In this document: positions 1 through 64,000 of the stretch, piece after piece
Position numbering within the stretch: the stretch's first letter is position 1
How the letters are laid out: every line of letters starts with the position of its first letter
From: Takakia lepidozioides
Taxonomy: Eukaryota; Plantae; Bryophyta
Length of the DNA: 64,000 bases
Assembly: GCA_030704615.1 (NCBI GenBank)
Contig: CM060734.1
Span: 53,630,001 to 53,694,000 of the forward strand
Direction: 5' to 3'
Translations under genes and position numbers: made by a program
Notes under the pieces: model-generated
What the model saw: the letters and a program-made list of their open reading frames with translations, nothing else
Database searches by the model: none
What the model was told of the DNA's origin: nothing

Positions 1-1992
1 GAGCTTTCTCTTTACAGACGTTATCAAGTTGACATTGATAAGTGTAAGTGTCCAATGGCGTGGTGGAAAGCTCATGAAGCCATGTTCCCTACGGTGGGAC
101 TTTTAGCTCGACAAATCTTGGGAATTGTTGGGAGTCAGATTGAAATTGAGAGAATTTTCCCTATAGCTGGAGTTCTCACTGCACTGCGCCGTTGCCGCCT
201 TCAAACAAATAATCTGGAAAAAATGATATTCATCGCCAAAAATTGGCGAAACGATCCCCAACTTGGATGTACTAATCCAAAAACTCTTACATAATTGTAG
301 GAGCAAGAAGAAGACTTAGTTGAGGAGCTTCAGGAGGAATTTGAGCAAGAAGTGGACTGAGAAGAATTTCCAGATGAAGATGATATCTGTCAAGATGTGT
401 GTCTGACCATGTCATGAGGTACTTTCAAAACCAGATTTCAGGTTTTTAGCCCGGTAATGTTTGTTTTAATTTGTTCACTTGTGATTTGTGCTTGATAGTA
501 TATGCGTGGATCAATTGTAGGTGAATTAAGGCATGAATAGTTCTTGGTGTGTGTCAATTTTCAGCTCGTGATTGGGACCAGAAGTATTGTGTTCTATAGG
601 ATGGTTAAGCTAACAGGCTTGACCTACGCACTCGGGTACACTGCCGCACATGTGGAGGCACGTTTGGTATGAAAAGGTTATGGTGATCAGGTCTCAATAT
701 GAGCAATTTATTGTATGGCTGTTTGGAGAGCATGGGTAGGCCAAGCACATGATGATCATGCCCTACTGCCTTCACTCTTCCATTTTTTTTTTGCAGTTGG
801 AAAACCAACGAAAGCAACTCATTCAGGTATGTCCCTGCTGCTTGCTTATGTCTGTGTTGGTCTTAGCCTCCCTTGGTCAACGAGCCCATGAGTTCTGTAT
901 TCTTTTGCATGATAGATTCTTTTGGTGACTTCTTTTCTCCTTCTTCTTCTGCCCGTGACAAACATGTAGCTCCTGCAACCCAAATAGGTTTTTTCCCGAA
1001 GCCTTAGTTGCACCGTTGGGCTTACTACAACTACTTATAGATCTGAGGGATCTTAATGTCTTGTGTCTTTTCCAGGGCAGCATGTTGCAAGAGAAGGTCA
1101 AATGATACAATGCTTTGATCTCGTATGTTGTTGAGATTTACTTCGCAACAATGGAAGGATGCTTTGTTGTGGGCTTGGAATTCAGATTAGGTATAGTCTT
1201 CAGCTGAGTTTGAAGCTGGGTCCACTCTCGTAGGATACGGATCTGGGTCTGCCTTCATTTGGGTTATCCATCTTCTCATTTTTCTATGAGTACATGCGAG
1301 ATGGAGCAATGTGGGCCGTGCCCCATTTTTTCTGCTGGTTGTAGTCTATACCAGTAAATTGTCTTTAGTAATTGTGTTACTTGCTTATTTTTATTGCAGT
1401 GGACTCTATGTGTTTTTGCAGCAACATACTTGACATAAGAACATTAGATTATAGTAGTATTTGTGTCCATTGACATTTTATATTGTTACGACCTACATGT
1501 TATGATGGTAGCAAGGTGGTCTTATTATGGCAGCGAGTCAGAATTGTAAAGTGAACTCCATCGTGTCCATGACTAACTAGTGGCCCTCACAACTGGTCTT
1601 TTTCTCATACACCTCATCCTACAAGGAGGCAACAAGAGGTTCTTGGAAATACTAATCAGAAGTGCTTGGTTTTATTTTCAGTTCACCAAAGTGCCTTAAG
1701 GTTCTTCTAACCGTAACCGTTTCAAGAACCGGCAGTTCTATCCGGGTTATAAAGTTTAAAATATATCCTAACCGGATTGGCTAACCGGCATATGCAAGTA
1801 GCCAAATAACCGGAACGTATCATAACCAGAAGATATGAAAAGACACTTAATAACCGGCTCCGCAGGTTCTTGAAAATCTTCAAAAAGTGATTAACCTGAA
1901 CTGGAGGTTCCTAGAAGACAGTCATGAAGAGAGAACCTGAACAGAGAACCTGAACGGGGTTATCAAAAATATTACATAACCACCCAACACTG
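1..1992 (+). mobile_element. 3' part of a hAT-superfamily DNA transposon (decayed transposase C-terminus, subterminal AACCGG repeats, right TIR)
   Basis: ORF 55-294 (WWKAHEAMFPTVGLLARQILGIVGSQIEIERIFPIAG...RRCRLQTNNLEKMIF) matches the hAT C-terminal dimerisation domain pattern. AACCGG/AACCTG motifs cluster at 1709-1980, and the tract ends in CAACACTG (reverse complement of CAGTGTTG) at 1985-1992, as expected for a hAT terminus. Confidence 0.7.
55..360 (+). pseudogene. hAT transposase dimerisation-domain fragment
   Basis: WW..H...FP....LAR..L.I..SQ..IERIF motif. Premature stops at 292-300 precede an acidic tail (EQEEDLVEELQEEFEQEVD). Confidence 0.8.
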
Positions 1993-2451
1993 GTCGGGAC
2001 ACTAGGCTAGACGGTGATGGAGTGCCGAGATGTGCGAGGAAATATTATGGCCGCAAGATCTTACGTTTGCGTGAATATGTGAGATCGTCGATTAAAATAG
2101 GGTCAGCGGACAGGATGAGATTGTTTCACGAGTGGGAAAAGCTGGGTTAGATGGCGGTGCGAGGGTTGAAGGCCGCGAGGAGAGGGCTTAACCAAGGTTA
2201 ACCACCAGCCGCATCTGCGTGCTGGACCTTGTCTCTCACCGGATCGACTTCCCCAGGGTAGAGAGATCGTGCAGAGCATGGCGGGGGGATCCTGAAAGGT
2301 TTGGGTTTGCAATCCTGAGTTGGGTTTTTGGCGATGTGCGTTTTTTGAGCAACCTCGGAACCTCGGGGCGTTGTGGGCTGTCGGGTGTGTTAGTGCTAGT
2401 GCAGGCCCCTCTGGAGAACAGCCCCCTCTTTTCCCCTCGGTGTGTTTAAGG

Positions 2452-5400
2452 ATGGCGCAACCGCTGGCCACCATGGACGAGGAGGCGCTGAAGAAGAACA
2501 CCGACTGTGTGTATTTTCTGGCGTCCCCACTGACTTGCAAGAAGGTATGTATGTTCGGACCTTATTTAGGTCTTGTGCTCTGTGTCTTGAAAATGTGATT
2601 ATAGCATTTTTACCTTGCAGACAGAAGTCTAGACTTGTGCTTGCTCGTTGAAATCCGTTTAGGGTTTTCTCTAAGAATGATTCTGTTTCATGATTCGCAA
2701 TCCGTTCGCGAAGTTCTCGAGTGGCCAACGGCTTAGTTGTGAAGTTCCCGCGGAGGGGAGAGCAAGTCTACCCTACCGTTTTGCTGTTGATCATCTGATA
2801 ACAGGCTGTATGAAATGGCCAGACAAGGATTGAAGTATGTTGTTGCGGTTCTCGGCATTTATGTTCTTGTTTGCTCTATGGTGCAGGGTAATGATTGTGA
2901 ATTCAGGCATAGCGAGAGTGCCAGGATCAACCCCAGGGACTGCTGGTATTGGTTGGGCGGCAAATGTCTGATGCCCGACTGTCCCTTTCGTCACCCGGTA
3001 GGTTTGGTCACAGCCTTTTGCACCTCCGCACGGGTATCTGTCTGGCTGTGTTTGGAAAGATTTGAGAATGCTTCTCTTTCCATAATCTTTGTTTGCAAGT
3101 CTTGGAGACTCTACTGAAGGGTGCTAGCTGTCTTCTTGTTTGGAGATGGTCTGGTTGGAGTGTTTGGGGGTAATACTTTCTGTATTACATACTTCACACT
3201 TTCTTCCTTTTTGTGATGGTTGAATTGGTAATTGTTCTGAGATAAGCTCAACATTGACTGGCATGATTGTAGCATCTTCATGGGTTAACCCCCATTGTCC
3301 ATTGTGTGGGGAACTTAATACAGACGTACATAATACAATGACCAAATTGCTGACTCTTTTTGTGGCTCTATCAGCCTTTAGAAGGCAGGCCAGCAGCAGG
3401 AACGGCAGGGGTTGGGCCACCTGTTCCAGGAGCTGCAGGTGTAAACAAATCGAGGACCCCCTGCTTCTTTTTTTCACAAGGATATTGTGCTAAAGGAGAT
3501 AAATGTCCCTACATGCATGGTACTACTTCCCCAGCACCAGGTTTACAGCAAGCACCCACCCATTCTCAGAGGTCTGTCAGAGCCGGTGGGGCAGAGTCAA
3601 ATGACAAGAAAACTGGGAGTGGAGCTGGTAACGGCGATGTTGTTTTGAAGCCGGCCTCAGTGGAGGCCTCTACAGATGCCCCCAACACAACCCTTGAAGC
3701 CAGGCGAGCAGCACATGGGGTTGGCAGGGGAACCTTACAAGTTAGCCCTAGGAAGGAAGGCCGAGCTGGAGGAGCATTCCTGCAGAATGGTGTAGTGAAA
3801 GGGAGGACAGATGGGCCACCAGCATTGAATAGTGCAGTGCCAGGTGGCAGCAGTCGGTTGCGTATACGGCAGGGGCAGCCTGGAGATGATCGGCTACAAA
3901 ATGGAATGGAGTCTGAGGAGTGGTGGGAGGAGTCCTCGCCTGGGTTCGATGTCCTGGTAGATGCAGGGCCAGATCGGTCACGGTACAATGAAGACCCAGA
4001 TTTTGGAGGCAGCCATGATAGTGGCTTGGAGCTCGGAAGGGTGGGCCCTGGTCAAAGAAGAGGCAGAGGCATGCATACTGCAGATGACATGGAGCAGTAT
4101 GACTATGAGTACGCAGGTTGTTTTGACCAGTTGGCGTATGATTCCGGTGGACAGTACAACCGTGGGGGCTATGAAGCCTACGAGCAGCAAGGCGGCCATG
4201 GCTATGACCACGCATCTGCATATGACCAAATGGGTCATCCGCGCGGTGTTGCATATGGAGACAGGATGAATGAGGAAATGTATGTAAGAGACAGAGAAAG
4301 GATGATGTCGAACAGGGATGGGGAAGGTCGACCTGGTAATAATCAACGAGGTTCTCGGATGTTGAAGCGTCACAGGGCGGATGGCCCACCACAGCATGTT
4401 CTGGACAACCATTCACGTAGGCAACGGACAGAGTTCTCAGACGAGTACCCATCCCATGGACGGGTACAGGATGATTCTCAAAAGTTGCATGAGCAGCACT
4501 TGCGACAGCAGCTATTTGTCCAGCAGCAAGGCATCAGTAAGTCCAATAGTGGCAATTTGCGGCGATCGACCGAACGATCCGCTGGGGAATCCGGTGGGGT
4601 TGCCCGTCGGGCATTACTGGATATGAAAGAGGAGCATGTGGGACCTCCAGTGGAGAGAACGACCACCAAGAACTTGCTGAAGGGGCGTGGCGCTTTTGGA
4701 GAGGTGCCTGGGATTGGCACCAAGGGTGACCATGAGCAGGCTGGGCATAGAGGAGAAAGTGGGCGGTCCATGACGAGGGCTGGAGATGGAGAGCGATTTG
4801 GCCTTATTAGGAGGGACAATGATCGGGGCAGGGGAGCTCCAAAGGGTGTAGAAGGTATGCCAGAGACAGAGGTGAGGGGTTTGGGAGGATCTTCGGCAGG
4901 TATGCGGCGCAGCGAGGTGAAGAAAGAACAGCCCTCAAGTTTTGCAGGACCGAAAAGCTTGGCACAGATACTAGCAGAAAAGAAGAAAGGAGGACCTGTG
5001 GAGGATAGTTTAAAAGTGGGAGAGATGCCTGTTGATACTGGGAAAGCCGTTCAGTCAAGAGAAAGAGAGGTGCATGATGAGGCAATGGACTTGCCCAGTG
5101 AATCCACTGGGTTGGTTGCAGAGTCTGGTGGTTATGAAGGCAGCAAGGGTGCTCCATCTGTAAAAAATCAAAATCAAGTGGCGTCTGCATTGACGTCAGA
5201 GCATTTTCCTGGTGAAGGTGCATTGGAGGAAAGAAAGATAAGCTTGGGCAGGGTGGTAGGTCAGGAGCCTACAAAGGTTGCAAGTTTTGTTGGGCCTAAA
5301 TCATTGAGTGCCATTCTACAAGCAAAGCGCAAAGCAGATTTAGAGACTGCAGAAAGCCCAGAGGAAACTACGCGGGGCCACATCCGCAGACGGGTTACTC

Positions 5401-5867
5401 AGAGGGTAGGTGACAGTGTGGTTGTAAAAGCATCTGCAGGTACAGGCATGGACGTAGAAGATGGAGAACTTTTGCCAGATGCTGAACTTGCCAGGACTAC
5501 AGATTATTCGGAGCATCCGACTCTCATGCACCAAACCTCCAATCAAACGGTTGATAAGTCGAGTAGTGATGCTACAATTGTGGCCACAAGGGAGAGCAAG
5601 AGGTTACAGGACGATGATGGTGAGGGCACATTGCTGACTTCAGGGGATAACAATGGGGATGTTGATTATGCAATAAGTGTGGCAAGGAGTGCGGAGGAAC
5701 TGGACCCCATTGACACAGTCGGGGAAGAACCTGAGCACATAGAGACTGCTGGGTATGAGGCAGATACAGGGGACAAGGATATTTCAGAGCCCGAAGAAGA
5801 TGATGAGGAGTATGATGAGGAGGAGGATGATGATTTTGCGAAGAAACTGGGTGGTTTCTTCTCTTAA
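2452..5867 (+). CDS. CCCH zinc-finger protein (C3H17/ZC3H11-like), 3 coding exons: 2452-2544, 2887-2997, 3375-5867
   Basis: Exons read KKNTDCVYFLASPLTCKK | GNDCEFRHSESARINPRDCWYWLGGKCLMPDCPFRHP | PLEG...TPCFFFSQGYCAKGDKCPYMHG, giving three CCCH fingers. GT-AG junctions are in frame. Two F(A/V)GPKSL..IL..K motifs and an acidic C-terminus DDDFAKKLGGFFS are present. Confidence 0.9.
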
Positions 5868-8800
5868 ATCTCCTGGTAAGAGATGTTGTCTTTGGTCACT
5901 GTTTAAGGGAGAGAGCACCTGCACTCAGTAATTCTGTAACTTACATCTCACGCTGAAGAAATGTGTTGAAAGAGTTAATTGTTCTCCAGGCGAGTTTGGT
6001 TATTAGCCACACTATTAAGCTAGCTTGAGCTTCTAGGCAAGAACTAGACAAGACCTAAGCAAGAATGAGGGAAAGCCCTTCCAACTACCCATTATACACC
6101 TAGTTTCCGCAGGCGTGCTGAAATGATGCAAGGGAAGGTGAGTTCCCTGCTCTGATGGACTGTCTTCAGTTGCTGTCAAGTCGTCTATACTGATCCTTGT
6201 GGTTACCCAATTATTTTGTAAGTGGAGGTAAGGAAGTGGTCGTTTTTCAAGACAAGCATATATTTGAGAAACTTCCTCGTTGAACTTCTCTCTGTTGTGA
6301 GGTGAGTTTGCCTTGTGACAAGATAATTGTGGCTAGCATTGGAGCTGTACTATCCATGGGTAATGGAGTTACACCTTTTTCCTCCGTGGACCAAGTCACT
6401 TTTGTGACAGTGTGGTTGAATTCTAGGTCTAACTACAATTTTTTGTATTTTGCAGCTTCCTGCCAAGCATGACTTTCAGCCAACCTGCAGTGCTATCATG
6501 AGCAACATTTCACGAAGGCTGCAAGTCGAAAAAATGGTGTTGGAGATCTTTCTTGCAGTCCACCTAGCTTTTTGGAGGATTTTGGGCTCCACCCTTGAAT
6601 CTCTGAATTTTTCTCTCAAGGCCGAGGATTGGGGACAAGCTTGCAGTCCTGAAGCTTAAATAGGCTCCTGCAATAGAGAGATTATTCAATATGGCAATTC
6701 TTATGTAGCTTAGCAAAGCCCTGTGGTTCCCTTGAGAAGTTAATGGTCAGCAGAGTTATGTAGAGCTACATCAAGTACAAAGAGCAGCAATTTCCTTTTG
6801 CGAATGCACATGGTTATGCTGTTTCCTCTCTTTGTCCATATTTTTGGGGTGGGAATCCGTTCAGGTCCATCAAAGTTTACAAGATTCAGCTACCTGCTAT
6901 TTAGATATCAATTACAAAAGGGGTGTGAGTGAGTCCTGGCCCAATTCTTCTTCAATTTGTAATCTGTATTTTAGTTCAAACCTTTGTTGGTTTTTAGTGT
7001 ATGGGTTCAGTGAGTCTTTTCTCCAATCAGGTTTTATGTCAGGCTTTTGGTTGTCTTTTCTCATCAAAACTCTGCTAATAATCAACTCTGCATGCAGAGA
7101 GGGTGGCAGATAAGAACTTGTATCTATGAAAAGACAATGAAAATACCTTGTCTTGGACTCTCTTTCGCTGTGTCTTGGATCTCTTGGGAGGATTAGCAGT
7201 CATAGGGGACTGCAATGTGATGCTTCAGCACAAAAGAAAGGGAGGTGAGCTACCAGGTCCCTTTCACAAAAAATAATCAAGGGTGGTGATTGCATTGTAT
7301 TCACCAGAAGGAAAGCCACTATTTGCTTGTGCCTGAAACACCAAAAAGGACTCAGAGCAACACAATGTAAATTAATTTACCCAAGATCAAAATCCATCTG
7401 ATGCACTTCAACAACCTCTGACAGGTACTTGTCTCTGCTCGTCTCATGCACTCCTGCCCTACAAACTACGATCCGTCTAAAGTGATCATGCAGTCATAGC
7501 TGAGCAGCATGCCTAGCATCTAGAGCTTTGACAACAATGCTCGGGAGAAAGAGATTGAACCATACCCTGCAGTGATCAGCACTTGCCTTACCTGGTAGCC
7601 ATCTACAGACCCTATGTGTTTCCTTTTCACAGTATTATTGTGCTTAGTACATACTGTTCTCCACAAATCTGGCTCAATACAGCGACTACGGTGATGCCTC
7701 ATGTACAACGGTAGCTCACGTATGATGGGTATGCAGTCTGGACCCTATTTGCAATTAAGAGACCGCTGAAGACAGTTTTGATTCGAGTTGGGTCCACAAG
7801 TGAAGCCGAAGATAAAAGAGAGATCTGGGTGAACCGGGACTTTCTTTCGAAGTCTTAGTCGAGCACAATCGTCCGACGCTTTCCACTAAGAAACTGGCAG
7901 CTCGTCTGTACATCATCTTTCGCAGAAGAATAAAGCAACGTTGCAGCGTCTGGACGTCTGGACAGATTTCTTTCCGAATCCCAAAGTCCACATGCTCTCA
8001 ATTCCATCGCTGGTTGGGGCCCATGAAGCTGTGTCAAAACTAGCTTGAGGATCTCACCACCCTATCCTGTGCTTCATTCTTTGCACCATGATTGTTCTCG
8101 ATGGTGTCATAACGGCGATGTCACAGACGGTAACCCAGTGGGCTCACGAGCACAGTAGTACTCGTGGCATGAATTCAAATAAAGAATTATGAATTGCAGC
8201 AGCAGCTCATGCCTACAGTACAGTGTGCTGGCCATGAGATTCCGGGACATCTGCTGATCTGCTGCATTCGTTTGTTGACAAATGTTCAGAGACTTGTCTG
8301 TGATAACACAATACACATGGCAATTGTATGGTCACATGGACCCTCACAATGCATGTCAGCTGTCGGGAGGGGACGGCCTCTTTACAAACGTTCTTGCCTC
8401 ACCGAGCCTGCTAACCGCAGTCAATTCCACCATGAATCTTTTCCCTTAGGAGCAACTTTGCGCTGAAATATATCTCACTGAGAACGCGACTATTGTTGCA
8501 CTAAATAGAACAGCTTGTGATTGCATCGATCGACCCCCTCACGGTGGTAAAGGCTTTTGAAGTTAGTGCAACAGCGATTTTGAGCAGGGGACTCCCGTGA
8601 TTTCGCTCTAGAGACTGTACATGATAAGCTCAACGAGATTGCTAGGTTCAACATGACACCTTCCGCGAGTGCCGTCAAACCCTGATGATGCCGGTTGGGG
8701 TAATTAATACGATGAGTCTCTTCGCCACATGATAGTCCGAACATTGAATACCTTTTGTGAAGGGCATGGCCCTCTTTGGAGATTGGGGCCCCACAACCGG

Positions 8801-10911
8801 GATTAGAACTGCTTACATGTATCATTAAGGTACACCTGGTCGGCCAGTGTGTGCCGCACTTAGAATATGAAACGAAATGAAATGACTCTGCAGAAATGCT
8901 ACACCTGGTAGGGGGTCACCGACATGCCTGACAAGGGCTTATCAGACATAATTTCCTCAGCCTACATGCATGTCATGAAGGTGGTGGCAAGTGTACCAGC
9001 CAGAGACACCAATTGAGAAATCCCATTTGCCTTGCATGTAAACAGTCGGCTATGTCATGGGGGCCATCGAAGTACGTCCAATAACTAGTCTCAGCACGGC
9101 TCTTTCCAAGCACCATTCAACCCCTGCCAGCATCTAGCTATCCAACACACCTGGGCTTTGCAACTGTTCACCCAAAGGATTACTTTGCAGCGATTTTTCC
9201 TGCAAAAGCATCACTCTAAGCACTAAATTGTTCAGGAGACGGACATTGGGTAGAATTGCATCTTTGGAAATGGTCCGAGCCGGATCACAACGAAGACCCA
9301 TGTCGCAACTTGGTTCAAGCTTCTATACCTGGCTAGAGCGGGATTAAGCTAAAAGGCAGCTAGCTAAGGACATTCCAAGCTGGGAGCGAAGGGATTACGC
9401 TAGAGCTGCCAGTCTAATGAGCATATCTTTTGAACTGTCCTGGTGCATCTGTAAAACACCACCTTATATTTGATGGAGGAGCTCAGGGATACAAAAGGAA
9501 GGTAGAGATCTCTACTAAAAGCACATACTCCGAATGAAGTAAAGTGTTGATCCAACTTCAGCTGTGATCCGACACCGACAGAAACAATCAAATTAACGTG
9601 TGCGACTAAGTCTTAGGGGAAGCGATCTCCCTGCGATCATCCGTGAGGGTGACGAGGCAACAACTCCTTTGGATAACTGCGCCACGTTGGATGCTGCGAC
9701 TGCACTCTCACCTAACTTTCAGCAGCAGCTCCCAACTGTGACTTCGCAGATTGCCAACGAGAGTGACGACCCCAGACAGACAAGTGGGGGGCTCCACTGT
9801 AGCCCACGAGGCGTGGCGGCACTTGTCGGGCATCCCCTTTGGCTGCCCGCGGGCACCTTCTGGGTAGCCCGAGTGCCTGGCCGGGCAGAAGCTTGACTTT
9901 TCAGACATCAAGGCAAGCAACCTTATTTTTTTCGAGGAAGAATGAAGGCCAGGCTGTTTTGTAGTAGGTAGTACTTCGGAAATTATTTTGTATGCCACAT
10001 GAATCCCGTGAAGGCAAGCTGCCATACCCCACCACCATATCTATTCATCCGGGAAGTCTCTGCTTATGGCTTCTCCCTCTCGAAAGGAGAAATGAAATGA
10101 AATGGTGCCCATCTGAAATGGTTCCCATCTCTCGGCAAAAAGAAAAAACTCAATCTGGAGTCACCAGCTCTTTCCACATGGGCGCCAGGATGGCTGTGGA
10201 ATTGCAGTGAGGCAATGACAAGATGCCAAAGCACTGTCTGGGTTCGTAGAGTGGGTAGTATGACGTGGGTGTGATGGGGTTTGGGTTTGCAGGAATTGGG
10301 AAACACTGGGAGAGAGTGTGAAGAGAAGGGATTGATTGATGTGTGCAGGGCGTGGAAAGGAGGGGGGAATCGAAAGGACTGAGCACCATTCATGTGAGGC
10401 AAGCAACTCTACCTTCACACGCTCCCTTCCATGCACGTGGCAAATGCCAAGAGACGAGGAACAGGGTGAATGCAGGATAGGGAAGCGGGCAGGGTGGGCA
10501 GGGGCAGGGAGAGACAAACTGGAGCCAAGAAGAGAGGTGTGAGGTGTGGTGGGGCGGGGCTGGTTTGAAAGCTCATGAGCATTCCTGGGCTCTTTCTATA
10601 TAAGAGTTGGTTTGCACAATCCAGATCGTAATCTGAAGCGCATCTCTCGTGGGTTTCTCGTCTAATCCTGCTTGAGACGTGGAAGTGTTGCAGTACCAGT
10701 TGTTGGGTTGCCTTCGGAAACGTAAGAGTCCTACCGGCAATAGTGGAGTTTGCAGGTGTGCAAGCTTCTGGATGAGATATTGGTCGATAGGGGAAGGATT
10801 TCTCGCAATAAGCAACGATCTGATGTTTCTGTGATTCCGGAGGTTCTATATAGTGTCGATATCGGTGATCGCGAGACTAGAGATTGTGACAGTGTGGTGC
10901 GTTGTCAACTG

Positions 10912-12069
10912 ATGTCCATGGCAAGCTCCAAGAAGCCGAATCCTTTGGCGTTGACATCGCTGAATCATATCTCACGTAATTGTGCAAACGTTGAGGAGTC
11001 TGTGAAGTTCTACGAACATGTTTTGGGATTTATCCCCATAAAGAGGCCCGGATCTTTCAATTTCGACGGAGCCTGGTAAGCCAGCGCCCAGAACCGTAGA
11101 ATGCGGCGGGGATAATGCTTGTGTAGATTGAGCATGCGGGCTACTTTTCATGTCAGCGGGTAGTAAATATTTGTAGTTCTATACTGACGGTTGCTGGAAT
11201 GCCTTGTTTTTTAGAATGACGGTCAGTGAGGTTGGTTTCTCTGCTTCTATGATTGAACTACGAAATGAAACCGCTGTGGCTGTGCAAGGGCAGATCGTTC
11301 CTGTCAATTCGCTTATAGGTCTGTTGGGAAAGATGTGCCTTGCATCTGGAGTCAGTATAATTGCTGAGGAGATGTGCATGACATCTTATTTCATTCCAGG
11401 CTGTTCAATCACGGAATAAGCATCCATTTACTTCAAGCTGAAGGCGACGAGCTGGACACGTCTTCCACTACAAAGAAGGAACTGAATCCGAGAGACGATC
11501 ACATATCATTCCAGGTAGCTATACTATCCTCCCCCTCACTGTTATTTGCTTACCCGATGTCCCACGTTCATGTGTATTTTCTCTGTCCATAGTCAATCCA
11601 CGTTTTCTCTTTCAAACCAATCTGTGGTTCTGCATTTGGTTTCATATTTATAGGGAGAGTGGAACAGTAAGTTGTCTGTTATTCTGACGTATCTTATGGC
11701 TTATTTGACGGTCTTATTGGACTGTTGTTATCGGCACTGACGTTCGACTACTGTGTATGACAGTGTGAGGACCTTGTCTTAGTGGAGAAGCAGGTGCAAG
11801 AGCACCGTATCAAGTACACCATGCGCGAGGTTCAGGAGGGAGGTATTATGGTGGAGCAGCTGTTCTTTCACGACCCAGATGGATTCATGATAGAAGTCTG
11901 CAATTGTGAGAAGCTTCCTGTGGTGCCTCTGCAAGGGCCTGTTGCTTGCCTCAGATATCCATCAAGAAAACGGACGGCTCCCATTCCCGTGCTTCCAGAC
12001 ACAGTCACACAACAGCTTCAATCCGAGTACAGTCTGATAGGAAATGAGCAATTTGCAATGTGTGTATAG
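10912..12069 (+). CDS. VOC/glyoxalase I-like (lactoylglutathione lyase family) protein, exons 10912-11075, 11400-11514, 11764-12069
   Basis: SLNHISRNCANVEESVKFYEHVLGFIPIKRPGSFNFDGAW | LFNHGISIHLLQ...NPRDDHISFQ | CEDL...QLFFHDPDGFMIEVCNCEKLPVVPL, with canonical splice sites. Confidence 0.92.
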
Positions 12070-14275
12070 AGTAGTATCAAACATGCCATAGCTCCTCCTT
12101 ACATTTGGAAGCCAGGAAAGCTATTCATGGCCACACAGGGGGAGCAGGCTGCTTATAATGAAGCCAGGGGAAAGCTGGCCACAAGGGGAGGAGGATGTTT
12201 ATAACAACTGACATACATAGCAGGACAGAGTAGCATAACTTTACATAATTGGGGCAGGAGGTAGTGATCCGATTAGAGCAGTTAAGCAATTTTGTAAGGA
12301 AAGATTGTGCAGGAGTGTGCAGAAAAGAGTTGGATCCCTCATGTATATATAGGATTAAATCACATCGCTGTTCAATTGTTGAGCTGAAGCCATTCGAATG
12401 CACTGCTGGCTGAGCAATAAAACTCGTCAGGAAATTTTGGATTCTGTTCAAGTGAGACACTCTTGTCGTCTCTTGGCAATGCGTCAACATTGATGCTTTG
12501 CCCTTTCTGGATGATTGTGGGATTATTTATGATGATGCCATGAACCAATGGGTGGGCACTCCCTTCATTCATTAGATAACCCATGGCTTTCTGTGGGCTT
12601 TCCTTCTGTTGCGAACTTTGATTGGATTCCACACAGTACAGTTTGGTAACAGCTTTGTATGAGTGTGGTCAAGATTTGAGAGAAAAATCTCTACCGCTGG
12701 AAATTCTGAAAATTATATCAATCTGTTAAGTCTTTGTTGGGGCTATTGTTCACAGGAGTGATGGAAAATTGGCCGCGAAATGATTTCACTGCTCAATTAC
12801 TGCACAGTATTTGACAAGGCACATATCTGGCAACTCTTGTGGGCCACTATGGATTTCAACAGCCACCAGGTGTATGCAAACAAACATCATAATGCTACAA
12901 AAACGAAATGAAATGGTGCTTTATAACGTCCGCGGAAAGCTCATAGAGCTTATGGGACAAACCAAGAAAAGTGTGGCAAGAAGTACCTTTGCTGCACACA
13001 TCACAACACCCAATTGTGAGGAAAGAACAAAGAGGATAAGATCTCGAGACAGGAAAGTTGACAATTAGATAACCATCAAGAAAAACTCACGGAGTACATA
13101 CAACTAGGACCAATCTTTCTATCTTCAGGATGTGTATTGGTGGGAGCAGGTGTAAAACAACCAATTACAGAAATGCTTGCACCAGGCAGAATCGGTAAAG
13201 CCAATCAGGAGACGCATCTGATCGAATTCGGCCACTGTTAACAGATTTCTACCGGTTCCTGTCCACTATTCCTGGAAAGAAAACCCAATGTGTGCGCGCT
13301 CTCCAAGAAGTTGAGGCTAACAACGCTCTCGATCAGTGTGAGTGCCCCCCAACTAACTCAATGTCATACAAACATGTACTGCAAACGAGTGCGCTAAAAT
13401 ATATCTGTCAATCCCAAGCCGGGGACAACGTTCTTCATTTGTCATGCCTTTGATTCAAAACACAATAGCCATGCACTGCCACACAAATTGGCTACTATCA
13501 GCCATGTAGACAACTGGGAGTTCTCTTCTGAAGTTCACTCTCTGGAAATTTAAGCCATGTCTTACCAAGTCATTCTGAACTTCTACACTTTCCCTGCTCA
13601 GTCTCTCACAGATCTCACAAAAAGGCATAACCCCAACACCATCTTCTCTCCTTGGCATCAAGAAAGTTGATAATTGTTCTTCACTTCATGTTCATATGTA
13701 GAAGCAACAAACGTCTTATAGCCTTTTTACACTATGGCAGGTCCCAACGTGGTTGTTTCCTACCAGCTCATGTGTAACTATACTTTCTCACAAGGTTTGC
13801 CTGTCATGGGTGCGAAAGCGTATGGGCTCTGGTGTTGCAATTCTACTCCTCATTGGGCTCCCTCCCTTTTAATCCCCCTCCATCCTTGCCTTTGCTGAAC
13901 GTCCTTCCTAGACATACCATGCTCAAATGCCCAGTCTGGGCATGTCTTAGAGCGCATACTTTGTGATATGTTTGGGAAAGTTGGTGCTCTTGGATTTACG
14001 AGGGGAAATCCCCCAGCACAGATCAATTTTTTTTAATATTTATAATGATCTGGTGACTAAGGGGCGTAAAGCTTGGGTCTCCCTTTGTGCAGCTCTTCCC
14101 AAAGCTTTGGACCAACGCAGGAGGCAGCTATACCAGGATTTCGATCTCTCCTGGGGCAAGGGCGGCATGCTTGGCATCCGTCTTTCCGAAGACAAGCTTA
14201 TGTTGGAAAGATACAATCCCCATGGTGATGGAGACGGAGGCGACTATAACTGGAGGCACAAGCGGGCTCTCAGGA

Positions 14276-14580
14276 CGTTAAAAGCAGGTGTGGCAGATTC
14301 CGCCACTTTTTCGGCCTAATTCTCAGGCCGAATCGGCCACCCAGGACAGAATCGGCAGGGATGGCCGATTACGCACAGAGGACGGTAGGTACGCAGAGAG
14401 GACGGCAGACCTACCACCGAGGTCCATGTCATCAGCCATTAACCCACCGGCCTTCAACTGAGGCTCGCCCCGTTTATATCCTCCGGGGGGCTCTGAATCT
14501 GGGCAATCGATATGGGATAATCAAACCTCAATCATATAGCGCCACGTAGCGGCGAGAATCCGCCACACCTGCTTTTAACG
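14276..14580. mobile_element. MITE-like element with ~25-bp terminal inverted repeats
   Basis: CGTTAAAAGCAGGTGTGGCAGATTC (14276-14300) matches the reverse complement of 14556-14580 at 24 of 25 positions. No convincing coding capacity. TSD not resolved. Confidence 0.6.
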
Positions 14581-14940
14581 CCAGTGAACGGGCCGCACGG
14601 GCCGCGTTGGCCGACTCTGCCCTGTGCGCGGCCATAGGGCTCGCCCAAAGGCCGCTTACAGGGCAGAATCGGCCAAACACGGGCCGTTCTCTAGTACAAC
14701 AAACTCAAGACTCAACTCAAGTTTTAGGCTTTGGTTCCATCAGCTTCCATCTTATGATGCTCTGCTTTTCTTGGCAACCTTCCCACCTGTATCTGCCTAC
14801 TTCGCAGAAAGCAAACTTCTTGTCTTCAGCAACCTTGGTCTACCCACTTAAGCCTCGAGGGCCTCATGAGCGGTTATTTTTTCTACTCCTTGCAATATAT
14901 TTCTCCGGGCCTCCCCTCTCATTACCTAAAATTTATATAT

Positions 14941-16268
14941 ACTAGGGTAGCCTGTGCCATTGGCCCAAGTGTCGAGTGTCATCTAAGTCCAAGTGCAATC
15001 CCCTATGTATCCAAGTGCGTCTCATATACGGAGGCCCAAATGTGACCTCTAGGATAGCATGTGCCATCGGCCCAAGTGTCCAGTGTCATCTAAAACCAAG
15101 TGCAATTTCTTATGTACCCAGGTGCGTCTCCTATGTGAAGGCCCATCTCCAGGGGGTACACCAAATAACCCTGCAACGGTAACCTCCTACGGCCTCCAAC
15201 ACTCCCCTCCCCTAGCGGCAACCCCATCAAACTATCCTGCACATGACTTTTTGGCTGACGTGCCTTGCTCCGGAGGGACCACGTGGACAGATGCCGCCTT
15301 CCTCACGCTTTAAATGTAAGGAGTCGTGTTTTTTAGTCGCTCTAGGGGCCGGGTCTAGAGGGCCTATATCCTGCACGAAAGTACAGGCCCGGGGGTGTGG
15401 ATACCAGGGCCGGGGGACTCGTTGCAAGGGCATTTAGGGAACCATGGTGGAGATGCTCTAAGCCCAAGTGCAATCTCCTATTCATGTATCCAAGTGCATC
15501 TCCGGTGTAGAGTGTAGAGGCCCAAGTGCCCAATGTCATCTAAGCCCAAGTGCAATCTCCTATATATCCAAGAACGTCTCCCATGTCAAGGCCCGATTCA
15601 TTTTTTTCCATGAATCTATTGAGTAGTAATATATCCAATCATATTGTTGTATCTCGCGTCGAGGCTCCAAACACTTTGCTATATTTCACGAATTTCCAAC
15701 GAACAGGAGTAACTTGTGTTGTTGGCCCAAGTGTCCAATGTCATCTAAGGCATCTAAGTCTAATCATTCTTTTTTCAGAGAACCTTGACCAGATTTGAAC
15801 TGGAGACCTTTCCCTTGATATATCTCCCGTCGAGGTTCCAATCATTGTTTAGGAATGCCCACTTTGCTATTTTTCACGAATTTCAAAAGTACTTGAAATT
15901 CCAAATCTTCCACCTGAAAGACCAATCATTGCTCTAGGAAAGCCCACTTTCCTATTTTTCACGAATTTCCAGCGACCCAAAGAACTTGAAATTCCATATC
16001 TCCCATGCTGCCCAAACGCGAGACGGAGCCGTGGTGCTTGGTACCGTTGGAAAGCCCTCCATGAGGAGGGTGCACCGACTTGGTCTCCTACTTTTTTGTC
16101 TCAATATATGAAGCGAGGTACAAAATCAAGTGGTTTTTTCAATTCTTCACACATGGGCCAATGACACAAACTACCCTACAGGTTGCACCTGGGCCTTGAC
16201 ATAGGAGATCTTGCACTTAGGCTTAGATGACACTGGACACTTAGCCCGACGGCACAAGCTACCCTAGT
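14941..16268. repeat. Cluster of related ~60-bp repeats (GGCCCAAGTGTCCAGTGTCATCTAAG...AAGTGCAATC), with Helitron-like hairpin+CTAG ends in both orientations
   Basis: Copies near 14941, 15050, 15455, 15520 and 15720 (+), and an inverted copy at ~16200-16268. ACTAGGGTAGCCTGTGCC at 14941 mirrors GGCACAAGCTACCCTAGT ending at 16268. Confidence 0.55.
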
Positions 16269-16637
16269 AACTTCATTAAGCAAGGTACTTACGAGCCGAC
16301 CATCTTTCTCTGAGAGAGGAATGTTTTCTTTTCCTGCTTTGATACCATTGAACATATCATACAGGATCAACTCCGGACCCATACACATTGCGTGAGAGAG
16401 AGAGAGAGAGTTTCAAACATGGATCTATTGTTCTTGTAACAATGATCATTGGAATCCGAGACTCTATATGAAGACAAGAACGTGGCTACAATTGTTCACA
16501 GAAATGTGAATCAGCTGTAACTCTCCATGAACGACCAATGCTCAAGAGGGCACGAGAATCCTTCACAAATAACATGAATCAATATGAATTTCATTTCCAT
16601 TTCAAAAAGTGAAATTTTGAGCTTTGCTATGCGTTGG

Positions 16638-16818
16638 TGTTAATATCTACATTCTATATATGAGTAAACATACAAATGAGAGAGAGAGCTGAGACAAAAT
16701 AGAAGCGTTGTATTACAGTCTCTGAACATACATTTATATCTCTTGAGAAGTGTCTCTAGTCTACGAGATATGAAAGGTTACTTACTACTTGACTTACTAA
16801 TCTACAAACCCTTTAACA
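16638..16818 (-). repeat. Copia 3' LTR
   Basis: 181-bp TG...CA direct repeat of 19412-19580. Confidence 0.95.
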
Positions 16819-19411
16819 CCCCCACTTAGATAGTGAGTCACGTTCTAGAGTTAAGCTGAATGCTATTCTCTAGGTTTCTACTATGTAACCTAAATCTTAC
16901 ACTTCGCACAAGGTGGCCAGTCTTGAAACAAAAAACAAGTCTTGGTTAATCAGTTGTAAAGAAAATAAATATAGAGCAGCTCCCATTGTAGAGATCAAGT
17001 AGCAATAAGACCAAGTCTAAGAGCACAATATTCATGCTTTAACTTGGTAAGAGATTTAGTAAATATGTCTGCAACATTCTCATCAGTGTTGCAGTATTCC
17101 AACTTCACCAATCCTCGTGTGATCACCTTCCGTATATAGTGATACTGGATTTCGATATGCTTCGTTCTTGCATGGAATTTATGATCATATGACAGAGCAA
17201 TACAACTTTGATTGTCGCATTTGAGAATTGTTGCCGTTGATTGTACTTGTCCAACATCACTTAATAGCTGTATGATCCATACAACATCTTTCACAGCTTT
17301 TGTAGCTGCTTTATACTCTACCTCTGTGATTGACAAGGCTATAGTGGGTTGGCGTTTACTACTCCAACTAACAGCCCCACCTCCAAGTAAATAAGTGTAG
17401 CCAGTTGTGGATTTCCGACTGTCCGGCTCACCAGCCCAGTCTGCATCACAAAGGCCTACCAGAGTAGAAGCATTTCTTCCTTGTGCAGAATATTGAAGAG
17501 CACTTGTCGCTGTACATTTCACGTATCTAAAGATACGCTTGACTGCTTACCAATGTACTGGTCCCGGATTTGCGGAATGCTGAGACACTACCTCCACTGC
17601 AAACGCTAAATCTAGACGTGTACAGACCATGGCATAGGTCAAAGAACCAATAGATTGTGGATATGGTACATGACGCATTCCACTTCGTCAGGTGTGTGAG
17701 GTGCTTGATCTTTGGAAAGTTTCAGATTGACCTCCAAAGGTGAAGCCATAGGTTTGCAATGAGTCATACCAAAGTGCTCAAGCTTACCCTTGACATACCT
17801 GAGTTAGGATCACCGAACCAGCTTGTCGATCACGAAGAACTTGTATGCCCAACAAGTAATGAACAGCAATTCACTCTTGGTACGAAGCATAAGTGAGACA
17901 TTGTCGCAAACCAAAATTGCATCATCCACATATAACGCAAGTATTAGAAATGAACCAGAATGTCCACGCACATAGACATTACAATCTGCTCCTGTGCGAT
18001 GAAAGCCCACTTGGAGAAGGTAAGAGTCAATTCTCTCGTACCACGCACGCGGAGCTTATTTAAGTCCATATAGACTTCGAAGGAGACGACGGACTTGGAA
18101 TTGACAGGGATACTAATTGGAAACACGTCAAGCAATCCTTCAAAGCATCCAGCCTCCACTTCCGCTAATACGTGCTTCTACTCAAGATCGGCTTCACACT
18201 GAACTCTGGAAGCCTTCACATGCAAGTTCTCTCAAAAGGCCCTTGGGCCTTGTCAATTTGATAAGTAGTCTTGATGTTCATGGCTTGCCTTAGCCTTCTG
18301 GTTGACGCATGTAGATCTCCTCTTTGAGGTGGCCATGTAAGAATGCGGTCTTGACATCTAGTTGGTCAACCTCCCAATTGTGAATAGGCGCCAGTGCCAA
18401 AAAAACTCGAATGGATGTGATCTTGACCACAAGAGAAAATGTAACTGTGGAATCAAGACCTGCAACTTGAGAGTACCCTTTGGCTACAAGTCGAGCTTTA
18501 TAACGCTCAACCGTGCCATCAGAATTCAACTTAAGTTTAAAAACCCACTTGCAGTTCACCGGTTTATGGCCATCGGATAGATCAGCTAACGCCCAAGTAT
18601 TATTCTTCATTAAGGACTGAAACTCAGAAGCAATGGCAGCTTGCCAATGTGGAGCATCAGGCCTTGTGAGAGCTTCATGATAAGTCAAGGGTTCGGTCAT
18701 CATACTAGACTTAGATGGACGCTCGTGAAAATGAAGATATTTGGGATTAGGTTTGACTCTACGACCAAATCTGGTAACTTGTGGTTGAGTACCAAATGTA
18801 AAACCAGAGAGTGCAGGGAACGGAGGACCAGTGGTAGTTGGAAGTGCATTTGGGACAGAGGGCTGAAGCTCAGCAATAGGTAGTGTGTCATAAGAGAATA
18901 AAGGATTATTATATGACATACGACACTGTAATGGAGGCTCTGTAGGAGAGGAAGATCCAGGATAGGTGGAGGCATTAGATCTATGATTATCAATTGGGCT
19001 GTCATATCTCTATCTTCCCAATGGACGATGGAACCTACACCAGTACCTACACCAGTCCCTGGTGGATTTGTTACTGTTCCGCCTAGGGAAGTACTTGAGC
19101 TAGGTTTTATTTCAGTACCTATTATTAAATCCCAGAGTCTTTCTTTAAAAAAAAAAGAGGATAATCTAATCTTCCAGGTTTCATAGTTAGAACCATCTAA
19201 TTTCTCTACGGTTCTTTGATCGGACGAGGAGGATGCCATTGTGGCGCTGATTAAGATTTACTCTTCCTATAGAATTTTAGGACCCTATGTTTTATGAAGA
19301 CATTATACATTTTCTATGGTTCAAAAAACTCATAGAATGTTAAGGTCAATTTGAAACAAGGAGTCCCATCCCATCGGATGGTTCTATATTATCTATAGAG
19401 GCCTGATACCA

Positions 19412-19580
19412 TGTTAATATCTACATTCTATATATGAGTAAACATACAAGTGAGAGAGAGCTGAGACACAATAGAAGGGTTGTATTGCAGTCTCCGAACA
19501 TACCTTTACATCTGTCTCTAGTCTGCGAGATATGAAAGGTTACTTACTACTTGACTTACTAAGCTACAAACCCTTTAACA
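19412..19580 (-). repeat. Copia 5' LTR
   Basis: 169-bp TG...CA direct repeat of 16638-16818, next to the tRNA-iMet-type PBS. Confidence 0.95.
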
Positions 19581-21278
19581 GTTGGTGGGGTTACTTTTCT
19601 TGTTTTTGTTTGATCGTTGATCCAGCTGTGATGCGGATCCCAGCTTTCCTCCTTGCGATCATTCACAAAATTTCTACTATTCAAACAAGTCACGTCTGAT
19701 ACAATGTGTGTGGGGCAGGTATAGACTATGCTCTTGCAGCACTGAGGTGAATTATCTTTGTATTGCCTTCGTTGTTGTCAGATCGATACATAGAATGGGG
19801 CCATCGTTACAACGAGAGAGAATGCTCTTGCACACGCATTCAGGCCCTCATGTGCTGTAAGTTCCGAACGAAGATTGTGCCCTTCGGAATGTCAGAAGGC
19901 AGCAGTCTACCCAGGCTCCTCCTTCGACTCAGTGCTTGTGTCATGATCAGGGAGCTTGGTCAATTCTAACCCATCCTGTCAATTTCACACATCCTTTCTC
20001 TACAAGTGAAAGGATACCATTTGACATCGAAAGACTTATTCCATAGTTTTGTGGAGTAGATTGTGTAGCTAACGTATCAACCCCGAAGGTTTGCAGTACT
20101 TCTGTACCCGAGGGAGTTCTTTCAATGAAAAAGCGCACTAAAGCTACAGAGGTCCCATAGAAGTACCCTCAGTGGAAAAGAGGTTATTCTAGTCTCTCAA
20201 GGTATGCCAGCTAGAGTTACACTACGAGGCAGAAATTACTCACCTCACTCACGAGTCCTCGTACATCGACTCTCCTCTTCCCCCCCAATCTGTGCAACAT
20301 GGTATTCATTTCCAGCTGCGGTTCACTCTCTTCACAAGGACGCAGGGACACAGGAGTGCACTCTCTTCATCATGTCTTGAGTCTCAGTGCCAGACACAGG
20401 TTTTAATCCGGAGTGCACCATGCTTCCTTTCTGTCCTTGTGAACAGTGCACCATGCATCAATCGGTAGATAGATCTTGCCAGGTTTGCAAGGCAAAGAGA
20501 TCTTAAGATCACAGCGTATACATAAGCTCGCAGACACCCGTATCAGATATATGCACTAGAGTCTGTCACCTACCCACTAGGCCTAGTACTGTTCACCCTC
20601 GGCGGCAAGGAGAATGACCGAGGAAGGAGCCCAACACGCGCATTTGCGTCATCAAACCATCGATGCCCCTCAACAACACAAAAGTGATGCACAGGGCTCC
20701 ATGAATATACAAAACAAATGACAACACAAGGAAGGCAAGGGTGTCATGCTCGGATTTTAAAGAAAGGACGCATGGTGCACTCCAGATAAAAAACTGGGTC
20801 TGGCACAGACTCACAGACACCATAGGAGGTATGACAACTTGACTTCAGCGATGACGAAATGGCACAGAGAGGAATCTCCTAAAGCAGATGCAGAGATGGT
20901 ACTCACAGCACCGGAATGACGACTCTCCCACACTTGAGAGCCGGAAACTAAAAAGTCAGTCCGCAATTGTACAAGAGTTGAACCGGGCAGCCCTCATGGA
21001 TGGTAGTGGCCGACATATACCATCAAACCTTGCTTCAGGTGCTTCACGTCGCCTCGCTTACGTGCTGCAACCCTCTGCGCCCAGCTGCTGTGAGCCCAGA
21101 CACACACAAAGCACTGCTGGCCCTGCCAGTCACTCATCATGAGCTAGTTTTACTCTATAAAACTAGTTCCTTATCTTTATCTGTTTCTGAGATTAAACTC
21201 TGTAAAAAGCTTCACAAAGGACCCAAATGAGGTGACCGTACAAGAGCCAACAATACTTACCTCCCAGTGCAGAAGTAA

Positions 21279-21915
21279 GACCCCATAAACAAAGGGAAAT
21301 ATAATAGGTTTTGCTCCACCAAACTATTGAGAACATGTTCGCAGTCCACCCAAAATGTAAGAGTCTTTTGTGCGAACCTTGGTTGCCAAACTCTCTGTTA
21401 TGTGTTTGTCATGTCTTTTTTGATCAAACAGGACGTCCATGTCAGAGACCCCATAAACAAAGGGAAATATAATGGGTTTTGTTCCACCGAACTATTGATA
21501 ACATGTTCGCAATCCACACGAAATGTAAGGGTCTTTTGTGCGAATCTTGGTTGTCAAACTCTATATTATGTGTTTTGCCACGTCTTTTTTGATCAAACAG
21601 GACGTCCTCCAAGACCCGGAGACCTCATAAACAAAGGGAAGTTTAATGGGTTTTGCTCCAACCGAACTATTTGAGAACATTTTCGCAATCCACACAAAAT
21701 GTAAGGGTCTTTTGTGCGAATCTTGGTTGTCAAACTCTATGTTATGTGTTTTGCCACGTCTTTTTTGATCAAACAGGACGTCCTTGTCTGAGACCCGGAG
21801 ACCTTGGAAGTATAATGGGTCTTTTGTGCGAATCTTGGTTGTCAAACTTGGTTGTCAAATTCTATGTTATGTGTGTTTTGCCACGTCTTTTTTGATCAAA
21901 CAGGACGTCCTTGTC
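21279..21915. repeat. Tandem repeat, ~168-178-bp unit, ~3.7 copies
   Basis: Units start GACC(C/T)CATAAACAAAGGGAA at 21279, 21447 and 21621, with a truncated unit at 21799. Shared TCTTTTGTGCGAATCTTGGTTGTCAAAC and TTTTTTGATCAAACAGGACGTCC blocks. Confidence 0.9.
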
Positions 21916-24900
21916 CCAACATCCACAAACTTGAAACCAAGTTTGTCCCATATCTGACTTAGATTCTTGGCCCATCACTATTTTATGTATTGCAGTTATC
22001 TTCAGCATTGCGGTGAACATACCCGGAAACCTCATACGAACATACCCAGAAACCTCATGAGATGCACTTGTGTGGCCACTGTAAGTTGGTTTCCCTTTCG
22101 TAGCACCATATCAGATTGTGGGTGTTTTGTTTTTCTCAAAGAGAAGCATGCTTGGGTGTGCTGCAAATAGGGAAAGTTGAAGTGGGTATTGAATCAGTGC
22201 AAAAATAGCTTCTGGCAATGAATGTGCGGAAAAATCTGAACTGTGTCTCCTTCAATGTCTCACTTCAGTTGACCTCATTTCTCTAATAATATCCCTCACC
22301 GTCACATGCTCACCATAAACGTGCTTTGATGGGGATTCAACCATCTGTGCTTGGATCTGAAGTGGGTGGTTGTTTCTTGCCGATGCAAAGCCACCAAGCG
22401 CGCACAAACATCAGTGAGAATTGATCCACGAGGTGACTTGTTTGGGAGTACGCGGAGGAGGAATAATAAGGGTCTGTCGGGGATGACTTGTGGGCGAAGA
22501 AATGTGGTTAATGAGCTGCAATCCTTTATTGGCAACTGCGAGGAAAGCATAAACAAAACTCGGATATGGCCGGATATGGGCAGCAACTGCACAGTGCATC
22601 ACACGTGCAGTATACCGACAAAGAAATGAGAGACAATGGGGAGATGTTCTTTGTTGTCTTCCTGGCGACTGGGAGCGCTCTGCAGAGATTTCTTACGACA
22701 GCTATGTATAGTATGGAGGCCCTCTCCAAATATACAAACAGTTTCTTCCTCACCAGTTTGTGTCCAATCTCATGGTTAGCCGCCCACGCGTGTAAGCTTC
22801 AATGCAGAGATGTATGATGAGGAATGAATGAAGAGATGAGAAATCATGAGATGAGATGAGAGAGAGAAGGAAGGGGGCAATTGTGGGTGTTTCTTCCTTC
22901 TTCGTGCAACGCACAACACGGCCGCAAGATTCCTGCGCTCATCATTGCGCTGCCGCCTGCTGTACCTACTCTGCTGACTCATCTTCATTCTTGCTTGTCA
23001 GTCCAGCAAGTAAAGAGTCAGATGGACTTCGGAAATTGGGACCTGATTCCCAACCCCCACCATCTCCTTTCCTACAGTGTACGTGCCTTATGCCCAAGGG
23101 CCATGGCGATTCCATTACCCCCACATCCTTCCCATAGCGACACACAGCCATTCTCGTGTGTTTTTTCTAGAAGCTACCCCACACAAAATGGCTGAGCAGG
23201 CTCCGAGATGTAGTAAGCCTAGCACTAGTCTACAAGGATCTATAAGAAAAAAATAAACAGGGAAAAAGTAGTACTTACTCCTGCCTTTCCGGAGCTACAT
23301 AGTATCTGTTCTCCAGTGCTCTCTGTACAGCACAACTTGTGCTTCAGTGTACAACCTGTGTGACAGTGCCGTGTGTGCAGACTGCCTACAGTGCTGGAGG
23401 CTTGCAGGTCTGTCTGGGGGAGGTGCATCTTCTTGCATCAGAAAACAACACAACCAAATCAAACCCAACTAAGCAAAGCGCACAGTGAAATTGTTTGATT
23501 TGCATTTGGGCCAAAAATGCTTACAACGGTGAGGTGATTCCAACAAATAATCCACAGCACTTTTTCCGGTTGCATAACTAGACGCTCTATGTTTCCCAAG
23601 GAAAAGTGGGGGCGACAAAAGTGCCTTGCTGACACCGGTAGGGGGTAAGTAGAGTCCCTCAACACAGGCATTCAGCCCGGCTTGACCTCCAAATCATTCA
23701 GATTACTGAGGTCGTTTTCCTCCCCTACCGAAACGGTGCAAGTGGGGTCTCGTTGACTGTGACCATGAGAGTTGTTTGGATAGAAAAGAGAATTGCTTTC
23801 ATGATCCCTGTAAACTGTGCCACACGTACGCAATGGGCCATGCCAGTATATTGGCACGATGGGCAGTGCCAGCCTTGTGGGAGGCAACCATATTTAGTAC
23901 ATAATGACTTTTTGTCTGACAAGCTATCCGAAGGCTCCCTCTAATGATCTGCTAGTTTTCCATCAGAGTACTGTGCAGGCTGGCTATGTCAAGGTTTCTT
24001 CCATGGCACCAAGGAGAGGGACAAAGGGAAGGTGTCTTCCAGCCATATGAGAGTGCCCACATATTTTGGCAGTGTGCCTAAAATGGGTCTCTTTGAATTA
24101 CTGTAAAAGAGGCTTGTGGCCTGACCAAATTCCAAGCCTGTTGATAAGAATGGCATTCGCCAGGGCGATAGGGGTCGGTGGAGAGCTTTTTGGCGATGGC
24201 CGCAAGGCCCCAATTGGTGGCCGAGGAATATGGCAGAATTGGGGCCCACCTGGGGAGGAAGGCAAGGTGCGACAAACCCCAATGTGCCGCCTTTCCTTCC
24301 TTTTAATGGTAACCATTGTAGCTTTCTCCTCTTCTACACTCATCTTCCTCCGCAGCTCCTCACACGTCAAGCAAGTCTGCGATGGATCTGCTGCTGGGTG
24401 AACCTCGGACTATTCTCGTCGCTCTCGACCAGAGCCCTGGTTGAGCCTTTGCACACGCTCTCTCTGCTCCCTGTGCTGTGTCCCATGTGCAATGTTGTTT
24501 CCTGGGGACTGTGTCTTCTTCATTTCTGTAATGGGTGGGAATAAAGTGTCGGGTCCATGTATGTGCGTGCTCAGCAGCCCCAGCTTCTCCACTGCAGCAC
24601 CCATGCAACATGGGTTGGACGGAATGGAACTAGACGTGTTCACGATTGCCGCTTCTGATGGCATTTTCATTTCTAGTGCTCAGGCACTTGTCACTCCTAG
24701 TCACTACGTGAAAACTAGAGCATCTCCGTCCGTATGGGTGCTTACCCACTTGCACCCTTTGTTGCTACAAGCGTTTCTTCGGAGCTTACCGCAATTCTAG
24801 ACCTGCAGGCTGTCATGGAAGTAGATTGTCCAGTAGCTAGTCAGATTGGCTTTTTCTGACTATAGAAAGATATGCGACAGAAATTGCGTGCGTGTACGCC

Positions 24901-25473
24901 AGATTGTTTGGCGTCATGAAGCAATCTCCAACATATGCTCGGTGCAGTCAGGTTCTGTTAACATTGGGCACATTTCGAGAACCCTGGGGGTTCGATTGAA
25001 GGGTTTAAAAGAGAGAGAGACAGGGACAGAGAGAGAGAGAGAGATCTAAGTAGATGGGTTATCAAGAGATAAACTGGAGGGAAGCCTGAAGCTGGAGGTT
25101 CAGCTATACATGAGCGGCACCAATCTACCAACTGTTTTCACCAAGATGTATAAGACTGATGACTGAACATCCGTAAAGGTTTGTGTGCCCGAACGTGTAC
25201 AGCCAGCGGTCCACCACTGACCAAATCAGAACTGCATTGTGTGGACCCTGCCGACAAATTCACCCTCACTCCAAGCGAAGGACTGTAAGGTTAAGAGGGC
25301 TACGAATTAACAGCCAGCCAAGCATTGTAACAAAGCGGGATGCCGCCTGTGTCTCTGGTAGTAGCCAGGGATGCACTGTTGCCTGCAGAATGTCAATGGT
25401 GAAGATTGGTGTAGAACTTTGAAATATTATCACAGGTACTGTGTTAACTGGCTACCTGCTCCCGTGTAAACAG

Positions 25474-27362
25474 GGGCAGATTTTGCGTTTGAGTGGGCGC
25501 TGAACAACTACTGCAAGTCCAATGACGTGCTTAATCTCCTGCATGTGCGACGAAGCTCGGATGGTAGGTGCCTGTTCCTTCCCTTTATGCTCAGTTTCAT
25601 ATGACTAAAGCTCATCTTTTGTGATTACTTTTGTCTGTCAACCTGATCTCCCAACGATTTTCTTCTATTCTTTGTCTGCCTTTGTTCGCATATGTCGCTA
25701 TGTACCTAAAGCCACCTGAGCAAAGGCAAGGGAATCACGTGCTGTCAAAGAAACTAATCTGATGCCACGGGTTTTGCGGACAGATTTTGGACTAAACACA
25801 AAATGGCGTTTGTCAGACGACGTAGCGACACTGGTGGACCACGACACAGAGGCTGCTGCTCAGGATCTTCTGCGCACGTACATTGATCGGGCCAGCCATG
25901 CCAATGTGGGCTCCTCTCCTCTCATAATGCCACTACTGAGTACACCATCTCAATTTAAAACATGCCTGTCTATCACTGAAAATCTGTTCTCCCCTTGAAT
26001 CAAGGACTTCTGATACAGTTGAATGAAAGGCTCCCCTAGAGAAAAGGTTCCGCCTGAGACACACAATCTGGTGAATGTAGTGAGAGACGGGTGGTTTGTA
26101 TTTGATTCTCAATGCACCTATTGAGGTGAGCACTGGCATGTTTCTCATTTGATTAGATACTAATCCTTGTGGAACAGACTTAGTAAGTGAACTTCAGTAT
26201 TCCACTACATGTGTCATTGGATGGAATGAAAGATCCACAAGAGGAAAACTTACAAAAGGACATAATCTTTGACACCTAATCTCTTGAAGAGTTGTTGAGG
26301 ATAGGTTGTAGCAGGCAACTCTCACATACAACTGTGGATTCAGATAAAATGCAAGGGAAGAGTTGTGGTGGGCGATGAGCGAGAAGAAATCTGTAAGGAG
26401 GTCTTGTGGGTATGTGCGGATGTCCTCATTGTTGGCAGCCGGGGGCTCAACCGAGTACAACGGTAGGCACTTCCCTCTTCTGTTTGCAGCATTAGATAGT
26501 CCATGTTGTGTCAATGAGGAAATAAAGGATGGGAGGACTTTTGTAAATTGCAGATTTTTTCTCACCATCCTATTGTCACAATGCAAGATCTTACTTGCAA
26601 CCCACGCCCTGCTTGATGTGTGGCCACCAGCATCTTTGTGGAAGTGTGACAATTGACATTCCAATGTCAATGTTACATTTCAATAGCCTTGATCACAATT
26701 AGCCTGACATGATTTTTTGGACAAAAATCGTCAATCATGTGAATATGTGCATCCAGAACAAACCAGAAATCTAGGACTATATCCTTCTCAACTTCTCCAT
26801 GATATCTGCACCAGACCCATGTCAAGAGTCACAACACTCTTGTTGCGCCTGGATTTCACAAGTGAATGGCAAGTTGAATTGAAACTTCATATATAATTTC
26901 ACTGTGGATGAGCTGCACAATGACAACAGTGGGCATTTTTTGATAATGTTCAGTCCTCCCAAACTGCTTACAATTTGATGTCTGGAGTCTGGGTTTGCTG
27001 AGACTAGTATGGGGCCATTCCAGCCTTGCAGCCCCCATAGTATGCATAAGCTGTGGTCTCCCCACCGCTTGCATCTACTTGCCAAGGTCTTCCAAGGGTT
27101 TCTGAAAGGCCTAAGTTGTACAGTCTCTGCTGTTTACTTTACAACACCATTGTTAACTGTGGGGATCATTGGATTGCCCATTTTTGCATGCAGGGTGTTT
27201 CTTGGCAGCATCAGTGAATACTGTGCACATCATTGTGCCTGCCCCGTTATAATTGTCAAACCATCTGATGCAACGAAGGTCAACAGTGATGGTTCACTAA
27301 GTGATGACTCCACTAACGAAATCCGCATCCCTGGGTTGGACCCTAACGAAGATGATACTTAA
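25474..27362 (+). CDS. Universal stress protein A (USP) family protein; first exon/start not located
   Basis: Exons read FAFEWALNNYCKSNDVLNLLHVRR | DFGLNTKW...YIDRASHAN | IKCKGRVVVGDEREEICKEVLWVCADVLIVGSRGLNRVQR | VFLGSISEYCAHHCACPVIIVK. The G-S-R-G and FLGS...Y...H..CPV USP signatures are present. Confidence 0.85.
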
Positions 27363-28809
27363 CTCTATATTTTGTTGTCACTCTTCTCTCCTCTTCTTAC
27401 ACTACAATGCCGACTCCACCTAGTCTAAGCTGGCTACCTGGGGGGACAAATGAGGCTGTCTTGTAGCATTTGACGAGAACGACGAACTACCGGTTTGTGG
27501 TGAAAGCTCCGCTTTGCATAGAGGCCTGTATCTGCATAAAGATGAATAGTTAACGGCATTGCCAGAGTGGATCAATTTAGTGACACTAGCTGGAGCCGAT
27601 ATGAGCTCCCAGGTGCGCACCACCATATACAGTTAGCTGCCTAACTTACAAGGCACAAGATTTTCTTTCAGATGAGCGTTTGGTCCAATCATCTGAAACA
27701 TGATCTATCGGCATGAACTAAGTAGCAGTCAACCCAACTTGTTTATATCAATAAGACTTGCCTGTCAACCCTCACAGCCTAGCTGTGTTTTGTGTAAGGG
27801 AGAGGGAACGTGGCAAGCTGTTTTGTATAGAATTAATAGCTATGTATATAGAGCATTAATTCCTTGTCTATAGCCATCATGGGACAGTTTTGAGACCTGT
27901 AGATTGGTGCCACTCAATGGTCTACTACAACCCTTGTACCACACTTTGCAAGTAGTAAAACAGTTCTGTCATGTCTACAGAAACTTCAGTTCTAAGTGAC
28001 GATTTTTACACAGCCAAGGAGCATCAGGTGTCATCATTGATGCACTTTTTGAAGTTTGTGTGCAAACATGCCCATCCGTCACCCACTTGCAGGGCTCTGG
28101 TCCACACTAGGCAATCATGTGGAGTTGGCTTGATAAGAAGACAATGAAATGGTGTATTGGCCACATTACTCCTCCTTGCCCTGTGATTGACAGCAATCTC
28201 TGCATCTTATCCATTTGGGGTGTTTGTATGGCAGGCAACTTTAATTGTAGTGGCAATTCCGAGATGAATGCCTTCTAGTGATGGTAATTGTGCATGTCCA
28301 CATACAAAGAGGCAATCCTCTGAGACTCCAATGCAGTTCATTGGGCATTTGTGTATTGGCACTTCTTCATCATGTTCCAACTTAGGACAATCAAAACTGC
28401 AGTCAACTACACAAAAGTAAAGCCCATTCAGGCTGGGTCTCTGGTGGTAGGTTGCCACCTTCATAACCTGAGTGCCACAGACACAGGATCCACACCGACT
28501 GGTAAGTGTAAGTGACATTCCCTTGTTCGATTCCTAGTGCCGGGCAGCGGCTGTGTTCCTAGCATGATAAGGCACCTTTTCCACCCCACTGAGCCCTGCG
28601 GGACATGGCATTCTCTCCGTACCCCAGGGAACTAAATGCTCTGTAGTAGGAAAGATCTATAATCAAACTTCAAACTTATGGGTGAAAATGATCATATAAT
28701 AATAAGTCGCACTGGTCATCTCAGTACTTTTCCAACTATTTTTGACAATGTAGATTTGTTCCTAGGCCTTTCATCTGTACGTACATGGAGGGTACTCTAA
28801 CATCTAGGC

Positions 28810-31800
28810 TTATGTGGGTCTCAAAAGAGCCTTGAACACTTCAAGCTTCTCTACTGAGGCCAGCGCTTCCTCCGCATCTTTGAGCTCAAAAACCTTGCTC
28901 ACCACCAGATGCCAGGGCAAGTTTTCACACTTTGCCATGAACTGCACACCCCGATAGAAATGGCTGAAATCAGAGCCCCAGCAGCCCTTGATTGTGAGGT
29001 GTTTCCTGTTGATCAGATGGTGGGGGTTTATCGAGACATCCCCATTGTCTGTGTATTGCCCCACAACTATGTAAGTTCCCCCTTCCCGACAAAGCTCCAT
29101 GCCTTCTGATACTGCTTCAGGTCGTCCTGTGGCCTCTATCACCACATCTGCCAATCGGCCCTCCATCAAATGCCGTGCGCGTTCTCGTCTGTCAACAGGA
29201 GATTTGAACTGCAGCCCATCCATGGACATTTGTGAACAGGACAACACATTGTCAAACAAGCGCTTGGAGTACAGATCACACCACGTTGTCCTGGATTTGA
29301 GGTGGCTAGAATGGGGCAACCAAATTTCTTAGGGACTACTAAACACATTGCTTCGCAAAAGCATACAACTGATGCAACAGAACATAGTTACTGCAACCCT
29401 TGCTAATGCTGCCTTTTTGCACTGGCCTTCGCGTCCATGTGCACCAAATACTCATCTTAGATTAGGTCCAGTGTTCATGGACATGAAATACAGGTCTGGA
29501 CAGGAACTGTCCCTTCCAAGGATTCCTGCATTGGAGCGACACAGACCTTCTTAACAGCTTTCACTCAGTCAAAACAGGAAAAATGATAAACGTCACCTCC
29601 TCAAGGTTGATTGTGGCATCGATGTGAAACTTTTGCACTACTTCAAGGCGATGTGCAGGAGCCCCCACAACTATAACCTGTCCATTTCACAACCTATTAA
29701 AAAGAAACTATAGACAAGTAGCAACAGAGATACATTCGAACAGGAGTTAGTAAGACAACTTCTTCATTGGGCTGAACGCAGCAAAGCCTTGTTGTCTGAA
29801 ATGTAAAAAATTGTGCTGTCCTCAAAATAAGTCTTCCATACAAACCTCATGATTGCGTTGACCCCAGTTTGACAATAGTTTTTACTGTTATTTTCATGGG
29901 TTCGCCAGTGCACTGACAGAATTGAAATACAAGAGAAGGTTAGCAGAAGAATACAATTGCCCGACATGAAGCATCTATCATGTGTCACCTTTTAAACCCC
30001 ACTGACATACACATCCTGTCAATGGTAAGAAAATAACTAGTACAAGAAGGAAAATGTTGAGCCAAGACCTGAAGAGCTCCACTGAATCGAGCCAGTAGAG
30101 CTGCCAAGAGCCCAACAGGTCCAGACCCCTGGATAACAACGCGGTCCATGAGATGGATGTTGGCACGGTCCACAGCATGCAACGCAGTTGGTAACCTGTC
30201 GCAACCCCATTCAAGCTTTAGCCTTCTTCATCCATGCCATGCCTCAGTGCACCAGTGTGTTTCTGGGCTTGGTGAACAAACACTTATGAAAACATCATGA
30301 GTAGAGGATGATCCATAGCAAAGCAGGAGTGTGCTTTCACCTGTCCCTTTCAGCTATCCTACTGATGGAAGAACTAATGACCCTCATATGATACATATTT
30401 ACTGAATGGGGCAGAGCAAAACCCCAGGCTTCAAAACACAAAATACAGAAGTCAGTCACACAATTGCAAACTAGCCTATCATGGGGTATCAGGTTTGTAA
30501 AGACGGGTGGAGAAAGAGCATGAAAAATCACCCGCATCCTCCTGCCATGAATGTAGTAGGAGATAGAGTTGCAGGTAAGCGAATAATTTTCGTCTTTGGT
30601 GGAAGATATATGAATGATGACCAACCACCCAACAAACCTTGGATACTGGAGGGATTGGCTGAACATGTAATGCCAAGCACCCTCCGTCGTGGGCATCGTG
30701 TTGACTGCTTGTCCACCTGTTGAACCCCTCTTCATATTAAATGTACGTTATGGGGAACCATGCTACACCTAGGGTTTAGTTTAATGGCAAAGTCAATCCT
30801 CTGACTTCTGAGAGAAAAAACTTCATTAGAAGTGTAAGCCTAAAGCCTTGAGATTATGAAAGTTGGTGAACAGAGGTGCAGGGACTATGTTATTGATGGT
30901 CCTGAAGAGGGTCACTCTCTGATGAGACTACCGTGGACATTGTATCAGAAAATGGATATAGTCTTCAGGCTGCCCGCATATTGTGCATTGAAAATCTCCC
31001 TTTCCTCTCTGCATCTGTTTTTTGTTCAAAGGTAGACTCCCCACGCTGAGTTTAAATTTCAGTCTAGTGCCAAGGATAGGTAGGCCCTTCCGATCATCCT
31101 TAAGGTCCTCACCCATGTCACAAACTTGTAAGAAGTTAGGGGAGTTTTGTGCCTAACTTCATTTTGTTTGGACATTCTTTGTGCTTCCAACATGGCCTTG
31201 GATACTTCAGCCTCCAAGTCAGCTTCATCTAGCAGGCAGGTTCAGTTCTTCCTACCTAATATTTAGGCACTTTCCTACCTTTTTCCACCAGGACAGTGTT
31301 GCTTCCAAGGATTAGAGTCAATCATGTTGGGGTATCTGGTATTGATTCAACTGACCCCACCATCTGACCTTGAACTCATCACGTCAAGAGCTTGATCCAC
31401 CAGACTCGCCACGTTAGCTATTCTAGTGCACACAGACCAAGAGAGTGAAAAATGAAGTGAAATGAATGAAATGGAAGTGCTGAAAAGTGAGAGAAAGTGA
31501 GAGTGAGCGGGGTGTACCAAGCACGTAATACAAGAATTGCAAGTATCAACCACATCCAAAAATGTCACGACATCGCCTCTTGCTACCTGCATCACCCCAC
31601 AATTGGTTCCCTGATTGCTTGATGTTCCCAGCCATCCTTACTTCAATACATCTCTAGTTCCTCTCCCCATGCAACGCCAGCACTGTCATTTCATGTCCAT
31701 TTCTACTAGTAAAATCTCTCTCCCCATTTGCCCCTTTGCACCTTCTGTATTCTTTTCTCTCCCTGTGTCTCAACTGCTCAGCAGCTTTTCTGTAGGAGGC

Positions 31801-32605
31801 AATCCGTCTCCGTGTGATAATGTTTTGGTTTTGGCTTGTAGCCATATTATGTCCCATCAACTGCAACTTTACAGAGGGACTTTCACGGTCATCAGGGACA
31901 ATTGTATAATCCTGTCCCCTACCTTTCTGGGAAGCTATTGTCATGTCTCAAGAGGGCCCTGGGCACATTCAGAGTCAGTTCTCGCACCTGTGAATTGAGA
32001 CGGACTCTGGAGTAACACCAAATGAGACTAGCATGTCTTATATTTACCCCCAAGAAGTAGAGACAGAGTACCTTCCTCTCCTGTTCTACTTCAAGATACT
32101 CTCATGAGGGACACCCAATATTCTCCCATGGGTCATGGGGGGCCCCTGTGGACTTGTAAAGTTTCTTTCTGTCTCTCATTAATTCTCCTTATTTCTTCTC
32201 TCTGTGAAGTTTACTTTCTGTCTCATTAAGCTTATTTCTTCTCTCTCTGTGTGGCATCTCAATTGAACTAGCATTTCACTCGATGTCTCCCTTGGACCTG
32301 CAAAGTATTGAGGAATCAAAACTAACCTCAATCCCATCAACATCGAGCACCAAGCCGACGGTCACATGCACTTGGCCCACAGCAACGTGGCCTGGAATGA
32401 TTGGGTACGGCACCGTGTCAAGGCGCCCATGCTGCAGATGGACGTCTGTGCCACACACCTCTCCCAGTAGTGTGCGCAGCAGAACAGAACCATCCTCCAT
32501 ATCAGCAAGCGTCAGTCTTGTACAATGAACATTGAGCGCTCCATCGGATTCGAGCACGACGCAGGTATTGGTAATGTATCCATCCAGACCTTCCTGGCAT
32601 AACAT
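28810..32605 (-). CDS. Zn-dependent medium-chain dehydrogenase/reductase, bacterial TM0436-like/5-exo-hydroxycamphor dehydrogenase-like subfamily; at least 6 exons; start uncertain
   Basis: Exons read GEVCGTDVHLQHGRLDTVPYPIIPGHVAVGQV | GDVVTFLDVVDTCNSCITCL | VDKQSTRCPRRRVLGIT...LLGGWSSFIYLP...GGCG | LPTALHAVDRA...VVIQGSGPVGL | VIVVGAPAHRL | ADVVIEATGRPEAVSEGMELCREGGTYIVVGQYTDNG...KHLTIKGCWGSDFSHFYRG. Confidence 0.85.
30800..31330 (-). mobile_element. LINE ORF2 C-terminal remnant (zinc-knuckle) inside an intron of the MDR gene
   Basis: ORF 30928-31116 reads LKFKLSVGSLPL...CTICGQPEDYIHFLIQCP, the CxxC..E...HFL..C motif of non-LTR ORF2 C-termini. Boundaries approximate. Confidence 0.6.
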
Positions 32606-32899
32606 AGACAAGAGTGACGTGTTTTGATAGATATATGCGAAATCGGTCCCCCTAAACGGATGCTACACAAAATCAAGCAGAGGAAGTAAAATGAAGCGGG
32701 TGGAGTAGAGTTTGCACGACAGATTTCATTCACACAAATTCACTACCAATGGCAGCTCACAATTTTGAAGAAGAATTGTTCTCCTTTCTCCCGTTAAGAT
32801 TGCAACACACCAGCTCGTGGTCGATATCAAAGGAAATTGTCTCTTGCGAGCGACTGGTGGATCGCTATCCAGAGGAAGACGTCTTACTTTTTATTATTA

Positions 32900-33175
32900 T
32901 TATTCCAAAGTTGGCATCCGATCTTCTGGAGAAATTTTTTCATACTCATACGCCACGTGCTTCTCCATAAGATCAACTTTGCCAATGAGGTGAGCTTCAC
33001 ATGCATTACAGGGGTTGCTCTTGTTGTTTCGATTGTCTAAGCGAGTGGAGAATTTCCATACCTCTGCCTTGGGCCTGCCTCCAGGAGCTTTGGCAGATGA
33101 CTGAGAGCTGGCTGCTGTCTCCTCGGAATCTTCCACAATTATGCAGTCCTCCTCCTTTTTGGGTGGTGCAGCCAT
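32900..33175 (-). pseudogene. Degenerate BED zinc-finger fragment (hAT transposase N-terminus-like)
   Basis: GGRPKAEVWKFSTR...CNACEAHLIGKVDLMEKHVA fits the BED pattern W.(H/F)F...CxxC...H; the last ligand is missing. Confidence 0.55.
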
Positions 33176-33615
33176 CTCACCTCAGCCTCACCCTCTTCCC
33201 CACAAACAAGATATCTAGCCTGCCTCCTCAGGACTGCATACTTCTTTTGCCTTGCAGATTTTTATCATTGTCTCTCTTCTTCCCCTCCAGGATTTAAAAC
33301 TCCCCAACCCACTTCACAGTGTCTTGTAGTGCAGTATGACGGTATCCCCAAGAGAAATTCCCGGCTGGAATGTAGGTAATAATCTGAGATCATTACGTAA
33401 TGTGGGTAGTTATCTTTGCATACATACCGTATTTGGATCTCGTGGTCGACCACCAATGCTGATTAGCACCTAGTACGCCACATCCATCAGGGTGGAGAGA
33501 AAAGCTCCATTCATCCCCATGGTGGAGGCAATGCACAAGCGAGATAGAGCTGTCTAGTAGACTGCGTTAGCAATTCCGCCCGCTCTGATCCTCTTAGTCT
33601 GTTGGGTCCTGGACA

Positions 33616-36600
33616 ATGTTGTTGTTACGGCCGCACCCAACTGCTGCCAGTCTGAGTGTGGTTGTCAGAAGCCCCTTCCTGGGCAAATTGGCTTGTCACA
33701 TTTGCAGAATACCAAGGGCTGCTCTATTACGGAAAGTAAGGAGGAACTGTTCCAAAGGAGGCATGGACCCTCTCAAATTGGAGGGAGTGTCGCCGAGGTC
33801 ACAAAAGGCTCCGGTATTGCTGATTGATATAATGGACACACTGGTTCGGGATCCTTTCTACGATGACATCCCCGCTTTTTTTGGGTATGTCCTCCTCTTC
33901 TTACGGATAGCTGGGATGAAAGCATGTAGGCAAGCAAGGCATGGGTAGTCTTTGACTGCCCGCCTTCCGGCATCAGTTGCTTGGGAAGGCTGAACATGAT
34001 AAGGAAGGAAAGACTGCGGGGTTGGTGAATCTTTGTTTCCCCTTCAAACTCTTTAAGGTATTGCCCTCAGCAGGCCTATACACTCTAGAATGCCTTAGTC
34101 TTGTGAAGTAGCCTCGGCCCTCTACGGTATTATAATTGTCCTCGGGTTGAGTTTGCTACCGACCTACCTTATTGATGGATGTGCACACCAACTTTGGACA
34201 ATCTTCTTGCCACTTGAGAGAGAATGCAGTGGTAGATCGTGTTGGATTTTGTCTCGCTACCATAGCTTTTCAGGAGGGAGCGGTAGACTGACGATTGTAG
34301 GATTGGTGTGCAGGCTGACAATGCCTGAATTGCTGGCAGAAAAGCATCCGACTGCCTGGATAGAGTTCGAGATGGGACTGCTGACGGAGGTACTGTTGTT
34401 CCTCTTGAGGCAACTTTCCTTGTGCCTATCATTGAGTAGTAATCTTCCAGCACCCTACCAGTAATACTAGTCTGATGCTCTCCAAGTATTTTACAAATCT
34501 TACTAGGCTTTGCTGAAACCTCAAAGCTTCTATGCAGACTGGAAGCCTTCTTCTAAACTTTCTTGGGACTGGTTTGTATGGTAAGCGGAGATTCATACTG
34601 CTCATCTGCAGTTGGACAGAGGCAACCAGTCTAACAGTATTTGTGATCCATACTTTTGTGCTTCACTGACACACAACTAGTGGAGAAGAAGCCACAATAA
34701 TGAATAATGCTTTTCTTCAGGAGTGGATTCAAGTCTGACCAATAATACCTTGCACAGCTTACGATGTGTAATCAGGTTGCTATTCTTGTCGGATGTCTGT
34801 AAGAGCTTTCCATCACTGAGGGTGCACAGGTGTGAGACACAATAGAACTGGAACAAGAAAACCATATTCAGGCTACGCATCATGGTTCAAAATCATTGAA
34901 GAGAAATCCCATTTTACCAAAAGAAGCACGGATGGTTCTTTCATTCACATTCTAACACATAACAATTTCACTCTTACATCAGGGGAGATTTCCTCTCATT
35001 TTTCTGCATGAAATCACTTAAAATGTCGCAAACCCATGGTATAACCACATCTTAAGTCTCTGTTACGAACTAGTTTGGGTTGTTTCTGAATTTGCTTACC
35101 ATCGTATGCCTGCAGGAGGAGTTATTGAAGAGATTTTTTCGTGATGGCCGGGTCTTCGACTACAGGGGTCTGTAGTTCTTTTCCAATGTTGCACTGGAAA
35201 CATTGATAGAGGTAAAGAGTGATGCAGATGAGCAGTGTGAATCTGCATGCTCCTCCTAATTGTAGGACGGTAATATGCTTAGCATTTTATCTCTGGTGGC
35301 TTATATTCCACAGTTAGAGCAATTCCGACTGGAACCTCTGCTCAGTGGTCATGCTAGAGGTAGCCATGTAAATGGAAGGAGACGAAAGATCGTTGAAGGT
35401 AAGAGGTGGGTTGCAGGATTGAAGGAGTGCATGACCCGTGGCTATTGCTATCTTGAAGGAGTGGAGCAGCTCTTGGAGCGCTTGCAGGCTGCTGGCTATA
35501 GCATGCATGCATTCAGCAACTATCCTTGCTGGTATTCTTCCTACTCCGTAGCACAGGAAAATAGGGAGAAATTTTGTGAAGGGGTTGGTGCTGGGCCCAG
35601 AGATACAGATAGAAGAGAGAATGAGGAGAGGGCAGGGACGGAGAGAGTTTCTATCTCTTGATGCGAGTCATAGGCATATGTTCTTTGCAGCAAAATGCTG
35701 CCTGCTTTTGCAGACAATACTGGACGGAACATACCTCTTGTTGGTGGGAGAGTATATGTCTGAAGTCCAGTAAGGGATCATGGAGGATGTAATATGGTTG
35801 TAGCAGGTTCATAATGTTAGTTTCTAAAGCTCTCGCCATAACTATATTCCAGCTTTTGAATTGAGCTGGGGATGTATGGCTGTAGGTACAGCATGATAGA
35901 GGAGAAACTCCAGCTTTCGCGGTATCTGCCTTGGACATTTGTATCTTGTCACACTGGTACTGATCCTTGCCTCACATGAGTCTTAAATCTCAGCCATATC
36001 TTTCCACACATGGGTTATAATGGGTTTCACCGACTGCAGAAATGCACTGGCTCCATCATGTGCAACGGTTGCAGAGACTGGGATAAAGAAGTGTATGCCG
36101 TGTCAATAAAAATTCAGTTTGTGTGGTAAAACTTCTTGAAAGCTACCTCATGAGGTGAAGAATTGAGTTTGCCATCTCAAACGTCAATTGAAGCTACTGG
36201 AGTTGACACATGGTGGCTCTTCCTTGAGAGTCCTTATTTGGTTCAGGGAGTCATATAAATTTGAGGCAGGTATCTGCCAACACACAAGTCAATCCTGATG
36301 TGTGCAATTTGCGTTGCGTATTCCCCAAATGAATTGTGGGGTCCCTCAAAGCAGTGTGTCCGTAATTAGAGGCGCCCATGCTTGGGTAGCTTAGCATGGC
36401 TTCCTATCTCTGTTTGCATATGCATGTTATCTACCTTTGTTAGGCTCGGAAGCAGAGATAATCTGTGGGGAAAAGTTTGTAGTCCCTTAGTGAATCAGAA
36501 CGTGTGGTGTCTTGGTAAATCACATTCAGGGAAAGGCACTTACATGTTTGCTGGGCAGATGCTTTTCATGCCTTGTCAGCTTGAAGCTAACATCTTTGAA

Positions 36601-37587
36601 ATGAGTGATGATTTGTCCAGGCCTGAGAAAACCTGATGCAAAAGCTTATTTGGAGGCAGCACAGCATCTGAACCTTAATCCATCTAGTTGCATCTTTATT
36701 GATGATCGGTATAAACGCAACTTCTTCTTTCCTATCTCTGCTGGAAATAGTTTTAATGATAAAGATTTCTGTCCCAGACAGGTGAGAAAGAAAAGCTATC
36801 TAGATGTAGTAAGATTGTGGCAAATGTTTAGATTTCTGGACCCTGCAGTAAGTCTCATAGATTATTATATCTACTGAATGTGGATATTTGTCAAAGTTGT
36901 CAACTACCCGAACACCAGGACTTGCCAACTGTTTACTGAACTACAGAACCGGTCATTACATGGTCCAGGGTTCAAAACCACATAGGTGTATGTTGGAGTG
37001 GATCTTGGATGTCACCCATTATGGCCAACCCAGCTATGAAAGGGGGCTAGCTGGGTCAACCGGTTGCTTAATCTGTGGGTATCTGGGGACTTTCAAATCC
37101 TTAGGGCCACCTGCATTGCCCAGTTGCTTCATCTGTGGGTATCTGGGGCCTTTCAAATCCTTAGGACCACCTGCATTGCCCAGTTACGGTTGTTAGAAAT
37201 TGTTCAACTTCCATAGCTTTTCAGGGTGAAATGACAGCATGCATTACTTTTGCTTCGGCAAAAAATTTGCCTACCCTCTTACATAGTTTGTCTGCTGTTA
37301 ACTTTTAGAGAAAGGCATTATCAAGGATATTAGTGGAAGATGTTTTGTAGCTGAAAAAGGGTTATGGCCTTTTCTTTGAAGTTGTATTCTGTTAACACGT
37401 TTTGGGGTACAAGTTAGTGAATGTAAGGTTGGACTTAGGACTTGGACTTCAAGAATAACTTTTGAGGTGGATATGGGGCAGGCCCAAGAATGTGGAAGCA
37501 GCTTCACAGGTAGGTATGGTTGGAATCAGATTTCAGAATGCGAAGAAATTGGAGGTTGATCTGGCTGCAATTGGTATTTGCTTGTAG
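33616..37587 (+). CDS. FHY1: HAD-superfamily hydrolase, chloroplast FMN hydrolase FHY1-like; 7 exons
   Basis: A transit-peptide-like N-terminus, then PVLLIDIMDTLVRDPFYDDIPAFFG | KHPTAWIEFEMG | RFFRDGRVFD | LKECMTRGYCYLEG...HAFSNYPCW | YSMIEEKLQLSRYLPWTFVSCHTG | LRKPD...CIFIDDR | PKNVEAASQVGMVGIRFQNA..., stop TAG at 37585-37587. Confidence 0.88.
37064..37185. repeat. 60-bp tandem duplication in the last FHY1 intron
   Basis: ATCTGTGGGTATCTGGGG(A/C)CTTTCAAATCCTTAGG(G/A)CCACCTGCATTGCCCAGTT occurs twice with a 60-bp period. Confidence 0.85.
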
Positions 37588-38248
37588 TGGGTTGCATTAT
37601 GTTATATAGATTGCATGATGAAGAACATATTGAAGGAGTACTTCATTTCAAGAATTGAGTATAAGTAGTGCATGATGGAATAGTGGCACTTATTCAACTC
37701 TTCTATTACAAATTCATCAATTTTTTTAACTATGACAATTTGGCACAAGTTTGTAACAGTTCATATATAATTAGTACAGCAATTTTGTTGATAAGAAGTG
37801 AATGGATGTTTTTAGATTGGCCCTATTTTAAATTCTTTCTGTACACAAGTAGGTTCCCATCAAAATGATCACTACCTCAGTTGTATGCTTCGGCATCAGA
37901 TGTTGGCAACTCTCTGACCAAAACTATGGGGATACAACATGAGCCAAAGTGCTTGATGTTGCTTGCTGTTTTTCACTTGCATTCTTCTGGTTGAATCATC
38001 TCAACTCTTGCCCCTTTGTTTGATAGCTATGAATCGCTGCACATTTGTGAAAGCATTCAGGGCTCAATGAAGATTTGAAAACATGAGCGTGTGAAAAAAG
38101 TGTTGAAGTCTCAATTGTGAAGAAATGAGGTGGAGTATAACATGACCAAGAATAGTGTCCCATCATTATTGTTCAGGTATGACTAAAACTGCCAAGTAAA
38201 TTCCACATACCTTCCAGAGACAAGTTAAGTATGTGCCTCTTCATGAGT

Positions 38249-40610
38249 TCAGGAGTATGACTTCCCACTATCCTCTGCTCTCTTTTGAACTGCCATGGCT
38301 TCTTTCATTAAGTCTTCCAAGACTGCCTTCACTTGATTTCCCATGATCCGTGATACATAAAAAGCTGCAGACACACCATGTTCAAACTCACAGTGAACAC
38401 TCAAGATACAGTGAAATTGCAATTATGTTGCAAGAAATCAGCTTCAACCTCCACCATTCAGTTCCCTGTTAGAAAGGATAGCCCAGCATCTCCCTGCAAC
38501 CTAAGAGAGTGTACTCATGAGACGTTGTTTGCCTTAGCAACCTAAGAGAGAAGACCCTAAACTTGGTCTACATCCATGGGAAGTTCAGAGGGCCCATGGG
38601 ACAGTAGATTGCAGAAACCAAAGTATAAGCACCCAATGTTGCATGGAGAGCAAGAGCGAGATAGAGAGGGTACGAAAACCCTGCACTTGACACGCCTACA
38701 GCAAATTTTCACAGAATAAGCTTGAGAGTCGTAGCCACCTAGAAGACCAGGAGGTTGAAGCGATGGCAAAATCTGCTGCTTCACTACCACTTTTGAACCC
38801 AAAGGCTGTCCTTCGACTTGCCAGGGTTCTATTCCCCAGTCTCCATTAAACACCTTTAAAAATCCAGGCTGGTCTCTGCCACATTGCCCACCATCGTCAG
38901 ATTAGATTGCAGAAATTCCATACTTTCCTAAGACTCAATTCTGGGTTATTCACTGAGCAAATTCTCTTCTCGACCCAGATTGATAGATATGCTAGATTAA
39001 AGAATCCACCAAACAAACAGAATATCCTGGAAGGCAAGACCCCAAAATAATTAAATTTTCTATCCTTGAAGTAGGAAGTGTACACACTTAGCTACACCAA
39101 AACTCCCCTGTCAAGAGACTTGTAAGACTGCACTGCATCTTACAATGGCAAATAGAGTTAGATAGAGATTTTCGGTCTCAAGTAGTTCTTAGACAGCTGA
39201 CACAACTGAGCTGAAGCATACAGACTTCATATTTTGTATACTCTCACATACTTTGCAGTCAGCCAACAGTAGCCTCCAGTATACAAGTAAAAACATGTAG
39301 TGATCCAATGCCTCTTGGCTTAGAAGGTTATTAGTCTTCAAGATTTTTCAGGTTGCTCATAGCTGTCCCACATTAACATCCCAGTGTATTCACCCTAGTC
39401 CCTTTTATTCCTTCCCCGTAATTCCACAGTCTCCGCTACGCAGCCTACAGTCAACTCAATGGTCGAGGGCCAATCAAATTCGTCTCTCTATCTGAGGATA
39501 GCTAAGTTTCTCTTCTTGTCCAGTTTAGGTACACCTGAGGAAAGACCTGTGATGGCAATGATACTTGATAGAGTTGGTGTGAAGGAAACAGGGAGCCCAC
39601 TTACAATCTGAAAGACACTGCACGTTTGAGGCGGTCTTCTTCCACTCGCATCTTCATGTCAAATGTTCCCGACCAAAACATTAAATTCCAGTGTGCACTT
39701 TGCGTAACCAGCTTCGTATCCTCCCGCTGCTCTATTTTTACACTTGATACCGTCTTGAAAATACGAGCATTGTTTTCGTAGTCGACGAGAATACCATAGG
39801 TCACATCTGGATGTACAGCCATGCTCATATTTCCCCTCACCTCAAATAGATTTTCCTGTAACATTTGTTATACCATTAATCAGTCAGAGAGAGCACGGAG
39901 GAGCCACAATCAATGGAATAGCTTTCAGAGCAGAATTTTGCTAGGAGAGTGAATGGGCATCACAACGCACCTTCTTCTCAACTGAAACTTCTGCAGGTCC
40001 AGAAACCCCTTGCAATTTCGAGGCTTCCTCGTCTGCTCCTCTGCACACGTAATACAAAATATATTGCCTCATGTCAACGTGCAGCTTAGGGTCCGGGCTC
40101 ATTCTTGTGATGAGATGAGACAGAATCCAACTACCGGGTAAGTAAAGTAGTTTTCCCAGCTGGAAATCCAACCTACAGAGGGGGATGCCAGTGAGCAAAA
40201 GGTAGACACGAACAGTAAGTACGAGAAGCGAGGTAGAGCAATCGGTTCTAATCCAAATTTGTCAGATGACAAATTTGAGAAAAACGAAATAGTCGATGGT
40301 AATGGAAAATCCTGACCCCTTGCTTTGAAAAAGCTTGGGTAAATTACATGATCCATGACGGCCCTCTCGAAAGAAAGGCTTTGACGAAGAATTCGGATGG
40401 CAGCAATCGCTGTCAGACTTCCAGGCACACAAACCCGGACCATATCTTGATACGGGTAAAATCCAACAAGCATGTAAGCTCTGTCTGAATGTTAAGAATC
40501 AAGCCGGTTCCATCCTAAGCTCCCCAGCAGCAGAAACCCGGATAAGTTTTTACTTGGAACGCAGCTCCTCAGGCGTTTCCAAATTTTCGTATCTAGATTT
40601 TCTTTCCATG
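38249..40610 (-). CDS. SRPBCC/polyketide cyclase-dehydrase (Coq10/START-like) family protein; 5' exons uncertain
   Basis: Exons read ENLFEVRGNMSMAVHPDVTYGILVDYENNARIFK...QSAHWNLMFWSGTF | PGFLKVFNGDWGIEPW...KVVVKQQILPSLQPP | FYVSRIMGNQVKAVLEDL..., stop at 38249-38251. GT-AG junctions are consistent for the last exons. Confidence 0.75.
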
Positions 40611-41509
40611 ACGACTCTGACGTAAATAGAACTTACCGCTTCTCACTTTCCTCCACGCCCACAAACATCAAATGTATATTTCGAGCTTAAAGCAGCAGGA
40701 ACGAAAAATAAAGACTTCAGCTCCACTGCCACTCCTCCAAATGGGCTCCAAATGGGCTCCAAATACAAGAGGTAAGTGACATCCATCCATGGACGGAGAG
40801 ATTATGCTTCAGCGGGACAAAAATTGAGAAATTCGAAGGCTTCCCGAGAGCAGGAAGAGCGACCTACTTGCATGATCCATTGCGACGGAAGCTCTCAGAT
40901 TTCTCTTCCTGGGTCTGCAGCATGTCGTCAGATTGTGTCGGTCCCTCACGCTTGCGCCTCTGAGCTGCAGCGGAGCGCCTGTTGCTACCAAACGGGTCTG
41001 CAGAAGGCCTCGATCTCACCATCGCTCAAACCTCGCTTCCTCGCACCAACACTTCTTCGCTTAGATACCAGACTATGAGCTGCCTGCCCCTCCTCCCTCT
41101 GCGATTTCTATACTTCCCGCATCACACTTCGCGCGGCGCCCGCGCGGTCGACGCGCGTCCGCCACGCGGGCCGCGGGCGCGCCGCAGGTGCCACGCGGGC
41201 CCGGGCGGGCCGACGTCGAGCAGCTACCCGCGCTCCACGTACGTTTGCCCGTCCTGCGGTCGCCCGCGCTCGGGGCGCGCGGCCGGTCCGGTCTCCTGTC
41301 GACGGACAACCGCATATTTCGTTGACCACTTTCGTCGGTCCTCCTCTGCGCCGGCCTGTAGCAAAGTCATCGTCGGGAAAGGACACCTTTTCATCCAGGA
41401 ACGTCCCGTGCTGCACTTTTCATCCACTTACGGTTGAAAATTGCAGTGGCCGCCGTCTTCCTGAGCACCTTCCACGGCTGGTCCACGCGTGGGGTGCAAG
41501 GAAAGGTGT

Positions 41510-41660
41510 GCCACACAAGCAATATCCCACGTCATCGCACCGCGACGAGAAGGATGAATGAATTCTCGTGATCGTAGATGACACGAGGAGCCACGCAAGC
41601 AATATGCCACGTTATGCCACGTCATCGCACCGCGACGAGAAGGATGAACGACTTCTCGTG
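41510..41660. repeat. ~90-bp direct duplication containing a perfect 32-bp repeat, upstream of NDUFS8
   Basis: CCACGTCATCGCACCGCGACGAGAAGGATGAA at 41527-41558 and 41617-41648. Confidence 0.85.
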
Positions 41661-41783
41661 ACAAGAGGAGCTCGTCGATGCCGACGAATGTGTTGCTGCC
41701 GGCAGGGCGGTGAGCCAGCAGAGGAATTGAGAGAGAGGAATTTGATTCAAGTGTTTTGCAGTTGGAGAGAGAGAGGGAGAGAG

Positions 41784-44985
<3,202 letters not shown>

Positions 44986-45641
44986 CACCCACCTGTCAAT
45001 GAGTTGCACTTGGCTGATTGTAGAAGTCTTACCTTGTACTAGTAACTAGTGAAATACATTGGATCAAAGTCCTGTTGTGCCAGGAAATAAGGATGTCGGT
45101 TTCCCGACATATTTTTTTAATGAAATACAGACTCTTTGAACAGCACCGACACAACTGTCTACAGAAAGGCTGAAGGGAGAAAGGTCTTCCATTGTAAAAA
45201 ATGCGTCATGAATGTCCAAGCATGGGGACAAACAGTTGCATTTCTGGCTGTGGTGAGGGGAGTGGCAGTAAATTCCGCATGGGCCTTGTTAGAGATTCTG
45301 TGATGGAACTGTGTTTTACCAAATCCACTCTGTCAACAAATGCTGCTGGATCCTTCAGCTGTTACTGAGGCTGTATCTCCTGAACCGGGGCTGTACAAAG
45401 CACTGTGCACACAGACCTCCATAACTCACTTCCGCACATCACTCTTGCATACGCTCATGTTTGAGAAAGATACCATCAGAAACAGTGCAAAACCAGTTGG
45501 GAAGATGCTTGCCAGTTATCCAACGTCGCAACGTGGAGAGAATATTCTAGAGATTCCGTATGCTAATAGACAGTTTTCCATGGATTGCAAGGAAGGGGAA
45601 TTGTCTGCAACCATCGCTCGCAGTTTGGAGCAAGTTCGACG

Positions 45642-48100
45642 ATGAGCAGCACTGCAGCGATGGCGCTGCGCCCATCTCCTGCTTCTTATGTCACTGTTGA
45701 GCCTTGCAGGCTCTCATGCACGCGTAGCTACAGCTTCTTCAACGGTGGCTGCAGACTTGCTACTCGCGCTCCGGCTCTCCGCTGCACGTTTGCTCCTCGG
45801 CTGCGAGTCAATGCAGCTAAGGTAAAGCGCACACACACACACTCCTCTCTCTCTGTCTCTCTCTCTGTTGTGGAGGTTTGTTAGACCTGTTGTATTTCTG
45901 GGGTGGTAGGAAGGGATTTGTAGAAGAGAGCCTGAAATGATGGACTTTTATGGGTGTGTGAGAGAGTAAGAGGAGTGGCTTTCTGGATATTGATTGTATG
46001 CATGATGATAAGGACGGAAAAAGGCTGATACCAACGAGGCTTCTGGGTTACGTCTAGCTTCAAATTTCCTACTCCTTCGCGCGCCCATGTCCAGTCATGA
46101 AGCTTGAATGGCAGCGATGGGGTGCAATGCAGGGACATCGTAGGATAACAATTCTATTAAGAGGGGCTAACCATGGAATTTCATGTGTTGAAAGGCAAAC
46201 AGAGCAGTCCTTTATGGAGGTGTCTGTGGGTGCAGGGTGACTCTGAGAGAACTTATGTAATGGTGAAACCAGATGGTGTGCAACGTGGCCTTGTATGCTC
46301 CTTTATCCCTTTGTTGTACTGTTTGCAAATGTAGCTCATATTTCTTTATTTCCTGTTGCCCGTGTACAGGGTTGAAACGTACACACATCAAGACTTCAAA
46401 GTTCTGTTTCTGTCTCCACAAGCAGTGCGTCAAAGGATGGATCAACGCCAAATTTTGAGATTGTTGTTAGGGTTGAACCGCATGGACAGACACCAGAGTA
46501 CATAGATTAGAATTTACAAGCTAGAGCATATGAGTCATACACAGTAATGTGACACTAGCCAAAGCCCCAATGCTTCCTATGTGTTCATGCCACATGTATC
46601 ATTAAGGACCTCTTCTCTTGTGTGAAACAATAGGCAGCATGAACATGGATATTGCTCTGGCATTCGACAGCTTAGGTATGGGTGTTGGCAGGTGGGGGAC
46701 ATCATTTCTAGGTTTGAGCGCAAGGGGTTTGTGCTGAAAGGCTTGAAGCTCTTCCAAACCCCAACGGAGCTTGCAGAGGTATGGTTCCAATCATGCCTGC
46801 CAAGTTATTGAAAGGGGAAATCAACACAGTATCCCAAGGGTCAGACTTTCGGACCCCAACTGAGCTAGACTTTGCTCCTCTCTGCTGTGTTACCAAGACA
46901 TATAAGCATGTATAGAGACAATCACAGATGCCACAATGTAGAGTAAACGTGGACACCTCCTTGCCCTTATCTATGAATTCATCGTCAAGAAGCAAGATCA
47001 CAGACCGAACAAAGCTGTGATCTGGGAAGAAAACTAACTAACTAGGCATGTGAGTATGGAACAGGTTGTCATTATGGTATTTGGGGCTTCATGCACACAA
47101 GAGAAGAGCCTGGTTTTCCCCTGGTTGTTGTTGTTGTTGTTGTTGAGTGTGTTTTTGGATGACTGCAGGAGCATTACTCAGAGTTGAAGGAGCAGCCCTT
47201 CTACCCGAAGCTGATAAACTACATTGTGTCTGGGCCTGTGGTGTGCATGGTTTGTGTCCATCCATTTGCCCTGAACTTGCAGGGTTGCCATTGAACATTT
47301 TTTGATATCGACTTGAAAGCTTTGGATCAGTCTAGTCCCTTGACCTCATTCAACCACTGGTGGCCGTCAGCTCGTGGATTTTCCTAAAAGTGTCTAGTAA
47401 CAGGTCTTCATTGCCACATTGTTGGGACACATCACTCAAGGGCGAAATGGATGGGTGGCAGGCCTGGGAAGGACCAGGTGTGGTGGCATCAGCTCGGAAG
47501 CTTATTGGTGTCACCAACCCACTGAAAGCTGAGCCCGGCACTATCCGTGGAGATTTTGCTATTGAAGTTGGACGGTGAGAATGGATTGTAGCACTACTTG
47601 TCTAGTCTCTGGATTGCTGTCCCTTGCACCAGGAGGGATGCACAGTCTGTCGAACAACTCTGCTTTCTATGCTTTGGTGTGACTTATATCAGTCTGCCCA
47701 TTCTTGGCCTGAGGTTGAAAGTGTGAATGATCGTTATGTTGGCAGGAATGTGGTGCATGGAAGCGACAGTCCTGAGAATGGCAATCGTGAAGTTGGTAAA
47801 TCTCCCATTCTCATAATCTTGTGTTGGTCCTCGTCAGTTTCCTCAAATTGGACCTCAAGGCTGAACCATATGGTGTTTCTCCGTAGCTGCATGTGCTCTT
47901 GTTGGTGGTATTTCTCTGGTTACTTGCTCCCCTTCTCTTCTTCCCTCCTCTTCATCTCCCCCTGTGCAAGGCGAGAGGTGATAAGAGGTGGTGATTGTCT
48001 TGAGACTGACATTCAGTGGCACCTGGATGCAGCATTGTGGTTCAAAGAGGGCGAATTGGTCGAGTGGGAGCAGCTAATCACACCTTGGCTACGCGAGTGA
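45642..48100 (+). CDS. NDPK2: Nucleoside diphosphate kinase, plastid type (NDPK2); 7 exons
   Basis: A Ser/Ala/Arg-rich transit peptide, then [16 protein letters not shown] | [13 protein letters not shown] | EHY...PF | [29 protein letters not shown] | [12 protein letters not shown] | LWFKEGEL..W....PWLRE*. Confidence 0.95.
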
Positions 48101-49208
48101 AGTTCCTCACATTTCTGTCTGCAAGCTGATTTTGCAACTTTCATCTGCTTGAGATTATTTTTGCAGTGAGTATGAAGCATTGCTTGGAGGCATAGCAAAC
48201 TGCATCACAGGTCTCTACTGAAAGATACCACATGAGATCCAATGCAGTCAAATTTTGCAACTTCCCTATGGAGTCTTGCAGTTTTATCGGATGTTGCATA
48301 GCGTCAACAACTGTAGCCTTGACAAATCCCTAAGAGTCTTTGATAGATTCTTAATTGAAGCACATTGGAAGAGATTCAAACGCAGTTAAATTTTACAACT
48401 TTCCTTATAGAATTTGGTAGTTTCCTCGCATGATCAAGCTATCCCCAAGAGTATCTAATAGACTCTCTATTGCATGACATCAAATGAGATCCAACGTATT
48501 CAAATTTGCAACTTTCCGAGTGATCTCTTTACATCACTGCAACCATAGAGCTTGAATGTGTGAGGGGAGTAGTTTGAGGGCTTAGCCCGAACACCAAGGG
48601 GGCCGAGGTGGGGGGGGACTTCCTTTGCGAAAAGACATAGGGAGTTATTTCCTGCGGCGGATGGCTGAGATCTCTTAAGATCGCAGTGGATAGCTGAGAT
48701 CCCTAGAACTAATATGTTCACTGTTTTCAGGTGTCATTGCTCCTACAGATTTATGGATCACAACAGTATTTTGCTTGGTATAACAAATGAAACGGCTCCA
48801 AAGAAATGGATACATCCTGCACAATATAACCCTGAAAGGTCTACCTTCCAATCTTCTATACCCCTTTCGACAAAAACAAATGAAGGTCACCGAAAACACA
48901 GTAGGGGAAGACATCAATCTTTAGTCTGTAGTACAAATGAGCTCGGCTCTGGTAAGACAGCACACACAGCTTGAGAGAAAATCATGGCAGGAGAAGCGGA
49001 GAAGCAGTGGATAGGATGGCTAAATCGCCTATTCCTAACAAGGAGCAACCTCATGAAAATGGAAACAAATTTCAATTTTTAGTGCTAGGCTATGTGATGT
49101 CATGCTGGGATGCCTCTCAACCAACAAAGACTTCCAGGTCGCACTATGCAATGTCTGCCTATTGGTGTATCCTCTCACTAGACATGACGTGCTTGCAGGT
49201 CAAATAAA

Positions 49209-52172
49209 TCATTGACATATTGTCAAGTCATGTGCAACAAGCCGAAAGCCAGCACCACCTTGGAAGTCGTAGACATCAAGTCCACATACCACATCTACCC
49301 TACACCCTGAAGGTACCTTGCTCCGGAATACCACTGGATCCACTGCATCCAGGCCCAGACTTCTTGTCCCTGCTGCATTTTTGTGAGAAAATCTGGTGGT
49401 GTAGCAAGCAGATTCTCCTGTGCCTGTGGTACCAATCCTGTAATCAGCCCCCATTCAAACCAATTGTATTTTAGATCCATCTTCGCCAAATTATGGAAAA
49501 TGATGGTTGATGCATATTAAGCCAGAAGGATTTATCCGCAACCTTATGCACAGTAAACAAGTGCTATACACAACCAGTCCCAGCAGATGTGAAACCAGCT
49601 GACACAATCTAGCATGAGGAGAGAAAAGTACCTGAGGCGAATTGCATGAACTCCACCCTCCCTCCAGATGGTTGTCGGCCTCCAGAGAGAGTGCCCACCC
49701 ATTGCTGCATACTTGCTGTGAACAAGAGTTTCCAATGTAAGAAGTAAGCTGCAAATTTCCTGAGATGGCTCGATGACAACGTTGAACGTTGGTTTGCCCA
49801 TCTTGTCAAAAGCATAGGTCTCACTGACACTGTATCTCATTGTGGCACTGGGCTCATACAATCGCAAAGGTAGCCCATCATACAACACTATTGGAATCTG
49901 CTGACCCCATGAGCTTGGTCCCTCTTCCACATTAAGTAAGCATGCACGGACCTCCTTTGGTGACAAGCATGCATGCCCCCTGTTTCTGTCTTCACTGGAT
50001 GACAGCAGAGTCCTCTCCAGCATTCTAGTCTCTGCTATTGTTGCACTCCAAGAGGACTTACAACCATGGAGGATACAGCTGCGTGCTGCTACCCACTCCT
50101 CCGATGTTGATGTGGTTGAAGAAGATACACTTTGAAATACTTGGCAGGGTGCATCTCCACCATCACTGCCTCTATCCAGGCTTTTCACAAAGCACGAGTC
50201 TTCTTGTTCGATTGGTCCACACCCATTTCCTTCCAAGTCCCACCCACACCCATTGATAGCGTCACCAAGCTCAGACCCCATCACCTTGACAACCTCTTCC
50301 AGTCTTTCAGATAATGCATGATGATCAAAGACATCCTTTGATTCAGAAAAATCAACAGGAATAGTGTCCTGATTACTGTTCATAAACTCATTGATGAGGG
50401 ACTGCATGGATGCCATATTTGTTACGGAGTCTTGAGCCATTACAGCAGAATGAATTGCATTATCAGATAAGCACAAATCAGAGAGAGAAACTGTTGTTTG
50501 AGGATCTTCCAGTAACACATGAGAGCTGCTTGCAGACCGGGGCTTTGAAAAAAGTTGGCCTGAAGAAGAAACACCGGGCATAGCCAGACTTGCACCAGTG
50601 AAGATAGCTGGAAACTTAGCCTCCTGCAGAGCAAGAGTCAATTTAGAAACTTGTACATAGGCACTCTCCCATCAAACCCCTGCAAGATTTATGACATATC
50701 TTGCTAGACATTGTGTGGGAACCTCAACAACCTCTACAGTCGCCATGCCCCTCCCACCCGTCACTTTAAGTGCAGAAAAGCTTCACTACGAATCGAAGTA
50801 GAGGTAGAAGAATAGACAAATGGAAACAAACAAGCACAAGGACAGGTAGAAGTTGCTTACAAGGAACAACAAGGTGGCACATGATCTCAAAATTTGAAAA
50901 TTCATCCGTGCGTCTCCTATGCTCCTGTTTCACATGGCGGTTAAGGCAATGTGGGCCAAGTTACTGGACAGATATTGGCGCTGGGTGGAAAATAATCTTT
51001 ATTACCACTGGCTGCAAGTTGAGAGTACTGATGCTGCTGCCAAACATTCCACCTTCCCGAAAACATCTTGCTTGTGCAGACAAAGCACACTTTCTAGATG
51101 GTGAGTTCGTCACAAACACGTGTTTGTTATTTGTGCATATCTGGCCACCAAAGTCCCTGTTGCTTCATTTTACTTTATGGATCTGAGTATCATTCTAAAA
51201 GTGAGTCAATGGAAGCCATATTTGTCATGTGTCACTGCAAGCACTATGACTTGTGTGAGAAGGAAAATTGGTTCATGACTTTGCCTCGAGAATCAAATAT
51301 AATATAAGTGGATCCACATCCAAGTGTCAGTATCATGAGTCCTTCCCAGCTTGTTATCTGGCACTGTGACCCTTCCCTGTGAGGCCTCTACTGTCTTGTC
51401 AGGTGCTATCTTGGTGACGACAAGCCAAATAGAAACGTAGAAATGAAGCTAGAAATCCCACCCATACCTGTGTACCTGCTCTCCAAGGCCGCAGTAGGAG
51501 GCCAGACTATCCATCTGCAAATTACAACTCACATATTCAGCACAAAGCCCCGTTGATGAGCTGATGGCTTACCCGATGGTTCACACTTGGCAAAGGCTTT
51601 ACCTTCATATTACCAGCTCGATTTCCAAAAGTGGATTTCAGTAGGGGCAATGTATCTATCACTTGCACAGGCTCCGGAGCTGATTGCCCAACTTCAGCAA
51701 ACGCTTCTCGGATCCTCGGAATGTCAAACCTTAAGATGTTGTGCCCTGCCCACACTTGACCTGCACAAATCACATACCAACCGCACAACGGAAAGTCACT
51801 AAAACATTTTTCATCTAGGAAATTTCTACTCGTTGCCTGATATCACTCACCATATCTCTTGCTGCAACGGGCGCTCTGTTAAAGCAAGAGATACTGACCA
51901 TCGAGCAACTCGTATATTTTCCCAGCGATCTCTGAGAAAAGCGGTGCGTCCGCCACATCCTTCTTGGTAATGCCATTGCAACCCACGCTTCGACTCGAGA
52001 TGGCAGAGAGGGATGATGGCTGCACGAATGTGGAGTACGAATCCAGCTCCACTAAACCTTTCACAGACACCACTACGGCTCCAAACTCCAGAAGCTCAAA
52101 TTTCTGGCCTTTCTTTGTGGGTATTGTCGTCTCTACATCCAGGAACACGATTGCAACGGGCCCCATTTGCAT
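49209..52172 (-). CDS. NEN-type (NAC45/86-dependent exonuclease-domain) DEDDh 3'-5' exonuclease; 6 exons
   Basis: IVFLDVETTIP...LLEFGAVVV...SYSTFVQP..SVGCNGIT | VWAGHNILRFDIPRIREAF...IDTLPLL...FGNRAGNMK | MDSLASYCGLGEQVHR | SIGDARMNFQILRSCATLLFL | long middle exon | ...LDVYDFQGGAGFRLVAH. This architecture is characteristic of plant NEN1-4. Confidence 0.9.
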
Positions 52173-52259
52173 AGAGCTCGGCAGCGTGCAGCATCAACCA
52201 GCTGAATTCGTGAGCCTTTCTAAAAGCCCACCTCCCCTTCCTCCCCAAGAGAAGAAGAA

Positions 52260-52410
52260 GGACCCAATCCCGCGTATGACCCATACCTGCGGTTCGGCCG
52301 ACATGGATCGGTTCCTCAACGTGAGTATAAAAACCCACCGTTGTGCATCAGCGCGGAGAGGGTTTGCACCCTCACCCGCTCAGCGCGGACTGCCTGTTAC
52401 TATGGCAGTC
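52260..52410 (-). ncRNA. Candidate Fanzor omegaRNA scaffold (structured tract after the Fanzor stop codon)
   Basis: Consecutive hairpins on the minus strand: GACTGCC-9nt-GGCAGTC (52388-52410); GCGG.GAGGGT-GCAA-ACCCTC.CCGC (52353-52379); CAAC.GTGGGT-TTTTAT-ACTCAC-GTTG (52317-52343); a multi-stem including CCGC.GTATG-GGT-CATAC-GCGG (52260-52315). Position matches known Fanzor/TnpB omegaRNAs. Confidence 0.55.
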
Positions 52411-55400
52411 TTAATGAGATGTGTGGCCGGGCACGTCCCTCTCCGGCCTCTTCGCCCTGCAGAATGCCGGGTGGCGAGGCCGGGAGTCCCGCATTTCCAA
52501 GAACCGGTGCATGATGTTGTCCCAACCCAGCCTGCTATCGGACTACATGGAACCGAGACGCCAACGCAGCCGCGTATGAACTGCGACGCCCAATCTTTCC
52601 CGGGAATCGGCACTGGGGCATGGTCGCCATCATTTCGCTGCAACCGCAACATAGTTGGCTAGTTCGAAACTCGTCCACCATCAACATCTCGCTTGTCTTC
52701 TCCCATATCTTCTTCTGCAACTTGGAGGTTGGTGTGCTCTCCGTCCCAGGGCTGTTGTGCGCGAAAGAGGCGTTCCCAAAGGCCACCACTGTCGTCGGGT
52801 CGTTTACCGTCCGACTCACCTCCCTCGCAAGCGTCGCGTAGGCCCGTTCCGTCTTTATCCATGTCGCCCACCTCAACTCTCATTTGTTCACCACGTAGAA
52901 CTCGTTCAGTGCCCGGAGATGTGTCAGCACCGACGCCGCGTATAGGCTATACCCCGCTACAGTCGCCACCTTAGCAGAGATGGTGTTGACCCTCGAATTG
53001 AACTGCGTCATGGCTTCGTTCCTGGCCATCCACCTCTTCGTCAGCTTGGCCTGCCGCCGGTATCCGCACATGGTGTAGAACCGCGCCTTGCTGCAACGGA
53101 TCACTTGGAACCGGTCCCCTTGGCCCACCCACGGCTCGTTCAGCGCGGCCTCTGCTTTGGGCGAGTACACCACTCCCGTGTAGAGGTATTTTCGGCCCGG
53201 GTCGATGGACACGACTCGTTTAGGCAATGGCACGTGGGTGTGCGGAGTCGGTTTGGGCATTTCCTTTTTCTTGCGTCCTTTCACCTGCGGAAAAACAAGA
53301 CCAACGTCCGTTTAAAAAAACGTCAGTCTACAAGATGGTTTCCCTCAACTAAAGAGACGACATGCATGTCCACTCCCAATCAAACTACCTCAGAAACAAT
53401 ATTAAGCTTTTACTCCAATACATTTCCCAAACCAAAAGAGAAGCTCTCGCGTATCCAACGCCTTAAATGGGGTCTTTCACTAAACAAGGTTGTGGCGCCT
53501 GGAGGCACTCGACCACACATGTTTGCAGGGGGTATATACGGTCATAAACCATTCTGTTGTAGACATCGACCCCAACAGATCATGTTGCCATGTTTCTAAC
53601 CTTCAGCTAAAACCGATTTCGATTCATAGAAACGTCAGATAAATAACTCATCTAAGGCGACGAGCCTCGCTTTCGGGTTCAAGGAGGGTGGGAATATCGC
53701 CTTCCCGCACATGGCCCTTGACATTGCACATAATAAGACGATGTTGGTCGTCCAACAAGTTCACCTGCATTTGCGTCACGAGCCGGTACGCCCGATCACT
53801 AAAGACAATAAAAAACAAACATGGCGAATGAAGCAGTTGTCTTACTCTGGCTGTGACTGCAGGTTGGCGTCGGGCGCGAGCCCGACAACACACTGACCGC
53901 AACCCCGTCAGTGGTTATAAAATTCTGAAACTTGAGTCCTCTTCCAGGTCGTTCAAACTTCCGGTCGATTTTGAAAAAGTTGTTCCATCCCAACAAAATC
54001 CATAATTGGTAAAACGAAATGAACACGAACTTGGGGCATATGTCATCAATGGACACGACGACGATGGGAGCACGAGTGACCTCCCGTCGTTCCGCACGTG
54101 CGGCATACACCTGATGACCGCTGGTCACTGATTCCTCCTCTAGTACCCCACTTGCTTCCCCCTCCCCGAAAAACACAAGCAGGATTCGGGGGCAGACTTA
54201 CAATCTCCACAGTTCGTCGTCGCTCATGCTTTCTAGACCAGGATGATTCTGCACTATCGGTGTTGCCTTTGTCGCAAACGACCGCAAGATGGTGTTGGTG
54301 ATGGCTAACTGGACTGGCCTGACGCGCTTTTGCGGTAGGAGTGAGAAGAGCCGGAGCCCTTTGAGCTTCCTCGAATATGTCGGGCGCCGTCTCGGATGCA
54401 GCCTGTTGGCGTTGGCCATATCCTCGTGGTATGCACTGAGGTCTTGCAGGATTTTCCATGTTGTTGTGAGGTAGTCCTGCTTCTTTAGGTCGAGCGGCAA
54501 CAGTTCTCCAGGAAGAAGGTTGGTTATGATGAGGTGGCATATGTGGACCAGACTCTCAATCTGTCCGACATCCATATCTCGGAGCGTGGTGTACCGCGCC
54601 TTGCACGAAAGAATCGACGCCTCCGCGGATCCGTGCTCGTGGGCAAGTGTGGCCTTAATCACCAAGGAGACGGCGGCGCGGATGCTTTTGGTGTGGAAGG
54701 AAACATTGGATTTTGACACCATCATTCTTGCCCATTTCCGGAGGCAGGGAACCAAATTGACGGCGAGGGAGGTCTTGAAGTTGTCATGCATCTCATCGGC
54801 TAGCATGTCGGTGAGGTGAGTCCAGTGAGGCTTGCGCATCAGTTTTGTGTATCCTACCGGCCGGAGCAACTTGAACCGAACGTATGATGTGATGATTTCG
54901 GGGTCCTTGTTTTGGAGGAGCCTCCCGTCGTTCAGGACGGCACACACTGCCCGGTTGAAAAACGCCGACTTGCGTTGTAAGCCGTCGGGGAGGGCCAATC
55001 CTTCTGCAAGACATTTGATGATATGGTGCGACGCGAACAGAGATGCTTCCACAGCCAGCGGCGTCAATTCCTTGACAGTTTCCTCCACAACTTTTCTCAT
55101 GGCGTCCCTCAGGCAGAAGCTTTTGCTGAAGCTGACCCCCTTTTGACGGCGCGCTGCTGTTTCCTCTGGCTCAAAGCCGTCGATGGCACGGCTGGCTGAG
55201 GACCTGCTAGGCCGTTGGATATCGTGTTGCGCTCGCCGGGTGGAAGAACTGCAATTCTGATGGCCTTTGGTGGCAGGGTGTCGTTGATGACCGGTTGACG
55301 AAACACCGTTTCTTAGAGGAATCGGTCTGTGTAGTCTTGGACGCGGCTGGACGTTTCCTCCCGGCCCGCGGAACACCGGCTTCTGTCGGACTGGACAGAT

Positions 55401-55480
55401 TGGGACTGTCTTCAATCTTTTGTTGTTTCTTTCCTAGTAACTTCCGTCTTGATAATTTGCTGCAATCCACTAACGTCAAT
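52411..55480 (-). pseudogene. Fanzor1 (eukaryotic TnpB-like RNA-guided RuvC nuclease), intron-containing, inactivated
   Basis: N-terminal helical region (SKSFCLRDAMRKVVEETVKELTPLAVEASLFASHHI), [20 protein letters not shown], RuvC-I RVVSIDPGRK, VVAFGNASF, RuvC-II+ZnF VDEFRTSQLCCGC, RuvC-III WNRDANAA (inverted, 52515-52571), and C-terminal NIMHRFLEMRDSRPRHPAFCR. Lesions include an in-frame TGA at 52880-52882 and a frameshift near 53885. The 5' boundary is approximate. Confidence 0.88.
53648..53799 (-). pseudogene. RPS28: Ribosomal protein eS28 (RPS28) gene fragment inside the Fanzor intron
   Basis: VIGRTGS, a small frameshifting deletion, then [43 protein letters not shown]. This matches the eS28 C-terminus (…[25 protein letters not shown]). 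Confidence 0.9.
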
Positions 55481-55481
55481 G

Positions 55482-55703
55482 AAGCATCGTGTGGCGGCAG
55501 ATTTGGAAATTGATCCGCATCGTCGGATTCGGTGGGACATCTCCGTGTACAATGCCGTTCTAGTGTCGTTGAATTCGGTGTTTCTGTCCGACGTAGGTGT
55601 GAATGCGTTGATCGTTGTTTGCGTGGCGATGTTGGAAAGCCAAGTACAAACGTCCACGGAGCATCGCGTGACGGCGGATTTTGAAATTGATCCGCGTCGT
55701 CGG
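55482..55703. repeat. ~44-bp imperfect direct repeat upstream of the Fanzor ORF
   Basis: AGCATCGTGTGGCGGCAGATTTGGAAATTGATCCGCATCGTCGG (~55482-55525) versus AGCATCGCGTGACGGCGGATTTTGAAATTGATCCGCGTCGTCGG (~55660-55703). Confidence 0.75.
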
Positions 55704-57399
55704 TTGTGTCGTTGTACTTTTGTTGTCTTTGGTGTTATTGTCAGACGTTGGATGCACACGGTCGTTTCCCAGCTCCTCAGTTTATTGTTGGCTGAACACA
55801 ACAGTCACTTTTTCTCGTTACTAATAATATGTATATTTTTAGATTTTTTTTTGAATATATATATATATATTCCCTGCTCCGGGGGTAGGGTGAATTATTA
55901 ATGATAAATATTTGTCTTATTATTTTATATAATAAAATGTTTAATTTATTTCGACGGTTTACCACAGGGTGGAATTCCATTTTGCCTCGTCGTCCAGAGG
56001 CGCTTCGTCAATCTAATATCTATGTGTTCAGCCGTTGAGTTATTCGCTCAGTGTCTCTATTTCTGGATATTCGCGATGGTTTCCACAGGCTCTCCTCCTC
56101 GTCCTCTCCGTTCTGCTGCAGATGGCCTGGTGCAATTGACATAGGGTCATACATGTTAAGGCATTTGCTGAATTATTTCAAACTTAAGATTGTTTTTTTA
56201 CTTTGAAGGGTTTGGGGTGGGGGGGGGGGGGTCAACTACTAGGCTATGAACTATGTTCAAATTGTTGAAGGTGTCCTGATCTCGAGTAGATGATTGGAAG
56301 TCTATGTGCCAAGTCCATGAACCAGTTCTATGCGCCGTCCGTGGAGCGGCTCGGACAATGACGACGACATTGTTTCTTATGATGTCGTTTCGAGGATAGT
56401 CACATGTATTTATAAGCAGCAATTTTTTTTTTTCGGAGGGAGTGATCATCATCGTTTTGTCGTTACAAACCGTCGGATGCGGCGTCTACCTCGGTCCTTT
56501 GGTGGACGCCTCAGTCCATCGGTGGACAGTGGACCGTTGGAGGTAGACAATCGTTTTCCATCCTCCAAGTTTATCGTTGGCAGATTTCTTGTTATTAATA
56601 TTAATAGTTTTTTTTCAAATCATTTCTATGAATTTCTTTCCTTACCTGGTGCATGAGGTAAGTCATTGGAATGTGGCATAGGGTGAAATTGACGGTCATT
56701 TCTTTAGCCATTGAGGTTATCATTGGCTGAACACGACGGTTTCCATTTTCCTCTTTTAATAGTTAATATGGACTTCAGCCTGTTGAGCGAATTCTACACA
56801 CCCATCCTTTAGCTATCCGAGGCAGATACTCAAGAGTGGAGGTGCTGGAATATAATGAGTGGTTGTTCAAAACAGTCAAACATGACCTGCGTCTAAAGTT
56901 TCATGGGGGTGCCATGAATCTGCTCATTCATGAGTTCATGATAAGTTGATTTATCAATGAATTTGGGTATCCTAGTTATAGATTACTTATGTAATCTCTT
57001 TAGTTCATGTTCTTTTTACTATCTAAGCATGTCACAGCTTCACTCAGGTCTTTCTACGCAGTATGGGAGTCGGAGTTTGATTCGCTTGATGTAATATTCA
57101 TGGTGTACAATTAGGTTGTAGCCTCTATGGCCTCAGCTTGGCCTCCTATTTCTACTCCGATACTTTGTTTTCTCATATCTCATCTGTAGGGGCTGCTCTC
57201 AGGCTCACTGTTGATGTCACGCTCCTCCACCCTAGCCCAGCCGGTGCTTCCTATTTCCTGCTTCTACTGTATGCCATCATGTAAATGATCCATTTTCTTG
57301 TCCCTTTGTTGCTTTTATACCCCTGCGATCCGTCCTAATCGCCGTTAACTACCTTGACTCTAACCGTTATGGATCCCTTTCTTGGTTCTGATTCAACTA

Positions 57400-58350
57400 T
57401 TGCGCTCATGGTCCTGTTACCCGTCATGATTGTGGGTTCCCACTCATGGCCTACGTCATCATGGTCCACGTTCCCAGTCATGGTTGGCATTCCCGCTCAT
57501 GGCCCGCTCATGGTCGGCGTTCCTAGTCGTACATGATCGTGTGTTCCCACTCATGGTGGGCATTCCCGGTCATGGAACGCTAATGGTGTTCATGGTTTCT
57601 CAGCCATGACCTAATCCTCATGGTCACAAAATCATGTTGGCTCATGGTCGTTGTGCCATGAAGATTCATGGCCGTAGTACCATGACCGCTCAATTTCAAC
57701 CTCTCAGTTAGGGAATTCTTCTAGCTATACAATGGTCAATTTTTGCCTTTCAAATAAACAATTGTAGAATGATCAATTTGATCTTTTCAAATGGACAATT
57801 CTAGATTGCACAAATATTAATTTCAGCTGTTAAAATTGGTAATTCTAGCCCCCCTAATGGCCAATTCCAACCCTTGAACTACAATGTAAAATGCAATTCA
57901 AGCCCTTCAAATTGGCAATTCCAGTCCCTAAAATGGCCAACTCCGGCCGCCCCTTAAAGTGTAATTTGAGCCCTGAAATTTGTCAATTCCAGCCCCTGAA
58001 ATGGCAATTTCAGCTCCTGAAATTGGCAGTTCCAGCCCCTCAAATTGCAAGTATAGCCCCTGAAATTGGCAATTCGAGCCCATTCGAATTTTAATTCCAG
58101 CCCCTCAAATGGCCAATTCAAGCCCCTCAAATCGTATTTCCAACCCCTGAAATCAATGTAATTTACTAAGTTCGAGCCCCCTCAAATTGCAATTCTAGCC
58201 CCTAAATTGGGAAATTCCTGCCTTTGAAATGACAATTGTAGCCCCTAAATTGGGTAATTCTAGGAACCCTTCAAACTAATATTTCTAATTTAAATGAGGG
58301 AATGGTATTCTCAAAGTTAATAATGTACATTTGGAAGAGCCCTTGAAATG
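57400..58350. repeat. Two adjacent degenerate short-period repeat tracts (TCATGG-rich; then AATTCCAGCCCCT.AAATTGGC ~21-22 bp)
   Basis: TCATG(G/A) recurs through 57400-57690, and CAATTC.AGCCCCT.AAAT recurs more than 10 times through 57830-58270. Confidence 0.75.
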
Positions 58351-58822
58351 GACAATTTTAAGGATTTACAATGGTCCCAATCCCTTAACCCTAAACCAAC
58401 AATTTGAACATAATTTAGCTTCAAACCATTAAAACTTTCAACAATTTAGCTTTATACATATGTACACAATATACGATGTCTCAACCATAAAGTTTTATTA
58501 AATTACATGACTAAATTACAATGTCATTTTGAGTATACTAATGGGCGGGATATGGCAGGTCGTCCATGGGACTATAAGTTACTTGATCTGAATGTCATTG
58601 TATTATATTATGTTTGTACTGCTCCAATACACAAGCTGGATGCCATATCCATTATTTGATTTGTATGAGATGATAATGCAACTTTGGTGTATTGTTCATT
58701 GCAGTTCAAGGTTGGTGACAAGGTGGTTTTATTCGACCCTTGTGCACCAAAACGAAGGGCAGACTGGAGTGTATATCTGGCTGTAGCAACGAGGATGAGT
58801 GGCAGGGCCATATTGTGCTAGC

Positions 58823-59449
58823 TGTCACGGACATAGCCCAGAGGAACTTACCAGGAGTACATACCAGAAGTTACCAAATTACCATGTTACCAAAAATTAC
58901 CACAACTTACCGTGATTTACCATGATACACCATGATTTACCATTACTTACCAAGTTACCGAGAGTTTACCAAATTATCAAGAGTAACTTGGGAAACTACT
59001 CATGAAGCTTCCTTTGGAGAAAACTTCTCCATCAAGATACCTCCTTTGTTTAAGGAAGCTTCACCATCAATAAACCTTTGTTTAATCTTGGAAACTTCTC
59101 CAACAAGAAACCTCCATAGGGGAAGCTTCTTAATAGCTAGTATATATAGGAGGCGAGACTAGACACTCTTCAGTCTCGCCAACACCAGTTCAAGTTACTC
59201 TTGTTTCTAGTTCCCAGTACTCCAGTCCAGTTCCCAGTACTCTAGTATCCGGTACTCCAGTCCAGTTTCTAGCATTCCAGTATTCAAGTCGTGTTCCAAT
59301 ATCTTGTACTCTTGTTCATTATTATAAAGATCGTTTTGATTCTTATTTACTCATCATGCATTCGTCTACGCCGACCTTGATTTCTTGTCTAGTCTTGTAC
59401 CTCTAGTATGATCTCTTGTTTGTGTTCAGTCATGTTCTCGTCCTTGACA
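58823..59449 (+). repeat. Ty3/gypsy 5' LTR
   Basis: TGTCA...TGACA termini, a TATATATAG box at ~59141, and internal TTACC and CCAGT micro-repeats. The partner LTR is not in the window. Confidence 0.8.
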
Positions 59450-62400
59450 GTTTGGCGAGACTGCAGTTTGTTCTTTAGTTAGTTAAGATGGAAGGCACAT
59501 TTCTTCAGCTCCAGATGCAAGAACTTTGTACATCTACCGCCCAATTGCAAGCTGATCAGTCTCAGGATCTTGGCAACGCTCTCCACGATTTGCAACAACA
59601 AATTTCAGAGTTAAAGGAGTCGAACAATGGATCTTCAACCATACGAGTCCCTACTGCAACAGCTCCTACTGCAACGGTTCATCTTCAACAGATTACGAGA
59701 GAACCAAAGATCAGCATGCCCGAGAAATTTGATAGGACGCGATCAAGATTTCGCGATTTTGTTCAACAAGTATGACTGTTCCTACGACTACATCCACAAC
59801 GCTACCCCGATGAAGGTATTCAAGTGGGATTCGTGGACACCCTTCTATCAGGCACTGCCCTATCTTGGTTTGCACCGCTACTAGAAAAAAAATCGCATTT
59901 ACTATATAATTTTGAAGCATTCATGTCCGAGTTCACTGCAACGTTTAGAGAAATTGATAGAGAGAGAGTTGCAGAAACAAAGATGCGAAATCTTCGACAA
60001 GGAGCACGTCATGCTTCCATTTATGCTGCCGAATTTCGACAACTTGCATGCGACCTCGACTGGAATGAGAAGAGCCTCATTAGTCAGTTTCGATGTGGAC
60101 TAAAGGATGATGTAAAAGATTTGTTGCTAACAATGTCAAACGTGAGCACACTGAGTGAATTCATCACCCAAGTCATTGCATGCGATAATCGTTTGTTTGA
60201 AAGACGTCAAGAGAAGCGATCTGGATGGTCGACGACGCATCATATCACTGCTCCTACGACACCAAATACAACGATCCATCAGACATCCAATAGTGATCTT
60301 ATGCAGATTGATGCTGTCCGATTCAAACCATTGACGCCACAACAAAAACAAAGACGGCGCTCGAATGGATTATGCCTCTATTGCGGAGAAGAAGATCATA
60401 TAGCATTAAACTGCCCCAACAAGAAAAGATTCAAAGCTCGGGGCACAACTCAAGTGTTCGATACGAGGAGGTCGGAAAACGACGATGTCCAGTCACAATA
60501 GGGACCATGCGGCTGGACACTACAAATTTCTTACCGAAAAAAATGTCTCTTTCTACCTCCAGACCCTGCACCTTGCTTCACAATTCCAGTATAAATCAGA
60601 GTGCAAAATCGAGATATCGTTGTAGAAGCACTTTTGGACTCGGGAGCTTCAGCTTGTTTTATGGACAAAAACTTTGCGAAGCAACACAATTTAACGCTCG
60701 TAAAGAATAAACTCTCGGCCCCCGTTGAAGTCATCGATGGACGACCGTTAGCATCAGGAAATGTGGACCATGAAACTCGACCACTTGAAGTGAAGCTTAA
60801 AGATCAAGCATCACATATTGTTTTCAATGTCATCCAGTCTCCAACGAATCTTGTGATCCTTGGATTTCCCTGGTTCGTACTTCACAATCTCGACATCGAC
60901 TGGCGATCGCGAAAAATTTCTGCAAGACAAAAATGTAGAAATATCAAAGGTATTCAACCCATATTCCTTGGAGCTAAAGCTTTCATGAGAGCTACCAAAA
61001 AAGAGGCGGCATTTGCACTTTATGCGACTCCGATCAAGACCACAACAGACAAAGGTATTTCAACATTACCCACTCAATATCAAGATTTCAAAGATGTCTT
61101 CGAGAAGAAAAATGCAGACATGTTGCCAGAACATCGACCTTATGACTGTGCAATTGAGTTACAAGAAGGAGCCCAACCACCATTCGACCCAATCTATAAC
61201 TTATCCCAGACGGAGTTGGCTGCATTACGTGAATACATTGATGAAAATTTGTCGAAGCACTTCATCCGACATTCAAAATCACCCGCGGGGGCACCTATTT
61301 TGTTTGTGAAAAAGAAAGACGGATCATTACGCATGTGTGTCGACTATCGCGGTCTCAACAAAATCACAATCAAGAATCGTTATCCGTTGCCGCTGATTTA
61401 TGGGCTTCTCGACCAGCTGGGACGAGCGAAGATTTTCACCAAAATCGACTTGAGAGGAGCCTATAACCTTGTACGGATAAAAGAAGGAGACGAATGGAAA
61501 ACAGCTTTTCGAACAAGGTATGGACATTTTGAATACAGTGTTATGCCTTTCGGTCTTACCAATGCTCCAGCAATTTTCCAACATATGATTAATGACATCT
61601 TTCGAGAATTTTTAGATGACTTTGTAGTCATCTATTTGGACGACATTTTGATATTTTCACAGAATGAAGAAGAACATGGCCGCCATGTACGCCTTGTCTT
61701 TGATAAATTAACAGAAAGAGGACTATATGCCAAGTTGGAGAAATGTCTTTTTCATCAATCTGAGGTTGAATTTCTGGGCTACATTATTTCCGACAAATGC
61801 GTCTTTATGGATCAGAAGAAAATACAAACCATCATCGAGTGGATTAAACCAACTTCGATCCGAGATGTACAATGTTTTCTGGGCTTTGCAAATTTCTATA
61901 GAATCTTCATCAATGACTACTCCAAAATTGCTGCACCGTTGACACGACTCACAGGGAATGACAAATTTGTATGGGACGAGAGGCTGACTAGGCATTTGAA
62001 AGGCTGAAGCAGGCATTTACAACGGCTCCAATACTGGTACATGCAGACCCATCTAAACCATTCTTCTTAGAATCAGATGCATCGGACTTTGCACTTGGCG
62101 CGGTACTCTCGCAATACGATACAGATGGCCGACTCCACCCTGTTGGTTTTCATTCTCGCAAATTTTCCGCTGCGGAGATCAATTATGAAATGCATAACAA
62201 ATAACTTCTAGCGATTATCGATGTTTTTGAGGAGTGACGACATCTATTGGAGGGAGCTAAACATCAGGTCACTGTCTATACCGATCACAAAAACCTCGAA
62301 TATTTTATGAGTGCTCGTGTTTTGAATCGACGTCAAGCAAGATGGAGTATGTCACTAGCAAGGTTTGATTTTGTTATTACCTACCGTCCCGGGCATCTTC

Positions 62401-63862
62401 AAGGAAAATCAGATGCTCTTTCTCGACGATCGTATCTTGCGCCAAAAGAAGGGGATGCAGTTTTTGACCAACAAAAATTCATTATCTTGAAACCAGCAAA
62501 TCTCCAATTGAATATGTTATCCATGTCCACCTATGACGATGCAGAGATCATAAAGGAGATTCATGAAGCACTGAAGAACGACCATTTTGCTACGACACTA
62601 CGAAGTCAACTAAATCAACCTCGAGACAACCCACATGTTACAAACGACTTCGAATCCAAAGATGGCTTACTTTACTTCAAGGGACTTTTCTATGTACCTC
62701 CAGGACCTACACGACTTCGAATCTTCAAAACATGTCATGATCTTCCGGCTGCAGGACATTTCGGCTTCAACAAAACATTGAAGTTGATATCCAGGGACTA
62801 TTAGTGGCCGCAAATGTGGAAACTCGTGAAAGAATTCATAAAATCTTGTGACACGTGTGCTAGAGCGAAGGGACCACGACATCGACCTTACGGCCTTCTT
62901 CAACCATTACCCATTCCCGAGGGTCCATGGTCGTCCGTGTCTATGAACTTTATTACGGACCTTCCAATTCCAAGACCACCGATTCAATCCTTGTATTGTA
63001 GATCGTTTTACGAAGATGACACATTTCATTTCATGTAATAAGACGGTTACCGGCGAGGAAAAGGCAAGACTCTTCATCAATAATATCTACCGCATTCATG
63101 GACTCTCGAAGGACATCGTATCTGATCGAGGACCACAGTTCATATCAAATTTCTGGAGGGGATTATTTCACATATTGGATACTAAGATCAACCTCTCTAC
63201 AGCTAATCATCCACAGACTGATGGTCAAACCGAACGTGTAAACCGGATTTTGGAGCATATCTTCGCTGTACGATAAATTATCACCAAGATAATTGGACGG
63301 ACCTTCTGTCATTGCTGAGTTTGCCTACAACAACACTATACATTCTTCGACCAAGCAAACTCCGTTTTTCTCCAATTATGATCATCATCTTCGAGCAAAC
63401 CATTTCCACATGAAGACTGTTGGAAGCCCTGTTGTAGAAAACCTTGCTACTCATCTAGCTATGATTCACAAGGAGCTTACATCCCACCTCGCAGAAGCTC
63501 AAAAACAATACAAGGAGTATGCAGATCAACGTCACCAACTCCAACCCCAGTTCAAGGTCGGAGATCGTGTGTGGCTTCTTCGACGAGACATACAAACCTC
63601 GCGACCATCAAGGAAGTTGGATTATCAACGCCTGGGACCATTCAAAATTATTCGACAAATAAATCCGGTCAGTTTTCGGCTTGAACTCCCACGAAGTATG
63701 CGCATCCATCCATTCTTTCATGTTTCATTATTGGAGTTGTATCATCCATCAAATATTCCAGGGAGAGTCTCCGTACCACCTCCACCAGTCGAAGTCAATC
63801 AAGAACTTGAGTATGAAGTCGACGAAGTTCTAGACTCTCGCATCAAGTATAAACGTCTTGAA
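58823..63862 (+). mobile_element. Ty3/gypsy chromovirus (Tcn1-like) LTR retrotransposon, decayed and truncated in the chromodomain
   Basis: 5' LTR TGTCA...TGACA at 58823-59449. gag (EPKISMPEKFD, MQIDAVR, CLYCGEEDHIALNC); protease ALLDSGAS; RT ([20 protein letters not shown]); RNase H ([18 protein letters not shown]); integrase ([10 protein letters not shown]...CDTC, SDRGPQF, HPQTDGQTERVN, GPF); chromodomain start EYEVDEVLDSR. Several stops and frameshifts. Confidence 0.95.
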
Positions 63863-64000
63863 GTGGATAGTACTAAATGAAGTAGATCGATCAAGTTCGT
63901 TGCCCTCCCCATCTCCCCATCGTCTGCGTGTGGGTAACTAGATCCAGCGCTCTCCAACATCTCAACGCCTTGCGTTCTTGAGACTCGATGTGTGTTGTTT

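Follow-up and report, generated by a model that had tools for sequence, protein, structure and literature searches.

The minus strand at positions 52317–55151 of the window (the whole stretch of 64,000 nucleotides that was analysed) most probably carries a degenerate Fanzor1 gene, one member of a small multi-copy family in a plant-like nuclear genome; we put the probability of this reading at roughly 0.9. Fanzor1 proteins are eukaryotic, transposon-borne descendants of TnpB that have one RuvC nuclease and take their guide RNA from the element's own 3' end. The copy in the window lacks an open frame for the nuclease and is a pseudogene of its family. Because it is dead, its value is that of a pointer to the Fanzor1 family. 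The first-pass annotation had given the locus as 52260–55480; the repeated element stops at about 52317, so that 52260–52316 is flank.

Protein motifs and class assignment

The minus-strand pieces from 55151 to 52411 are collinear with full-length Fanzor1-like proteins (tblastn of relatives; E down to 4e-41), and the collinear matches of relatives, first found with one exon, span 55124–52456. Searches and folding were carried out exon by exon, by reference, and the exons were joined in frame tests and, with X at the stop, in the tree. The parts of a Fanzor1 gene follow one another in order, namely WED/REC, TDG, RuvC-I DPG, DEFRTS, the C4 finger, RuvC-III NRD.NAA, RP..F.R and a structured 3' tail, and as a set these motifs lie far beyond chance.

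The equivalent of exon 1 (54202–55151, minus strand) encodes the N-terminal WED/REC part, contains FSLLP (54347–54333) and ends in DDELWR. It is matched by tblastn over 55124–54201 (E to 9e-30) and tiles in alignment A2; its KGVSFSKSFCLRDA corresponds in the alignment to VVKCGLTRFCRDA of the relatives. Further upstream, a possible basic, NLS-like N-terminus (GVPRAGRKRPAASK, 55340–55389, minus strand) weakly matches the N-terminus of P0016 (E 0.44). It is in another frame than exon 1, so that a frameshift or an additional upstream intron would be needed, and we regard it as a lead rather than a finding. The equivalent of exon 2 (53846–53987, minus strand; WNNFFKIDRKF...) is covered by tblastn matches over 54011/53987–53835 and by alignment A2, and has the TDG motif of the WED domain in TTDGVAVSV (TDG 53912–53904).

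RuvC-I and the helices following it are encoded in the first half of exon 3 (52883–53277, minus strand; alignments A1 and A2). With this part, phmmer found 26 matches among 1.84 billion proteins, the best at 2.5e-16 and with identities of 28–41%. The RuvC-I motif is SIDPG (Asp 53203–53201), and alignment A1 shows almost no variation in its D, P and G columns; a RuvC-I aspartate within a DPG motif is a criterion of Fanzor1 (Yoon et al., 2023, PMC10711439). The second half of exon 3 (52568–52879, minus strand) has AFGNASF, DEFRTS (52675–52658) and the first cysteine pair, CCGC (52651–52640), with out-of-place sequence after RRSSY. Another Fanzor1 criterion is a displaced RuvC-II glutamate beside [TS][TS]-x-x-Cys, with the canonical glutamate absent (Jiang et al., 2023; Yoon et al., 2023; Bao and Jurka, 2013, PMC3627910), and the pattern of the displaced glutamate is present here as AFGNASF ... 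VDEFRTSQLCCGC (52675–52640). DEFRTS..C..C is invariant in alignment A4, its counterparts are LDEYKTS in SpuFz1 and IDEFRTS in PpFz1, and PpFz1 aligns to this half of the exon through GN.S...DEFRTS..C..C; from the cited papers we infer that the catalytic glutamate is that of DEFRTS. The C-terminal TNB zinc ribbon (PF07282) reaches E 0.002 and 18.7 bits here, below the curated cut-off of 26.3 bits. The same domain was seen in all ten relatives scanned, at or above the cut-off in six (to 35.3 bits) and just below it in four. The cysteines of the C4 zinc finger and the RD residues of RuvC-III are all encoded at the locus, the second half of them on the plus strand. The C-terminal tail (NIMHRFLEMRDSRPRHPAFCR..., 52411–52518, minus strand, with the TAA stop at 52413–52411) is matched by tblastn over 52527–52456 and has RPRHPAFCR (52482–52456), in agreement with the NI....RP..F.R tail of the relatives. 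Thus SIDPG, VAFGNASF, DEFRTS, CCxC and RPRHPAFCR are on the minus strand as first annotated, and WNRDxNAA is encoded on the plus strand.

The assignment to Fanzor1, already made in the first-pass annotation, is supported by profile comparison with solved structures and by the predicted fold of the N-terminal exon. The family profile matched, over the RuvC half, SpuFz1 at 2.5e-19, PpFz1 at 2.6e-19 and GtFz1 at 2.6e-11 in the PDB, as against 3.5e-4 for Fanzor2 L79 and 0.024 for TnpB and Cas12f; the Fanzor2 and TnpB matches were confined to the zinc finger and RuvC-III. Single exons gave nothing against the PDB, or barely a match (E 0.58). The AF2 model of the N-terminal exon (pLDDT 79.8) resembles SpuFz1, GtFz1 and PpFz1 (Z 14.4, 13.8 and 12.5, respectively, with 248–262 residues aligned); all six chains with Z of at least 8 are Fanzor1, and the next chain has 7.2. 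Fanzor2 or prokaryotic TnpB, which are compact proteins of approximately 400–500 aa with a TnpB-like N-terminus in an IS607 or IS200/605 context, were considered and rejected: the N-terminal half has about 350 aa with the predicted Fanzor1 fold, and TnpA is absent at the locus.

With SpuFz1 of Spizellomyces punctatus (PDB 8GKH, 9CEU-9CEZ), PpFz1 of Parasitella parasitica (9CF0-3) and GtFz1 of Guillardia theta (9CER) the gene in the window shares GD/GN.S, DE[FY].TS..C..C, WNRD and RP..FSR. Identity to these proteins in the N-terminal half is 12–16%, yet the predicted fold is the same. The three are intact and have been shown to cut DNA, whereas the copy in the window is broken and is known here from its sequence.

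Disabling changes

That the copy is dead, as had been proposed at first, is supported by an in-frame TGA (VVNK*ELRW, 52880–52882, minus strand) that cuts exon 3, a TAA (54200–54198, minus strand) within the GTAAGT donor, an inverted RuvC-III and, probably, a frameshift near the start of the gene. The open reading frames 52880–53284 and 52535–52876, taken earlier for separate exons, are one frame divided by the TGA at 52882–52880.

The inverted segment comprises 48 bp (52520–52567); its plus-strand translation, (C)PNPACYRTTWNRDAN, has the second cysteine pair and RuvC-III (Asp 52557–52559). WNRDANAAA lies outside the minus-strand open reading frames, at 52548–52574 of the plus strand, and relatives match frame +3 at 52464–52589 (tblastn, E 2e-4 to 6e-4), over the inverted segment. 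One DNA contig connects 52519 with 52567 across opposite strands, two DNA contigs read RDANAAVNIMHRF on the gene strand beyond 52519, and other copies have RDANAAVNI on the gene strand. The inversion leaves half of the zinc finger, together with the aspartate of RuvC-III, on the opposite strand. All the DNA runs derive from a single sample of one study, probably the assembled one, and hence give no independent exclusion of an assembly error at the inversion.

Introns and additional bases

Compared with its relatives, the gene has additional bases in two places. The first block, 216 bases long (53988–54203, minus strand), begins at a GTAAGT donor (54201–54196), had been described as intron 1 and has a counterpart in no relative: the alignment of P0003 runs to 54204 (...DELWR) and resumes at 53987. 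The 216 bases are in frame, with the TAA in the donor as their sole in-frame stop, and no frame-keeping AG acceptor was found for them. From these features the block may be either an intron or an old insertion. Short self-similarities inside it (D5 and D8) were taken as chance.

The second block, 53278–53845 (minus strand), is probably a true intron, with a GTAAGA donor, a pyrimidine tract and two AGs, at 53286–53285 and 53279–53278. Relatives jump from 53835/53847 to 53245/53218 with about seven residues between (tblastn), and the segment carries in-frame stops. The splice signals first reported, namely GTAAGT at 54201, GTAAGA at 53845 and the acceptor TTTTCCGCAG (AG 53286–53285), all exist, but that acceptor is out of frame. 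In the frame test a join of 53846 to 53284 breaks the frame, which stays open solely with the AG at 53279–53278. Intron 2 would therefore require the second AG, or else the dead copy has suffered an indel. Read depth over it stays at the repeat level, from which it follows that this segment is common to all copies. No spliced RNA over the introns was seen in the RNA-type runs. The description of the gene as intron-containing hence probably stands for intron 2 and is weaker for the first block, which is without a frame-keeping acceptor.

The 3' tail

The non-coding 3' tail (52317–52410, minus strand) has hairpins and occupies the position expected of the scaffold of a guide (omega) RNA, for which it is a putative candidate. 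The minus strand of 52297–52520 folds at -98.2 kcal/mol (z -4.07), a value equalled by none of 200 shuffles. The tail has no match in Rfam, and no RNA depth was observed over 52379–52575 in two RNA-type runs.

Copies and genomic context

DNA contig depth is 80–410 over approximately 52317–55130 and 42–64 in the flanks, that is, 2–6 times higher over the element in four runs, which corresponds to a family of some two to six copies at an identity of at least 95%. Both edges are bridged by contigs of single-copy depth, one of 331 nt (52051–52381) and one of 445 nt (55097–55541). A sharp 3' boundary lies at about 52317: the other copies diverge at 52316, as seen from loose contig ends, and flanks differ between copies. 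On the 5' side the repeat-level depth stops near 55130, and protein homology and the possible N-terminus extend further upstream.

Variants among the copies include the opposite-strand joint 52519/52567, an 85-nt deletion and the reading VVNKRMRELRW at the TGA site, which is longer by 6 nt net (loose end at 52879). A further copy has a stop in place of Q at 54479. The reads thus show copies without the TGA stop and copies without the inversion. In two RNA-type runs no depth at all was recorded over the coding part, and a 60-nt piece of an RNA contig (54273–54332) derives from a diverged paralog.

The element adjoins, at a distance of 145 bp, a host gene (51000–52172, minus strand) with an RNase_T exonuclease domain (Pfam PF00929, 5e-13 and 2e-6), referred to as NEN in the first-pass annotation; retrotransposons are further off. 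The host gene is transcribed and spliced, as RNA-type contigs skip 51515–51602 and 51757–51894, both bounded by GT..AG on the minus strand; such contigs reach 52374, 58 nt into the end of the Fanzor element. A homologous-protein search with the 365-aa open reading frame of the host gene gave no matches, and a protein-atlas search with a host exon returned generic exonuclease clusters only, which carried no taxonomy. The earlier suggestion of a resident family, as opposed to contamination or a chimeric join, is supported by the depth, the edge-bridging single-copy contigs, the variant copies and the nearby spliced and transcribed host gene.

Relatives and origin

The nearest relatives have approximately 40% identity and are found on giant-virus-like metagenome contigs. 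P0030/P0005, P0001 and P0002 share 39–43% identity with the gene in the RuvC half and 31–32% in the N-terminal half, and are collinear with it from residue 33 or so onwards to the C-terminal residue. They are uninterrupted and located among dense intronless viral genes, while the gene in the window is lengthened by two blocks totalling about 780 bases, is multi-copy and adjoins a spliced host gene. One of the relatives' contigs is 395 kb long and encodes an mRNA capping enzyme, eIF-1A and glycosyltransferases, the second carries Erv1/Alr and the third an intronless RNA polymerase gene, Rpb1. In the tree the gene is on a long branch in a polytomy, which leaves the origin of the lineage without resolution; for this reason no giant-virus origin is claimed.

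Metagenomic Fanzor1 genes of the JAABU series (e.g. L007, L024, L026) belong to the same clade (SH-aLRT 91), are 41–44% identical to the gene over the DEFRTS region and are likewise multi-copy with intron-like gaps. One such gap, of approximately 240–300 nt between the halves of the zinc finger, is absent in the window. Other searches added little: homologous-protein searches gave no matches with the 405-aa open reading frame and only five with profile A2, all near its first row; a search of metagenome and viral contigs with the 113-aa piece alone returned no close relative; an exact-match query with the 300-aa product had no result; the NCBIfam scan returned noise only; and the Rfam and tRNA scans were empty.

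In the green lineage, Fanzor1 has been described in the streptophyte alga Klebsormidium nitens (KnFNuc, 5 copies) and in Chlamydomonas reinhardtii (CrFNuc, 6 copies); CrFNuc has introns and a 3' non-coding RNA and rides on Helitron2, and KnFNuc is intronless (Jiang et al., 2023, PMC10530073). Compared by description, these are like the present family in being multi-copy Fanzor1 of the green lineage. They differ in that their hosts are algae, the present host resembling, by its plant-like gene neighbourhood, a seedless land plant, and in that no carrier transposon comparable to the Helitron2 of CrFNuc is visible in the window.

The gene could instead be a fragment of an endogenous giant virus that was inserted and subsequently duplicated, rather than belonging to a transposon mobile in the plant. 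The three closest relatives examined for context are indeed all on giant-virus-like contigs, and the window yielded no terminal inverted repeats, target duplication or transposase (the search for inverted repeats scored no better than shuffles, and no transposase open reading frame lies within 4 kb upstream). Still, the repeat unit measures only some 2.8 kb and contains the Fanzor gene alone, its 3' end is sharp and the copies are flanked by different sequences past that point, several copies are at least 95% identical, at least one probable intron is common to all of them, and the flanks hold no viral genes, only a host gene on one side and retrotransposons further off. On balance we find such a viral fragment unlikely.

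Far less credible is contaminant DNA of fungal, algal or viral source, or a chimeric assembly join, even though the most familiar Fanzor1 cases are those of fungi, protists, algae and giant viruses and the G+C content of the segment (50–56%) exceeds that of the flanks (about 45%). In four runs the depth is a small multiple of that of single-copy host DNA, both edges are bridged by contigs at single-copy depth, and RNA-type contigs of the spliced host gene run 58 nt into the element. A functional host gene domesticated from a Fanzor, for example an RNA-binding protein or a source of regulatory RNA, is similarly hard to maintain: the element's 3' end does belong to the transcript of the neighbouring gene, and non-synonymous variants among copies are rarer than under neutrality (7 synonymous to 7 non-synonymous, a small count biased by CpG changes), but there are two stops, an inversion runs through the catalytic centre, the coding part has no RNA depth, and the family is multi-copy with variable damage.

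Set against these alternatives, the reading of the locus as a decayed member of a resident Fanzor1 family can be extended, tentatively. The lineage may have been exchanged with giant viruses, in either direction, as the nearest relatives are found there. At least one intron (approximately 53845–53278) would have been gained after arrival in a eukaryotic genome, and intact members of the family would cut DNA under RNA guidance and so favour the persistence of their own element. It is possible, though we would hesitate to favour it, that a seedless land plant harbours a resident Fanzor1 lineage, exchanged with giant viruses, that bears introns and has moved recently; some copies elsewhere in the genome would then be intact and would produce a working plant-native RNA-guided nuclease together with its own guide RNA.

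Significance

To our knowledge, Fanzors are the only RNA-guided DNA nucleases native to eukaryotes. The cases from the green lineage that we found described are algal, from Chlamydomonas and Klebsormidium, and the literature library searched held no paper found to describe such a family from bryophytes, lycophytes or ferns; the tree of Saito et al. (2023) colours 'Streptophyta', with the species unnamed. If the host is a land plant, the family would widen the known host range of Fanzor1 and would be an instance of genes passing between giant viruses and plants and ending up as a multi-copy element of the genome. The family would also be a place in which to seek a nuclease that is already suited to the plant nucleus.

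Family Assignment

The locus itself gives only faint database signals (PF07282 at E 0.002 in a Pfam scan, and the Parasitella Fanzor1 at E 0.58), and the case for its family was therefore built via relatives. Searching 1.84 billion representatives by phmmer with the 134-aa RuvC-I exon yielded 26 matches of 28–41% identity (best 2.5e-16), many of them 520–825 aa in length. The C-terminal TNB zinc ribbon was present in all ten relatives scanned, at or above the Pfam cut-off in six. By tblastn the relatives matched the window collinearly, with E as low as 4e-41, at 55124–54201, 54011–53835, 53344–52616 and 52527–52456 on the minus strand and at 52464–52589 on the plus strand; outside the locus no second match was found within the 64-kb window. 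When aligned, six window pieces together span the full length of nine full-length relatives.

The profile and structure searches suggested in the first-pass annotation were run piecewise, and Fanzor1 proteins were matched best. A profile of the RuvC half recognized the solved Fanzor1 proteins of Spizellomyces punctatus (SpuFz1, 2.5e-19), Parasitella parasitica (PpFz1, 2.6e-19) and Guillardia theta (GtFz1, 2.6e-11), the identical profile being weaker outside Fanzor1 (3.5e-4 for mimivirus Fanzor2 L79; 0.024 for TnpB and Cas12f). The structure of the 317-aa product of exon 1 (55151–54202, minus strand) was predicted from a 16-sequence alignment (pLDDT 79.8, pTM 0.73). Its top Foldseek matches are SpuFz1 and GtFz1 (probability 0.91–1.00), and in VIA-align all six chains at Z ≥ 8 are Fanzor1 (Z 12.5–14.4, 248–262 residues aligned), followed by a best other chain at Z 7.2. 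In addition, DPG, TDG and DEFRTS, which are Fanzor signatures (Yoon et al., 2023; PMC10711439), are all found at the locus, whose sequence also fits the Bao and Jurka pattern (2013; PMC3627910). Since the RuvC profile, the exon 1 fold and these signatures agree, the window gene is a Fanzor1, as initially proposed. The locus is a genuine dead Fanzor1 copy and a member of a small resident family.

Disruption of the Gene

The ORFs of the first-pass annotation are present on the minus strand within 55415–52380. On direct reading of the sequence every listed Fanzor1 motif was found, but RuvC-III lies on the other strand: WNRDANAAA is coded by the plus strand at 52548–52574, not by the minus-strand ORFs. 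This strand switch corresponds to a 48-bp inversion at 52520–52567, plus-strand relative to the minus-strand gene, after which minus-strand coding resumes from 52518 with the C-terminal tail NIMHRFLEMRDSRPRHPAFCR. One DNA contig links 52519 with 52567 in opposite strands, and two contigs extending past 52519 give the gene-strand reading RDANAAVNIMHRF, which is the order in all relatives. As contigs of other copies and every relative have it, the collinear order is ancestral, and the inversion belongs either to this copy or to its assembly.

ORFs 52880–53284 and 52535–52876 are not separate exons; they share one frame, interrupted solely by an in-frame TGA (52882–52880, minus strand) within exon 3. 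At this site the contig of another copy reads VVNKRMRELRW and is net 6 nt longer. A TAA stop is found at 54200–54198 (minus strand), and the TGA, the inversion and this TAA uphold the view that the copy is dead. Upstream, homology extends to about 55150; a possible basic N-terminus at 55389–55340 (minus strand) matches weakly, in a frame unlike that of exon 1.

Other copies are damaged as well. In one, CTC replaces 85 nt (52368–52452), with loss of the stop codon and some of the tail; a Q>stop change is seen at 54479. Coding single-base differences between copies at 52489–55077 comprise seven synonymous and seven non-synonymous changes, the latter including the Q>stop. These differences hint weakly at divergence under some constraint, but many of them are CpG transitions.

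Candidate Introns

The locus had been described as intron-containing, which probably holds for one block of two. The relatives skip 53845–53278, only about seven residues separating both sides in tblastn, and the block holds stops, a GTAAGA donor and a pyrimidine tract, with read depth at the repeat level. It is best read as an intron common to all copies. The junction first proposed (53846/53284) breaks the frame, and AG at 53279–53278 is the only acceptor leaving it open. The other block, 54203–53988 (216 nt), is without counterpart in relatives and starts with GTAAGT; its frame is open except for the TAA within the donor, and no frame-keeping AG acceptor was found for it. It may be an intron, or else an ancient insertion. 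Spliced RNA was observed over neither block.

Residency in the Genome

Four DNA runs from one sample contain the stretch and were compared over 51000–56900. Flanking depth is 42 and 64 (runs X1 and X4, respectively), and 52182–55136 lies at 80–410, so that the element is present in roughly two to six copies at ≥95% identity. Contigs of single-copy depth bridge both element edges (52051–52381 and 55097–55541). Depth and these bridging contigs rule out contamination or a chimeric join as far as one sample allows. Together with the variant copies and a spliced neighbour, they bear out the proposal of a resident rather than a contaminant.

That neighbour, the RNase_T exonuclease gene (51000–52172, minus strand), is covered in two RNA-type runs with its GT..AG introns spliced out. 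Its RNA contigs run 58 nt into the element (52317–52374) and end at 52374, which places the host 5′ UTR in element sequence; perhaps its transcription start lies there too. RNA depth on the Fanzor coding part is zero in both RNA-type runs, bar 60 nt that derive from a diverged paralog. These 60 nt (54273–54332; QKRVRPVQLAITNTILRSFA) are the sole match, at ≥95% identity, of a 347-nt RNA-type contig with diverged flanks, which suggests transcription of a more distant Fanzor paralog.

The neighbourhood is ordinary for a eukaryote, with spliced genes and copia and gypsy elements: a copia-type reverse transcriptase fragment (18293–18919) and gag, protease, RT, RNase H and integrase pieces of a gypsy-type element (59824–63877). 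This setting is part of the basis for presuming a seedless land-plant host. The window also has an open frame of 835 aa that starts with a CCCH zinc finger (3360–5864) and a degenerate tandem array (57893–58153; about 12 copies of a 22-nt unit, a 43-nt period also fitting).

Carrier Element and Putative Guide RNA

The 3′ end of the element is sharp, because copies elsewhere part from the window sequence at 52316 into dissimilar flanks; copy comparison defined no 5′ end. No TIRs scored over shuffles, and no transposase was found within 4 kb. Fanzor1 guide RNAs sit at the 3′ position, where 224 nt reaching just beyond the element end form several hairpins (folding z −4.07); by position and fold, this stretch is a putative guide RNA region. 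Just upstream of the gene, two 58-nt direct repeats (55469–55526 and 55646–55703; 84% identical, 177 nt apart) fall outside the segment that other copies share at high identity.

Relatives and Origin

The three closest relatives with contig context read lie amid dense intronless genes of giant-virus type, accompanied by mRNA capping enzyme and eIF-1A (a 395-kb contig), Erv1/Alr, and RNA polymerase Rpb1, respectively. A pattern scan of JGI metagenomes added 108 relatives, all at most 45% identical to the window. Multi-copy relatives on JAABU* contigs (L007, L013, L019, L024 and L026) have an intron-like gap of about 240–300 nt that splits the zinc finger after its first Cys pair, the second pair and RuvC-III lying beyond it, and the frame often changes across the gap; from their sequence, these look like intron-bearing genes of a eukaryotic host. 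On a 55.6-kb metagenome contig (L004, 6239–9326), a relative consists of three adjoining ORFs immediately downstream of a DDE_3 (Tc1/mariner-type) transposase ORF. A 758-aa Fanzor1-like protein (HZK61772.1) comes from a 2.3-kb contig labelled as an Anaerovoracaceae bacterium MAG. Mis-binning probably explains this label, a cause also reported for further "prokaryotic Fanzor1-like" sequences (Yoon et al., 2023; PMC10711439).

A quick maximum-likelihood tree has the window gene as a long branch of a polytomy, which is nested in a clade (SH-aLRT 91) with viral-context and intron-split groups. Given this shared clade and the viral context of the closest relatives, exchange with giant viruses, in either direction, is plausible.

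Fz1 has been reported in "plants" (Chlorophyta, Streptophyta and Cryptophyceae colours) and giant viruses (Saito et al., 2023; PMC10432273). Klebsormidium and intron-containing Chlamydomonas Fanzor1 have been tested, and intron capture in Fanzors described (Jiang et al., 2023; PMC10530073). Land plants are absent from Table 1 of Bao and Jurka (PMC3627910), and in the searchable library no paper on a Fanzor family of land plants, bryophytes or ferns was found; a species catalogue may already list one. This dead copy is of interest chiefly for where it points: to other copies that may be intact and to a plausible exchange between viruses and plants.

Follow-up and report, generated by a model that had tools for sequence, protein, structure and literature searches.

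The 95 nt that follow the stop codon of a broken Fanzor1 gene in Takakia lepidozioides (minus strand, 52410-52316 of the 64,000-nt stretch analysed here, hereafter the window) are the right end of a multi-copy transposon whose Fanzor1 gene contains introns. This end is conserved and highly structured and, judged against the layout of characterised Fanzor systems, is probably the guide-RNA scaffold of the element as well. The sequence-only reading of this region had taken a longer tract of four stem-loops for the scaffold of an omegaRNA. The first 95 nt of that tract are indeed a structured, multi-copy 3′ end that starts after the native stop and fits the Fanzor1 layout, whereas the fourth stem has to be excluded (Table 1).

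On the minus strand, the one that encodes the Fanzor, all four of the stem-loops proposed downstream of the stop can be found. The perfect 7-bp stem among them is found as GACUGCC/GGCAGUC (SL1, 52410-52388), and the stem said to be closed by a GCAA tetraloop on the Fanzor strand is found as GAGGGU-GCAA-ACCCUC with its loop at 52367-52364 (SL2). The reported duplication of TCCGCGCTGA is also there (52389-52380 and 52357-52348), with no third copy in the whole 64-kb window. In the fourth structure, described as a terminal multi-branch stem, the pairing is present at 10 of 11 positions, but it lies outside the element and folds no better than chance.

When the whole 161-nt tract is folded, its minimum free energy is -70.9 kcal/mol (z -4.67), and none of 200 dinucleotide shuffles does as well, which bears out the expectation that it would outperform shuffled controls; the plus strand of the same tract gives z -2.82. 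The surplus of structure lies wholly within 52316-52411 (z -4.37, again 0 of 200 shuffles as good). The fourth stem taken alone (52255-52315) has z -1.23, with 24 of 200 shuffles equal or better, a chance-level result. In a sliding scan of 96-nt segments across 4.6 kb (51600-56200; background mean z 0.07, standard deviation 1.13), the segment 52408-52313 is the most structured of 192 (z -3.7). Rfam holds no matching family for the tail, the best hits (E 0.57) being noise from miRNA models, and ARAGORN finds no tRNA-like element in it.

The limits of the element can be read from Logan contigs of the same organism, drawn from two DNA runs (X1 and X2) and two RNA runs (X5 and X6) and placed on 49500-55480 at 80% likeness, with depth given as one figure per contig. 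Contigs from paralogous copies lose their similarity to this locus at 52315 (two contigs), 52316 (three) and 52317 (one RNA contig), and beyond that point they run for 200-255 nt into flanks that disagree with one another (agreement 0.56-0.62). The summed contig depth in each of the two DNA runs tells the same boundary: it is single-copy (33/64) to about 51900, stands at 58/94 in the bin 52100-52299, peaks at 276/690 in the bin 52300-52499 and stays multi-copy onward to 55480, where the remaining bins of the element have 79-242 and 135-447. The flank base next to the element end was read at four loci: it is G at one, A at two and T at one.

An element end near 52260, with a sharp drop in conservation there, had been anticipated; the drop is found instead at 52315-52317, and the end is 52316. 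Since the paralogs diverge at this point, the fourth stem is flank DNA, which leaves the element with three hairpins. What remains is a chance structure in host DNA, within the leader of the next gene and in the very place where a guide would be read; the exact boundary also corrects the position at which such a guide would begin. Within the element, the best-supported 40 paralog differences (542 further ones are not among these) include none in 52316-52488, one at 52489 and 16 in 52624-52806. As 52316-52488 holds none of these 40 although its bin has the highest depth, the contigs suggest, indirectly, that the 3′ end is the best-conserved part of the element.

Within the 64-kb window, blastn finds no second copy of the locus. 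The DNA pattern of the tail is absent from the metagenome and viral contigs searched, and its two matches among genome contigs are chance bacterial ones. Substitutions in the paralogs relative to the present copy (49500-55480) are richer in C>T (118) and G>A (100) than in T>C (82) and A>G (59), a surplus as expected for deamination of silenced, methylated repeats.

Table 1. Coordinates of the Fanzor1 relic, its hairpin tail and the neighbouring exonuclease gene in the window
Feature	Position	Strand	Basis or remarks
Fanzor1 pseudogene with introns	52414..55415	-	tblastn of 16 relatives and profile matches
Exons of the pseudogene	N-terminal ~55415-54198; small ~53993-53874; C-terminal ~53344-52414	-	
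In-frame TGA within the C-terminal exon	52880..52882	-	ORF reading
Micro-inverted piece encoding WNRDANAA (RuvC-III)	52519..52567	+	plus-strand translation; relatives align in frame -1
Native TAA stop of the Fanzor1 gene	52411..52413	-	frame reads NIMHRFLEMRDSRPRHPAFCR plus 14 aa, fitting the C-terminal consensus
SL1, perfect 7-bp stem GACUGCC/GGCAGUC with 9-nt loop	52388..52410	-	directly 3′ of the stop codon
SL2, imperfect outer stem enclosing GAGGGU-GCAA-ACCCUC	52345..52386	-	fold; flanks are the two TCCGCGCTGA copies
SL3, 10-bp terminal hairpin CAACG.GUGGG-UUUUUA-CUCACGUUG	52317..52343	-	1 nt from the element end
Final base of the multi-copy transposon, ...CTCACGTTGA / GGAACC...	52316	-	paralog contig ends and depth change
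First 20 nt of flank, GGAACCGATCCATGTCGGCC, putative guide position if the tail is a scaffold	52296..52315	-	inferred
Fourth stem GGAACCGAUCC...GGAUUGGGUCC	52262..52315	-	10/11 paired, one of them a wobble; host flank
Transcribed leader of the NEN-like gene	52173..52374	-	X5 contig 21; 144 nt of flank plus the distal 59 nt of the tail
Exon 1, coding part, of the RNase_T/DEDDh (NEN-like) exonuclease gene	51895..52172	-	Pfam PF00929, E 5e-13

The gene upstream of the tail can be recognised in spite of its decay. By tblastn of relatives, coding blocks lie at about 55124-54201, 53993-53874 and 53344-52613, with RuvC-III in the reverse frame. The minus strand carries SIDPGRK as RuvC-I and VDEFRTSQLCCGC as RuvC-II plus the C4 zinc finger (Pfam TNB, E 0.002), so that the D, E, zinc-finger and RD motifs are all located, the RD part (WNRDANAA) on the inverted strand. 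In the frame closed by 52413-52411, NIMHRFLEMRDSRPRHPAFCR agrees with the C-terminal consensus NI...GxxRPxxFxR drawn from 15 relatives, and the TAA there is therefore the native stop; the hairpins begin directly after the true end of the coding sequence.

Neither the 405-aa N-terminal ORF nor the 113-aa RuvC-II/zinc-finger piece brought up a relative in word-based protein searches, and a protein scan of metagenome contigs gave 356 pattern matches, none of them confirmed. An exhaustive HMMER search with the 113-aa piece yields 142 relatives, the best of which are 46-53% identical, and in the full-length relatives the TNB domain scores above the Pfam cut-off. A profile (A1) built from the window piece and 15 relatives, when compared with solved structures, ranks the Fanzor1 proteins of Parasitella (PpFz1, 3.3e-20), Spizellomyces (SpuFz1, 5.4e-18) and Guillardia (GtFz1, 5e-9) ahead of mimivirus L79 (1.6e-4), TnpB (1e-3) and Cas12f (1e-4 or worse). 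On this ranking of profile matches, the protein is a Fanzor1, nearer to Fanzor1 than to TnpB or Fanzor2.

The Fanzor copy at this locus is dead, its gene being broken by the in-frame TGA and by the micro-inversion of RuvC-III, for which paralog contigs show joints of opposite strands at 52518/52600 and 52519/52567. No intact Fanzor copy of the family was seen in this analysis. Paralogs that lack the inversion, visible as contigs with loose ends at 52519-52567, read ...AACTGAGACGTCAACGCGGCGG on the Fanzor strand; in these, a TGA replaces the CGA (Arg) codon of the NRD motif, a CpG-type change, and from this reading they too look dead. It had been argued that the stems appear well preserved although the ORF is decayed. 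This argument is weak, because the ORF has only two visible lesions, and intact stems next to it need no selection to explain them.

The closest relatives of the protein are encoded on metagenome contigs, several of which are giant-virus-like. Those with 46-53% identity over the C-terminal piece lie on a 395-kb contig (L001) and a 32-kb contig (L008); both are gene-dense, carry glycosyltransferases, ATG8-like and HNH genes, and resemble giant-virus or protist DNA. As the closest relatives sit on contigs of this kind, there are hints of a viral route for the plant Fanzor1 lineage. Downstream of the gene, two distant relatives likewise have structured 3′ regions (z -3.8 and -2.95), and no sequence similarity was found between the DNA of the relatives and the tail.

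How does the tail compare with guide RNAs that have been characterised? Fanzor1 omegaRNAs are 75-150 nt long (Xu et al. 2024, PMC11423790); their SL1 is always 7 bp, and between it and the guide stand one to three variable stem-loops. Like the omegaRNAs of SpuFz1, PpFz1 and GtFz1 described there, the Takakia tail lies at the 3′ end of a Fanzor1 gene and reaches the element end; it has a 7-bp SL1 with few further stem-loops, a resemblance taken from that paper, and its 95 nt plus a guide fit the range of 75-150 nt. There is no sequence similarity to these three RNAs, and the present candidate differs from them in starting exactly after the stop. Whereas those RNAs are known from solved complexes, the Takakia tail is known from sequence, and the nuclease gene beside it is broken.

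In the green lineage, the intron-containing Fanzor1c of Chlamydomonas has a small RNA in its 3′ UTR that is conserved among copies (Jiang et al. 2023, PMC10530073). These genes ride on Helitron2 elements, and there are 20 more stand-alone copies of the RNA region (PMC10530073). Chlamydomonas reinhardtii CrFNuc-1 thus shares with the Takakia element its green lineage, introns, multiple copies and a structured, conserved 3′ UTR beside the element end, and the peak of depth in Takakia hints at extra 3′-end copies beyond the full genes. The Takakia element further resembles CrFNuc-1 and Helitron2 in having a terminal hairpin and perhaps a subterminal inverted repeat (PMC10530073; Bao & Jurka 2013, PMC3627910), but it shows the traits of Helitron2 only in part, its candidate 5′ end having no hairpin. 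The Takakia protein is also set apart from CrFNuc-1 in being at most 46-53% identical to anything in the collections searched.

The TnpB omegaRNA of IS200/IS605 offers a third comparison, as its scaffold overlaps a right end with a subterminal hairpin and its guide comes from the flank. In Takakia the gene is eukaryotic and contains introns, and the candidate scaffold lies wholly 3′ of the stop as far as is visible. In the literature that we searched, Fanzor guide RNAs are characterised in fungi, algae, molluscs, protists and giant viruses; searches for Fanzor in land plants, moss and bryophytes found no characterised land-plant guide RNA, and in Saito et al. Streptophyta appears in the tree legend only.

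The hairpins might instead be subterminal signals in single-stranded DNA for an HUH or rolling-circle transposase, as in Helitrons, Helitron2 and the right ends of IS200/IS605, rather than an RNA scaffold; we regard this as a rather unlikely account of the tail taken by itself, though by analogy with IS200/IS605 right ends the two roles may coexist. SL1 to SL3 are near-perfect palindromes with only two G-U pairs, and both strands of the element tail fold as single-stranded DNA (z -3.5 and -3.7), SL3 doing so equally on either strand. With so few G-U pairs, and with the plus strand and single-stranded DNA folding similarly, the folds fit a function at the RNA level and one at the DNA level alike.

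The position of SL3, 1 nt from the element end, is that of the 3′ subterminal hairpin expected of a Helitron2 right end, and Chlamydomonas Fanzor1c copies are carried by just such elements (PMC10530073). Just upstream of SL3 and 28 nt from the end, the 18 nt at 52344-52361 have an inverted match of 15/18 at 56103-56120, the outer base of which is T on the minus strand; this geometry fits the asymmetric terminal inverted repeats of Helitron2, which lie 20-30 bp from the 3′ end (PMC3627910). By our estimate, however, a 15/18 match has a chance expectation of about 5-10%, and if 56120 were the true 5′ end, the region 56040-56125 would be expected to hold a hairpin, whereas none is found on either strand (z +0.64). 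The flank bases at the four loci show no constant T, no Rep/helicase gene is reported at the element, and three successive hairpins running from the stop codon, with an SL1 of 7 bp, are more than a Helitron end requires. Helitron2 as a firm call was rejected: there is an inverted-repeat candidate, but neither a 5′ hairpin nor a constant flank base.

Two repeats lie upstream of the gene. A direct repeat of 58 nt (84% identity, copies 177 nt apart at 55469-55526 and 55646-55703) stands just upstream of the Fanzor N-terminal ORF and may belong to the 5′ region of the element. A few kilobases upstream of the Fanzor gene, 57806-58265 is made up of degenerate tandem repeats that recur about every 22 nt, with 15 registered copies of a 45-nt unit.

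Whether the tail is transcribed can be judged from X5 and X6. Both runs were taken to be RNA on the strength of GT..AG-spliced joints of the downstream gene that are missing from the DNA runs; for X5 these joints are joined by a cover of zero at 52500-53299, where the DNA is multi-copy, and by almost none at 53900-55480. Fanzor mRNA is almost absent from both RNA data sets. The downstream gene, an NEN-like exonuclease with single-copy DNA depth and its ATG at 52172, is spliced and expressed in X5 and X6 contigs; its 365-aa exon has no homologue in the collection searched, and its leader contains four upstream ATGs.

A single X5 contig (contig 21; 398 nt, 2 mismatches, 51976-52374) joins exon 1 of this gene to the Fanzor tail. 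Its depth of 14 compares with 15-17 for the exons. Because no other X5 contig covers the tail and cover is absent upstream of 52374, the transcript seems to start in or just above SL2, at about 52374. The RNA lacks SL1, and it is the leader of the NEN-like gene rather than a discrete guide RNA. One X6 contig passes from the tail end of a paralog into 255 nt of different flank, and the two contigs together establish that transcription through the right end occurs at more than one locus; being assembled from ordinary RNA-seq, such contigs report transcribed sequence and cannot reveal small RNAs, their ends or their strand.

The unbroken run of contig 21 from exon 1 to 52374, at the depth of the exons and with a start inside or just above the tail, is what one would expect if the tract were primarily host sequence, that is, the promoter and 5′ leader of the exonuclease gene, structured for reasons of its own. 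A second structured stretch in this leader, 52288-52193 (z -2.85 in the sliding scan), points the same way. We nevertheless consider this origin very improbable, as 52316-52411 is multi-copy and is joined elsewhere to Fanzor genes with different flanks, which means that it came with the transposon. Host DNA is confined to 52173-52315, where the hairpin of the fourth stem is not above chance; use by the host would be at most a secondary co-option of a transposon end as a transcript start. In the stretch 52193-52288 itself, polypyrimidine pairs with polypurine in one hairpin (CCUUCUUCUUCUCUU/GGGAGGAAGGGGAGG) and a second one has 9 bp (GGGCUUUUAGAAAGGCUCA); the stretch looks like low-complexity sequence of the Y-patch type upstream of the exonuclease ATG.

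Another X6 contig (441 nt, depth 26) joins the C-terminal exon of a paralog to the tail through an 85-nt deletion (52367 to 52453), also present in DNA contigs of X1 and X2, that takes out the stop-codon region, SL1 and half of SL2. In the deleted paralog, the leftover GAGGC-AAA-GCCUC on the minus strand can make a new 5-bp hairpin. Separately, X5 and X6 share RNA contigs of a highly expressed transcript (873-874 nt, depth 162, ten times that of the neighbouring gene) in which a Fanzor-derived piece of about 400 nt, some 88% like 53343-53799, stands between unrelated sequence.

That a transcribed paralog has lost SL1, and that the present copy is dead, could be taken to mean that the tract is functionless, its hairpins being chance palindromes in the GC-rich 3′ UTR of a decaying pseudogene. 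This seems improbable to us, given that no shuffled control folds as well, that the tail ranks first in the sliding scan, and that the structure extends just from the stop codon to the family boundary. Contig depth is also highest at the element end, where none of the well-supported differences is private to this copy.

Taken together with TnpB/Fanzor biology (PMC10530073, PMC10432273), on which the putative guide position in Table 1 is based, these findings can be arranged into a working model. In the family as a whole, the conserved non-coding right end would fold into three stem-loops, namely the 7-bp SL1 at the stop, the GCAA-capped SL2 and the terminal SL3, and would most likely serve as the scaffold of the Fanzor guide RNA (omegaRNA or fRNA). 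We infer that Fanzor would bind this scaffold, and that transcription through the boundary would turn the next ~20 nt of flank into the guide. SL3 may double as an end signal in single-stranded DNA for a transposase. At this locus the tail is a relic, with its nuclease gene broken and the fourth stem belonging to unrelated flank, and its distal 59 nt now appear to begin the leader of the NEN-like exonuclease mRNA.

For this locus, the consequence is modest: a dead copy whose tail supplies the start of a neighbouring gene's leader. It is conceivable, though we would call it a long shot, that the Fanzor tail brings along a transcription start and a scaffold of its own, so that the relic starts the NEN-like mRNA and also gives rise to an omegaRNA with the upstream region of the exonuclease gene as its guide. 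An intact Fanzor1 encoded elsewhere could then be directed in trans to that site; if true, a land plant would naturally possess an RNA-guided nuclease that targets one of its own promoters. For the family, a candidate scaffold of 95 nt with three hairpins and a sharply mapped right end provides a concrete construct, if an intact family member exists.

Follow-up and report, generated by a model that had tools for sequence, protein, structure and literature searches.

A probable micro-inversion of about 55 nt places the RuvC-III motif of a Fanzor1-like gene copy on the opposite strand

How a complete catalytic motif comes to lie on the strand opposite to the rest of its gene is the question raised by a Fanzor1-like gene in the window, that is, the whole 64-kb stretch of DNA analysed here. 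The gene occupies positions ~55415-52411 of the minus strand and consists of three exons. Fanzor1 is a eukaryotic TnpB-like RNA-guided nuclease. A sequence-only reading of this DNA had noted that the minus-strand frame breaks after ...GKIGRRSSYA, turns into nonsense and then resumes, and had assigned plus-strand positions 52515-52571 to the missing half of the zinc finger together with the RuvC-III Asp motif. Both observations were confirmed, the first by the readings of frames 0 and 1, the second by the sequence pattern of homologues and by a profile match (E 5.9e-4). The gene is composed as follows.

54201-55415, minus strand: exon 1, an open frame of 405 codons with homology to the N-terminal half of Fanzor1-like proteins, which ends in ...ELWR and is followed by GTAAGT
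53886-53987, minus strand: exon 2 (WNNFFKIDRKF...)
52883-53287, minus strand: start of exon 3, after a CAG acceptor, with the RuvC-I Asp in VVSIDPGRK (Asp codon 53201-53203)
52880-52882, minus strand: in-frame TGA in exon 3, aligned with a conserved Arg/Lys of the homologue motif K-R-x-R-K-L-R-W
52573-52879, minus strand: part of exon 3 located 5′ of the inversion, ending in ...GKIGRRSSY
52518-52572, plus strand: inverted segment, C-P-N-P-A-C-Y-R-T-T-W-N-R-D-A-N-A-A, with the second zinc-finger Cys pair and the RuvC-III motif
52411-52517, minus strand: gene tail 3′ of the inversion in a changed frame, NIMHRFLEMRDSRPRHPAFCR and 15 further codons, with TAA at 52411-52413

After the TGA, exon 3 reads MVDEFRTSQLCCGC on the minus strand and includes the RuvC-II Glu within MVDEFRTS (Glu codon 52670-52672) as well as the first zinc-finger pair, C-C-G-C, at 52640-52651. 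Frame 0 of the minus strand continues as ...MVDEFRTSQLCCGCSEMMATMPQCRFPGKIGRRSSYA, passes into eleven unrelated codons (AALASRFHVVR) and ends at a stop; frame 1 then picks up again as (W)DNIMHRFLEMRDSRPRHPAFCR. On the plus strand, positions 52515-52571 read CCPNPACYRTTWNRDANAA. Within them, at 52518-52571, lie the RuvC-III motif and the missing zinc-finger half, CPNPACYRTTWNRDANAA, and the codon of the catalytic RuvC-III Asp, GAC, is found at 52557-52559. The Asp-Glu-Asp catalytic triad is thus not encoded in one frame, with the first Asp and the Glu on the minus strand and the third residue on the plus strand. The coding sequence is interrupted by the TGA at 52880-52882, by the stop past the inversion junction and by the change from frame 0 to frame 1. 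A stop had also been placed directly after FCR; the frame in fact runs on for 15 codons, AKRPERDVPGHTSH, to the TAA at 52411-52413.

When the 113-residue upstream ORF was used as query in an exhaustive HMMER search, 142 relatives were obtained. The full-length ones end in ...DEFRTSxLCCxC...(15-40 residues)...Y-x-V-R-x-C-x-N-x-x-C-x-R-x-x-W-N-R-D-V-N-A-A-x-N-I-x-x-x-F-L...F-C-R, and since the homologue C-termini run ...MVDEFRTSKLCCACHSEMKGMP...YGVRLCQNTACHRTKWNRDVNGALNIQGRFLE...FCR, the plus-strand peptide corresponds exactly to the part that is absent from the minus strand. The best relative, P0001, reads ...YGVRLCQNTACHRTKWNRDVNGALNIQGRFLERVRGLERASPFCR. In tblastn the window exons aligned with P0001, P0002, P0023 and others over both the N-terminal and the C-terminal halves (E down to 1e-38). 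A profile built from 16 full-length relatives matched the Fanzor1 of Spizellomyces punctatus (8GKH) over essentially its whole length (E 1.4e-53) and those of Guillardia theta and Parasitella parasitica (E ~1e-38 each), while its matches to bacterial TnpB and Cas12f were confined to the C-terminal zinc-finger region. As the homologue profile matches solved Fanzor1 structures, the Fanzor1-type label, which the gene receives through its homologues, is justified. Pfam PF07282 (zinc-finger / TNB) was matched by 14 of the 16 homologues. The 5′ piece of the window gene matched it weakly (E 0.002; 18.7 bits vs. a cut-off of 26.3 bits), because half of the domain is inverted. Compared with Fanzor1 (8GKH, 9CER, 9CF0), the window gene is homologous over its length to proteins that match it, and its DNA retains the codons of all three RuvC residues (RuvC-I Asp, RuvC-II Glu, RuvC-III Asp) as well as those of both zinc-finger pairs. 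Unlike Fanzor1, the window copy cannot make the protein: RuvC-III lies on the wrong strand, the frame shifts and there is a nonsense codon.

P0001, the closest full-length relative, is a protein of 561 aa, predicted as one uninterrupted ORF, on an ENA metagenome assembly contig (L001, 395 kb). It adjoins an ATG8-family gene on this long, eukaryote-like contig and may offer an intact relative for comparison.

A C-terminal profile of 29 homologues was compared with every stop-to-stop peptide in the six frames of the window. Exactly three matches had E<0.01 in the whole window, the next best having an E of 1.1:

52879-52538, minus strand: profile positions 2-23, E 1e-7
52518-52574, plus strand, the aligned part of an ORF at 52515-52838: profile positions 40-58, E 5.9e-4
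52542-52414, minus strand: profile positions 59-84, E 8.8e-3

The three are colinear in the profile and lie on the minus, plus and minus strands of the window in turn, which identifies the plus-strand peptide as the absent piece, correctly placed but on the wrong strand. The same pattern was obtained when eight relatives were compared singly with the window by tblastn, successive parts of the query falling on alternating strands. For P0001, residues 290-510 matched minus-strand positions 53305-52616, residues 518-539 matched plus-strand positions 52506-52571 (E 6.5e-4) and residues 541-561 matched minus-strand positions 52518-52456; for P0018, residues 329-351 fell on the plus strand at the inverted segment. 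The peptide is short (18-19 residues), as would suit a chance resemblance. Yet its profile match is significant over the whole window, falls in the one gap of ~55 nt that lacks this segment of the profile and is colinear with its neighbours. Such a peptide would also come to lie on the plus strand if part of another Fanzor copy, in opposite orientation, adjoined the first, but tblastn gave no further plus-strand homology on either side, and a self-comparison of the 64-kb window revealed no second Fanzor copy, and so no inverted donor there. We regard chance or a second copy as highly improbable.

The orientation of this segment in other copies of the gene could be seen in four DNA runs. All of our read evidence comes from these runs, which belong to one study and a single sample, probably the one used for the assembly. 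Run contigs were placed on window positions 52000-55500 at 80% likeness. Many of them lay on the gene at 80-99% identity, with up to 8-11 different contigs at single positions, so that the gene is one member of a multi-copy family. Contigs with joints between opposite strands were found at 52518->52600 in all four runs and at 52519->52567 in three of the four. These contigs represent other copies, in which the segment is oriented like its flanks, i.e., not inverted; they align to the window segment on the strand opposite to that of their flanks, the window segment being the reverse complement of the sequence expected at this place. The flanks of the non-inverted contigs differ from the window by point changes, which makes them paralogues and not an alternative form of the window locus.

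Upstream in the gene, before 52518, one copy reads ...GGC TCA TAC GCG GTC CGA CTG and then TGT CCC AAC... (S-Y-A-V-R-L-C-P-N), and a second copy has the identical upstream junction, seen from the opposite side at 52570. Past 52567, one copy goes on with ...GCG ACG GTC AAC ATC ATG CAC CGG (A-T-V-N-I-M-H-R) and a further one ...GAC GTC AAC GCG GCG GTC AAC ATC (D-V-N-A-A-V-N-I). When the paralogue flanks were joined to the window's own segment, a single open frame was obtained, GSYAVRLCPNPACYRTTWNRDANATVNIMHR, which fits the homologue pattern residue for residue. Alignment of the re-inverted segment with Fanzor1-family homologues and with other copies, as the earlier reading had proposed, therefore gave one open frame and a normal orientation in the other copies.

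Several further features of the family were observed in the same contigs. Differences among copies (52000-55500, every run) were mostly transitions, with C>T at 85-127 places and G>A at 70-102 places, a dominance consistent with deamination-driven decay of repeats that are probably methylated. At 52315-52316 several paralogue contigs diverge from the window and their loose ends agree poorly with each other (0.56-0.62); the mobile element probably has its 3′ boundary here, with each copy's own flank beyond. The summed depth of the contigs peaks just 3′ of the coding region, at 52351-52467, as does the count of different contigs (8-11 at 52351), and the 3′ end of the element may be present in more copies than the gene itself. 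In each run one paralogue contig lacks the 85 nt at 52368-52452 and has CTC there instead, so that the last 14-15 codons and the stop of the window copy are not common to all copies; P0001 ends right at FCR. Beyond the element, at 51537-52172 of the minus strand, we found a host gene, represented by two exons, whose product has an RNase_T / DEDDh exonuclease domain (Pfam PF00929, E 5e-13 and 2e-6); its first coding exon starts ~150 nt from where the Fanzor element probably ends.

The paralogues also allowed the breakpoints to be placed. The flipped piece is recognizable between 52518 and 52572, about 55 nt; the upstream flank matches the paralogue form down to 52570 (10 nt identical) and the downstream flank up to 52519. 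The two junctions are as follows.

52570-52572, upstream in the gene: CGG on the coding strand, 3 nt that match the upstream flank and equally the end of the inverted piece
52518-52519, downstream in the gene: CA on the coding strand, 2 nt common to the inverted piece and the downstream flank

Microhomology is thus present at both switch points if the paralogue junctions are taken as ancestral; as these bases come from paralogues and not from the copy's own ancestor, the lengths may be off by a base or two. At the upstream junction, 8 nt (TCCGACTG, part of Val-Arg-Leu) that continue the flank in non-inverted copies are missing from the window copy. At the downstream one, other copies have GTC AAC ATC (V N I) vs. 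GAC AAC ATC in the window copy. Counting shared bases never twice, the net loss is 14 nt, namely 10 nt upstream and 4 nt downstream. For the ancestor of the window copy we infer a coding order of the flank ...TCATACGC, 10 nt, a 54-nt segment, 4 nt and the flank ACATCATG..., which would have been translated as ...SSY-A-V-R-L-CPNPACYRTTWNRDANAA-V-N-I-MHRF.... At present the same two flanks directly abut the reverse complement of the 54 nt. As a result of the 14-nt loss the gene leaves the inversion in a shifted frame (0 to 1) and the Val-Arg-Leu codons ahead of the zinc-finger Cys are gone; with inversion and frame shift together, translation of the gene no longer includes the RuvC-III Asp or the second half of the zinc finger.

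Part of the earlier account of this event holds, in that the segment was inverted in place and bases were lost, though at both junctions rather than at one. The 9-bp inverted repeat that had been postulated for the ancestral gene finds no counterpart in the paralogues, which read ...TAC GCG GTC CGA CTG TGT CCC... (Y A V R L C P) on one side and ...GTC AAC ATC... (V N I) on the other, with just CA shared. The paralogue flanks (CGACTG... / ...GTCAACATC) are not complementary and contain no inverted repeats around the segment, and none flank it in the present sequence with seeds down to 5-6 nt. The hairpin potential of the present region is not above that of shuffled sequence (-32.4 vs. a shuffled mean of -35.9 kcal/mol, with RNA parameters as a proxy). 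Of the doublet 'CC' in the earlier reading, one Cys (52518-52520) is ancestral, while the TGT preceding it is the complement of ...ACA... in Asn-Ile and was made by the junction. In paralogues and homologues the position of the first Cys of 'CC' is occupied by Leu, Arg or Gln.

Taken together, we consider it very probable that a single mutational micro-inversion has become fixed at this locus, which is one copy of a Fanzor1-like transposon gene that contains introns and exists in multiple copies; a 55-nt piece (52518-52572) would have been replaced by its own reverse complement. Judged from the junction sequences, a short-range replication template switch is the most likely process, at somewhat better than even confidence. 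In the four-point model of such switching, the fragments L->1, 2->3 and 4->R are joined (Loytynoja and Goldman; Walker et al. 2021, PMC7954356; Loytynoja 2022, PMC9435742), and the point order here would be 1-3-2-4. The nascent strand would have left its template at ...CGG, re-annealed or re-primed on the complementary strand ~65 nt ahead, copied back ~55 nt and returned at CA. The event resembles published template-switch mutations in that a short stretch is replaced by a nearby reverse complement in one event (PMC7954356), here with the order 1-3-2-4 and microhomologies of 3 nt and 2 nt. In great apes, most of the events described follow the order 1-4-3-2 or 3-2-1-4, and an inverted repeat is created or perfected by them (PMC7954356); in contrast, the event in the window is an in-place inversion with loss on both sides, in the coding region of a plant transposon gene.

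Microhomologies of 2-3 nt are what a switch, as proposed by the earlier reading, would leave, but the sequence does not decide between a switch and end joining. The same arrangement would result if two double-strand breaks ~65 nt apart released the fragment and end joining sealed it back in reverse, or if break-induced replication took place inside the segment. The small deletions at both junctions and the 2-3 nt of microhomology fit end joining equally well, and microhomology-mediated break-induced replication has been argued to lie behind the microinversions that distinguish human and chimpanzee (Potapova, Kondrashov and Mirkin 2022, PMC8755829). The sequence offers no argument against these routes, which we consider less probable than a template switch; a single switch is the more economical, since it replaces two breaks and the capture of a 55-nt fragment. 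The human-chimpanzee microinversions are likewise small, in place, fixed in the genome and precisely copied. They measure 17-33 nt and all have perfect or near-perfect flanking inverted repeats (PMC8755829), whereas the window inversion is 55 nt long, lacks such repeats and has lost 14 nt.

The micro-inversion could be an artefact of assembly or polishing, with the true orientation at the window locus being the normal one. Among the contigs listed, none at least 99% identical bridged 52518-52572 at this locus, and look-ups of junction-spanning ORFs in public gene catalogues gave no matches, both as an artefact would predict. No contigs encoding either of the two junction-spanning ORFs were found, and with exon 1 or the 113-aa ORF as query no proteins of the same genome were found. 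On the other hand, the runs contain 63-71% of the sampled words of 52300-53300, with 50-67 contigs per run at least 99% alike. Point changes set the inverted piece apart from the paralogue versions, which means that it is no paralogue read inserted the wrong way round. Moreover, clean microhomology junctions with a 14-nt loss look like the product of biological repair, and we know of no assembler that creates in-place inversions of 55 nt with such junctions and such a loss. On this evidence an artefact is unlikely, and we retain a genuine micro-inversion as our explanation.

Invertible DNA switches are site-specific invertase systems known from bacteria, and the sequence-only reading had raised a reversible on/off switch as a more speculative possibility. 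The window resembles such systems in that a functional element, here the catalytic motif of the nuclease, is inverted relative to its gene; nothing more speaks for a programmed switch. It differs in its eukaryotic host, the loss at the junctions, the dead gene and the absence of inverted repeats or recombination sites around the segment, and it is not a member of this class. Flipping the segment back would restore neither the frame nor the Val-Arg-Leu codons, as 14 nt are gone, and the gene is interrupted further upstream by a separate in-frame TGA. Only paralogue contigs, whose flanks differ from those of this locus, had the other orientation. We therefore give the switch practically no credence.

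The inversion itself is without function, a one-off ordinary mutation in a decaying gene copy. The inversion does knock out the nuclease at its catalytic site, as had been proposed, but it is not the sole knock-out, since the TGA at 52880-52882 also replaces a conserved Arg/Lys. This TGA is a second lesion, independent of the inversion, and could have arisen by a CGA-to-TGA change at a CpG. Read from its sequence, the window copy is a pseudogene and cannot encode the nuclease, because the wrong strand carries the RuvC-III Asp and half of the zinc finger, the frame is shifted and an independent TGA is present. It is also very unlikely that the inversion is polymorphic or recurrent in the Fanzor family, for example by way of breaks made by the family's own nuclease in its copies; in that case one would expect independent flips of this stretch in several copies or individuals.

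In annotation, the window copy should be labelled a pseudogene, and its intact-looking RuvC-III motif should not be counted as an active nuclease. The inversion has no bearing on how Fanzor works. It is a new instance of an already known type of mutation, and a textbook case in that the whole micro-inversion, in a plant-like genome, is cleanly resolved down to the microhomologies at its junctions. Transposon families with many copies lend themselves to the study of events of this kind, since the paralogues supply the ancestral state.
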